From Klebsormidium nitens (taxonomy: Eukaryota > Plantae > Klebsormidiophyceae), in NCBI GenBank assembly GCA_000708835.1, contig DF237029.1:169527-233526 (forward strand): a stretch of DNA of 64,000 nucleotides, in the 5' to 3' direction. Positions within the stretch are counted from its first letter, which is position 1. Each line of letters starts with the position of its first letter. Made by a program: the position numbers and the translations under genes. This document shows positions 1 through 64,000 of the stretch, in pieces. The notes beneath the pieces are model-generated. The model was not told where the DNA came from and did no database searches. It saw nothing but the letters and a program-made list of their open reading frames with translations.

Positions 1-260
1 TTGTCTACTGCGACGCTCCCCCCCGCCCCCGAACGCTCCTCCCCCGCCGAGAATCCCTACCCCCCCGGGGCGTCTTCAGCCCCCCGGGCGTCTTCAGCCC
101 CCCGGACCGCGCCCCCTCCCCCAATCCCCTCCCCCTCCCCAACAACCCGCCTCCGGCCTCTCCCCCTCCGGCGCTCTCCCCCCCTGGTACACCCTTGGCT
201 CCTCCCCCCCCCCTGCTGAATCCGCCTCCGCCGGCCAACCCCCCCCCTCGGGTGCCGTGC
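1..260. repeat. C-rich low-complexity segment with an 18-bp direct repeat; possibly a low-complexity exon of a gene running off the window
   Basis: C-homopolymer-rich sequence; cgtcttcagc at 71 and 89 (period 18). Several overlapping Gly/Pro-rich ORFs, none with a recognisable domain. Confidence 0.35.
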
Positions 261-593
261 ATTCCGAGGCCCCTGAGGCTGAGGTAAAGGCCTTGTACAC
301 AAGCAAAGCGTGCCAACTTATTCGCTCGACCCGGCCTATTTATTTTGGGGGGTAGATTCTTCTTCGAGACGACCAGGAGCTCGCGTTCGGGACACGTCCA
401 CAATCAGCGGAGGACAGAAGTCAGCCCAGGATATTTATGGGTCTGTGGACCGTGTACGTGATGTAAGTTGAGGTAGTAACTCGGCGGAAAAGGGCCAAAT
501 GAGCACCTCGGATTCGAATTCTTCACAAGAGCCAGCCCCGAAGCGGGCACCGCCGATAGGTAGACCTGATTCTTTGTAGCTAGCTAGGCTAAG

Positions 594-830
594 TCAAATG
601 GGAAGATTCTTTGGGCGCGTGTCCGACTCGATTCTTCGAGGATTCGGAGGCCCCTCGTGCAGCCACACCTCGTGGCTTGCGATTTTGGTGTAAGCTATAA
701 CCCAATTTAGCAAGTTGCCGCGTTTTTGTGTAAGAACAATGTCGGATAGAGTAATGGTTAATTTCGGGAAAAACACGTAATAGATTCGCGAGAGGAGCCA
801 TCAGTATAGATAATAGTAGAAATTTGTAGG
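594..830 (-). mobile_element. Possible degenerate retroelement RNase H relic
   Basis: The minus strand reads STIIYTDGSSR around 795-825, resembling the RNase H first catalytic motif (V/I)YTDGS. A frameshifted downstream stretch (TQKRGNLL...IESD) loosely resembles TNxRAEL...TDS. Frames are interrupted by stops and no clear RT motif was found. Confidence 0.25.
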
Positions 831-2105
831 AACCCCGCCGGTTAGCTTAGCGCCGCAAGGAGAAAGCCAACGAACCCAGCACACGCTCTCAACACCTCGT
901 TGAGCGCGTCGATGCTAGTAAGCAACGAACACAGCGCGGTATTGGGTCAAGTGCGCGAACTCTTGTAAGAACATGTCAAAGTAAGTTTGAGCAGGAAAGT
1001 CGAAAGGTCTTGAGCTAGGCGGCCAAGTACTAAGTAGGAACGCGGTCGCCCTCAATCTGTTCTTAACGTATGTGGTTTCGCAAGCCTATAATTGTGGGCC
1101 TTCGACAACAACAATATTGACTTAGCTTGCCATTTCCTGGCAATAGCCCCCCCCGTTCGATGCCACGAACTTCGGTAGACATTCAGGTCGATTAGGGTAT
1201 CCACGAATGTTTGTTGTGCATGCGTGGTGGTCATTTGCTCTAGCTAAGTAGCTAAGTTCGCTGTATGGAGTCCGCAGCTAAGGCAGCCGACTGGATGAAA
1301 GCAGGCTGGTCACGTGTATATGCTCCGCCGGGTGCAACTCATGGTGCTAGGTAGAATACTGCATTGCATTAGCACCGGGTATTATGCAGTCTGCAAATTT
1401 GAGCCTGACGGTGTTTCCGTCTTTATGCCATGGTCTACCCTGTACTCAGACGGCTTGATCGATCGCGCACGCACACCAACTTGGGAAGCATATATATACT
1501 AACACGGAGGGAAGCTGACAGGGATGCATCTTTTGTAATGTAGGGAGTTGCAGGCGTCATGTTTGCCCATGCATGACAAATGATGCCTAGGAAGCAAATG
1601 ATTCCTTGGTCACCTACGACGCATTGACTGATTGCAAATAGCAGATTTGTGCCAGTGTACTTAACAAGTGAATGTCCGAACGGCCTAGCTTGGTAAGACA
1701 AGCAGATCTTGTATGAACGTGGGTTCAAGAGCAACCCACAAAGACCGGGTCGGGCTAAACTACCATATGTCGCTTGTAAGAGTACCTATGTCATGATCTC
1801 TTCGGCTGCGGACCCTATGCCTTAGCTAAGGATGGATCCTTGGCACCACTCCGACTTAAGGACTGAACATAGACTCAATGATACGCCCGTAAAGCTTGCA
1901 TACCTTTGAGAACGACCAACCCAACTTATACCTCACCTTTTTCAAGACTCATTCCAGTCCTAGTGCTACGTACCTACCCCAATGCAAAACCCGGCGACCA
2001 TACCTGATAACACACGCCAGATTCGGCATGCAATCACCTGGAACTTTCCACAGCAGAACACATTCACCCACCTTACCCGAAATAGGGACAACTATCTCCC
2101 CACGC

Positions 2106-5100
2106 TCACGACTCAGCCTCCGTATGCCGCCGCTTGCGTCCCCGCTGGAGCGACGTGATTGCTGACATCGTGCGCAACCGCGGCACGAGTGCACGCTGCA
2201 ATTCCAGCATTAGCGGGGGGGCAGCTTCCAATAGGTCGGCGTACCCCTGGCCCTGAACCACCGCCTCGTACTCTTGCACCGCGAAACTGCGCGAAAAGCA
2301 GGGTTTGCAAAAGTCGGTAAAACCACGCGACAAGCTTGATCCAGTGTCTTGGATGCTTGCAGAAAGAGAAAGGGCTGGACTCTAATCGTTTTCTCACCAC
2401 CGAGCCAGCACAGCGAAGGTCCTCGCGCATTGTGTTCACCCATTGATTCTTCCTTTGTTTTCACGAACTGATACCGACAAAAACTCCCTTCACCAAAAAG
2501 GACGTATGTCTTGTTCTTTGGAAGGCTTGGATTGTAAAGGAAAGGGACTTATATGGCTAGAACGTCAGACGAGGTCGACTGCGCTGTAGCATCCTCTGAT
2601 ATCAGTCCTGAAAACCCTACGAAGGGCTTTGTGTGACCGCTTCCCTGTTGATAACTGATAACTGAAAGTACGTATGCCTATGCCTGTGCAACCGCTTGTA
2701 AACGCCACGTGATCAGACTCTCAGGGACCATCCCGGGGCAACAGCTGCCTTGCAGTCGCGGCCAAAACCATGGTTCTCGCCGCTCTCTCTGAGACTTACG
2801 GCCGTCTAGTGTGTTCGCAGGAAACAGCGGATGCGCAACACCTTCGAGAAACCCTAATGGTCTCAACATCAAGACTAGGTAAGCAGCCACACATATGCAA
2901 ACCGGAGGTTCCCCTGCTCCATACCCGTACCCAGACAACCCCCAAACTACCCACCCGTTCCGAAGGGGCAACTTTAAGACCGTTCCGAACTAAAGAGCGT
3001 TTTTCGAGACCGCGCGCACACGCCCACCTGAGGCAGTGGCTGCGCAGCGCGCGCGCCTCGTGCGTGTCGGCGCTCTGAAGGAGCGCGCAGCAGTTGTCGA
3101 CCGTGACGCTCTTGGTCAGCCGCACCTCGCACTCCGCCTTCAGCTCGTCCAGCAGCAGCATGTTGGCCGCAGCCAGCACCTGCGCCGTGAAAGTGGTCAA
3201 TTTGATGACGGACACTACCGGACGCTTTCGGACAATTTCGACAGTTCTGAAATTTTTTTGGGCAGTTTCGGACGGTCCATTAGCAGCATGTTGGCCGCAG
3301 CCAGTACCTGCGCCGGGAGAGTGTCAGAATTTCTCGGACAGCATCGGACAGTGCCTGACGATTCTGACATCCGAGAGAATCATTCCGAGCGGTCTCGGAC
3401 GTCCATCAGCAGTGTGTTGCCGCCAGCAGTACCTCCGCCACAGAAGCGGACTGGAGGTGGCTCGGAGGAGTGCTCAAAGATAATGAAAGCACCCACAGGC
3501 AGCCTAAGCCCGCAAATGAATCTTCCCACGCCTTTATTGCCCGGTCACCAAACGACGGGGAATGTAAGCTCCCTCAAGGCGGTCAAAAGACTTGAGCGTC
3601 CAAATCAAAAACTTGCTCGGGTCATGCTGCGCCTTCAACCCAGTGGTTGCTTCGCCAACCGGATACCGCCACTAACGCAGCCCTTGCAGTGGGCGTCAGA
3701 ACTCGACGGACATCATCCGTGGACAAGACGATGCCAGTATACCACAAACAGGTTTTCGAAGGCGCCGGCAGCAGTGCTCCGCATCGTCGGATTGAAGAGA
3801 GGATACACGTGTCACACACCCACCCTCAGCTTGGGTGAACACAGCGCTTTTCGTAGATTGCCCTCCGAGCGTTGCCGGAAAAGTTGGACATAACTAATGA
3901 CGATCGATGTGCCTCACCTCGAGTAGCAGGTCGGGTGACACTTCGACCACTCCGCCGTACATGAAGCGGAGCACCACCTGCGGGGACCGAGGGCTCGCTG
4001 AGCCACTCACGGACAGACACGTGTCCTCACGCAAAGGCCTGGTAGCCTTACTAGCGCCAAAAGCCAGCACGATGCACGATCGACAGCCGCATTGGTGATA
4101 AGAACGAAGGTTACGACCGATGACAAGCGGACAATCCGGGCGATTTAAAAAGAGAGGGCGCCCCTATCTGACGCAATGGAGATGCTCTTTCAAAAGGGTT
4201 TCGCAAACAATTCCAGGGGACGCGTGGATCCACCTCGTCCCGCTGAAGAAGCATCCGCTTTACGAGAGAGCTCGAAACAGATGTCAAAAAGGGTTTTGAC
4301 CGTCCTTTTTGGATTACAATCCTTCCTCTTGAGGCAATGTGATAGCATCAAGCGCTCCCCCAAACAGGCCTCGCTATTTCTCAGCTCCCTGGCCGTCCCC
4401 TTGCAATGAGGACCGGTCATTACCGTAGAGAATCGTCGAGCACTCGCTCTCTGTCTCCTTTTCCAGATTTTATCCTTCTTGTCTCTGTCTCTGAGTTCCT
4501 TCGAAGGATGAAGAAGTCATGCCGTTGGTGAACGGGTTAAGGAAAGTGCAAAAGGGCACGTGGCGCATGGGGGCCATACCATGGCGACCTCGTGCGAGAG
4601 GTTGGCGAGCGACACGGAGGGCGCCTTGCTGTCGGCCATGTCGCCGTCGAACAGCGCGCGGAAGTACTCGCTGCGCGCAGCCAGGACGATGCGATGCGCG
4701 GGGATCTGCGGGACAGCACAGCTCGATGTCTGATGTAGAAGCATCGTCGGCCCCTGCTTTTGATAAAATGGCGTACGTACACCTAAAGATGGATGAGCGA
4801 TAGGCCAACAGGAGAACTATGAGCATCCGCTTTCCACAACTGACCGCTGGTTCTCATCTACAATCGACTGAAGATTGCGATTGCTGCGAGTTTTCAAGGC
4901 AGCGTCCGATCCCGCAAGTGAAGAACTATCCAATCAGGCGACAGAATCGATTGACGAGCTGACCGAGGGTCTTCTCCGGCCAGGACCAGGCTGGACGCGC
5001 AACCCGCACCGTTCTCGGCCGCACACGAGTCCAGAGAAGCACACATGGGAACACAGGGCAACATTTAGCGGCCTGCATCGTTGGACTGTCGATTCCTCTC

Positions 5101-8100
5101 CAGAGCGTCACGCGCGGCGACCGCCAAGCGGTTACTTCCTGCCACATGGTCGCCCTCCTCACCTGGGTGCCGTCCGCCACGACGAGCCGGACGTCCGCGT
5201 ACTGGTCCGCGCCGACAGAGCGCAGCATGTCCGTCTGCATCTTCTGGGGCATGCTGCAGCTGTCCTCGGACCCGCGCGCGCCCAGCGCCAGCTCAAACAC
5301 GGTCAAAAACTGCGAGGGAGGACGGGGATGCGTGAGACGGTCACTCTCAAAAACAAAGCCAGTGAGTTTGGTGAAACTAGGCAGGAGAGTCGACTGACTT
5401 CGGATTTTGCAAGCAAGAGGAAAGGGCTTGGGTGTGACCCCTGCAGGAGGAGATTGCGGAAGGCGACTGACTGGGCTTGAGCAATCAATCTGGAGTTGGC
5501 AAGCGAACCCTGTCTCAATTGGACTCAGATGGATTCTGGAGTCGCTCCTGGCCTCGCTTCCTATTTCATGATCGAAAAGAATCTGCTCAAACAGAACTCG
5601 ATCCAGTTCGTGAGCCTCTCATCAAAGTCCCGCTTATCCATTTTGAAGGACGTCGAGAAAGAGCGCTGGAGCCTCCAACCATGGGACAAGGTTGCAACAT
5701 CCCAAGAGCTGATCTGCCGCAGATCCACCAAAAGGGAAGCGTTACCAGCGACTTACTTCGATTGGCTGCTCCACATTGCGGTATCCCCCGAACACGTGGA
5801 GCCCTGCAAGAACCAAACACGGAGACTGTTACGGTGTAGAAACGGTTGCTACCACAGCGGGCGGGCTCGTTTCGTGTCTTTCAAAAAGGGCCTCGACTCC
5901 GAAGCCGACGCTTCTGCGAGGAACAGTGGAGCAGCTGCGATGCGAAGTGAGTGGATGATTCGAGGTTATTGCACAAGAACAGATTAAAAACTCAAGTCAA
6001 CTGCGCCCCATAAGAACTTAACACTGGTATGGTAAAAGTCGTGACGGTTTCGGAAAAGCCGTTCATCGGGCATCGTCATTCACCGGGCTTGATCTAAACA
6101 CTGCTTGCGCCAGCCGTTCAGCAGTTTTAAAGAAGAGGAGAGAGAAAGGTCTGCGAGACTGATCCTCCGTTGACCGAAGGAGAAACGCGCGACAAGGACT
6201 GCAAGCGTGGCAACGCACCTCTGTTCCAGGCGACTCCCGCATGGTCCGCAACATCGGGGGGGTGGAACTCCTCCTTGCAGTGCACCGTTTGCCAGGCCCC
6301 CGTCTGCAGCCAGAAGCCGGATTCTCATTTTCATTTCGTGACACATCTTGCTGGCCACAGTCAGAGGCTTGACTCTGAGTATAGACAAATCGAGCCAGCC
6401 AAGACACATGCTTAAACTGAAAGAAAGAGCGCGCAAGCTGAACGAGTCACTGCGATTCAGGATCTCGTGAGTCTTCCCCACACACGACTTGTAGGTGTAG
6501 TGCCGCTGATAAACGTTGTTGGTTCTTAAAGACAGAGGCTTACTTCTATGTTAAGTGCCGCCGTCAGAGCCGTTGGCACGTGGTCGTCCGATATCCAACC
6601 CCCGAATATTACCATCGACTTGTCAATAACTGCAAAGCGCAAAGGCCGATGTGAGCAATCCACGAAGCTCTTTGTCGACTCTTTCCATGGGAAATTGAGA
6701 GACACCGCGCTTGGTACAACCAGTTCCTCAAGCCAGTCCCGGCGCGCGACGATGACTCGACCTCACGACCGTCGCAAGCAGCACATAATGTCTTCAAAAG
6801 ACAAAATCCGACTAAGGCGATGAACTTCGCAACACAAAAGGAAACCACGCCCCAATCTCAAACAAGACAGAGTAAGATGACAGATAACCCTGACCACCTG
6901 AAAGCCACACGTCAAGGACGTGCTCACTTGACCACTATAACTCCGGAGTCCTTTCTTTTTACAGACAACTGCTTACCTACTGCCGTGTGCTCGCTCCTGG
7001 CGGGGGGCACATCCCCCTGCCCCAGCACAGGGGTCCACACGTTGCGGTTGATGTCAAAGCGCCAGGTGTCGTTCAGGCGATAGGGGCTCTGGTGGCATCC
7101 CCCAAACACGATCAGCTCCTTGTTGTTGACTGCTACGCACGAGTGGCCGGACCGCGGCTGGGGCTTGTTGGGGGCCATCTGAGGAGCGAGAGAGGAACGT
7201 TTGACAATGTTTGAGCAAGTTCGGCTTGTTGCTAACACTGGCAAAGGGCCGAGAGTTGATACTTTGACCATAAATCTGAGCATCGACGTATAAGGCAGCC
7301 GTTCCTACTTTGACAAACGACCCTCATCTCCAGCCCTCAGCTCCTGACGACTTCTTTCCGAAGTCAGATATTTTGAAAAGATCCAGAAGTTGCAACAAAA
7401 TCATGAAGAAGTTACGATGATTTTTAAGAGGCCATGGTGAATCACCTTTTCACTCGACGAAACTTCCGACCAAGTCATGGTCTCGAAGTTGAACCTGTAA
7501 ACGTCATTGCGCCTCTCGCCGGTGGTCGTGTGCTGCACGATCAGAACCAGGTTGGTCGAGTAAGTGCGCAATACATCTCACAAAGAGCAAAGTGATCAGC
7601 TCTTGATTGAGGAAGCCGCTGGTGCAGTCTGCATGTTCGAAGTACTCGCTTGCAAACCGTAGTAGACTGCCTCTTTTGAGAAACCAATGCGACCTTTCCC
7701 AATAACATGCGTCAAGACAGTGAGAAAACTATACTACTGTCTTTTACAGACCTCAATCAACCCTGCTAGTGATGGCAATGAAATATTCATTTGGCTTCTC
7801 CATTGCTTGACGCAGCTATGAGCAGACTTCATCCGAACCAATAGAGGCGACATCCCAGTAACAACACAAGAAAGTTCATCCTCACCCCTGCAATTATGTA
7901 CATTGAGTTTTTGGCCACAACTGCAGCATGGCCCCGACGGGGGCACGGCGCGGGGGACTCATCCAGGGAAGTGACAGGGGCCCAGCGGCAGGTGCGCAGG
8001 TCCAAGTGCCAGAGATCGTTCAGATACTCCTCGTTCGTGCCCGTGGTCTCGCCACCAAACACATACCTGTGAAGTGGAAGAGGACAGAGCATTTGCATGT

Positions 8101-8763
8101 GGAGATGGTTCCTTTACTATTCACGCTAGTGTGCAACACAAATGGGGAAGGGCACGCTCATACGTAGGGGTGCAAACGCTTGCTATTGCGTGGTCGCTTG
8201 TTGAGGTGTTCAACTTGTCGATTTCTCCAACCGAGGATGCAAACATGTAAGAAAGAAGGTAGCTTCATGGGCTGTCAATGCTGCTTTCTCATAGCACACA
8301 CGCCATACCTGTCTGTCACTGACAGTGAATCTAAATCTCTTCATCTGCGCAGAAACCCTGGAACGATCAACCTTCTTCGGTGCTCCGAACCTCCTGCTAC
8401 TCTGCAGCAAGAGAAGACTCTGCATTTCAAGCCTGGAGTAGGATGCTGGCGCGAGCTGACTCACATGCCATGCTCCCAGATGACTGCAGTGTGACCGTCC
8501 CTCTCGCACGGCCCTGGCTCCAGTCCCATTAACAGCTTCCACTCCCCACCCTTCAGACTGTAGCTCAGCACCTCGCTCGAGCACAGGTTCTCCCCAAGGT
8601 GACCCCCAAAGCAGATGATGGAATCATTGTAGAGCGCCGCAGTGTGTCCCGCACGACCTGCGGGGTTGCCATGCCGCCAGTACCCAACTACCGGTGCTGG
8701 ACCTGTCGCATTGGCATTGGGACCGGCCGCAGCGGAGGCGACTGGGGGCCGCGATCGCGGCAT
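2106..8763 (-). CDS. Kelch-repeat + BTB/POZ(-BACK) protein with LZTR1-like architecture; probable CUL3 adaptor, ~550 aa
   Basis: Twelve exons join in frame (1653 nt) with GT-AG ends: 8763-8465, 8066-7886, 7532-7446, 7178-6977, 6629-6544, 6303-6219, 5803-5757, 5309-5163, 4705-4580, 3977-3918, 3179-3028, 2286-2106. Kelch motifs: RAGHTAA..CFGG, RDGHTAV..YVFGG, RSGHSCV..VFGG..LNDTW. BTB motifs: IPAHRIVLAARSEYFRALF, VLRFMYGG, AANMLLLDELKAECE. Confidence 0.88.
3150..3445 (-). repeat. Triplicated ~127-bp unit spanning the intron acceptor and the first ~30 nt of kelch-BTB exon 11
   Basis: agcagcatgttggccgcagccag(c/t)acctgcgccg at 3154 and 3282 (period 128); decayed third copy agcagtgtgttgccgccagcagtacctccgcc at 3408 (period 126). 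Confidence 0.85.
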
Positions 8764-8931
8764 CTTTGGACAAAAGGGCTAGGACCAGGACTCAAAGTTG
8801 TACCATGCCAGGAAGTTGGTGACTGTGGCGCTTTGAAGAGATAGATATACCCCTAGAAGCTCTCCTAAAACTTGCAGCTAGAGAAGAAGACAGAGCTACT
8901 GCGAGGTGGAGCCAAGGGCAGATGTTGAGAA

Positions 8932-8984
8932 TTAGGGTTTGAAGGGCCCAGTTCCCCTCAGTTCTGATCGCAAGTTTAGGGTTT
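8932..8984. promoter_or_regulatory. Two telo-boxes flanking a site II motif in the divergent kelch-BTB/F-box intergenic region
   Basis: TTAGGGTTT at 8932-8940 and 8976-8984; GGGCCCA at 8944-8950. Telo-box plus site II is an established plant promoter module. Confidence 0.45.
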
Positions 8985-9362
8985 GAACTCAAAATATCTT
9001 TGAGAGCATGCTTCAGAAGTGGATCCCTTCTCTCGGGGAGCAAGCGGACGGCGGGGCACTTGTTCTAACGCGGCAGCCAGATCTACGGCGTGCACTTTTT
9101 CTGGGGCCATGGCTGCGCTTTTTCCACAGCTGGCATACCTAGCTTTTCCCTCACCTTGCTGTGCAGAGTCCAGACTGGTCATGGTGACTCATCTGTGACA
9201 GACGTGTGCATGAGCTCTTGTTTCCTCCCTGCGCCATCAGCTCCTGCTTCCCTTCTGTGGCCTTCTTTGGTCTAACAAAGGTTTGACATCGCGCTTTGCC
9301 ATAGTTTAAGGGCAGCGCTCAGCGCCCTCTTATCTTTCAGCAGCAAAACTTGAATTCTCTGT

Positions 9363-11809
9363 ATGGACAACTCGTCGTCCCTGCCGGACGAGCTCTGGCT
9401 TGCAGTCCTCCACGCCGGCATTGACAATCTTGGGTGGGAGTGCCGGGACGTGTGCAGCCTGGGCCTTGTCAGCCGGCGCTTGCATGGGCTGACAGACTCT
9501 AATGACCTGTGGGCCAAGCTGTGGAGTAAGGAATGGCCTGGGGATGTCAAGAAGGAGGATCCCGGCTGCTGGAAGAGGGTCTTCCGCTTCAGGTTGGGCT
9601 CTGAAAGGATTGTTTCTTCTGCCATTTTTAAAGTCGTTTGTAGTAGGTCTGTTGTCTGGTTGTGTTGCAACACTTTGAATCCTTGTTTGAAGAGCCTGGG
9701 TGGGACGTGCTTCCATGCATGTTGCATGGCCTTTCGAACAAGGTTTTGCACGGAGGGGAAAAGTCATCAACTTGTCCTATTGTGAGTATGCCTTTTGGGT
9801 GAGCTGAGGACCATGGGGCATGTTCCAGTCACTTTTGAGAGGACTTTCATAAGTCCAAAGGACAACGACAGCATTCTTGCAGCACATCAAGGGGAAGCAT
9901 TCTTGTTAAGACCTGATGTAAGGTACAAAAGTTTAGGAACTGCAGAACTTGCTAGATTCGAATCCTAGGACATAAAAGCTGGCTTGTCTGACATGCCACA
10001 GAGCTGTTCCATCCTCCTTGATCTGCATTTGCAGTATTAGTGCTGAACTTGTACGGTTAAGTTTGCTTTGTCACAAGGCAAGTAGTTTGATTGTATGTTG
10101 CCCTTCAGACAGCCCGGCAAGAAGCTGGTTTCAATGACCAGGCAATCTAATCACTGGTGTTTTTAGTGAACCTGCTTACTGCTTTGGGGTTCTTCCGGCT
10201 TGTTCTGCATTAGCAGCATTCTGGCTACTGTGTTTCTTGCAGAACAACAGGGAACAAATGGCAAAGGAGATGTCCATCTTTCGATGGCTGCCAAGACATC
10301 GATGTCTTGGCAGCCATCAGCTTGCAGCATTGCCATTTTCAGCCCATGCTTTCCAAGTTATGAAGTGAACGATCCCCAACCTTGCTAGATTCCTCCTGGG
10401 CAGGTATGAGCGAGAGGCGACACAGCGCAAGATGGCCCACAACCGAAAGGTGCTGCGGCTGCAGAGCAAGGCCGCTGTGCTTCGGCGAGACGCACGAACC
10501 GACGAGAGGACCCTGCAGGATGAATGTGGACGCCTGGTCACGACGCAAGGGAAGCTGAAGGAGCTCGAGCAACAAAGGTGGGTGGTGTTTTCCAAGAACT
10601 CTTGGAGCAACCAGACAGGGGATGGTGGAAGGGCCCAAAACGCCTCTTTCACAGAGCTTCCATTGTTTGATATTCAAACGCCTCTTCCACGAAACTCCCG
10701 GTTCGAGGACAGGCGACCAGTAAGACTCTCATAGGAGTTTCACTGCCATGCTAAACCTGGTTCTAGTGCTTTCCTTCTTCAAACTGGTGCACTGCTCACT
10801 CAAATGGCTGAGGAATTTCGGGTGCTTCCAGGCAGGCGTCCGCTGCGGTCCAGGTCTGGCAGCCGGTCGCCGTGCACAATCGGCTGTCTGACCTCTTGGA
10901 GCAGCAAGCTGTCCCCATCGGCGCCCAGGCTGAAGCCCTGCGGCACGAGCTGGCGGTGTGTGAGCTGCGGATTGCGCAGCTGCGGAGAAGCAAGGTGGGG
11001 ATAGAGAATTTGTGAACGGTTGCACTTGTTGCATTCAAGTATTTGAGATGGCTTGCCTTTGAACATGATGGATTCTGTCGTGGAATGAAACAGGGAGAAG
11101 ACCGGCAGCACTGATGCGTCTCCTTGACTAGGTGCCCCCGTTTTCAGCGAAAGGTGGGGCGTGAGGTGTCAGTGTCAAACTCGAGCTAGCAGTTAGAGAT
11201 TCTTAGTGGAGTTGGTTCGCTATACATGTCCTCCTTCGGTCTAATCAGCGTTCGCTTACCTGTCGAAATTGCGGATCCAGAACTTCTTAGTATTTGATGA
11301 GGTGTGGTATCCTTTGGCAGAAACGGAAGCTCGCGGAGGCGGACGAGATTGACAGCCGGGTGGCGCACTTACAATACGACCCTGTGACTGCCCTCGCGGA
11401 GGAGCGGCAAAGTCGAAGGAGAGATGCGGCTCGCAAAGAGTCAGTCAGGGCTGAGCAAGCTGCGGCTGAGAAGGCTGCTTTCGAAGCACAGCGCGAAAAG
11501 AGGGAGGAGCCGGTGCTAAACGAAAAGGGGGCAGATGTCGAGCATTCGGCACTAGCGAGTCATAGACAGCCGAAACGAGCTCGAGTTGAGAAGGACTCGA
11601 GCGTCGTACATAGGGAAAGCAGCACATCGTATTGCAGTGGGGGAAGTGTCGACCAAAAGCTTAGTGGTGATGGGGGGCAGTCGTTGAATTGTGAAGGTGA
11701 GAGTAGGGAACCCAGGAGGCGAAGCCTGGCGCACATAGATTGGTCGAAGGTTGGTATGCGGCCAGCTTCGCCCCAGTTGTCCACTATCACGAGCAAGCAG
11801 CGAATTTGA
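9363..11809 (+). CDS. SKIP24: F-box protein, SKIP24-like, ~351 aa
   Basis: Exons 9363-9592, 10404-10577, 10832-10994, 11321-11809 join in frame (1056 nt). N-terminal F-box LPDELWLAVL..DVCSLGLVSRRL..LW, coiled coil YERE..AHNRKVLR, QASAAVQVWQP..EQQAVP, and LQYDP match the SKIP24 pattern (QASVALNVWQP, EQNAVP, KYHP). Confidence 0.82.
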
Positions 11810-12450
11810 GTTATCGGTGATGTCGGGGTGTAGTTAGGGAAAAAACAATTCTGGTGCACAGGTTTGAAAAAGTCACTCGTTACAGCCGTTGTTTGTGACG
11901 CGGCTGTTCGTCTGCATGATCCTGCTGCACGCGGCAGCCTGCGGCTGAGAAGTCTCAATGTTGGACGATTATCATGCATCATGAGTGATTGACATGCATC
12001 AAAGTTGGACGACTGCATCGGTCAAACCTGCAGCTCAGTAGCCTGGGCGGCGCGATGCCTGAATCTGGCTAGGAACATATGTACATCCGGGGCCGTAGCG
12101 GCGGCGGCGTCGCTACCATACACATTCTATTGCATTCATGAGTTTGGTCGCGGCCATATATATCCATCATCACGATATCCTGTGATTTCTTGAGGCAATG
12201 ATACTGCTACGATCGCGAATCGGGGTCTGGCTGTAGGCACATGTCCGACATGCACCCTCTAGAAATCAAGCCTGCATGGCTATATATATATGATTGAATG
12301 ACTCGTATGATTGTACTTATGACCTTATCAGGAGGAAGAAGACCTATTGAATCACCAGTATGTACACAGTGTATCAGTCTGTACATCACCTGCAAAAGTC
12401 GACTACATAGCGGCCCCCAACGTGCGTCTGATCCAGCTTTGCGTGCAAGA

Positions 12451-15400
12451 TCAAGCGGATGTTCGCTCGCTTTGCATGTTCTCACCTTTTGTGGGCGCTC
12501 CTTGTGCCGCCCTAGCAACTGACAACTCCGCTGATCCACTCGGTTCCGGCGCACCTGCTTGCCAGTCTCCTATTGACGAGATCTGAACCACCGTTTGAGA
12601 CGCCGATGCTTCTGTGTCCCCAGGAATCGAAGTCGCCTCTGCATCTTTTTTTGGTTTCACCTTCTTGGCCGAGTCCAGGCTCAGCCCTTCCATCGCAATC
12701 TCCGCTTCGATCTCTGCCAGCTCCGAGTCGATTGCATCCGAGTTTTCTCCGGCGCCGAGTCCTGTGGTGAAGAATCAATCTTACTTCACACACCGTAGCT
12801 TGTCTTTCATAATGCCGGCATTGCGTCCTTTCTAAACGAAATTCTGACACTGATAGGAGGATGAACCGCAAAAGCTTCAATGCGACTGGACACCTCGATC
12901 CACTTTTGCAAGTAAAGAGAGCCAATCACGAAATGGTTACAGAGAGGAGGTCAATCCTCCGAACTCGAATGTGCTTTCGTCATTTCTTTCTTGCCTTCGG
13001 ATCAACCGCGACTAGTGAGCGCGCGCTGTCACATCAGCAACAAATGCGGAAATAGAGCGGCTTACCCAGCGTGTCCTGTACTTCCTGGTGGCTCGTGAGT
13101 GCCCCGTCGACTTGCTGCATGCACGACTCAGCCTCCTCCAAGGTGACCGTCGAAGCCCGCAGCGTCTGCACCCCGGCCTGCAGCGCACTCGTTACCTGCC
13201 ACCGGAGCAGATTGCAGGAGGGTGTGGGGCCAGATACGAAACCCGAATTCATGTGGAGGAAGGTGGGGGTAAAGTGGGCGGTTGAATTTACTAACTCTAG
13301 CAACGATGAGAAGATGAATTTGGAGACCTTTCATTTGCCCTTGGCCGCCAAGAGTGGCTCGATCTTAGACCAGCAGTGTGGTCGGAGAGAACTACCTAGT
13401 AAAAGTGCAGAATGGGAAGCATGGAATATATGCGGTTTTGAAACAAAGTGAACCCAGTGAACCCAGTGAGCCGGAAGCAGACTCGAAGCTCTTGGAACCG
13501 CCCTCAAGCAGACGGGTTGGGTCGATACAGAAACGCACAAGACATGTAATTTGGTATGTCAAAAAGGCTTACCTGTTGCGTCACCTCAGCTTGGTCAACT
13601 TGCAGCAGCAGCTCTTCTAGCTTTGCGGCATAGTCGTTGCATTGCCGGGCCGCCCCCTCCCACAGCTTGAAGCGTCGCAGGCATCGCAGCCCCAGGGCAC
13701 GGTCCTTCTTTTTCACGGCGCTGTGAGCCGTCTCCCGAGCCCTGTAAGGGATTTCCTCGAATGAATAGACACAACGACGCCACTTGGGCAATCTCAATAC
13801 GAAACTCGGACGCTGAAAGGATTTTCGGAAGGATTTTTCTAGGAGGAAGGAGTTTTGTCAGCCTGTTTCCCTGTTTCTGCGATGCTGGTGACATCACTCT
13901 TTGGCCGGAGTCAGAGAGACGCTGATGTCCTTTAAAACTCTCTATCAGCGGCCGGCGAAAGGCGCTGGAAGGCGGGCCAGCCCGGACTCGCTTCCGACTT
14001 CAAACGTGTGAGTCCAGAATTTTCTTGGTCCGACATGTCGTATATGCTGATGCCATGGCTATCAAGAAGTAGGTCGATAGCCTATGACCTATCTGATGCT
14101 CTTGCAGCTCAAGATCTTGGGTCCAGTTCCACCACTCACTCGGCAGCTCGCCGCATCAGCGCTTCTGCACGTTCCTCCAGGCCCCGCATTGCACTCTTCA
14201 GGTGCACCCGCTGCCGGTCCTGATCCGTAACAGCCGGCACCCGTTTCTCCCCTCTGGCCGCAACCTTGACTCCGCGTACTTCCTTCCCCGCAGCCACAGT
14301 TGAAACCAGAGCAACCCTTCGCCGTCGCAGCAGTTCGTGCAGTACGAGCTGCGCCTCCCGGGGGTTTTGATGGATGGAAAGTAGGACGGGGTCCAGGAGG
14401 AGGACGGTGTGGCCTGAAGCGGGGGTGATCTCAGTCTCCACCTTGTCTGCCCGCTCCTGCAGAAACCAGACTGCTGTCATTAGGCAGGGGTCTGAAAGGC
14501 GCCCTGGCTTCAATGGTGGACTCTTTCTGATCTCTCCGTTGTGGACAGATAACATGGAAACAATGATACCGACGACCTAGCTTTGAGACTGCACTGTTCT
14601 GAATGAGATTGTCTGAAGAAAGTGGCAGCCTCTGCTCATATGAGGGTTCATTTCTCTGAGCAGCATGGAAAGCAGTGGTTGCGGAAGGTCAGTCGTGTTG
14701 ATTGTGTGGTGGATGCAGGCTGTGTCGACGACTTTCCTGAGTCTCTTTGTACGAAGAGTCCTGCAGGCCTATCTTATGTTGCCCAGTCCCTGTGCTTGGT
14801 AAAGTTCGCTTCGGTCCGTCAGTCTCGGCAAAAATCAGTTACCTTCAAAAGATCCATGATGACCATCTCCTCATCCAGCCGGATTCCGCTTGCATCTTCC
14901 CCTCCAAGAAGACCGCCAACAACTTGCTTGGCCACTGTTGCGCTCCTTGCCAGTTGTACAACAGACCATCGAATCCAGGAACGATCGTAGCTTCCCATAA
15001 GTCCACGGAAACTTTGCAGCTGTCTCCTGCGATGCATTTCGACCTGGGGTGGACCAAAAATCAGCTTTTGGCTGAGACTGCTCTAAATTACTGAAATACA
15101 GTCTGATTGGGTCTAAGCATCCCCCTTATTTTCGGCTTTTTTGTTGATTAACACAATAGAGAGCAAGTGGAACATGGATGACATGTTGCTAATGAGCCTG
15201 AAGGCAAGTCCACGAGGCTTCAGATGACTTAAAGTGCAAACATGCAATACTGGAAAGTCAGAAGACAAGTACAATGTATATCCATGCTTGTTTGCAGGCC
15301 TTCCTCCTTATTAAGTACTTCTTACCAGAACCTGGTCCAAGCCCAAAGGTTTCAGGCCGCCCCTTTTGAACATCACATTCCTGACCTGCATCAGTTTTTA

Positions 15401-15814
15401 GACAACATTAGACATTCTAAAGTAAGTCTTGTATGTTACGGAAAGACTTTGAAAGTCTTTCTGTAAAGAGCACAGAAGCAGCATCGCAACTATAGCCTGG
15501 TGGTACTATTGAGGCATGGGAGGAGGTGGAATCTCTGCATGGGAGGAGGTGGACACGAGGTTCACCTACCATGCAACTCTCATATACGGATATCAACGCG
15601 GTTGTGTGGTTCTCACCTCCTCAGTCTTGATGATAGTCGCTTGAAGATGTGCTCTTGCCACAAGCAAGATGACACCGCGCCAAAACTCAAAATGTGATTC
15701 GAAATTCTCGTCTTGGGTGCTGAAAGCTCTGAGCCTGGCTTGCATCCGAGTCTCATCATTCCATTCCGGCAATGACCGCTGCAGAAACTCTTCAACGCCC
15801 AGTGTGGAGGACAT
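12451..15814 (-). CDS. CHMP7: CHMP7 (ESCRT-II/III hybrid, Snf7 family), ~461 aa
   Basis: Exons 15814-15617, 15385-15326, 15043-14843, 14456-14140, 13741-13573, 13195-13066, 12761-12451 join in frame (1386 nt). N-terminus PEWNDETRMQARLRAFS..FEFWRGVI and FKRGGLKPLGLDQV; Snf7 helices ..LQAGVQTLRASTVTLEEAE..; DAIDSELAEIE. Confidence 0.88.
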
Positions 15815-16384
15815 TGCGGCTGGCAAGCCAATGTCCTTTCGATTTGAGCTTAATCAGATTCCGACAGCTTCCGCCGAGGTCCACAAGGAGCATGAAACCA
15901 CTTCTCTCCTTTCAGACCGAGGCTGGCCCCATGTGCCTGACGCCCCAACTTCAAGCCCGTCTGTTCTGGTTTCAAAACCTCCGCCATTTTGAACCTTGCG
16001 CCATCGAAATCTGAGTCTAATTTAGCTGATCTGTCCCACAGGGCCACAATGCCACTGTATGGGCACTGCTCAGCAGCTGGTGCACTATAGTGTTTTAGGG
16101 GTTTTGGTCGGCGACATGCGACCCTTCACATTCGCCAAAACCGCAGGCGCTCGTGAGCTGGACACTCGGACCCGGTCGCCGCGAAGTGATGCTGATTGAT
16201 CTGCACATGCTGAGGCTTCGAAGCCTGAGCACAGCACCCGCTGCAAGCTGTGCACCCAAGGCGCCTGAAGGGGGCTATTGAGATTAAAGGGGGTGCAAGA
16301 ATGTCTACCAAATCGATGCCAGGTGTGCGGTGGCTTCATCAAGCTTCAAACCAGTGCTTGTAGTCAAGGCCACATTGAAGCGCC

Positions 16385-19300
16385 ATGGGCCCCTCCAAGC
16401 CTTCCATCCTTTCTGCCGCACTGCTGTCGCGGGCAACTATTGTTGTCTTCACAGTCTGCTTCCACTCGTTTGCCGACAACTATGACACCTCCTCTGAGCT
16501 TGATGCGGACTGTTTGCACACACATTCCAATCTAAGACAGAAGTTGTGGCTCAAAAGTGGAACCTCACCAGTGACTGGCCCCCTAGACAGATACATCACA
16601 TGGGACGCCGTGCACTTTGTGCGCATTGCAAAGTGTGGCTATGAGTTTGAGCAGAGCTTTGCATTCTTCCCTGCCCTCCCGCTAGTGATGCGCACACTTT
16701 CGACAACCTTTCTGTGGCCCCTTAGCGGCCTCTTGGGGGAGCGGGGGACGCTCTGGCTCTCCGGGTTGCTGCTGTCAAATTGTGCCTTTGTTGCATCAGC
16801 GGTCTTCCTACACAGGTAGGTAGGTACGAATGCCAGACTGACTGTTGCGTGGTTCAAAGGGAAAATTAGTGTCTGGCATACCTCCAAACAGGCCCTGATC
16901 TCATAAGCCATACCACCAAATTATCGCCTCTGCTATGGTTAGCTCGAAGAGTGATACTGAGAAAGCAAGACTCTGATGTGCAGATTGGGGTTGGCCACCC
17001 TGCGCGATGAAGAGCTGGCGTATCGAGCGGCGCTCCTCTACTGCTGGAATCCAGCCTCAATCTTCTACTCCTCCGTGTATCCTCCTTTGTCACAAACTTT
17101 GTTGACGGGTCTCCTGTGTTACCACCCTAGATCGTGTAAGCTGTCGACGTCCATCTTCTTGGATCTTTGCTGCTAGGTTGAGGACTTAGAAAAGTAGATT
17201 GCCCCGCCAACCAACTGTCAATGATTGCCTCCTTTCGGTCCTACCGGCACTAGTCAAGCTTCAATCGACATCTTTGACTGCACTTGAGCAGTTACACCGA
17301 GAGCCTCTTTGCTCTGGCGTCCTTTGCGGGGATGCTCTACCTGGTGCAGCGCAGGAGGGCCTTGTCCCTGCTTCTCCTGGCTGCCTCAACGTCCGTCCGG
17401 TCCAACGGCATCTTGCACGCGTACTTCTTCGTTTTTGAAGCTGCGGCGACAGCTTCCGAGCACTGGAAGGAAGCACTAGAGGTACGATGTAGCCCTCTTT
17501 GCTGCAACATCCATGTGTCTCTTGGAGAATCTTCTTCGTTTTTCAGGACTGTGTTAGATCCTTACCTTGAAGTTGAGCCGTCTTCAGACTTTCTCCCTCG
17601 TCTCAAGTATAGGTAAGAAGCACTCTGCCCGTAAGTAGACGACGAGCAATCTCGTCCACAACGCGTCCTTTGTCATGAGCACGGGTCCATAACAGCTTCC
17701 TGTGACGTCACAATCCTGTCCGCAGGCCCTGTCACGGAAGAAGGAGCCCGAAGCTCCCGCTTACACTCGCACAAGCTCTGCACTCGTCTACGCCCTCTTT
17801 GCGGTGCTCAGGGGCGTGGTCTGGAGCGCGCTAGTCTGCACACCGTTTGCCCTCTTCCAAGCATACGGGTACCAGCAGGTTTGCGTGAAGGGCGACCAAC
17901 GCCAGCCGTGGTGCAGTAACACCATACCGTACATCTATGGCTACGTCCAAGACCGGTACTGGTAAGTGCCGCCAAGATCATAGCATCGCTGATGGACCCG
18001 TCAGAGTCGAGTGGTGTCGCCGGGCTGTTACGGTGATCGTGAGAATTTTGTAAAAGACGTCAGGAAAATGATTAAGGGAAGTTGAAAGGTCTCTGGTACA
18101 TGTTCATCTTTTCCATCTCCACGAACGACTTCAAGTTCGATTCCGTTTCCTCCGACCGGAAAGAAGACTAGTGACTGTTGAAGGTTTTGACGGGCCCAGA
18201 TCATAAGATTCGCGGAGCTCAACAGTTGACTTGCAACACGCAACGAAGAAAGATAACGCTGCTTCTGATTGCTTCTGATTGCATCTGATTGCGTCTCCTT
18301 GCGACACATTGAGTAGGTGCGGGCCTTCGGTCGCTCTCAAATAGAACCAGTTGCATCTTAGATCCATTTTGCTGACGTACTCCTTAGCTCCATCTTGAAC
18401 AACTTCGCTCAGAGTACCAACTTTAGATTCTTGTTGTTTCTCTCTACGTCCGCCCCAATCTGCCTCGACGTCTCTCCAGGAACGTGGGCTTCCTCCGCTA
18501 CTTCCGCCTCCAGCAGCTGCCCAACTTCCTGCTCGCCTCGCCCATGATCGCCCTCTCCGTGGCTGCCGTTGTATCATACGCCCTCCACGACCCAGCCCGC
18601 TTCTTCCTCCTCCACCTGTGGCCCACCTATACAAGAGAACCACCAGGCAAAGCCATTGCAAGCAGCGAAGACAAAGCGGGGGCGCCGGGAGACCCTGGCA
18701 CGAAGCGGGACAGAAGTACGTCAAAAATGTCCGGTTCGCAGTTGCTGACGAAGCGGAACGGGGGAGGGGTAGAGAGCTCGCAGCCTTTTGCGGAGGCGCT
18801 TTCTGCGCTGGGGGACTGGCAGCGGCCAGTGGGGCCTGAGGCGGGCTTCTTCTCGCCGGACGTGCTGTGCTTCACGCACCAGCTGGCAATCATGGTCTGC
18901 GTTGCCACGCTCATCATGCACGTACAGGTGGGACGACCCGTTGGATGACGTCGTTGTCCTGCTTTCCTTGCGCTTTGGGATTGGATTTTGTTTGAAGAGG
19001 GAAAGGCATCCGGGCGGCATAAGATGTGCTGGAGAATTGCGTGGAAAGATCGGGTGCGATATGACTTGCTGTGGTTCGGAGGCCTCCTTAGTACTTCATT
19101 GCTCTTTAGAGAGTGGAGCTTGCGGTTCTTTGAAGTAACCCAAGACTGGAAAAGCCAATCAGAAGATGACGTGTGTGGTTTATAGTTTCAGGCCCCGACT
19201 GGTGATAGTACGACCTCCATCAGAAGAGATCTTGATGTTTTTTCTGTTGGATCACAGTCTCCAGTCAGTTCAGTCTCCGAGTTCTGACGTCTGATGGATT

Positions 19301-19603
19301 CCACATCTTTACTTTGTGTTCGACAAAGTCTCATTGGATTCTTAAGTGCGCCTTGTTCACACGTATTGTGCGACTGCGCAGGTTGCGACACGCTTTCTGT
19401 CGGCCAGCCCCGTGGTATACTGGTACGCCGCTGGTTTGTGTAGGGATCGGAAGCAGGCACGAAACCATAGCAAAGAGATAAGTAGAGGCCGAAAAGGCCT
19501 TCCGAAGGAGTTTGGCAGCATTTACCGATGGATCTGGGGTACGTTCATCGGCTACAGTGTGATTGGAACGCTGCTCTTTACGAACTTCTATCCATTCACT
19601 TAG
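16385..19603 (+). CDS. PIGV: GPI mannosyltransferase 2 (PIG-V/Gpi18), ~539 aa
   Basis: Exons 16385-16815, 16984-17076, 17292-17481, 17726-17961, 18480-18927, 19382-19603 join in frame (1620 nt). Motifs [94 protein letters not shown]. Confidence 0.93.
17077..17291 (+). other. Putative U12-type (minor spliceosome) GT-AG intron in PIG-V
   Basis: 5' end GTATCCT; TCTTTGAC at 17271-17278 about 14 nt before the AG; no polypyrimidine tract between branch point and AG. Confidence 0.65.
18263..18291. repeat. Intronic 10-bp tandem repeat (three copies)
   Basis: ttctgattgc ttctgattgc atctgattgc. Confidence 0.7.
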
Positions 19604-20528
19604 CTGAAGCGGTTTGCAGGAAAAAGCGGGGCTGCGTGACACCAGAATAACGTACAACCTCCGGAGGCGTTTGATTGCCTGGAAACATGTTTATAACTCA
19701 ACACTCCCGTAGTACGCTCCTGAGCAAGCATGATGATGTGCCGCGCGAATTTCGCCGGCGGTCGCACTCAGTGCGCTCTTATATCCGTCAGTTACCGTCA
19801 GGCTTAGAGCCTACGTGTGCGCGCTAACCACACGCGGGAAGTGCAATATATTGTTAATAGCAGCGAATTTCGCATCCATCTCAAAACATGGGCATTATGA
19901 AGGCGACTTTAACTGACGGTATAGAGGCTCGACGGGGTGTAGCTTACTCGTCAGGTCGTCATGCAGCATCTCGTGCAAAAGCTTAAGGCAGGCTTAAGGG
20001 CCTTTGTTTTTGGTGGCTTTGCACGCAGCACCGTGAAATGCACGTAGCCAAGACCGTCAGACGGTTTGCGATTGACCACCCAAAAGCGTCTCGGGGTTCA
20101 TGGTCTGGTATGCATTGTTCTGCGAGCACTCGTGCTTACGCTCCTCAGTCCAGCCACAAAAGGTCTTTTAGCTGAACTGCCGCATTTATTATTATGAGAG
20201 TAAACGAGCGGCCCTCGATCTGCCTTCGGACTAGCGGCCGGTTTGACATAGCCACCCCCGTAATATGTATGCATGGAAGCAGCTACAGTCAAGTCATCGA
20301 TTACAGACGATTACGCGATTGCTCAACAAACATAAAAGCTCATTTCCGTCGGATACACGAAGAATGGAAGCTTTGAGAAAGGAGTCGGGGCATTCTTCAG
20401 CGCGCCGGTGAGATACACGAAGTGCTCGACGGCGCGCAAGCTGGTCAAGAATCTGAATTGGAAGCCTCAAGTGCAAATTCTGTCCGCGGGTCGACATGAT
20501 TTTTTGAGATGGACGGTGCTGACTTGTA

Positions 20529-22326
20529 TCATTCTTTCGCCTTGGGCTTCCCGATTGATTTCAGGATTGCCTCCGTGGAGATCGCCAGCCCCGGGAAAAG
20601 GTCGGGCCGAGGAGCGAGCGTTTCTGCGCCGCGGAGACTCTTCGGACTTTCCTTGCGCCCCTCAATCCACGTCCTTCGGTCATAGGTGTAGAACTCTTCA
20701 CCATAGGGATCGACGATCAGAACGAAAGCCGCGCCGGCCCTCAGCCAATCGTCCGCCTTGTCAAAGACAGACTGCTTCATCTGCAGAGATGCGGGTATGC
20801 AAAGCTCTCAGGCAGTACTGAATCACAGATGCCAAGACAAACAAGCGGCGTCCACCTTGTAAAATGTGTGAGTCTGCGTACGTAGAGCTTGACGATGATG
20901 CGCGAACTGGTGGAACAAGAAAGAAACCAGGAGTCCTGCCCACCCCAACTTATTACTGAGAAGAGTTGGCGGTGCGGCTGATGCAAGCGTGCCACACTCC
21001 AAAATACTGTTTAAATCTACTAAAGATGGCCTCAGGTGACAAAAAGAAAGTTTGACTACGTTCTGCGCATTAGGGCCTGATGCACAGTAAGTAAAAGATC
21101 ACAAGCCTCGCTGGGTTGGGCTGACTTCGATTGATCTGCGAAATTGCGGTTGATGCTCTCATTTCTGTGGCTCGCGCCAGAAGGCGATCACGAGGTGAGG
21201 ACAGTTATCTCGTGGAGCATCAACCAACGACAAGGCAAAAGCTCTCGAGAAGGTGTGTGCTGAAAGCTTTGCATAATCAACGGTGCGTCCAAGTATCCGC
21301 CATCAGCCTGCACTGCTGGCAGCCGCTTGATGACGATCGCCATAGACCAGAAAGCGTGCTGATTTTGAGCTGACTTTAAGCTATTATAAAAGATTCAGCG
21401 GTGTCCACCTGGAAAGCCGATCAGAATCTAAACTTAAAAGTACAAAACTAGTCTTTGAACAAACCGCACATGTGAACAAACGACATATCTGAACAAACCA
21501 CCTGGGTGAATGAGCACCCAGGAATCCTTCGAGACGGACCCCGATGCCTAGCGGCCTTAACTTGACAGCTGGCTGCTGGACACTTCTATTAACCTTCAAC
21601 ACGGCAACCCGGACCGATGAACAAGCAGAGCTTGCAACAGCAACAATGCCAGTAGCATGAAGATTTCTCTTGAACTTACCGAGCTCGCGTCAGTGCTGTC
21701 AGTGCTCGGTGGAAGCATCTCGACCAGCAGAGCATTCGGGCAGCCATTAAGCTGAGGCTCCTCCCTGTTCACCACTTCTCCGAAAGAAGAGCGAGACATC
21801 AGCCATGCGGCTGGCACCAGCAAAGCCTTCTGCTCCTTTAAGTAGATGTCAGATAAGTCCTCCAGAACCTTGACCCTTTCGTACACTTCAATACTGAAGG
21901 CAGTGTCGCCCCCACCCACAAAGAAAACCTTTCTATCGGACTTTCTGATATCACTTGCCCAATTTCCGAGCTGGCGGACAATCTCACCGCCAAGAGCGCA
22001 TCCTATAATGCAATCGTCACTCTGTTGCCCCGAGTTTCTAATTTGCAGCCAGGAAAATGCTCAGAGAGCACCTCGAGCTGGTATGCTGAGACGGGCTCTG
22101 CAAACTCAAGCGCCTTAATGCCATACTTTCGCAAGAGCGTGGAAGTGTTCAGCTTATTATCCTGAGTCTGGGCGACGTTCGCCTCCTCAGCGTGAGAATC
22201 AGGAAGTGCCCTCCTCTTCTGGCCCCCAGCAAAAAATTTGCACGGGCTTCTCCGCCCAATCAGGCCTTGCTTCTTGTTACGTAGGGCTTTGCATGAGACA
22301 GCGGCAAGGGAAGCAACGGCAGCCAT
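20529..22326 (-). CDS. Uma2/DUF820 family PD-(D/E)XK-fold protein with a transit-peptide-like leader and an apparent frameshift near 22005 (possible pseudogene)
   Basis: Exon 1 22326-21680, intron GTAAGT..CTGCAG, exon 2 20780-20529. Ordered Uma2-like blocks: QLEVLSEHFPGCKLETRGNRVTI / GGEIVRQLGNW / VFFVGGGDTAFSI / VPAAWL / CPNALLVEMLPPSTD / DKADDWLRAGAAFVLIVDP / DLFPGLAI. The first block is in a different frame from the rest, with TAG at 22003-22005. Confidence 0.75.
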
Positions 22327-22935
22327 TTTTTTTTCTGAGGTGCCACCGTGGCGCCGTCTGCGTTCCTAGCACAGACTCGACAGAGCGCTGAACAAGCCTC
22401 AGCCTCGCGGGGCTTTCTGTATGTTGCACGATATCAAATGACGTTACAGCCTGCATACCGGAGTCTATGCATTGCATTATTGAAAGCTGGCTTCCGAGTC
22501 TTTCTGTGCATCTTTAGGTCGGGTATATCAATTTTCTTGATTAGGTGTTTGTTCAACTTCGGTGAAGCACCAAAACCGGCCGGGCCAGGACTTGCAAGGC
22601 GTACCCCATAAGGTGATCCCCTTCGCGCCGAACCCCGTTAACGGCTCCAAACCCTCCTCAACCCACACGTTGGACGCAAACGTTTGGACGCGAGCGTGCA
22701 AGAAGCACATCGGGCGGACCGGACTCAGCCTGCGTCAGTTAGGGCCATTGTGCCATTCAGTTATCTCTATACCGTAGCTACCTCGATCGTACTGCATGCG
22801 CCAATTTAAGACATGCATCTTCAAAGACATAGCTATTGTAATTCTCTGCGGTCAAGTAGTACCTTAGTCGACTCTTCAAGAATGTGTTCCCCTCTCCGCT
22901 AATTTTCTTCAAGACTATATCTTCAGTATACGAAA

Positions 22936-22995
22936 GTTCGATGGTTTCTCCGCTGCAAATCTGTACAACGGTTCGATAGTTCCTCCGCTGCAAAT
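22936..22995. repeat. 35-bp-period direct repeat in intergenic DNA
   Basis: gttcgat(g/a)gtt(t/c)ctccgctgcaaat at 22936 and 22971; a partial copy tccgctgcaaa near 23202. Confidence 0.6.
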
Positions 22996-23516
22996 TCGTG
23001 ATTCTGACATTCTCACTTTTCTGAAATTTTCCTTAGAGCGTGCTACAATACGACGGTTACTGGCATGCACATGCGCATTAATTTGAATTGGAGAGATCTG
23101 AGAACCATCTCGCATTTTAAGCACGGTCTATTTGTCTTCAGATACGTAAGTACCCATACTCGTCTAAACATCAATTATGCAGGAGCTTTTTTTTTACCTC
23201 GTCCGCTGCAAAATGATCGAACTATCTTATCACATCTGCCCACAACCTCTTTGTGACCCTGTACAAACTTTCCTAATTTTTACATGCTTTTGCCGAACTG
23301 ACACTGGTATGTTCCTCCGATGTCGCTTTCCTATCACATAACCGTCTTCTAGTAACTACTTCAAGACTCTACAAACACACCTTCCGCTGAAGCATTATCC
23401 ACAACCTTTGAACGTTTCTCAGCGTAACCCTTCTATTCGACCTCCCCCTCCTATCCTTATACGCTTTCCGCGAAGCTTCCGAACCATCTTAGCATTCCGT
23501 AACCTTTTTCTGCACA

Positions 23517-26500
23517 TCACCGCTCGGGTTGCTTCTCCCGCGGCTCGTCCAGCAGGTCGTACGTGGGCGGGATGTCGATCCCGAGCTCGCGCATGACGCC
23601 CTCCATTACTTCGTCGGTCTTGCCGAAGATGCACACCGCCGCCAGCTCATCCGCCGGCGTCTTCTGCAGGTTCACGATCACCAGCGGCTTCCGGTGCCGG
23701 ACCTGCACCGGAACGGCCAATGATTGGCATGTTTTCGTTCAACCAGACGTACTGATCAGCGGGTGGTCAACACGGCGACGGGATGGTAGACTCTTGGGGC
23801 GGGTTTTGAGTCTAGGGGCTTTTGGAAACTTTCTGCTTAAGAAAGCTCCAGCCCAAATAAGATGATTGCCTGATCATGAGTTGCAAAGAAGCATGCCAGA
23901 CATCCTCACTTCTTCTCAGAAGAGCCTCAAATTTAGGAAGCCCACGATCCGTCACACTTCTGCAATTTTAAGGAAGTCTGAAAACGCAGCATAACAAAGT
24001 GAGAATTGAACCCCAAAAAACCCTGTTTCTACGAGGCAGTATACTTTCTGGACCGCTCCGAACAGGTGCAAACCTTTTTTTAACCAGTTCATTCGAGCTC
24101 GAATCACCATCAAACGCCGGCCAATTCGAAAGCCCGACCAACTCAGATTGCGAAGTCCATTAAAGCGCATTGAAACACGCAAGTCCCAAATGTTTCCATG
24201 CGCCATGGACAAAGATCCTTGAGAGAAATGTCGACAACTTTCTTCATCCTACCCGGAATAACGAGTTCTCATCATCGTAAGCTCACGCAATGCGGATGGA
24301 TGGGGTACTTCTACCGCGAAACAGAAACTTTAGAGCCGCGACGCGCTCACTACGCAGATGGATAATTCCACCATGAATGGATCTCCGAATTTACAATGCG
24401 CAAAGCTCTCACGAACAGTCCCATCATAAGCAACCTTTAGAAGCACTCACAATGCGGATGGGCAGGTCCGCCGCGGGCGAGACCCGCATGGACGTCCCCA
24501 GCACGAGGCCCAGGTCCGCCCGGTCGCTGTGCTCCATCGCCCGGTGGAGAGTCCCCGACGGCAGCGGCTCGCTGAAGTTGACGATCGTGTCGTGTAACTG
24601 ATGCCCGCACTTGTCGCACCTGAGGAAAAAGCGTTTGTGCCTCTGGCGAGATGAAGAGCAGTCACAGTGCGATGGCCGAAATCAATTCAAGGGCACAGTA
24701 GGACGGGTGAAATCAGTTTGGGGGAACCTGAGAAGAGAATATAGGTGTGCGGAGCAGGTATTCTTTGGGTATAAATCTGGTTTTAGCCGAGGCGTTCAGT
24801 ACTTTCATGTTTATATTCTCTTGCCGAAAGGAAACGAGACGAACAGCTTCCAAGATCGATGGCGAAGTCTTTCGCGGGACCGAACGGCTTTGACGGGCAG
24901 TCATCGTCTACAGCCATCCTGCGAGAGCTTTTGTGAGATTGAAAAGGCGGTGAAAAAAAATCTCAAAAATCTGTTTGTGCCATGAAAGGAGTACCGTGCG
25001 ACAAAGCGGCTTCAGTACCGAAGCTTCGAGCGCGGCAGCTAATGCTGCGTTCGACTCTCCTCGGATCATCTCAGGAGATCTGACAACCAATCGAAAGACG
25101 TATGACGATGTTAAAACGGGTGCAACTGATTTTCTCAAAGCCACCAACTCGGTCACCCTCAGGCAAAACATCGTGTTCTGACATCGTGTTCTGGAAACGT
25201 AGAATCCAGAATAGGAAACTTCAGAATCCTCACTTGCGGCTGGTGCGGTGGTCCAGCACGTCGCGCGCCTCGCGCGTGGAGAAGGGGCGCCAGTACTCGC
25301 GGCCGCAGTTGCGGCAGATCTCCATGTTCGTGTTGCCGTGCAGCTCCGCCAGCTTGCTCTTCGCGATGCCCGACCTGCGCGCGCGCACGTGTGTCACGAC
25401 AATCAGGAGAGAGAACAGGAGCTTATTCGCTTGTATTGCCTGTATTGCTTGCTGCACCTTTTCCTGATCGACTCGTCGCGTACGAGTCGATCCGTGGAGG
25501 GACTGTTGTCTCCGTGATTTGAGTTGCACCCTGATGCAGTGCCTGGAACCGCATCTCAACACTGGAGCGCAAGAAGACTTGAGGAAACACATGGATCGGC
25601 TCAACAACCTCTCTTCTTCGGAGCGAAAGGCGGCAACCGGTTGGGATCCTTCACAACAGATGTTTGCAGTCACCACGATTCGCTGATCATGATTTTGCGT
25701 CGTCTCTATCCCCGCAACCGTCTTCACACTTAAATGTTATAATCGATGAGACTTCCGTCGGCCCTAGAAACGTACGATCCTTGCAGCCTCTCCCTTCTCA
25801 GAGGCAGCCAACTAGAGTACGAGCCCCGTCGCAACCTTGCGGCTTTGCTTCCTGATTGCAGTGATTCCCAGACTGTTCGAAACGAAAGAGAAACTTCATC
25901 AGATTCGACATCCATGCGTCTCTTCTCGTTCGCGAGAAACCTCTTCGAAGTTGCCACCGACTAATTGAAATCGACGAAAGTGAGAGGAGCTTGTCCGTAA
26001 CGTCCTTTAAAAACAAAGATCAATCAAATGGGCCGGACCAGAATCTCCCTTGCAAATCGGCCGCAGCCTTTCTCTGGTAAAACGTACCGGGTTCCAAGTG
26101 AGCCCCACCTGCGGTGCATACCGTCCGTGTTCTGGCTGACCACGTACTTCAGCTTCCCCCGGTTCTGCAGCTCCGCCAGGGCCATGTGCGTCAGGGACGG
26201 CCGGGGGCGGCCCGCCCGGGGGGCACGCGACGCGGACAGGCCCTTGGCGCGGAGGGTCCAGACGCCCTGGCGGTGGGAGAAATAGGGGTTAAGAAAACGG
26301 GTTAGCTGTATTTTTGCATGGCGATTGGGTCCCTTGATATATGGAGTGCGAAAGCAACGGCCCCGGGAGACAATGTCTCAATATCGGAAAGATCCTGTTG
26401 GCCCAGCGGCCGATCCGCTGAACGGTCCAAGCGAGTTGACAGAGTGACCAGATGCGGTTGAGGATTTGCCTTCTAATTGTCGGGCTAGAGGAGAATGCCT

Positions 26501-28135
26501 GGGTGCACAGACTAGGCTCAAAGCATTGAGAGAGAGTTTTCATTCCAAAAGCAGCAGACAGTGCGCGTTGAACGAACGTCACAATCGCCGTTGAGATGTA
26601 TTGCCGTATCAATCGACTGTCAGTATCTCGACGCCAAGGCCAAGTGTTCTGCTCTAGCAGCTATATCTAAGATCATTTAGTCCTGAATTAACCCTCAGAA
26701 CCGTTAAATATCCTCCAGCCTTCTGGATCATCCAGACATTGAACACAAAGCACCCCAAGAAAACATGTTTCCAAGCACATCTTATTCTGAAAGCAGATAT
26801 TCGAAGTCAAATACGTCAAGCTCTGAGGGTCGACATTCTTAACGCCCACGGAAATCTGACGTCAAGACCTGAAGGTCCGCATACTCAACGCCCACGGTAT
26901 TCTGACGTCAGGACCTAAAAGTCTACATATCTGAGGCCTACGGAAATCTGACGTCAAGAACTGAAAGTCGACACACTTAACGCCCCCGGAAATCTGACGT
27001 CAAGACCTAAAAATCTACATACCTGAGCCCCACGGTATTCTGACGTCAAGCCCTGAGAGTCGAAACACTTAACGCCCCCGGAAATCTGACGTCAAGACCT
27101 AAAAGTCTACATACCTAACGCCCGCGGTAATCTAACGTTAAGACCTAAAAGTCAATATACCTGAGGCCCACGGAAGTCAGGGATGCCCGTGCTGGTACTG
27201 ATGCCTGCGCCAGTGTATGCCACCATGTACTGACTCTGCGAAACATGGATTTCGTTGTATTGATTGCTGAGGATTAACAGGTCAGTGTTCACCACCTTCA
27301 GGAAAAGCTCAGTGGCTCGAAAAATAATCTTCCAGGCCTTTTGCGCCCTACCTCGAAGGTCACATGAAGGAGGCAAGGCGCTTCGAGCAGAGCCCAAGCT
27401 GTGGCTGTGATAGCTTTCACAGTTGAACGTTTAGAGATGCGCAAGCTGGTGGAAAAATAAAAGAAAACATCCTGTTGCAATTTAAGTGGGGTTCAGCTGG
27501 CTTCTTACAGAGTAAAAGATGTACAACAAACAACAAACTTGCTACTCCGTAAGAAGAATCACGGGAAGGCAGAATCACGGAGCCCTCAGACTTTCGATTA
27601 CGACTTCAGAGCTGCACGTCTTTATGTACTCTCTCTTGCCCAAGCAACCACAAAGGTTGCAGACATGCAAATTAATTGACAGCTTTGTAGTCCACCCTGA
27701 AAGGCCTCGAAGTCCAGCTTGTCAAAGAAAGAAAGGCAGCCTTGTAATGGAGCAAAGCTCGAAGACAGCTGTCTTCAAATTTGTGTGCCTTTAGCATACT
27801 CCATCTCTGCTCATTGCATCCAGCAACCATGCCTGGGGGCTTGTATGCAGCCATGCTCCTTTCCAAGCTTTCATGCACTTTAGAAGCGGCTTCTCACAGT
27901 TCACTGAGCAATCGGAAAGTTAGGAACACGGGGCCAAAATTTGAGCAGAAGCCAATACATTCCCAGCCTGTATACCATACCTGGCAGTGTAGTGGCAGGA
28001 TAGTATGCAGCGCTTGGAATCAATAAGCTGCCGTACCTGTTTGATCAGATTTGCCAGCTGTTTGATCTTCTTCTGAAGCACGTCCGGCGGGTCCCGGTAC
28101 TCCGTCGTCTCTTCGGGCACGCCCAGGTCCGCCAT
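23517..28135 (-). CDS. SRT1: Class IV (SIRT6/7/SRT1-like) NAD-dependent deacetylase, ~275 aa
   Basis: Exons 28135-28037, 27235-27161, 26266-26109, 25374-25234, 24619-24451, 23702-23517 join in frame (828 nt). Motifs [49 protein letters not shown] zinc site, [33 protein letters not shown]. Confidence 0.92.
26803..27180 (-). repeat. 46-bp tandem array (~8 units) built from the sirtuin exon-2 3' end plus splice donor
   Basis: tctgacgtcaag recurs at 26855, 26901, 26947, 26993, 27039, 27085, with variant tctaacgttaag at 27131. The final unit is the real exon end (PDFRGPQ|gtatat). Confidence 0.92.
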
Positions 28136-29942
28136 TCTAGTTCCCCTGGGCCGGTTTCTTCTCTTGGTTGGAGGATTTTGAATGACGGCTTTCTGCGCGA
28201 AGGGTTCCCTCCGAAGTCGTTCGCTGGCTGACGGGTCACGTAGGGACCTTGCACTTGATGTGAATAACCTCAGATTGCAGTGGTTATATAATAGGAAGGT
28301 GCTCGACATTCCGCGTTCCTAGCCGCCACTACGCCGCTGCAAAGCCCGCCAAATTATCCTTTTCAGGGCGGCCATGGTGTCTCTTTGAACAGGAGATGAG
28401 CATCAAGATACAACTACCTGCTGGAGTAATACGACAGAGTAGTTTTAGGAGCAGAGTCAAGAGCCTTTTGTCATTCGAAGGATGTCACAGTGAGGCAGCT
28501 TGAGATCCACATGCATGTTGATTGCATGTTTGCAAAAGGAAACAACCGGTGCAGACGATGCCCGGGCACGAGCTCGTCGAGTGCATGCTGTGCAGCGCAG
28601 CTGTCCGGCAGTGTCACCTCTGACGCATGCACGGAGTGCATGACTTATGAGCTCCGACTTGACCAGCCGATAGGTACATCATAGAGCATGAGCACGGTCT
28701 GGCTGCTAAATATGCGCGCCCCTGCTGTACACATGCCAGCATGCCGTGAGCCGAGTGTGTAACGCAGATTTCCCAAGAAGTGAAACGTTCTTGAGGGATT
28801 TCCCTGCGGCGATAGGCCAGACCGGCACCCTGCCCGGCATCAAACCAAGCTCGTTGTTGCCGGGGCCGAGAAAGCCATGGAAGGGTTCATGGGTCCTATG
28901 CACGTTTGTTGACCTGCAAAGCCGTTGATCGAGTGCCTCTCAATTGACGCGGGCCGGAGCTAGGCAGCTAGCTGCCGGCCGCGCGGCACAGCTGAGCACA
29001 TGCATGCGATCGGAGCTTCCATGCCAACTTTAAATCTACATGCCGATATGCACGATTTTGGTGAATGAATGCTCCTGGCCCAATTAACATCATCACATCA
29101 GCCCAGTGGTCCAAGCTCTGGCCGGCCGGGGATAGGGCCCGGCGCGGGCGCTTTGCATGTATGGCTGTACGTAGAGCGACTTAAAAATTCTGGCATCTAT
29201 ACTGCCTAGCGCGATCTGACAAAGTGATGCTATGCGTGTTCCGGCGAAGGGCGATCGCTCATGGTCAATGTGACGCGGAACTATATGCAGCTCGCGTGTG
29301 CACACATGATCGGAACCGTTAATTCGAGCTCTTCTAAGTGAGGACTTGTCCCCTTTTGTGACACGTGCATAACAATACATTCTTCTTGCTCCGACTGGCA
29401 ACCTTAAGATGAGGTGAACAGAGGGGCAGACTGAACTGAGCGCCTGTAAACCACCCTGGACGGCCCTTGTAGTTCAATCGAGTACGTGCTCAGTCCGAGT
29501 TGCTAAAAGTTTAAAGAGGTCGGCTGAATAAGCCTCTTTACCTGGCTATTACTAGATCCCTGAAACGCAATGAACTCCGCGTCCGTTACAAGTAAATCAT
29601 CCAGGCTTGATTGTCAATATCCAACGACCTGCTTTCTTGGATACTCTCGGCGTTGAACTCGGGCCTCAACTTTTATAGTAGCTAGCTTCAAGCTTCCGCG
29701 TCTAATAGTGCCGTTCAGCTGAAGAAAGAATTACCTACAAGCTTGCAGATTCGTCCAGTTGAAGTTCGCTGTAGCATTTCACTGATTGCTTTGACGGCCG
29801 TATTTGCAAGCTAACACTGTACATGTAATCGGTTTGCATAATCTACATACGCTAGTTCAGCATCCTGTAATCGCTTAGCCATTATTACGCACGAGCTTTT
29901 CTGCAGTTTCATGGTACAAAAAGATTCAAGCGGTCTTCGCCA

Positions 29943-32900
29943 CTAAGGAACCGGAAGCTCACCCTTCGCAACAAACGAACCGAAAGCTTCCAGGGACTTC
30001 TTCCGCCTGGGACGGCCCGCACTTGCCATTGCCTGTCCCTTTCCTGAGTCCCCCACTTCGTGCTCTGCCCTAGCTCTTTCATGGGCTCCTATCTTTGACT
30101 CCAGCAATTGTCGCAAACATTCCTCCGCACACACCACCCCCGTACCCGACAGCTCTTCAGTCGCTTTCTCCAACGCTTCAACGGTGATCCTATCCGATTT
30201 GGCCAGCTTCTGGATTCCTTGCCCCAGGGGAATGTCGCCGATCGGCTGCCCAGTGCTCGAGACGCGTCGCCCCATGCTTTCTGGCAGCTTTGGAGAAGCG
30301 TCCTCCGTTCCTTCCAGACCCCCATCTCCCAAAGCCTCGCTTCCAAACTGACTCCCGTCTGCATCCCCGTTTCCCACCCCACTATTCAGCGCATCCGCTC
30401 CCTGCTCGTGTTCGCGTAATCCCCGACTGCTCGGTCGTCCCCGGAAGCTTTCTACCAGTTGCCCCACTTCATCGAGCTCCGCAGCCTCCCTCTCCCGCTC
30501 TCTCTCCTCGTCTGCCACGTGTCCGTTTGGAAGGTCAGCCACGTGGCTTGGGCCGGCAGTCGTTGCGGACCCATGTGCTTCTCGACTCAGGGCTTCATCC
30601 CCCTGCAGAGCGCATTCTTCGGCTGTCTCCCTCTCGATCTTCACGACCTCTCTCCCCTTCTCAGACGTCGCATGGCCGCTCTCGGCTGGGGCACTCCCCT
30701 CGGACAACCTCGACCAGCCGTTCCCACGCTCTCCGACCCCATTGCTTCCTTGCGCACGCAACCTCTCGGAGGCGGACCTCAGAAACCCCTTGCTTCGAAG
30801 CTTGCGCCCGGGCAGGCTGCCACTGTCCAGCTCAGCAGGCGCCGTCCGGTGCAACCGGTCCACCATCCGTACGACACGTGGCCTGCCGTCCTCTTTTCCC
30901 CCCCCTGGCCGGAGCCCCTTGTGCCCCCCTCCTAAACCTCCGCTCGAATGGCCAAATCCGTTTGCGGCTCTTGACATCACCGCCCCGTCCGAAAGGCCGT
31001 TCAGCCGGGGGGCCTGCCCCGCCCCCAACGAAATGTGCCGCGTCAACCCGTTCTCCCCTTCTTTCCGCCCCGACGCCTCCTCCCGATCCTCGAAGCGCGA
31101 ATTTTCTTCCCCAGCGGTCTCCCCCGCCTCCACCGTGTGCGGCAGCACAAACCGGACGTCGTGCGAGCTTCGGTGGCCCCACCGGCCCAGGTTCCGGTAG
31201 CTCTGNNNNNNNNNNNNNNNNNNNNNNNNNNNNNNNNNNNNNNNNNNNNNNNNNNNNNNNNNNNNNNNNNNNNNNNNNNNNNNNNNNNNNNNNNNNNNNN
31301 NNNNNNNNNNNNNNNNNNNNNNNNNNNNNNNNNNNNNNNNNNNNNNNNNNNNNNNNNNNNNNNNNNNNNNNNNNNNNNNNNNNNNNNNNNNNNNNNNNNN
31401 NNNNNNNNNNNNNNNNNNNNNNNNNNNNNNNNNNNNNNNNNNNNNNNNNNNNNNNNNNNNNNNNNNNNNNNNNNNNNNNNNNNNNNNNNNNNNNNNNNNN
31501 NNNNNNNNNNNNNNNNNNNNNNNNNNNNNNNNNNNNNNNNNNNNNNNNNNNNNNNNNNNNNNNNNNNNNNNNNNNNNNNNNNNNNNNNNNNNNNNNNNNN
31601 NNNNNNNNNNNNNNNNNNNNNNNNNNNNNNNNNNNNNNNNNNNNNNNNNNNNNNNNNNNNNNNNNNNNNNNNNNNNNNNNNNNNNNNNNNNNNNNNNNNN
31701 NNNNNNNNNNNNNNNNNNNNNNNNNNNNNNNNNNNNNNNNNNNNNNNNNNNNNNNNNNNNNNNNNNNNNNNNNNNNNNNNNNNNNNNNNNNNNNNNNNNN
31801 NNNNNNNNNNNNNNNNNNNNNNNNNNNNNNNNNNNNNNNNNNNNNNNNNNNNNNNNNNNNNNNNNNNNNNNNNNNNNNNNNNNNNNNNNNNTCTTTGCTC
31901 ACGTTCGGCAGCTCGTGGCCGACAGACACCCCCGACAGGCTTTCCACCCGCCCCAGCCCCGGTTCGTGCACCAAGTGCCGCCCCGAGCCCTGCTCAGCGA
32001 TCGGGTGCCACCCGATCTGCAGCGGGGGCCCGTCGCGCCTCCGGGGCCCCCGGATCGACCCCATTTCGTCCGCCAGCAGCTTCTCCGGCGTCGTCGCGGG
32101 CGCTGCAGACTCGTCCCCGTGGTCGGGCAACACCTGGTGCGAGCTGCTGCGGAAGAGCGGGCCCCCGGCTTTGGTCCACGAGATCTGCGTCATCTCGTTC
32201 TCCGCCTCGCTGTCGCTGCTATGCCCTTCCCCCGGCTTGCGCTTCGGCCGCCGGAGGGCGCCCCACGCGGACAGCCCCGCGCGCGTCATCTCCGCGATGT
32301 CGTCCTCGGTCAGCGACTCGGAGGAGAAGTCCCGGGGGAGCGTGTTCCAGGACGGGATGCGCCCGCGGCCGAGGCCGAGGCCGGTTCCGCGGAGGCCGCT
32401 GCCGTCCGTGGACGCCTCAGCCTGGCGCCAAAACTGGGCTTCTTCGCGCGCGCGCTTTCTGCAGACGGAGCCGAAAGGCAGGATTGAGCAACGGACGCGA
32501 AATGTGCGTGCTTGCTTCTCGGATGCCGGTTGTTGCCGGGTTTAGCGAAGTCTGCGTTTCCTCGGTCGTGCTTGTCGGGGATGGACAAACAAGCAAGCGA
32601 ATCTTGGAAGAATCTCCCTACGAAGACCTTTTCAGAGAGCTTCGGTTGAGCTCTAAAAACACCCTCTATTTTTCGAGCGACCGAGACAATCAAGCGCCAT
32701 ATAGTACAAGAACTTCGAAGGTCGCTGAATCGCACCTGGCCTCGTGCTTTCTCCAGGCCAGGTCGGCGACCACCTTGTCCAGCTCTAGCTCGATGGCGCT
32801 GTTGGCAGTGATCGCGGAAAGCTTGGCCCACGTGGCACGCACGCCCTGGGACATGCCACGCTTCAGCTCCGTGGAGGTGGGGTTGCGGATGAGGCCGATG

Positions 32901-35900
32901 TACTGCAAGAGGGGGACAGCTTTTCAGGAAACCGGGACAAGGCAAAAACTCCAGCTCGCGGCTAAAACGGTGATGACGTTTTCGGGTTGATGATCAAGAA
33001 GATAGCTGCAATTAGCCAACGGTGTCGATCGAAAGAAATCTAAAGCGAGACAGAAACTCTGCCAGCCCTCAGCTCAAGCATGAAAAATAATTTGTAAGAC
33101 GAGAATGATCAGCCTATCCGTTGAACATTACGAGCTCGTCTTCGAAAGTACACCAAGAACTGGCTACGAAGGAAACAGAAGAAGAGCCACGAAACGTCTT
33201 TCAACGACGCACAGAGCAGCAGGACTCCTGAGCAACGAAGGCGCCTCACCTGAGCCAGGGACGCATTCATGACTATGGTGACGTCCCCCTCCCAGTCCTG
33301 TGCGAAGAGCTTGGCCAAACCGTAGAAGCCGAAGCCCATCTCCAGTGCCTGGTTACACCGGTGCTTGATCTCCATCTCGAGCAGATGCATGCCCTGCAAG
33401 CATTCAGTTGAAAGTGCGTCACTTTTGGAAAGGGACGCAACAAACCGAAATAGCTGTAGATTCGCGCAGGTCCCTTTGTCACAATATCCTTGTCCAACCA
33501 TCGAAATAAGACCAACTTGTCGAAAGAAGTCGTAGAGGCTGCCAGGAAGGAACTTGGAACCTTACCTTTGACGCCAACTGCCCCCCGTACTGCCGCACTG
33601 TCTCTTTCAATCTCAAGAGGGGCGCGATGTGCGGGTTGGCCTGGCTGACGATGAAGTGGTTGACGTTGAACAGCTCCTTCAGAGGCCCGATTGGAAGGTC
33701 TGTTTCGAGGCTGCCGTCTCGCCAGTGCCGAGCGCCGATGCCGCCGTTCTTGTCAGGGCCGAGCTCGGTGGGAGGGTGGTAAGGGACGAGACGACCAAAG
33801 CGGTCCTTGGCCATCAGCTCCTGCACAGACTCGCCTCATTGCGATCAGCTCGAAACTCGACATTTGCAAATCGAAGAAACTCGACTACGAGCTTAAATTT
33901 ACAGAAACTCGTTATAAATTTCAGGCAATCCGGTTACGAGCCTTAATATGAAGCAAGTCGACTACGAGCTTCATACGCTGGCTTGGACTCGTTAGCTGTG
34001 ACAGAAAGAACACGACCAGGCGGAAAACAGGGTAAGCTTGGATCCTGGTACGGAACATTGAAACTTGTCAATATAATCCAACCCCTACACTCAAAGAAAA
34101 CGAAAGAGGGAGCAGCCCTACCTGCGGCGAGAAGAGGCCTGGGAAGGCACACGAGGCGGTCACTGCGCTCCAGATGACGACGTTGGGAGACGAGAGGTAG
34201 TTCAGCAGCCGGGGAGGCTCCTTCGGGCGAGACGAGCACACGGTGATGCACAGCACCCGGCCTGAGATGTCATACGCCTCCTGGAAGGTCATGTCACCGA
34301 TCAGCTCCCGCATCTTGCGCTGCAGGGGTCCGATCTCCTGCATCGCCCCCCGCGTGAGCAGCCGGTGCGCCGTCATGATCACGTTCCCCATCTCGTCAAA
34401 GAAGTGCATCTTCGGCAGCGGGCCCTGGAAGAATGCCTGCAGCTGGACCCAGGGCCGGGTCGCAGTGAAGGAGCAGATGATGGACCCGACGCTCGAGCCG
34501 GCTACCACGCGAGGGAGTAGCCCGTGCTCGATCAGGGTCTTGACCACCCCCAGATGGAACGCCCCGAGGGCGGCCCCCCCGCTGAGAAGAAGAGCGGTCC
34601 GGCCAAAAGCGTGCCGAACCTCGTGGAAGAAGGAGAGCTTGTCGTCCAGGCCAAAGTCTGCCTGCTCTGGGGCGTCCTTGATGATGCGCAGGTGCTCGCA
34701 CACCTCCCCCAGGTACTCTGAGATGAGGGGGGGTGTGTGCAGGCGGTTCTTGTGCAGCTCGGGGTTGCACATGTTCCCCAGGTTGCGGATCAGGTCGGTG
34801 CGCAGGGCAAACATCATGTCCTCGACGCAGCCCTCCTGGCGGCGCTTGCGGAGCTCGTGGAAGCGGGCTTGGACTAGCTCAACGTCGTACCTGAGAATTT
34901 AGAAGGAGGTTCAGTACTGGTGGACACCAGCTGGTGCAAGGTCTCAACCAGGAAATGAATTTTTTTGACAGAGTAGGGAGTCAAGCAATCAAGTCAACTG
35001 AGAAGGCAGCCACAGTCCTGGTCTTAAGCAACACCAGAAAGCACCTCGTGCATCCTATGACAAACGAGTTTGAAAACGAGTTTCTTACCAACTGGCTACA
35101 GTTTTGAGAAACATTTGGCTGACTCCGGGGGACATGTGATCAAGCCACCACTGTCAGCTGGTCTGCCAGGATTTCTTACAAACTAGGCTTGCTTGCTAGT
35201 AATCCAATGTTATTTGACTGATGCTGGCATTATGCACTTGATACTGACGTTCACGAGAGCTGGCACATCTCTTTTTGACAGGAACTTTCCCTGAAACCTT
35301 GGGTCCGGATACGGCAGCTGAAGGAGCTTCCTTCTGCTGAAAGTACTCTCAAACCTGATTGCCAACACCATGAGATGATGCTGACTGAAAAACAACCAAT
35401 TTGACCTGGACTCCTCTCCTGAACTAAGCTGATGTGACAAGGACGGAACACACGACTCCGAGTTCTTCCTACAGGATCTTACGACAGCCTCAGCTGGACA
35501 GATTACTTGAACATGCTGAGCACAATCACGAGCTTAACAGACGGGAAGCCAAGGTGCAAATCTTCCGAACGAACAGGGACTTACAAGTCTGCGTCTCTCC
35601 GCCGTCCAATGTACTGCTCCAGCTGCTTGGCAGCATGGGCCCACTCTTCGTACGTTGCAGCTGAGGCAATCATGTTCTTGTAGAATGTCCTCTTCACTTC
35701 CAAGACCTTGGCGTTAATACTGTGAAGACGGTGCCGCCTCAAGAGATAGCCGACTAGGATCATGCCCCCAAGCAGCACATTTGGATTCCTTGGATTCAGC
35801 CAGTCCTTCAGCACTTTCCACAGAATGGACAGCGCCTTCAATCCCTTCCGCAGCCCGTACCGAATCCTGAACTTGAGGACTAAGAGCACCTTTTTGCAGA

Positions 35901-36009
35901 CCGTACGAGCAGCCTCCCAGGAAAGAGCTTGCACAGCAACCGCCCGGCCATACAGGGTGTCCGGCCCGATGCGGAAGAGATCAACGATGACCTCCTCATC
36001 AGAATCCAT
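29943..36009 (-). CDS. SDP1: Patatin-domain triacylglycerol lipase, SDP1/TGL4-like; last exon interrupted by the assembly gap
   Basis: Exons 36009-35585, 34890-34122, 33820-33566, 33393-33250, 32902-32736, 32458-(gap)-29943. Motifs [22 protein letters not shown] lipase serine, [55 protein letters not shown]. Confidence 0.92.
31206..31891. other. Assembly gap (686 N)
   Basis: Run of N inside the GC-rich terminal exon region of SDP1. Confidence 0.99.
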
Positions 36010-36505
36010 CTCCAGGGGACCCTGAGCAGCGTACCACGAAGGCAGAGGGAGGGATCAACACAGCATTGCGACCCCGGAGTGCAGATTCCTCCCTATGCTG
36101 CCCTGATCAAAGTGCAACTTAGTGTGGCACTCAAAACCAGAGGCCGGTAAACCACTCAAGGTGACAGGATTGTTGCTTTCTTGTCTTTTGTCTCACAAAC
36201 CTCAAACTTCCGCTGTCATTCAATGTGCTTCTCCCCCACCGTCTGAGCCCTCCGAAATTACCATCTTCTGTCTTCATGACCAACGTCTGCCCTAGCCATG
36301 GACGTGTCCTGTCTCTTCGGATGCTTCGAAACCATGGATGATGGAGGCCACTGCTCTTCCGTTGGTTTCTAGGCAGCCTGAGCAAGCTGCACCCCGCTGT
36401 CGCTTGCGCGCCTCTCGTGAATCCCTGGCCGGGGTGAGTCAGCAAGTCACTTTATCCGCTTTTGCAGAGTCCGATCAGCTGCCACCTCAGCATAGGGGCG
36501 GCCAG

Positions 36506-36944
36506 GACACGTGGCATCTGACAAAAGGCTCATATGGACTATATAAGCTATAGAACCTGCGTATACCTATGCGTACATAAGCTGACAGTGCCGAACAAAA
36601 GCATATGGCCAAGAAATGGATCAGAAGGAATGGTCTCGACGAGGAATTTAGTTGGACCAGCCTCCCGGGATCACCCCTCGGGGCCAAAGGTTCAGCCGCA
36701 AGAGGCTGGCCTTTTAGTTGCTGGTGTCGGTGATCAGACCCCGGGACCCTGCCCCGGCGGATCTCCTCTTCATGATCCAGTTTTCAGTATGTCAAAGAGG
36801 AAGCTCACCGCATGACTCAGCCAAAGAAGCCAATAGTATCGCTCCCTCCACGAGCCGAAGTTCCAGTTGACTTGAGACCTTCAACTGTACATTTGAATTA
36901 GGTAGATCACAGCAGGAGGGGAGCGAGAGGCCCGTGTGACGTCA
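36506..36944. promoter_or_regulatory. ACGT-core bZIP-type sites in the SDP1/bZIP divergent intergenic region
   Basis: GACACGTGGC (G-box/ABRE type) at 36506-36515 and TGACGTCA (C-box/CRE type) at 36937-36944. Confidence 0.35.
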
Positions 36945-37156
36945 ACTCTGCGCCATGTATCTGGGCTTCCCCTAAAATCGTTGTTGCTTATGGCCGTGGT
37001 GATCCTAGGAGCGGACTGCCACAACCAGCTGTAGACCGGTAGGAACCTGCAATCAGATTTGGGTAGGCGGGTTTAAGGAGCCGGCGTTGCTGGACGCTTT
37101 TGTTGGGTCTCAGAGCATCCATCAGGCGGGATACAGCTTAGGGCCGAACCGGAGCA

Positions 37157-39403
37157 ATGGGATCCAGGGATGGACAGCGGCCAGTCGGCAGGTCCCCTTC
37201 AGTCGATGATCTGTTCGCTCCCATGCTGCAGATGCAGATGCAGGGAGATGAGGAGGACAGGAAACCAGGGCTGCATCTGCCTGATTATCCTCTGCCAGGT
37301 TCAGGAGGACCACGGCCATCAGGTAAAGGTCGGCCAAAGTGTTTGAATGTCGTGTCTGCAGGCTCAGAACCTGCGTTCTGAACAAACTTCAAAGCCTTAT
37401 TTTTGTCTCCAGTGCAGAGGAGAAGCTTGCGGCGCTGACTCTGATGTGTCCTACTGTATGGTTGTTCTGTATGTATGAGCTTCAAGGTTGACTTGTTGAT
37501 CGAGGATGGATGCATTCTGCTCCTGCTGTTCCCTTCCAAGGTCTATTTCTGACCCATGAGCTGGCTGGCATGGATGAGACACAGAGACTGGTTCTTGTTG
37601 TGCTTAGCTTGCAAGTGAGCTGTGTTGGACTTCTTTCCAATGCGTAAAAGGGGAGGCCAGTGGTAATATGAGTCGGTTTGTTTGCTCTTGTTATATGCAT
37701 GAGATTTCCTGCTGTGTTTCCTTCATCTGCTTCTTTCATCCTTCCCAGTCTGCTCTGAGGCTAGCATGTTTGATGGTACCCCAAGATGATTCACGCTTTT
37801 ACTTAGTCTTTGTTCGCCAATCTTCCTGTAGCTGTTATTATCTTGGACATTTTTGCTGGCAGCAAGTGCACCTACCCTACACATTGAGTTGTTCGAGACT
37901 CAGAATCGTCGCTTGAACGACTGGAGCACGAGGCACTGTGCTTCAGCTTAGATCCTGCACCCTTTCGTAGTTTAAAAGTGCGCCAATGTGCAAAGCACGC
38001 ACTCCTTTGGGCTACGAAAACACTTATACACCGAGTTTGGCTGCTAGCTGCCAATCGTAAAGCAGACACTGTAGTGCTTGGGCACTCATCATGGCAATCA
38101 GTTGCAAAAGAAGCTGCCCAGAGGCCCGATGATTTCTTCCTACTGCGAGCAGTTTCGTTTGTGCTTGAAATTCTTCACTTAGTGGTGACCTTCTCATCAG
38201 TGCCCGCTTTGCAGTGGAAGGCGGACAGTGATTGGCCACGCGCCAACTTGTGCCTTTTGCACTCTAGCAAGCCACGCTACTTCGTTTTCTTGCACAATAG
38301 CAAAAGTGCCTGACGCATAAGCATATTCGCATTCAAAAGGTCAGTCAACCTATGAGGCAATCAAAATCTTGCATGCCGGTCTCAACCCCTGTCTCTTCTC
38401 CCAGGTGGCAACTACAGCAGCATCCCGCCCAACACCTCTCCCCGCCCCTCTGCGGCCGACAATGCCAGTTCCCTGATGCCCCCCCCCAGCACCAGCCGCT
38501 ACACTTCAGCCGCTGGGCCCCCTCCCCCCCAGGACAGCGGCCAGTTCCGGGACGCAAAGTCTCCTCAAGCCGGTGAGATCACGGCTGCTGGGGAGCACCC
38601 GCGCAAAGTGGCGGAGGGCCTGCACGACGGCCGGTTGTCCAACCCGACATCGGATGATGACGGAGGGTTGGGCCAGGAGGGATCCGATGAGCGGAAGCAG
38701 AAGAGGATGCTGTCCAACAGGGAGTCGGCGCGCAGGTCCAGGATGAGGAAGCAGCAGCATCTCGATGAGCTCAAGGCACAGGTGGGGCGCATTGCCTCCT
38801 TGTGGACGGGGACACAGCAGGATGAGTGTGTTTTAATGGTGGATCTCAAGGCAGCAGCCATGGAGTAGAAGGTGGATGAGTCCAAGAGCAGGGTTGCAGC
38901 CTGGTTTGTCTGCATTGACGCTTTATAGGGCGTCTACTTGAGGGCTTTCATTGAGGCGGAGGCCTGACACTGCATCAAGCTGTCCATCAAGGGGCTGCGT
39001 GGCAATTGGCTGCCAGTAATTGTGCTCAGTATGACGTTGCAAAATTCAACGTGCTTACCTCTTTTGGCCAGTACAGAGTTGCATGCTGCTCTGAATCTCT
39101 GTGCCTCTACACGAATCCAGGGCTCGGACTGCCCAGCGATCCGCATCTCTTGCTTCAGCATTTTGGATGCACTTCCGAAGTATCTCCACTTGCATCGTCC
39201 AGGTGGCGCAATTGCGCGCAGAGAACCACCACATGGCCCAGAAGTACAGCATCGCCGCTCGGCACTACGCGCAGCTGAACGAGGAGAACCGCATGCTGCG
39301 GCACCACGCCGTTGACCTCAGCAGGACGCTCCACAGACTCGAGGCCGTCGCACGCCCAGGAATTGGCGGAATGGGAGGCGGGGGCTACCCTCATCCGAGA
39401 TGA
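37157..39403 (+). CDS. bZIP transcription factor, group C/S type, ~247 aa
   Basis: Exons 37157-37322, 38405-38781, 39203-39403 join in frame (744 nt). Basic region DERKQKRMLSNRESARRSRMRKQQHLDELKAQ|VAQLRAEN with a long zipper; N-terminal RSPSVDDLF. Exon 1 is less certain. Confidence 0.85.
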
Positions 39404-41183
39404 AAAGGCTTGGGGAGGGGGTGTGGGGTGGGTTTTGGAATGTGAATTTTGAGGTTAGCCGAGCTTCTCTGGGGGTGTGTACAGCAGAAGCCTTTGTACG
39501 TTGGGAGGTAGCGGCGGAGGAATAAGTGCGCGACGGAGGAGCCATCTCTGAGTGTCTCTGTGTTTCTCACCAACAGAATAAAGCAGCCGAAAGAAACGCG
39601 GCTGTGGTGTGATGGGGAGCAGGGAATCTTTGTTCGTAAGCCAGGTTGGTCCAGGTCATACTGGACTGATGGGAAGCCACTGGCAGCTTCTTCAGAGAGT
39701 GTTAGAAATGCATACCACGAGCAGCAAGGCCGGTGTAGATGCTTGTATCCAAGGCTGGGCCATCCTGCAAGTGAGTCTGGGAGGTTTTCGAGAAGAGATG
39801 CTTTGCGTAGGGGCAAGCAGCAGTAACGTAATGGTTTTTGCTTATACACAACGACTAGTATGCACGTAATGACTCGAGGACGTACTTAGATTAGAGAGGA
39901 AGCGAACCGCTTGTTGGCAAGTCCGCTGATCCAAGCAGCAGCAATCGATGGTGCACCAGCTTTTCCAGCTTCTTCCGTAGCTTGTACAGCCTTGAAGATG
40001 GAACCGTCTTGAGAGCAGCGAGTGCCAACTTGCTGGGTGAGAAGCCGCAACCAAGCAGTCTTATACTAGTCAAATGTACGTTTCAAATACTCCTTTCAAA
40101 ATCTTGACATGTGTTAATAGAACATCGGCCTTATCCAAGAAGCTGCAATCTTCGACTTCCTGATGTGAATCTCGGTGCTGCTTCGCTTCTAACATTGCTT
40201 GATTGCTGTGCGTGTCAAATGAGGCCACCAGCTTCCCAATTGTATCATTCTGATTCATCTCACTGAATCAAGCATGCATGTGTAACATAGGTAGAGGTGA
40301 AGCTGCATCAATTCGGTGACAATGATGGCTCGTCTATCCATATCAAAGAACATGCACGCGGCACTCGCGCAAGCTCAGTCCATGCATTTGGAGTTCATTT
40401 GCATCTTGATTCGTTTAGGTTTACTTCGAAGTCACTGCATGCATCATTACTTCTGTTGAAGTAGGACCGTCCGACGTGCGGCCTCCTTCGAAATCTCCCG
40501 CGTTTAATTGCCGACTAGCTAGGACCGTCTGTTTATAAGCATCACATGCCGCAGACTACGTACAACCGACTAGGGGCCGCCGCCCGTGCCCGAAGCCCAT
40601 GTATATAAGTGCATGAGTCACTGACTCGCACAAAGTACTACGTACAGGCCGGCCTTGACACGGTTGCTCTGAGTCGATATATCTTTAATGGGCAGACATG
40701 CCAGTGACTGGCTAGGGATTGCGAAGTTCGGCTATACCTGTGTCACTTCGTTGTACAATTCAAGCAGAGTAGCTCAATTCTTTATCAGGCAACATGTAGC
40801 GCACTTCTCAGCACATGGCGAACTTAAACCAATCCTACTATCCTGTTCCATGAACTTGCACCGGATCAAGGGCGCCGCCCTGCTGGCCCTGGGTCAGATC
40901 AACATGTGTTGCGAGCATCTCAGAAGTCGTGCAATAACACTTTCTTATAATCTCAGTGTACACATGTTCCCGAGAAAGTGACTCATGGTCCATGCTTCAA
41001 AGGACATAGCCTCCGAGATTTTGAGTGACCAGAGTGGATTGGCTGCACCTGCGGTTCGCACGGGTGCCCGTGCACTTTGGACGACGCAAATTCCGCCACT
41101 GCCTGGCAAGTCTGAGGCGGCTGAAGATTGTGCAACCAGCAAGTAGCACAACTGTTTTTGTAAAAGCAATGAATCTTTTCTTG

Positions 41184-44100
41184 CTACAGCCCTGTCAGCT
41201 TTTGCCGCGGGTCCTTCAGCAAACTGTTCATCTGCATAGTCCTATTCCGAAGAGCCGCAACGCTCCCCTCGCGCCTCCCTGCGAGCAGCGTATTCAGCTC
41301 AGCCTCGGCCTTCAGATTCGGGAAGACCAACCTAGCTTGCCCCGCCGAAGCTTCAGTCCCCTCTCCTCCCCCCCTCCCACTTCCCCCCTCTGCACTCCCC
41401 CCCTCTTCAGAATTCAACGTTGCCGGAAACCGCGCAGGTGGGAGGAAGAACTCCCGGCGGATCTCCTCAGCTGTGGGCAGCAACCGTTCCGTTCCGTTCC
41501 CCGGCTCCGCCTCCTCCTTCGGATCGCTCATCGCGTCCCGCGCGTCGGGCCCCGTCATCAGCGGCGGCACCGCCGCGACCGCCCGTAAACCCCAAACCCT
41601 GGAACCCTTCCTTTCGCCGCTCAGGCTCGTCGGCCCAGGTAACAGCGCGACCGCGCTCGCGGAGCCTACTTCTTGTGACGTCAGCGAGTCGTGGTACGGC
41701 TGTTCTACCGGTCGGATGAGGTGGTCGAGATCCCGTCCCCAGGAGGGGAGCATAGGCGCGAGCGCGGGCGGGTCGAGCATGGCGGTCGCGGGGATGGAGG
41801 CGGGGTTTAAGGGTTTAAGGACGTCCGGAAGAGGGTGGTCCGCAACTGAGGGCGGTAGGATGTACGCAGGACCTGCAGAAGGGGAGGTGGAGAGACCCGT
41901 TGGATTGGTGCCACTTGGAGCAAGTAAATCATCTCATCCAATCTGGCAAGGGCAAGAGTCAACAAGCTTTTTCAACATGGTAGTTCTGTTGCCGAGCAGA
42001 TACGAGCAGCGTTCAAGTAACTCTTGTCCGCCCTTTCAGAAGTGGCCTCTGGCGGCTCGAAAAAACCTCCGGCGGAATCCAACGAATCCATCAACAGCGA
42101 GACTGCCAAGTGTGGACATTTCACCACATAAAACTGAAGCAGGAAGCAAATGCGCACGAAGCACTCGTATGAGCACAAGTGGCCACCAAGCAGGGTGTGC
42201 GCAGCCGCGCTTGAAAGCTCGCACGTCTGAAAATTCCAGAAGAGGGGGGTTCGTACCAGGCAGGAAGTTCTCTTCCTCTGCCCCCCCGAGCAGAGGCTGG
42301 TGCTGCATGAGGGGCACGTGGCTGCTGATGGGTGGGAAAGGCTGCGGTTTGTACCCCATCAGATTGCAACGGAGGGGCTCCTGCATGCGCAAAGTCCGAC
42401 GAACGTCAGCCAGCGTATAGGATACGAGCATGGGAAGGTCCAAAGTGCGCGCGTCATGCTTGGATGGTCAAACTCATCCAAATTGACGAACGGTGTGGCG
42501 AAGACAAGGGACAGAAATTGTTGACGCTGTCGGAGGGGCCGCACTTGAGAGCAGCTGAACTCATGGCAGACTCTCCTTACCTGCCGCCTTCTACTCTTCG
42601 GAGTGGTCTGATACTAGCAGACTTCCTCTGTCAGATGAGCAGAACCCAGCATCGATCGCTCCTGCTTATATGAATACGAGCAGGAACCATCCGCGGCAAT
42701 CATCCCACCGGAACAAAACCTGATGGCGGTGGAGATTGAATCCTTTTCCTCTGCAACGGCCAGAGTTAGCCAAACAAGAACAAGCAAACGTCACATAAAA
42801 ACGGGTCGCGGAAATACGTATTTGCTCCTTCGGTCATTCACCTTCAGCGGCAGCGGCTCGAGCGCGTCGAACTCTGCCACCTCAGGAACTTCCACCGGGG
42901 CATACTCCCGGGCACTCCCTTCCTCCCGCCGGTCTGGAAAGCGGCCGTCCTGAATCACCCATCGACCAGTATCCAGAATCGCCGAGACGCTTTCGTTGAA
43001 ACCGCCAACGTTTAGAGCTGGGTTGGTGCTCCGGCTTCCGTCGACTAGGGCAGCGACGCCGGAACTCGTTCCCCCGGCTTCCCGTATGCACGACTGGAGG
43101 GCGCTCAAGCGGCGCTGCGCGCGGTTCCGGTAGATGACCTGGAGTTTAAGGAGACGGGTTAAAGTTGGCTTATGGTTAAGGGCACGAATTCTATTTTCAA
43201 TGGCCTTTTTAGAACAGTCTTTCGTTCAGTCCTTCAGCCGGAAACCAGGACAGACGAAAGTGGACCGTATTTTGGCTGAAAAAGAGGTCGAGGATGATGG
43301 GTTTACAGCTCTTCCACCCGGTCCATTCTTCAGAGCATATTCTACGTTGGGATCCGTAAGTGAGAAAGAAAAGGAGGCCAAGGGCTTGAGAAGATCGGGA
43401 CGGTGCGCGCAGGAAGTTCAATACAGAGACTGAGGTCAGGCTCAGGGAAGCCCTGCACAACGTCGGGGAGAAAGCCTAACGCGGATCAGAAATGGACTGT
43501 GTCAAAGCATGAACGGCGTCAAAGTGACAGTTCGCAAGGCCGATCTGGACGGCTATCCTGGAGCTGGCCCCGTTCAAGTGAACCTGCTTCCGCGCGCAGA
43601 TTGGTCCACGTGTCGGAGGAGAAAAAAGCTCGAGCCGAGCAGACGAAACACGGCGGAAGGGAAGCCTATGCGAATCATGCTTCATGCGAAGTTGGAACCG
43701 GATCTCCGGTCCACCCCTTCGGACTTGAGCGATCGGATGGCAGAGAATATCAAAATTGAAGAGGGCTACTAACAATAGTATTCTCTGTTGGTGTGGGAAG
43801 CTCAGAAGATTTGGCCATGAGATAGGTGTAGTCAACGTCAGACTCACCGTGCGGACCGTGTGAATAAACTTCTCCAGCGCCTGCGCCCGCTTGTGCCACG
43901 TGTCGCTCTTGTAAACATTCCAGTCGGGCACGTGCCCGCGCAAGAGGTCCTCCCCGAGGACACGCGTCGCCCTCTGGCCGTCCCGGTTCACCGCGACGGC
44001 GCGCCGCTCCCGCGCCTCCGCGGCCGTGAGCTCGTCTTGCGCGGCCGCTGCCGCCAGCCGGGCTCGCTTCACCGCTGAGAGCAAGCAACGTCAAGGGTAA

Positions 44101-47100
44101 ACTACCGAATCTCGGAATTATCCAATTCCGGACGGGCGCACCCTGGACCGAATTTCGGGCATACTGATCACAGTCTAGAAACTACTTCTTTAGAGGTTCT
44201 GCTGACGTCAGTACCATTACGGCAAGCCCGAAACAAAACGTGATGTTCCGGCCGTCATGCAAAACCGACTGAAACAGATCGTCCGATATTCGATCGAGGC
44301 TTCCCCGTCCGAAAGTGGATGTTCCGAAATTGGTAGTTCTCCCTTATTTGTTAGAGATTCGGAGATGGGGTCATGAGCCGAACTTAGTCCAAAAAGGGAG
44401 CAGGAAGCATGTTTCAAAAGATGTCACGTTCCTTCACTTGCCCACCCACGATGTTCGCTGCCGTTTCCCCACGGAGACTTGTTTTACCACACCAAACCTC
44501 CTCTTCATCAAATCACATTTCGCTGCTGCTGCAGTCGACCACCTCTTGCCTGGACTCGTAGTAAAGATCACACAACTTTCAAACTCTTTCTTACAGCCCC
44601 ATTGCATTTCCCCTGCAGTCCCTCACCCTCAACCCGCGCTCAGCAGGTCTTCACAGCCCACTCGTTTACATAGCCACATCTTCCTTTTCCCTGCAGTTCC
44701 TCACTTCCAATCTGGGCTTCCGTCAGCAGATCTTCACATCCTACTCTTTCCATAACCATCTTTTTCCTTAAGCCTGCGGTCCCTCACCTTCGATCTGGGC
44801 TTCCGTGAGCAGGTCTTCCCCGAGCGCGACGCAGAAGCGCAGCTCCTTTTCCCGGTCCGCCCGCAGCTTCTCCTTGAGCTCCGCCTCGAACACCGCGCGC
44901 TTCACCTGTGCGCTCGCTGCCGCGTCGTCCAGCACGCCCAGCCCCGCGCGGCCCGACGCCTGCGGGGGTCCCGAGAATTGAGCGGTTTACGTCTAGTCTT
45001 GTCTGCTTCTTTTTCTCGTTTCTCGAGAATCGTAACTCGTGAAAGAATTGTTGAAATGGGAGTCAAAGCTCTCTAGGCTCTTGCAAAACCAAAACCTTTT
45101 GAAAACTCAAGAAAATGGAGTGTAATCAAGATTTTGCAAAGCCGCTATCCCCTTCGATACGTTACCTTAGATCCTTCTCCTGGTGAAGGCGCCACGTAGC
45201 CGCACGAAAGACGGACCCTGCCGCACGCTGACAGAGAGAGACCGGTCGGAACGGGGCGCCGGAAAAGGAGCGGACGCCGGAATTCGGGCTAGGGGCGGAC
45301 CGGATTTCTAAACAGGATTTTATAAGGACAGAGAGTTTGGCGCAAAATGAAAGCAAGCCAAACGAAAGAAGGGCGCCATAAAAAGAGAGATAGGATAGCG
45401 CCGCCGAATAGCAGAATAATCTTCCTGAAACTAGTTAGCAGGCTGAGGCCTCGTTCGTGACCACAAATCAGTCACACAAATGGGCGCACCTTGCCCGAGG
45501 CCGTGACGGCCTGCATGCGCGCGCGGTCCTGCCGCTGCCGCTCGATGGCCGCCTTGAGGTCCTTGATGCGGAGCTTGCCGGGCTGGGGAAGGGAGAAAAC
45601 GTGGGAACGTCACGCTGACGTCACGAGACGTGCTGGTATGCGACGCACAACTTCCGTTCACCTGTTCGGTTTTTGAACTTCTCAACTTCCTTATGACCAA
45701 GTAGCGCTTGCGTAATACGTTGACCGAGATGCTGAGGCGAGGCGTTTCAAGCTTGAGGATTAGGTGAAGCTTAGAGACAGAGCGCTTTGATGACGTCAGC
45801 CCTGTCGGCATCGCTTACAATCGACTTTCTGTGGCTTCCAAGGTTGTCGATGAAGCAGAACGGACTCGGGCCCAAAACGAAGTCCACCCTCCTAACCGCC
45901 AGATTTATCCATTAGTCATGATCGTTTGGTTACCGCTTCTGCTTGGCCAAAGCGCATTTAGCGTGCTTCAGCGGACCGCATTCCCTTAGGCAGGATTCCT
46001 GCTTCCTAACAAGCGCACGGAACTTTGAACGCGGTGAAAAACCAACCTGCTGTTGAAGGACGTACGAGACCGCTGCGTGGGAGTTGAGATCGTACGGGAG
46101 CCGCAGGCCGTCGATCTCCTCCTCGACCTCGTCATCATCCGCCACGTGTCCCATTGCCTTGGGCGCTGCGCCGGTGCTCCGCTGCAATCGTGCGGTCTCG
46201 CGGTCAGCCTGCACACAAAGGGAGCCACTTATTTTTGGGAATGAGTTGAGGGGACATGTGAATCCGCATTAAGCAGGAATCTGTGTGTTCAATTTCGAAG
46301 CGAGGAAAGGAATTTTTCGCAAGGAATTTTTGCAAAAAATTCAATGCGTAGTGCCAACCAGAGCATATTTTTGCATCGGGTCTACCAATCCTATCAACTT
46401 GCCTCCTCGCAAATTGATGCCTTGGATTTTATGTTCAGCAAAAGGAACGCCAGTACCTAGTGCTTCGTGCCAAATTGCCGCAGATTGGACGACTCATCCT
46501 TGTTACTCCTACACAGCACTGCCAGCATGTGCGCGGCGACCAGGGACGCGGTCGGAAAGCCTCACCTTGGCCTTGGCCCGCGTGAAGGCGTCGCCTCCCC
46601 CGGCCCCTCCCCCCGACCACTTGGGCTTTAGGGCTTTCTTCAGTGTTTCCAGAGCTAGACTCGGGCTCTGCGCAGCCCCGGTTGGACTCCCCGGGCCGAC
46701 GTCCCGCTCTAGTTCTTCGAGAAGCAACCTTGTCCTGAGAGCAGAAAGGTTGTACGACGTTGGTGTCTGTCATCAGCTAATGAAGTTCCTCTTTCACAGC
46801 CAGCCAACAACGACTTCTTTCAAATAGCTCCTTCTACGTTCTTAGCGTCAGCCAGCTCTATCAGCACGCGCAAACTTCGCCACCGCGTATGATATCAAAC
46901 GCACTCGGTGGAGGAAGTAACGGTGCGGACTGTTTATCACGTAGGAAGAAGCACAGCTCTCAGGAAGCTGCTTAGGCGTTTGTCGAACGTACTGTCTTTG
47001 AACTTGTCTAGCGACCCCTGTCGATACTCATTGCAGCCTAGATAACGCAAGACATCTATACAGTGATCTCCAATGTGAAGGGAATCAAGCCTTAATCTAC

Positions 47101-49811
47101 CTGCATTTGTTACTCACGAGCGCCCAATCCGTCGTAAGGAATTCGACCGCCGAAAAGAATATGTAGCAGCATCGTCCACCGGAAAAGGATTGTGCAAGCA
47201 TTTCCTCTCCCTACCTAGTTTCTCCAGTCACGCCAGTCCCCACAATGGTTGCGACAAACGGCACGAAGTTAAACTGGGCGACCCGTACTTGGACGTCGAT
47301 TGAGTACGTCATCGGGCGCGCCGGCGCGAAGCGGACCTGGATGCTGACGTGGCCGTTGGCAGGAACGAGACCTGGGGGCGGAAGCAAGACATCGAAGAGT
47401 TGGCCACTGGAGCTATTTAAAGGTAAGAGATAAACTTTGCAAGAAAGGTGTCATGCTGAAGGTAACGAACTGAGCAAAGTGATATTTTCGTCGACTTTGC
47501 TGTCAAAAGCGAAGAGTCACGAAGAAGCAGCTGCTGATCGGCTGTGGTTACGAGGCCGCGCAAACAAACGGACCCCAAGTGAAGTACTTCTCTGGTCCGT
47601 TTGAAGCGATATTGAGTCAATCTTGCAAAACATGGGCACAATCCGGATGAATGCAGGCGGCTAGAACGAGCACACCGGACAGAGACTCCCAAAATCTCGA
47701 AACAATAATTCTTGAAAACTTCTTTCCATTTATAAGATCTTTTATTAGTTTTATCTGATTGTGGATTATTATGAAAAAGAAAGAGACTGTTGGGTCACCT
47801 TTGGAGGGGCTGATGCTGAGCTCCGGCAGGGGGTTGGCCACTGTGAGCTCGAACTCGAACTGGATAGGCACTTCGCATTCCAGCCGAACTTCTCGTACCC
47901 GGCTGCACAAGCAGGACAAGCTAGTCAGCCAGTCTGTTTTACACGGGTTCGTTTCGTCGTCTTAAGCTTTTTTTGGGCCTTGAAGACGAAGACAGTCGGC
48001 TTGCTGAGAAGGGCAAGCAAACGAAGCAACTCAAGCAATACAAGCGTTTAACCGCAGAGCTGGTTCCCCAACTTCAGAGTGGGATTGTGGGTGCGAAAAC
48101 AAACAGTTTGCTCGGACCATCTTTTGAGAAACTGGAAGCGGCCACTTGAGGTCCACTTCGGAGTTCCATCTGCAAGGCCAGATGACATCATCGCCTAACC
48201 CACCATAGTTTCCTGCTTTGCGGTGCGCTTCCGATCAGACGAGAAGTCCACTTGTCATCTAGAGTGTCCTGCCAACGCCTCCGTTAGCCTGATGCTACTT
48301 CTTCGCGCCTTCGAAGCAAATTTTCTCCAAGCAAATTACAGTGCTCACCAGTCCCCCAGGTCACAGTAGCCGAGGTCCACCCGCTTGGGAAAGACGACCT
48401 GGTTGAGGACGGGGTACCCGTGCAGCGGGACGATCAGGTTCTCGTCCTCCGTGTGCAGCTTGATGACGTCATGGTAGTATTGCCATTCTTGCGGCCGAAA
48501 CTCCACCGTGAGCTCCTCCGCCATGCCCGGGGCGAGCAGGCCCTGCAAAACAAAACGGGGTTAAGAAGTGAAGAACAAAGCGCGACGCCATGGGAGTGTT
48601 GCTCAACGGGAGGGATTGGGGCTTCTGAAAACGGGGGGAATGATATGCAGAGTTGTCGAGCTCTGGGGAAGAGGAGCGCCCCCTCCCGTTGTCATCTCCC
48701 GAACAATATTTACCCTGTCCTTGAGGAAGGGGAGCTGCCTTGCTGTCCTAGTTTTTGACGACTCCCTTGATTGCAATCACGGGCGCATTTGTGAGCTGAT
48801 TATGTCGGGAGACGGCCCCATCTTCAACGAGCGGTCTCTGAAGTATTTAACTTTTTTTGTCATTGGGGAGATAACTGTGGCGAATTTACGACTTGAGGAC
48901 AGAAGTACAACTTGCCCGTTGTGCTTGTTGTCCAATTTCCAACGTGTTTGTAAACAAAAGGGATCGAACGCATGGGTACACCACCTTTCCTATGCGCTCT
49001 TTCAGTCGCCCCTGATCAAACATGGGACATCAATGTTTCTTCGGGAGTCAAAAAAGCCAACTCTCTCATCGTCGCCTCAACGGCCGAATCACCCAACAAC
49101 CAGTCATCTCAACTAGTTGCCTTCTTACGGAAGAGAAAGTACATGCGCTCACCTTTTTGGTGAAGTGCACGGAAAAGAAGGGTGTGGCGGGGGGGATGAC
49201 TGTGACGCGCCGGCTGCACCCCGAGCAGTTGATGATGCGCACCACCTGGCGGTGTGTCTGGCCCACGACATAGCCCCCGAAATGGACAATGGGGGGGCTG
49301 ACCTCAAAGAATGTGTTGCTGCCAACTTTGCTGTAGACACCTGAAGAAATGGAGGGGCTCTGGTTTGAAACGTGGGGGAAGTGCATATGGAGAAAGGAAG
49401 TGACGAGACGAGGCTTCCAGATACTCAAAGCTGCATTGGATGTTTGCTTGACCGTGAGCGCGATGTCAGCTGGGGGCATCCCATGTCTAGAGCGGCTTGT
49501 GAAAAGAGCACCACAAAAAAGATTGAATGTGTAACCCAGCAGTTTATGGTGGTGAATCTGCATATGGAGAGAAGCTGCCTTCCCCCTCTGGTAACCTGCA
49601 AACATCCGAGACCGGAACATGAGTCGGCCAGCTGGGCTTTCAAGAAACCAGTTCCTGCAAGCTAGCACGAGTTAAAGATACACTTACGGTTGTTGGTCAG
49701 GGTGTTGACCACCTTCTTTGGCTCCGCTACGAAGTCGGAGAGCAGCTCCTCCATTGGCCCATGCCACTTCCCAGTCTGCGGCCCCAGAGGCCTAGTCACA
49801 GCTGCAGTCAT
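41184..49811 (-). CDS. CFAP221: CFAP221/PCDP1 central-pair ciliary protein
   Basis: Exons 49811(or 49754)-49688, 49340-49153, 48542-48349, 47902-47799, 47371-47215, 46734-46566, 46208-46047, 45582-45490, 44959-44788, 44074-43848, 43138-42842, 42380-42257, 41872-41184. Motifs VHFGGYVVGQTHRQVVRIIN, LAPGMAEELTVEFRPQEWQYYHDVIKLH..VPLHGYPVLN, LECEVPIQFEF, LMGYKPQP..GAEEE. Confidence 0.88.
44525..44830 (-). repeat. Four decaying ~80-bp units copying a CFAP221 exon end plus splice donor
   Basis: Plus-strand ctgc(g/a)gt(c/t)cctcac..atctgggcttccgt(g/c)agcag(g/a)tcttc, with donor-equivalent cac ending at 44787 (real), 44704, 44626 and 44542. Confidence 0.8.
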
Positions 49812-50100
49812 GTCGCCAGCTGGCACCAGATTCAGATTACTCAATGCGTCATGAAGAAAGGAGCGGGCTTAGCTCAGCACGTTCAAATCTCCCCCTGGGC
49901 AAGCAGACTCGGCCCACTTTACAGAATCGCAGAGCAACTTGTCAGAATGTGGAAGGGGCCAGTTCAAAGATATAGAGCTAAGGATACAAGGATCCATTCT
50001 CTGCCAAAACGCCTAGCTGTCCAAGCGGTCCTAGAAAGGAGCTAGAAAGAGCACACGTGACTACCAACAGAGAGCCTCCAACATGGTGCATGAGGCGTGA

Positions 50101-50123
50101 GGCCCAAGCTCATGAAACCCTAA
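50101..50123. promoter_or_regulatory. Site II plus telo-box in the CFAP221/DNMT3 divergent intergenic region
   Basis: GGCCCA at 50101-50106 and AAACCCTAA at 50115-50123. Confidence 0.4.
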
Positions 50124-50865
50124 TTATCCAGGCGCAAGCTGGCCAGTCAAATTCCGCTCGCGGCAAGCGTTCCGCTCTGAGTGTCTCCGTTTTCACGCCA
50201 CGGGCGATTTACTCTTGCTCCTCCCTAAAATTGTACCGCCACGAAGTCTTATAAGGAAGGAACGAGGCCGGAATTCTCAAGGTGACCGTTGGCTGCCACT
50301 TTGGCAGCATTATTGCTGAGCACTGCACAGCACCCTGCAGGGCTTGGAGGGGCGCCTGGTGGCACGAGCATCATGCAGTACCTCTGGAAAAGCTAGCTCT
50401 CAAGTTCGTAATGTTGTTCAGGGCAAGAAATTAGGAAAATGCGGCTCTTGTGCCCTATGACTCTGAGCTGAGAATGCATTGCTAAGAATTGGAAAGAAGT
50501 GTTTTCCGCTTTTGTTCAGCAGAATGTTGTACCCAACGTGCCTTCCAGACTTTGTCCCGATAAGTCCACAGGGAGGCCCCTCTCGGGTTGAGGGAGCTTG
50601 AGCTCCTCCTTCCTTTGATCAACCTGGCTGTGCTTGACAATCAGAAGGCCCAATGCCCCCTTCCTGAGGTCCCCACAGCAGCTTCCTCATCAGCAACAAG
50701 ACAATGTGCATGCGTCAAATCGTTACTTCTAACGTGACACTGATGATACAGTCAGTGCTGCAAGGAACTACTTAGCTGGGCTGACTGCAGAAGACACTGA
50801 ACGCGTGTGTGTTCTTTGGGTAATTGTGGTTTTAAAGCCTGCATTGCATCTGGGCCAGCTCGGAG

Positions 50866-53800
50866 ATGGATCAAGAAGCCAGATGGCGGGCGGGCTGGAG
50901 GCCCCATGAGGAGTTTGTGGTAAGCTGATCGAACAAACTGGTGTAAGAAAATCTGGAAACCGCCATGGTGTGACAGTTGAATTGCCCCACAGCTGGTCTT
51001 TGATCAGGCAAATGTGGAGACAAGCGCCATTGAACATACATGACAGGACTGCAAACATTTACCAGCCTGAAATGCCAATGAGACTGAAAGGCAATTATAC
51101 TGGAAAATGTTGCTCTTCCACAGTGTCCCCCCTTGGACGGAGCACAAATTTCAAGCCACACACCCCTTTCACCATAAAGTCTGGATTATCTGCAGCTTGT
51201 ACTGCTCATCTTGATAACAAAGTTGTCTACGTTTCGTTTCAGGTCTTAAATGGTCCCCTCACCTGTCTGCAGAACATTCCCCTGAGGACTGACTGGCTGA
51301 GTGAGCTGCGGCGGCAGCATCCTTGGAAGGGGGATGGGCTTGTGGTTGTCAGCATGTTTGATGGAATGGGGGGCTGCTGGCAGGCCCTGAAAGCCCTCGG
51401 CATCCCCGTGAAGAAAGGCTACAGCTGCGAGATCGTAAGCCCCCACTGGCTCTGTTGCTTTGTTTCCTCTTGTTATCCTTACCCAACAGATATTGGCTAT
51501 GTTGAAATCCTCCTATGGGAAGCTCCAAGTGTCTGGTGTGTGAGCCCTGGCTAATGGGAGTTGTGGGCCTGGCTAATGGGAGTTGTGCCCAAACCTGACG
51601 TCTTTCGGTGGAACTGGGCGACAGAAGATGGTAAAAGGCCAAACAACTGCTTTTGATTAGACACACCCAAGAATGTGGCCAGCCGCAAGTATAGGAAGAC
51701 CAGCCTGTAATTGTGCAACGAGCTTTGTCATTACACTTGTGCTTTGATCCTTAGCCTTCATTTCCCTCCCTTCCCCCCCTTCTCAAATGCAGAAAGAGTT
51801 CGCCAACGCAGTGGTCAAAGAGCGCTTCCCCGATGTCATCCATCTTGGCAGCGTGACTGCGGTAACTCAAGACATGATCCCCGAACCGGTGGACTTGATT
51901 GTTGCTGGCTTCCCGTGCCAAGATCTCAGCAGCATGGGCAACCAGAGAGGGTATGCTCAATGACTTTTCTCTTGATCAGCTCTTATTGCTGGCTTCTGCC
52001 AGACACAAAAGACAAAGGAGGGGAAAAATAATGGAAAGACTGTTCTTCTTGTCCCCCAGTCTGCATCTTTGAATGGTTATAGATTACCTGCGACGCGCCA
52101 TGCCGTTTTCTGCTGTGCCAACTGCTCCTATGCTACCTTCAAGGCCACATGTTTATGCCAACTTCTCGGATAAGCATCATGGTTTGGGGGAAAGGCCAAC
52201 GAACCAATCTCTTTCCCACATTCTCTCCCTTCATCTGACCGTTCTTGTGCGGCTTCAAGAAACGCATTCAATAAACAATGGTGTGCATGTCTAGAAATGA
52301 ACGTATTTCTTCTGTGCGCAGGTTGCATGGGGCTCGCAGCGGGCTGTTCTTCCACATCCCGCGCTTCATCTCCATGTTTAAGGCCAAGTGGTGAGCTTCT
52401 CTTACAAGTTTTGAAAAAACTTGTAAGAATGTAAAGTTTTAACAGATACTAGCCCAAAACCTGAAGCAAGGGCCTCGGGAGCCTGGCCCGCTACCAGTCT
52501 TGATCCCCTGAGTGCCTCCTCCGGATCAGCTGACGTCATCAACAAAATTTGGATTTGGCAGAGCTTCACATCGTCTTGCGACAGCTACAGGTCTTAAAAG
52601 TCCCGAAGGCTCTTTCTTTAACCAGGAAGCAAGGACCTTTCCAGAGACATAGTGTAAACTGATAGCTCTCATGCTTTGGGACCCAATACCGTCTCACAGA
52701 TAATTTGCCACAGGCCGGACTTTGTCTTGTCTAATCAGCTCAAATCAACCTTCCGCCATTCTTCTTGCCAGGTTTCTTGTAGAAAACGTCAAGTGCCGGT
52801 GGCAAGACCAGGCAGAAATCACCAAGTACCTGCTCAACGTGCTGCCTCTGGAGCTGGACGCGGAAGAGCTGTCCCCGCAATCGCGCGTACGCAACTACTG
52901 GACCAACCTGCCGCTGCCACCAAACCTGCCGGGCATCCGGGACGCGCCCGAGACGTCAGTGCAGCATTTCCTCGAGAATGCGATTGCGCCATTCGTCAAG
53001 ACAGGAGTGAGTGGCTATGTCTTGAAGCGCCTGGTACCTCTGCGCATCAGTTGCTTGAAGCATTCAGTGATATGCCAATGGTTACCTATCCTTGATGTCG
53101 ACTGCTTTGGAGGCTTGCATCCAGTAATAGTCCTAGGTATGGTTGCCTGCCTTTAAGTGAGAGGAGTGTTGCATCCTGGAACGACAACGGCTGGATCATG
53201 AGTCGGATTTCCGAAACTTGCCAAGAAATTCCTCAGCTGACATGCTTCGAACGCTAGCCGTCTTCATCTCTCGTATCAAAGGAAACCGTTCAATCATGAC
53301 CTAAGTTCGCCTGCTTCGGACGTCGCTTATCTTCTCTTCTGATGGACTCACAATTGTCTCCCTTTACTTTCTCCAGACGGTCATGACAACCAACAACGAC
53401 GCCAACACGAGCAACTGCGCTCTGAAGAGCATCTACGACCTGGCATCCGGGGGCGCTCGCTACCTGGAAGTAGAGGAGATTGAAGCCATGATGGGCTACT
53501 CCGCCGGCTACTCAAAAATCCCGTACAACAAGCACGGCTGCATACTCCCGTTCTCCAGCTCGAAGAAGCAGTCCGGGCGCCGGCGTTGCTCGCAGGGGGG
53601 TGCCAGCGAGGGGGCGAACGGGGGGGGTGCGGAGGGGCCGCCTCAGAAACGGCTAAAGTTTGAGGAGGGGGGGGCGAGCGGCACAGAGGCGGGGGCGGAA
53701 AAGGAGGCAGAATGCGACGGGGCGCAGGTGGGCAAAGAAGAACCGACAGGGGACGAACTAGGGAAGGGAATAATCGCGTTGAGCAGCGACGAGGACGATG

Positions 53801-56800
53801 TCGTGTTCCAAGGGGAGGCGGCTGCGGTTGAGGAAGGGGAAGACCTACCGGGGGGACATTCCGCAGAGGGGGATGTGGGGGCGAACGAACCCCCCGGAAA
53901 AAGTGCCCTCCCGCTCACTTGGCTCGGGATGGGGGCGCAAGGGGGCCCTGACGAGGCCGGGAGTTCGGGTCTGAGCAACGAGGAGAAGAGTGTGGGGGGT
54001 GGAGAGAAGTCACCCGGATATGGGCTGAGGGCGCGCAAGCCCGTCAACTATGCTGCGGAACATGTCGAGATCGATGACGTCAGCCCGGGACGAAGGCCGA
54101 CGCCAAAGAGACGGTAGGTTTCTTCGTTGAAAGTTTCTACAACCTGCTGTCTCGACCCTCTCGACAATCGTTCCAACCAAGAACCGAACGTTGTGCAGGT
54201 TGCAATGCAAATCTGTCTGGTCCTGCTTGGATTCTGCCCAGCCTTGCAGAGTCAGCCGACTCTCAGAAAGGTTCCGCACCTTTCGTCCCTTGCCACACGA
54301 AACGGTGTGGTCTGGAAATCTCCGGGTTCTTTGCACGCTCTAACTTGGTTGATGGCCATTCGCAGGTCCCAAAGCACTCCCCGCCGCAAGTTGCTTTCTC
54401 CTGGCTCAAGTGGGGAGGCCCTGTTTGCCACCAAGGATCTCCGCTGGGAGCTGCTGGGGAACAGCTTTGTGGTGAGCGTGCCTACAACAGGGCCCTTTAT
54501 GTTTCACTCCTTTCTGCTTGGAATTGCCGACTGGGAGCCCTGGCAATTGACCTATGTCAGCGTCGATCGTCTGCTGCTAGATCTACTTGTAGAGTATATG
54601 TGAGCCGTTGCTAAAGCACAGTCCTCCTTTGTCGTGAGTTCATAGGCAGTTTTGCAATCGTCCTTCGTCTCCAGTGCTGCAATTCATCTAATACCGCCAA
54701 TGAGGCGTTGTACATACTCACTTGCATCAGGTTTTCCAGTGTCCAGTCATTGAGGTTCTCCAGGAGCTGACAATCCGCTTCTAAAACGAATCGTGAAACG
54801 AGCCAAACGCGACTGTTTGCAGGTCCCGTGCATTGCATACATGCTGTCGCAGCTCCTGAGCCCCCAGCTGCGCGCGCGGGCCCAGCGCATCATGGCAATC
54901 CCAACGCCGGACGTAAAGGACGCGTGCCTCTTCAAGGAAGGCGAGGTGAGGGCCGAGGACCCTTTCTTTGCAACACCTGTCAGTATCCCGTTGATAAGTA
55001 GTCCCCTTATTCCAACCTGCTGCCTCTGACTACTGCTCGTTTCGGGTGCCCTGAAGCTCGTTGCCTGCCTATGTCGCTAGTGTTGCCTCCACTTTTCAAT
55101 AATTTTGCCGGCCCCCGAGCGGACACCGCAGGAGGTTTCCCATGCTTAGTTGAAGGGGCGGTTGTAGAAGGACCCCGTCCTACTTTCCAACCGCAGAACG
55201 CACGGTTTTTGAAGTCGGTGCAACTGTCCACGGCTGACCGGAAGACGCTCTGTTAACCATCTGTTAAGCATCTGCTCGTCCCGCAGGTATGGGCGCTTTA
55301 CAACGAGGACATGGCGCCGAACTGGTACGCATGCGTGACCCACGTCGACGTTACCCAGCCTGACTGGGACGGCCGCAAGAAGCTCCCCACCCAGTTCGGC
55401 GTGCACTAGTGAGCGCACAATCTTTGTTAAGCGAGTTGACCAGTTGCTTTTTATGATGATGTGTTCTTCGTCCGCTTGCCAGTGTGCTTGAGTAAGCGTG
55501 CAGTTGCACTCGGTGAGCTGAACTGTCTGGTGTGAACCGCTGGGCCGTTTGATGGATGTGCCGTGCCCATAAAAGGCCACTGCTTCGAGACCTATTTCAA
55601 AGGAAAGGTGATTGTTGGTTCTTAAAGACGGAGAAGGTAGCCTGGTGTGTTTCTCCAGTTGATTAGATAACCGAGGCAGCATAAGGGCCACCTTTATGGT
55701 CGCCTAAGCGGACCTGTCTTTTTGCTGCTTCCGTGACTCACTTCGGTCACAGCTTACCAGCTGTCAGGCTCTATGGAACTGAAGTACGGCTCTACTCGAC
55801 ACACACTGTCTTACGACCGGCTGGCGTGGTTCGCAATCGTTCGCAATGTTGAAACTTGCGCGAACTTCGCTTGATCAATCACCAAAGGTGGCCGTTCCGA
55901 ATCAACTCTCCGATTAAGACTCTCGTCAGATGCGGTCTTTGAGCCGGGGCTTGCTTCCATCTCAGATCCCTGGTTTCTGATCCGACTTTCTGTCTTCGGC
56001 CTCCCGAGTTCACTGAAGCACTTGATTTACTGGGAGCTTCATTAACATGACGTGAAGCGTAGGAGATTCTTACGCCCAGTTCTCACCCGGCTCCGACTCA
56101 GTCCACTTGGCGCCTTTTCGCAGCCGCTTCTATGAGTATCTCCCCAGCAGCGAGAACCCGAAGTCCCCCATACAAGGGGTGGGCATTCTGAAGCTGGCAT
56201 GCGAGGATTACACCAGCGTCGACAAGGCCTTTTCACACCGGGTGAATCCTGCGCACCTGGAGGGGGGGCGCATCCTGGTGTACCCGCGGGGGGGGGAAGT
56301 GTGGGTGGTCAAGGACAGGCTGAGGAAGTTTGGGAGGTTCAAGCTGCACGTGGTGAGCGCATTGCTCCGGCTCGAAACTCTGCTGACCGGCAGAATGGAT
56401 GTGGGTTGACATAAAATCTTCATGTCAGAGTTTTTGACGTTCGCTTACGCTGAAGTCCATTTTGCCACTGCGAGCAGTTGACTTTATGCTCGAGTTGCAG
56501 AGTGGAGGATGGTATCAAAAGGCTTGGAACAGGGTTTGATGTCTCGACTGTGCTCCGTACAGACCGGCTGACGTCAGAGGAGTACTCGGAGCTGACACAT
56601 GCTTCTTTCCGATGCTCTCGTCAGTTTTCCTTTCCACTCACCACCCAGTAGTTCGTTCCAAATCGTGCCAGGAGTGCTCATTCATGGGCATGTCCCTCTT
56701 GCACTCCCTTATCCTGCATTGGAGAAGCCAAGCACGTAATTTCGACCAGCCCCTCCAACAAACCGCGTTTCGTGGCGTATCTTTGCCCCCTTTTGATGTA

Positions 56801-58580
56801 GTCACAGACTGCTCGTGTCTTCAGGATTCGCCGTACCCAACCTCTGTTTTCAGGACTACAGCTTTCTGAAGACTTCGCCTCTGGCTCCGGACTGTAATTC
56901 ATATTTCATAGACCACATGACATTCACCGAGCAGCAAAAATTGGTGGACTGGTCTTTGCATGTATTGAGTTTCAACACTGTGTGTTCCTCGTGCTTGCAG
57001 TACATTGTGAAGAGCACGGCCGACCCTTTGACGGGCCAGTTTGAGTGCACCATCAGGATCCTCGTATCGCAGCCCAGGTCCACGTCAAAGACGCCCATCT
57101 ACAGGTAAGCGGGCAGAGCCAGTAGCCTTCTCTGAATAAAATTGGTGATCTTTCTGCGAGGATAGATGCTTGTCAAAAGTAATTAGTGAATTGGCAGAAT
57201 GAGAAAACGCATAAGAGACAATACCTGCGCCGCCACGGGCGTACTCCAGATTGTAAAAGGAACAGTCCGCTAGGAGTATTTCGAGGAGAAGCGCTGCAAG
57301 AGGCGCATGGTGTCTCTCAGAGCAGCTTTTAGAAGCCTCATTCAATTACGGTCTGAAAGCTCGATCGTACCAGGGAAGGCTTGGGGCGCTGCTCCTGAGT
57401 TACAGAATGCAGCAAAATGTTTCAATCCAAGTATACAGAGCGCTCTTTTCTGGAAACTATGCCGGCTTTGACTGCGAACTGCCTTCATTAAGAGTCACTG
57501 GTGTACCTTCCAGTACTCTTCGTCACAGCCCACCTTCCCAGTACTCTTCGTCACAGCCCCCAATGCGATCCGGTAACAATTTGGGAGGTTTTGAAAGGGT
57601 CCTAAGTGTGACCGTCCGCGCGCAGGATGGCGGGCGGGGAGCGCGTCCTGAGCGGCGGCCGCACCGTGTTTTCGTACCAGGTGCCGTACTTTTTCAAGAA
57701 CGAGGCGGGGCTGTTTTACGTGGAGCCGCAGTACGACCAGACGGTGGCCATGAGGCGGCGGCGCCTCCTCGAGTGGGACGACGACGAGGATGACGTGGCA
57801 GCCGAGGAGGAGGAACTAGGGCGGGGGGAAGAGGTGCTGGAGCCGGAGGCGGAGGTGAGGGACGACTCGGCCTTCAAAAAATGACAATGCGCACGCAGGT
57901 GCATTTGGAGTTTGATGTCAGAGAGCTACGGAAACAGTCGCCGGATCATCTGTGCAGTCAAAATTGAATCGGACCGCACTGCAATGGGTTCTGCAAGAGC
58001 ATGTGGTCACACCGAGCCAGATCTGGAGAAGAAGAGGTGGGCCTTCTGGAACGTAGGTAACGGCAGCTGAGGTTCCTCTCTAGTGCCAGCATAGATAGAG
58101 CTTCCGGTGAATAGTCGCTGCCTGCGTAACGTCGTTCCGATCTGGTCACAGGCAGGCTCCATTCATTGTGGACACCGTTCATCTATCTGCATCCCGCTTC
58201 AAAGAATGCTTTTCCTATTGCTGCAGTATCCGGCAAGCTTCCCGGAGACCGAGTCAGCGCAGAAGCTCCCAACACTCGCCGAGTATGCACCCACCTCGCA
58301 AGCGCTTCAACTTGTTGCCCCTGACGCAAAACTCCCACAACTGAACGCCTTGGAGGACCAGAACGGCGGACCTGCGCAAAGTTCGGCACAGGCCCCTGCT
58401 ATCGAACAGGCCCTGGCAAGTCGAAAGGGTAAGGAGAAGATTGACGTCAGCGATAGCAAGGCGCAGGCTGATGACGTGGCAGGCGTTCTACCGTCCGAGG
58501 GGCGTGGCCTCCTGGAAGAACGAACCGTTTTGAAATGCCGCGACATCCACGTGCTTATGGATCTGCTCCCACGACTTTGA
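50866..58580 (+). CDS. DNMT3: DNMT3-type C5 DNA methyltransferase with C-terminal DUF3444 domain
   Basis: Exons 50866?-50919, 51273-51434, 51793-51950, 52322-52390, 52772-53006, 53377-54113, 54366-54471, 54824-54945, 55288-55388, 56124-56352, 57001-57104, 57626-57854 (or to stop 57884), 58227-58580. MTase motifs SMFDGMGG (I), DLIVAGFPCQDLS (IV), FLVENV (VI), RVRNYWTNLP (VIII), EEIEAMMGYSAGYS (IX), RWELLGNSFVV (X). DUF3444-like GEVWALY..APNWYACV, FSHRV, YPRGGEVWV, FSYQVP. First and last exons are less certain. Confidence 0.86.
51547..51587. repeat. Intronic direct duplication
   Basis: cctggctaatgggagttgtg occurs twice in tandem. Confidence 0.7.
57505..57560. repeat. Intronic 28-bp-period duplication
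   Basis: cagtactcttcgtcacagccc at 57511 and 57539. Confidence 0.75.
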
Positions 58581-60731
58581 CTCCCTCTGATTTGAACAAC
58601 GTACTGCTCGGGGGTCTCTGCGGTCGTTGATGGCAAGCCATATTTAACATGAGCAGACGATGACTGACTAGAAGCTAGAGCGATCAAGAATGCAGATTGC
58701 TAGACGTTAGCCCACCTTAGATGTGACAGTAGAAGATCCGGCCACGTGCAATGAGTTTGGGAAAGCAGTGAGGTCTAGAATTGTTCTTTGACTCCAATCA
58801 CAACCGACTTACGGCAAACATGAAGATGACAGATGACGGACCTTTATTTCAGGTTTAGCTTGAGCTGTCTCAGTCTATTCGATGCCGAGATCAAAAAAGT
58901 TGTATGATTCAGATGTCTGATCATGAGACATGTTTGAGTTACCTATACGATTAACGTGGTGCAAAATCTGACGGGTAAAAAATTCAAAACCTGAAAACCT
59001 CTAGCTAGCTAGGCCACTAGCTGCATCGAAGATACACACGACCACATGCAGTATGTACCAGCTACCAGCCATACGGGCACAATACTAGTGCACTAAAGAT
59101 TCGTTGTCACCGTCAAGACATCATTGCTTACATGTGCCGCGCGGAATTTGCAATCATCAGTCTTCAGATACTGGTGTATATAGCGGGGCCCCAAAACAAC
59201 CATATGATAATTTTCAGTATTGCTTTGCCTACGAAGCTGTTGGGTGGCATGCCTAGCAATGACCCAAGGCCCGGGGCGCCCGCTCTGACAGTCCATTGAA
59301 GCCTTTTAACCATAACAATAAACAACTTGTATACTGGCAATGCTTTGCCCCTAGCTCTGATAATGCAATTTGTGATCGTCCACCAGCTTTAACGGCTTGG
59401 ATGCATTCTTGTCGAAGCCGGCCGAATCGGACTTGAGCCACAATCTGGCCCATCGTGGCCGTCGAAACAGGATCCTTTTTAGGCACGAAAGCACTGCACC
59501 ATCTCACGCGGAGATCGGATACCGCGGCGAGTTGGTTATGATCGTTTGACTTCGGAGGTTGCCCAAAGTACGGTTGGGGAACTCCTCGAAGGGCGGCAGA
59601 ATGTGCACATTTTTGCCATATGCCGCGCTCTCGGGAACGCAGAGACATATGTCGACATGCCACGCGGCCCTGCTCAAGAGAGCAGGCTTCTTTTTGGGCA
59701 CCGCCCTGCTTGGGGCAGAGCCAGTAGGGCCCAGTACCCCATCTTCAGAGACCAGACACGGTGCTCAAAGTGCTGATTTAAAAGGTGAACCGAATCCCCA
59801 GTTGCAGCATCCCATTCCTCGAGGCACAGCAAAACCACAAGCTTCTACCTTGCAACTCCAAGCTGCCACTCCACTGCGTCTACTTGCGACAGACTCGCTT
59901 CCATCTCATCACCACTGGCTCATCACCAGCAAGTACTCCCATTCTTCTTCCGTTGACAACCATCCCCAAGGCTTCACGCCCAGAGTTCAACGAAGAGCTT
60001 TGCGCTTCTGACAGTCCCTGATCCTGTACTGCTGTCAATTGGCTTTTGACTCGCGCATTCAAGGCTCAAAGGTTCTCAGGTAAATCCAGTCCTCTGCTTC
60101 ATTTGTGACCTTTTTTGAGCCTGCTTAGCTTGCTCTTACTCGTTTGATACACTATCGACCCTGTCCTTGATGGCAGCAGTGACTTTGGATGCATCCCATA
60201 GCCAGAAGGACTTCAAACTGTGCTTACTTGATTACAACTTGCCAGCTTTTCTGCTTTGATTGCTAGTTTGATAGTCTGGACAGAACAACTTTGGTTCCTG
60301 GAATGATGATTCAGCCCCAGGAAGACTGGACCTGTAATCAGTGCGCCACAATACTCAGAAGCGAGGGGAAAGTATTTGAGATTCAAAAGCAACTGAAAGA
60401 GACTTGGGCATAGCTTTCAAGGTTGTATATCAGAGGGATCTCGCTTATACAGTACCGCAGGAAGTGGAGCGACCCTGATGCTGGTCCAAACAATGTCTGG
60501 ATGCGCAGATGCAAGGTTTCTGGGACTGAGTGTCATGAGAATATCAGACAAGCAGAAGAGTATAGACAGATTCAAAGGTTGCAGCAAGGCGAGGACGTGC
60601 TCCATCCAATCTTTCTTCAATCTCAGCTGGAAAGAGTCTGCTCCGTATCCCTAAGCATTCATCAGCAACTTTATATGGTCAAGCCCCTGGATGAAGGTCT
60701 AAGCCTGCTCTTTTCTCCTGCAGGCATCAAG

Positions 60732-61501
60732 ATGAGTACCCGCACAGTCGCTGTCCTCCTCGTGGCGGTCTGCCTCCCCTTCCTAGTTGCGGGGCAAGCC
60801 CCCGCTCCCGCTCCCGCTAAGCCTGCTGGTCCGGGCGGCCGCCCTCATGGCACCATGAACGGGAGCCTCCCCCTGAATGGGACGCTCCCAGACCGTGAAA
60901 GCTACTTCAATGGAACGCTGCCGTTCAACGGAACCTTCAACGGGACGATGCCTCCTTTCAGAAACGGCAGTGAGCCTGGTGAGTGACTGCAGATTGTCAA
61001 GGATGAATGACTGGGGCTCTCTGGGTTGCACAATGCTAGGATGCGTGGTCACATGCTTTTGAGCTTCTCAGCTTGGAATCTCTGAAGGTCCTGCTTGATG
61101 TAGAGTTTCGAGTACAAGTCTGCTTGGCTTTGATCCTGGCACTTTGAGCTTCGTCATCCGTCGAAGGTGCCTCTCCAGAATGACCTGGCCTTCCAGTCAC
61201 CCCCTTGAATTAAATTTTTAAGAGAAATTGCAAGGTCCGTAGCCTCCTTCTAAACTCTTCTTTGTTATGCACTAACCGACTCCTCTTTCTCTACTTCCCA
61301 GGTATGGGACGCAGAGGAGGTCCCGGAAGCCCCATGGGTGCGCCGTTTGGCGCCCCCCGCGGGGCACCCCCCAACATGACCAACTTCAACTTCACCGGTC
61401 TTAATGGGACCTTCCCCTGCAGGCCCCGCGGCGGGCCTCGCAACAACCAGACCGCCACCCCGACCACCACCCCGACCCCCACACCGACTTCAACCGCATA
61501 A
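60732..61501 (+). CDS. Small secreted Pro/Gly/Thr-rich glycoprotein, ~148 aa, AGP-like with many N-glycosylation sequons
   Basis: Exons 60732-60978 and 61302-61501 join in frame (447 nt; GTGAGT donor, ACTAAC branch point, CAG acceptor). Signal-peptide-like MSTRTVAVLLVAVCLPFLVAG, then QAPAPAPA, NG(S/T) repeats and a TPTTTPTPTPT tail. Confidence 0.8.
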
Positions 61502-62712
61502 GGTACGGGAAAGGCTCATACGTGCACGTTCTGTACTATGTGCAGAATTGTTGGGTTTATGGCGGTGCTGTCTCAATCGAGCGAGTCATGCAACTGGTTA
61601 TGCACGAAACGTGGTCGAGTTTCGTTCAAGAGTCCTGAAAGCACACTGAGCAAATCACGACGTATTGCGTGAATGTCAAAGTGACGGCTCTTTCCTCAGG
61701 TGCCCGTCTTAGTGTTTGGAGCTCTGCCGAGTGCAGAAGAACTTAGGCTAGCGTCAGAGTTGAATCCAGCAATTTGTTGAAAGCTGTGGGGAACCGGGGC
61801 GTTGTAACGAGCTCCTGCTCCTGTGCCGTTGATACCAGCTTGGCGTGCTTGATCGTTGAGAATACCAGACGAATGAGCTCAGATTGACAAGCGTATCATC
61901 AGCGAATACTCACAGATTTTCTCGTGACACGCAGGCGGCCAAGCACGGTGGACTCTAACGTTTCACGGAGCGGACATCACAGCGTGTAAAAGCGATCCTG
62001 CTAAGACTCGCGTTTACCCATTGTGATCAGGCTGCTGAGACTCGTTGTCGGTTAGCATTTAGCAGTAGGTGCATTTCAACGAGGAGCTAAGCGTGCAAAA
62101 CGCCTTGCCTTAACGACTCAAGTGTTACGTTTTCGAAAACCATTCACTTGCATCCAGCTTATAAAGCTGAGTCGACTTTACCGTTGCTTGTGTAGGCTAA
62201 AGTCTATCTCAACACTTGAAGATGATCCTGGAGAATTTTGATCTGCAGAGTTTGATAAAAGACCCGGCCAGTGTGGAGCTTTATTTTGTTGATTGAGTGA
62301 AGCAAGGCCTCAAGGCTGGCTTAACGTTCCGAGACCTTTGCTTTCATTACGAACTTCTTAAGCGATCGTTGCAGATATATTATATCTGCAGCCCATGCGC
62401 AGTCCTCAGTTTAACTGCCAGCAATCAACGAGAGCGGCGCCTTTGATCGACGCGAATCGGCTGTCACTCCGCTTGAATACATCAGTACGTAGATCAGCTC
62501 AGTTCGACAAGTCAGTCATGCAGGCCTGCCGGCATGCATTTCTGTCAGTATCGTACTGGTCATCAACTTTAAAGTCTGGCGCCGGCAGTGAGATAAAGAA
62601 AAAAACCGGCATATGCATATGATCTCATGCAGAGGTTTTCACCTTGCCATGTAAGTAAAATAACGTAGTTTCAATCACAATGTCGGTACTATGGCTGTGC
62701 ACCAGCCGGTGC

Positions 62713-62765
62713 AGCTGCAAACTTGGTCAAACGGTGCTGCGCAAACGGTGCTGCAAACGGTGGCG
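62713..62765. repeat. Short tandem repeat caaacggtg (three copies)
   Basis: caaacggtgctgcg caaacggtgctg caaacggtg. Confidence 0.6.
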
Positions 62766-64000
62766 GCTCATGCAACTTTATCACTCATTGCTAGCAGCAA
62801 TCCGCAATGCATCTAGGGGTAGCGGCCAACATCCGGATCCATATGTCAACGTACCAGAGACCATTTCACGCATGCGCACTGCCAGACGGTGGCTTATTGA
62901 AAGATCGAGAGTTAAATTCCACACTATAGTCGGACGCGGCGCATGGAGTCACCATATTCAGCACAGTTTAGCTGCGCCATGTTCCAACTTACATATCGTA
63001 TATTATTGCATATGGATTCGACGTGGCCCGGCTAGCTCGATCTGGCTCCCTCGTATAATATATAACAGCTACTACGTACTACTAAGGCTACGCGAAGTTG
63101 ATATGGGGTTTCCGGTCTGCGACCGACCCGGATTTTAGATTTTTTTGAAAAACCGACATAAAATATTCTTAAATTTGCCTCTCAGGGCCTTCAATTTATG
63201 TATTTTACTTTGGTTTTATGGGCCAGTTTTGGTCATTATTTGGAGAATGTGATAGATTACTTCTGACAAACATGCCCAAAATTTTTCAAATATCAGTGAC
63301 GAACAGCTAAAAGCACGCGAATCACGATAACTGAGCCTATTGTCGTAAATAAAACGCGGCGACTTTTTGCCGAGCGCGACGGGTGGAGCCCGGTGAACCT
63401 GGACACCCCGGAAAACCACTTGTTTTCTGACCATAATCCCGGAATTTTGAGTCTTGACCACAGCTACGAAAAGCTTGCAACCCTAATATCCTTGAAACCC
63501 TAAAACTTTGAAAACGCACTGGATTTCTCAGTTCAAACCCCGAAATCTGCCAAATGTCGACCCCAAAACCCGGATTTTTGGCCTCAACAAGGAATACTTT
63601 TTTAAGAATAGGTTTGAATCTTGTACAAACCACTCAAATGAAGCTACGTATTGTACTGCACTAGGAAGACCACCGGAACGCTGAGACCACTAGCAGACCA
63701 AACTGCGCACCACCGCTAGCGCTCACTTCCGTATGGCTCAGAGTTATACTAACCCACAATTAACCGTCAGCGTAACTCAACGTAGAGCTACAGACAAGCT
63801 AACTATCGATTAGCAGGCAGCGGAATGTAGCGTGGGGCCCATGCAAAGCTAACAGGACAAGTGCGATATTACCGAGAAATATCGCACGAGGGAGTGTCCC
63901 ATACCACTCCAGCTAGCAGTCATGTGAAGTAACAATCCGAGACAAACAATTACAACTCGGGTAAGCTCACCACTGGCAGTGTCCCCGTAGAGTGGATTAC

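Follow-up and report, generated by a model that had tools for sequence, protein, structure and literature searches.

A minus-strand gene of Klebsormidium nitens, interrupted by one intron, raises the question of whether a nuclease fold known from bacteria has been taken up by an alga and sent to one of its organelles. The stretch of DNA analysed, hereafter the window, is 64,000 nucleotides long. A sequence-only reading had presented the locus as an intact, domesticated Uma2/DUF820 gene with a leader resembling a transit peptide, and as the best candidate in the window for an undescribed system. Uma2 proteins are abundant in cyanobacteria and have, to our knowledge, no known function.

We find that, in Klebsormidium nitens NIES-2285, the locus is with a probability of about three in four a unitary pseudogene that is still transcribed and whose RNA is spliced correctly. 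The family to which it belongs survives. It is small, fast-evolving and tandemly duplicating; Klebsormidium-type algae have it, as does at least one eukaryote sampled in a metagenome.

Layout of the locus and its transcripts

The gene lies in an ordinary nuclear setting. Its neighbours are a patatin gene, a SIR2 gene, a PIG-V mannosyltransferase gene, CHMP7 and an F-box gene, and no repeats bounding it were found. A tie to the neighbouring SIR2 gene was considered and rejected, as SIR2 is a separate multi-exon gene. The PIG-V gene (GPI mannosyltransferase; window 16385-19650, plus strand) points towards the Uma2-like gene, 3' end facing 3' end, and is well expressed: its RNA contigs measure about 2 kb and have a word depth of 55-66, against 2-6 for the Uma2-like transcript. 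Elsewhere in the window, a 46-bp minisatellite of about 7.5 copies occupies 26813-27175, with higher-order periods of 92 and 138 bp and TGACGTCA palindromes. The composition profile falls to zero GC at about 31170-31900, between flanks of 65-73% GC with a strong negative GC skew. This stretch is most likely an assembly gap, that is, a run of N.

The features of the locus are listed in Table 1. All the Uma2 peptide blocks quoted by the sequence-only reading lie on the minus strand where it had placed them, and its implied single reading frame is contradicted by the way in which they are distributed. The first frame encodes a leader of about 70 aa (MAAVASLAAVS...), followed by the start of the Uma2-like domain (ALEFAEPVSAYQLEVLSEHFPGCKLETRGNRVTIAL) with the KLE..G..VTI block. 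Its product begins with MAAVASLAAVSCKALRNKKQG... and ends with ...KLETRGNRVTIAL at the TAG. The blocks EIVRQLGNW, GGGDTAF (quoted as GDTAF), PAAW and LLVEMLPPS are found in a second frame, offset by 2 from the first. This second frame is open from 22060 to 21599, has its first ATG not before residue 88, and overlaps the first frame by 57 nt (22060-22006). Followed across the splice, the downstream frame is open for 210 codons. Exon 2 contributes FDKADDW, FVLIVDP and DLFPGL.

Table 1. Features of the Uma2-like locus of K. nitens, in window coordinates.
Feature	Position	Strand	Details and evidence
First open frame	22006..22326	(-)	107 codons, ATG at 22326
In-frame stop TAG	22005-22003	(-)	same in X6 record 11 (RNA) and X3 record 6 (DNA)
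10-nt deletion junction (GAGATT/GTCCGCCAG)	21977..21985	(-)	DNA alignment against all four tandem copies
Exon 1, second frame	21680..22060	(-)	127 codons, no usable ATG
Codon at the Asp site	21811-21809	(-)	Ala where Uma2 'PD' has Asp (PAAW instead of PDAW)
Conserved Glu codon	21721-21719	(-)	
Intron	20781..21679	(-)	899 nt, GT..AG, phase 0; sequence and spliced contig X5 record 9
Exon 2, C-terminal third of domain	20529..20780	(-)	83 codons and stop
Conserved Lys codon	20759-20757	(-)	in exon 2

Over 19300-23300 we aligned contigs of the same organism, drawn from a single DNA run and from three runs that are probably RNA. This read evidence comes from a single strain, and for RNA from few low-depth contigs, not raw reads, which show presence and not quantity. 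RNA contig X5 record 9 joins 21680 exactly to 20780. Being spliced, it confirms the spliceosomal intron described earlier, with its donor TCG/GTAAGT at 21680/21679 and its acceptor CTGCAG/ATG at 20781/20780, and it identifies the material as RNA. No RNA depth was seen within the intron among the contigs of this region.

Relatives of the gene and kinship with Uma2

When exon 2 was run with HMMER against all 1.84 billion representatives, only five relatives came up, with identities of 38-70%, all of them short exon-like ORFs. Three are on one 32-kb Logan contig of a related alga, from SRR23617307 (SRR23617307_237592; loci L094-L096), and two on contigs of JGI metagenome 3300060284 (loci L097 and L098). 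The Logan contig is syntenic with the K. nitens window, with PIG-V and CHMP7 next in the same order and exons at 72-88% nucleotide identity. On it, four copies of the gene (c1 to c4) are arranged in tandem, and they share both the leader and the phase-0 intron. Their N-termini all read M(A/V)A(I/L)AS(L/I)AA(V/I)S, and their introns have GTAAGT or GTGAGT as donor and CAG or TAG as acceptor. The position of the intron is kept in all relatives. The blocks of the K. nitens gene are beyond chance, since the downstream frame stays open across the splice and the blocks are common to six relatives.

Copies c1, c2 and c4 are intact, with an uninterrupted exon 1. The copy closest to K. nitens is c3 (L095:5820-7080), at 70% nucleotide identity against 65-67% for the others, and a common leader is found in both. 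It is broken independently, by a 25-nt deletion about 30 nt farther downstream, and has PTVW at the Asp site. The L097 gene is intact and has its own Ser/Thr-rich leader, MASVFASKLSPSTFGQ... The more distant L098 (L098:6556-7936) has a frame change between 'SERYPG' and 'VVRSGRTIIV' and perhaps an extra intron; it may represent a third decayed copy, or else a misassembly.

Beyond this family, word-based protein searches with the middle piece and exon 2 gave no match except the annotation of the locus itself. The tblastn searches of the same two pieces against plasmids gave chance matches only, and exon-2 alignment scans of JGI metagenome contigs and GTDB genomes gave no match. One metagenome match to the exon-1 alignment, a 25-residue fragment with stops, was discarded. 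The donor cannot be named, because the exon-2 search of the 1.84 billion representatives contained no bacterial protein at E 0.001 and scans of bacterial genomes and metagenome contigs held no closer bacterial kin. A bacterial donor thus appears untraceable, and the cyanobacterial or endosymbiotic origin suggested earlier cannot be shown from these sequences.

The likeness to Uma2 might in principle be chance or convergence, in a lineage-specific eukaryotic protein of other origin. Such a reading agrees with the lack of bacterial proteins just described and with the direct profile searches, which, like the fold and large-scale searches, ran on separate exon pieces, the joined protein being analysed in scripts only. 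Exon 2 scored 11.5 bits (E 0.21) against Pfam Uma2 (PF05685), under the gathering score of 27 bits. No Pfam Uma2 match was found in the other K. nitens pieces or in the exon-1 products of the intact relatives. The NCBIfam scan likewise gave no Uma2 match, and PDB sequence searches were empty. For the middle piece, the language model placed proteasome beta subunits nearest (0.91), which also suits a chance likeness; this assignment was rejected for its low shared-feature count and lack of Pfam support. The neighbours of exon 2 argue the other way, as Uma2 clusters make up 51 of the 60, at 0.94.

Profile comparison weighs further against chance. As Uma2 seeds we used 65 distinct ORFs of 170-215 aa, taken from viral contigs via a degenerate motif; all 8 that were scanned against Pfam proved to be Uma2 (E 1e-30 to 1e-36). 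A Nostoc plasmid was considered as another seed source and had none annotated. With the HMM built on these seeds, the spliced K. nitens sequence reached 7.8 bits, whereas none of 1000 shuffles exceeded 3.5 bits. In hhalign, the six-member family matched the 65-seed alignment over 149 columns, with a probability of 86.3% and E 4.8e-6. The reversed control fails, at 0.2%, and K. nitens alone reaches only 20.6%. The PD, E and K positions are in register: P(D/A/T)AW falls on the Uma2 'PD', LLVE on 'EIVSPS' and DK(A/V)DDW on the conserved Lys.

Structure models lead to the same group of proteins. The exon-1 domain of L097 was modelled with AlphaFold from a family-only alignment that held no Uma2 sequences, at a pLDDT of 69.9, and shows a helix, a hairpin, a long helix and then a sheet. 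The AlphaFold and Foldseek comparison that had been proposed for this locus favours Uma2, with 1wdj_A (TT1808) as the best PDB match of the L097 model (E 8e-4) and further matches to 6okh, 9y1l and 3ot2. An exhaustive VIA-align comparison placed three solved Uma2/DUF820 structures first among 48,161 chains, namely 1wdj (Z 7.3), 9y1l (Z 6.8) and 3ot2, a DUF820 protein (Z 5.3), with a drop to Z 3.9 at the fourth chain. The exon-2 model (pLDDT 57.7) was too poor for structure search. A Uma2/DUF820-type restriction-endonuclease-like fold is therefore supported for the family by a predicted model of the exon-1 part in L097, and chance or convergence is quite unlikely. We regard the family as truly related to Uma2, though at a great distance. 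The identity proposed by the sequence-only reading stands as remote kinship, through hhalign and the structure matches, and does not stand as a Pfam-level assignment.

The break in exon 1

The DNA alignment of exon 1 reveals the nature of the damage. At the codon aligned to the K. nitens TAG, the closest copy, c3, has TGG, and c1, c2 and c4 have CGG, TGC or TAT. About 25 nt beyond the TAG there is a 10-nt gap that is filled in all four copies and shifts the frame by -1; its place, also relative to the TAG, varies by a few bases with the alignment chosen. Homology in frame 1 persists beyond the TAG, with VTIAL*DAL in K. nitens aligned to VTIAYCDAL in L097. As judged from these alignments, the TAG and the 10-nt deletion are two separate lesions.

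The break is no assembly error, since RNA and DNA contigs reproduce it exactly. Neither RNA contig X6 record 11 (21880-22113) nor DNA contig X3 record 6 (21953-22516) differs from the window where it spans the stop and the frame change. A mini-intron of 18 nt or 38 nt spanning the break was excluded, as unspliced RNA contigs cross it. The mature mRNA accordingly has no uninterrupted frame from ATG to stop. The lesions are recent, to judge from the downstream frame still being open for 210 codons, and they could be strain-specific, all reads being from one strain.

The public model of the locus, P0001, joins 22326-22072 directly to exon 2, hiding the damaged segment. Its name, 'Sirtuin family protein', was probably carried over from the true SIR2 gene just upstream. 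A gene that works through this 168-aa isoform, with 22072 spliced to 20780 and the damaged middle skipped, is highly unlikely. The model is present in GCA_000708835.1 (contig DF237029.1), a GT follows 22072 and the junction is in frame. However, the RNA contigs do not use it: X6 record 11 and X7 record 14 (22031-22266) pass 22071 unspliced, and X5 record 9 uses the donor at 21680. The product would also be without about 130 domain residues, including the Asp-equivalent and the Glu, and so without the fold; no Pfam match is recorded for it, and its name does not fit its sequence.

Even less probable is a functional gene in which a programmed -1 frameshift within 22060-22006 yields the full-length leader and Uma2-like protein. 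The frames do overlap there by 57 nt, the shift needed is indeed -1, the long downstream frame is open and the message is made and spliced. Yet no X XXY YYZ slippery heptamer exists in the overlap, and its sole U UUU site is upstream of the homologous KLE..VTI strand, so that a shift there loses the strand. Shuffled sequences fold as well as the RNA of this region (z = -0.09). The homology of frame 1 beyond the TAG also speaks against a shift, and intact relatives need none; in the orthologue c3, the damage lies at another site and is due to another deletion. That the c3 and K. nitens copies are broken differently points to relaxed constraint on this member, not to a programmed event.

Finally, bacterial contamination or a recent bacterial insertion, which the essentially bacterial nature of Uma2 (PMC3424549) would make thinkable, is already refuted by the spliceosomal intron removed in RNA and by the synteny and intron position conserved in a second alga, and it also conflicts with the eukaryotic flanking genes (SIR2, PIG-V, CHMP7) and with a GC content in line with that of neighbouring sequence.

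This leaves the pseudogene as the preferred reading. The K. nitens gene bears a TGG to TAG nonsense change and a frameshifting 10-nt deletion, and its catalytic Asp is replaced by Ala. It is most likely non-functional, and the earlier claim of an intact domesticated gene, with its rank as the best candidate for an undescribed system, has to be given up. Its mRNA would yield at most a 107-aa N-terminal fragment, made of the leader, the first helix and the hairpin, which would be unable to form the nuclease fold. Rescue by frameshifting or by an alternative isoform keeps a small residual probability. In no respect that matters does the locus differ from known transcribed unitary pseudogenes, which show the same combination of a spliced transcript, a nonsense codon with an indel, and an orthologue independently disrupted in a relative.

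Leader, active site and place of the family

The ancestral gene would have encoded a protein of about 300 aa, with an N-terminal leader of organelle-targeting type and a very divergent Uma2/DUF820 domain. This domain would have had the PD-(D/E)XK restriction-endonuclease-like fold, with one phase-0 intron in its gene, and presumably came from bacteria.

The first 42 residues of the K. nitens leader contain 10 Arg+Lys and 0 Asp+Glu, and the first acidic residue is D43, as the sequence-only reading had described. Leaders are present in every family member with a readable N-terminus (c1-c4, L097 and L098). This composition, together with the family-wide presence, would fit a transit peptide or presequence. 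The proposed transit-peptide-like leader is in this sense retained as a property of the family, although the K. nitens gene that carries it is itself broken. For the domain, pairwise dN/dS is 0.26-0.65, indicating weak purifying selection; for the leader it is about 0.5-1.1, indicating that the sequence after the first dozen residues changes almost neutrally. Targeting peptides usually show this pattern.

As for the active site, Glu and Lys are invariant across the family. The Asp is kept in c1, c4 and L097, and is replaced by Ala in K. nitens, c2 and L098 and by Thr in c3. K. nitens thus lacks the full set of Asp, Glu and Lys through its Ala alone. Loss of the Asp by itself does not mean decay, since c2 is without it and yet intact. 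The c1 and L097 proteins, which keep all three residues, may be organelle-directed, metal-dependent nucleases or nucleic-acid binders.

Known systems differ from the algal family in several respects. Uma2 is described as bacterial, as a 'predicted endonuclease' and as of unknown function (PMC3424549). Uma2/DUF820/TT1808 proteins (PF05685; 1WDJ, 3OT2, 9Y1L, 6OKH) share with the algal family the order of helix, hairpin, long helix and sheet as well as the register of the PD...E...K positions, and their structures are the best matches of the family model. The algal genes, unlike these, are nuclear genes of eukaryotes, with a single spliceosomal intron and an N-terminal leader of 70-90 aa. The family stays under the Pfam threshold, the Uma2 'MsPps..H' segment is not conserved in it, and several of its members are without the Asp. 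A Uma2 domain has been reported in a fungal proteome, in F2SXP0 of Trichophyton rubrum (PMC4102429). In contrast to the algal genes, this is a single protein that Pfam recognises directly, and for which no leader, intron conservation or family has been reported. DUF506 (PF04720) is a PD-(D/E)XK family of plants and green algae, also of unknown function (PMC3424549). It shares the nuclease fold and the green lineage, but is a different family and had no match in the Pfam scans.

A eukaryotic family with an intron, a leader, a Uma2-like domain and tandem duplicates appears to be undescribed and of narrow distribution. No literature linking Uma2 with Klebsormidium or with chloroplasts was found. 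Tentatively, and with more doubt than confidence, the intact c1, c2, c4 and L097 genes may be seen as a captured bacterial Uma2 fold that has gained an intron and an organelle leader, acts on plastid or mitochondrial nucleic acids, and undergoes tandem birth and death in the manner of defence genes. K. nitens would then hold a dead member that reveals the family.

The reach of the result is limited by the narrow distribution and by the decay of the K. nitens copy. It corrects the public annotation of the K. nitens locus and removes this locus from the candidate working systems. For the family as a whole, a eukaryotic branch that may be directed to an organelle and that occurs naturally with and without the Asp would be a convenient system for probing the role of the Uma2 fold.
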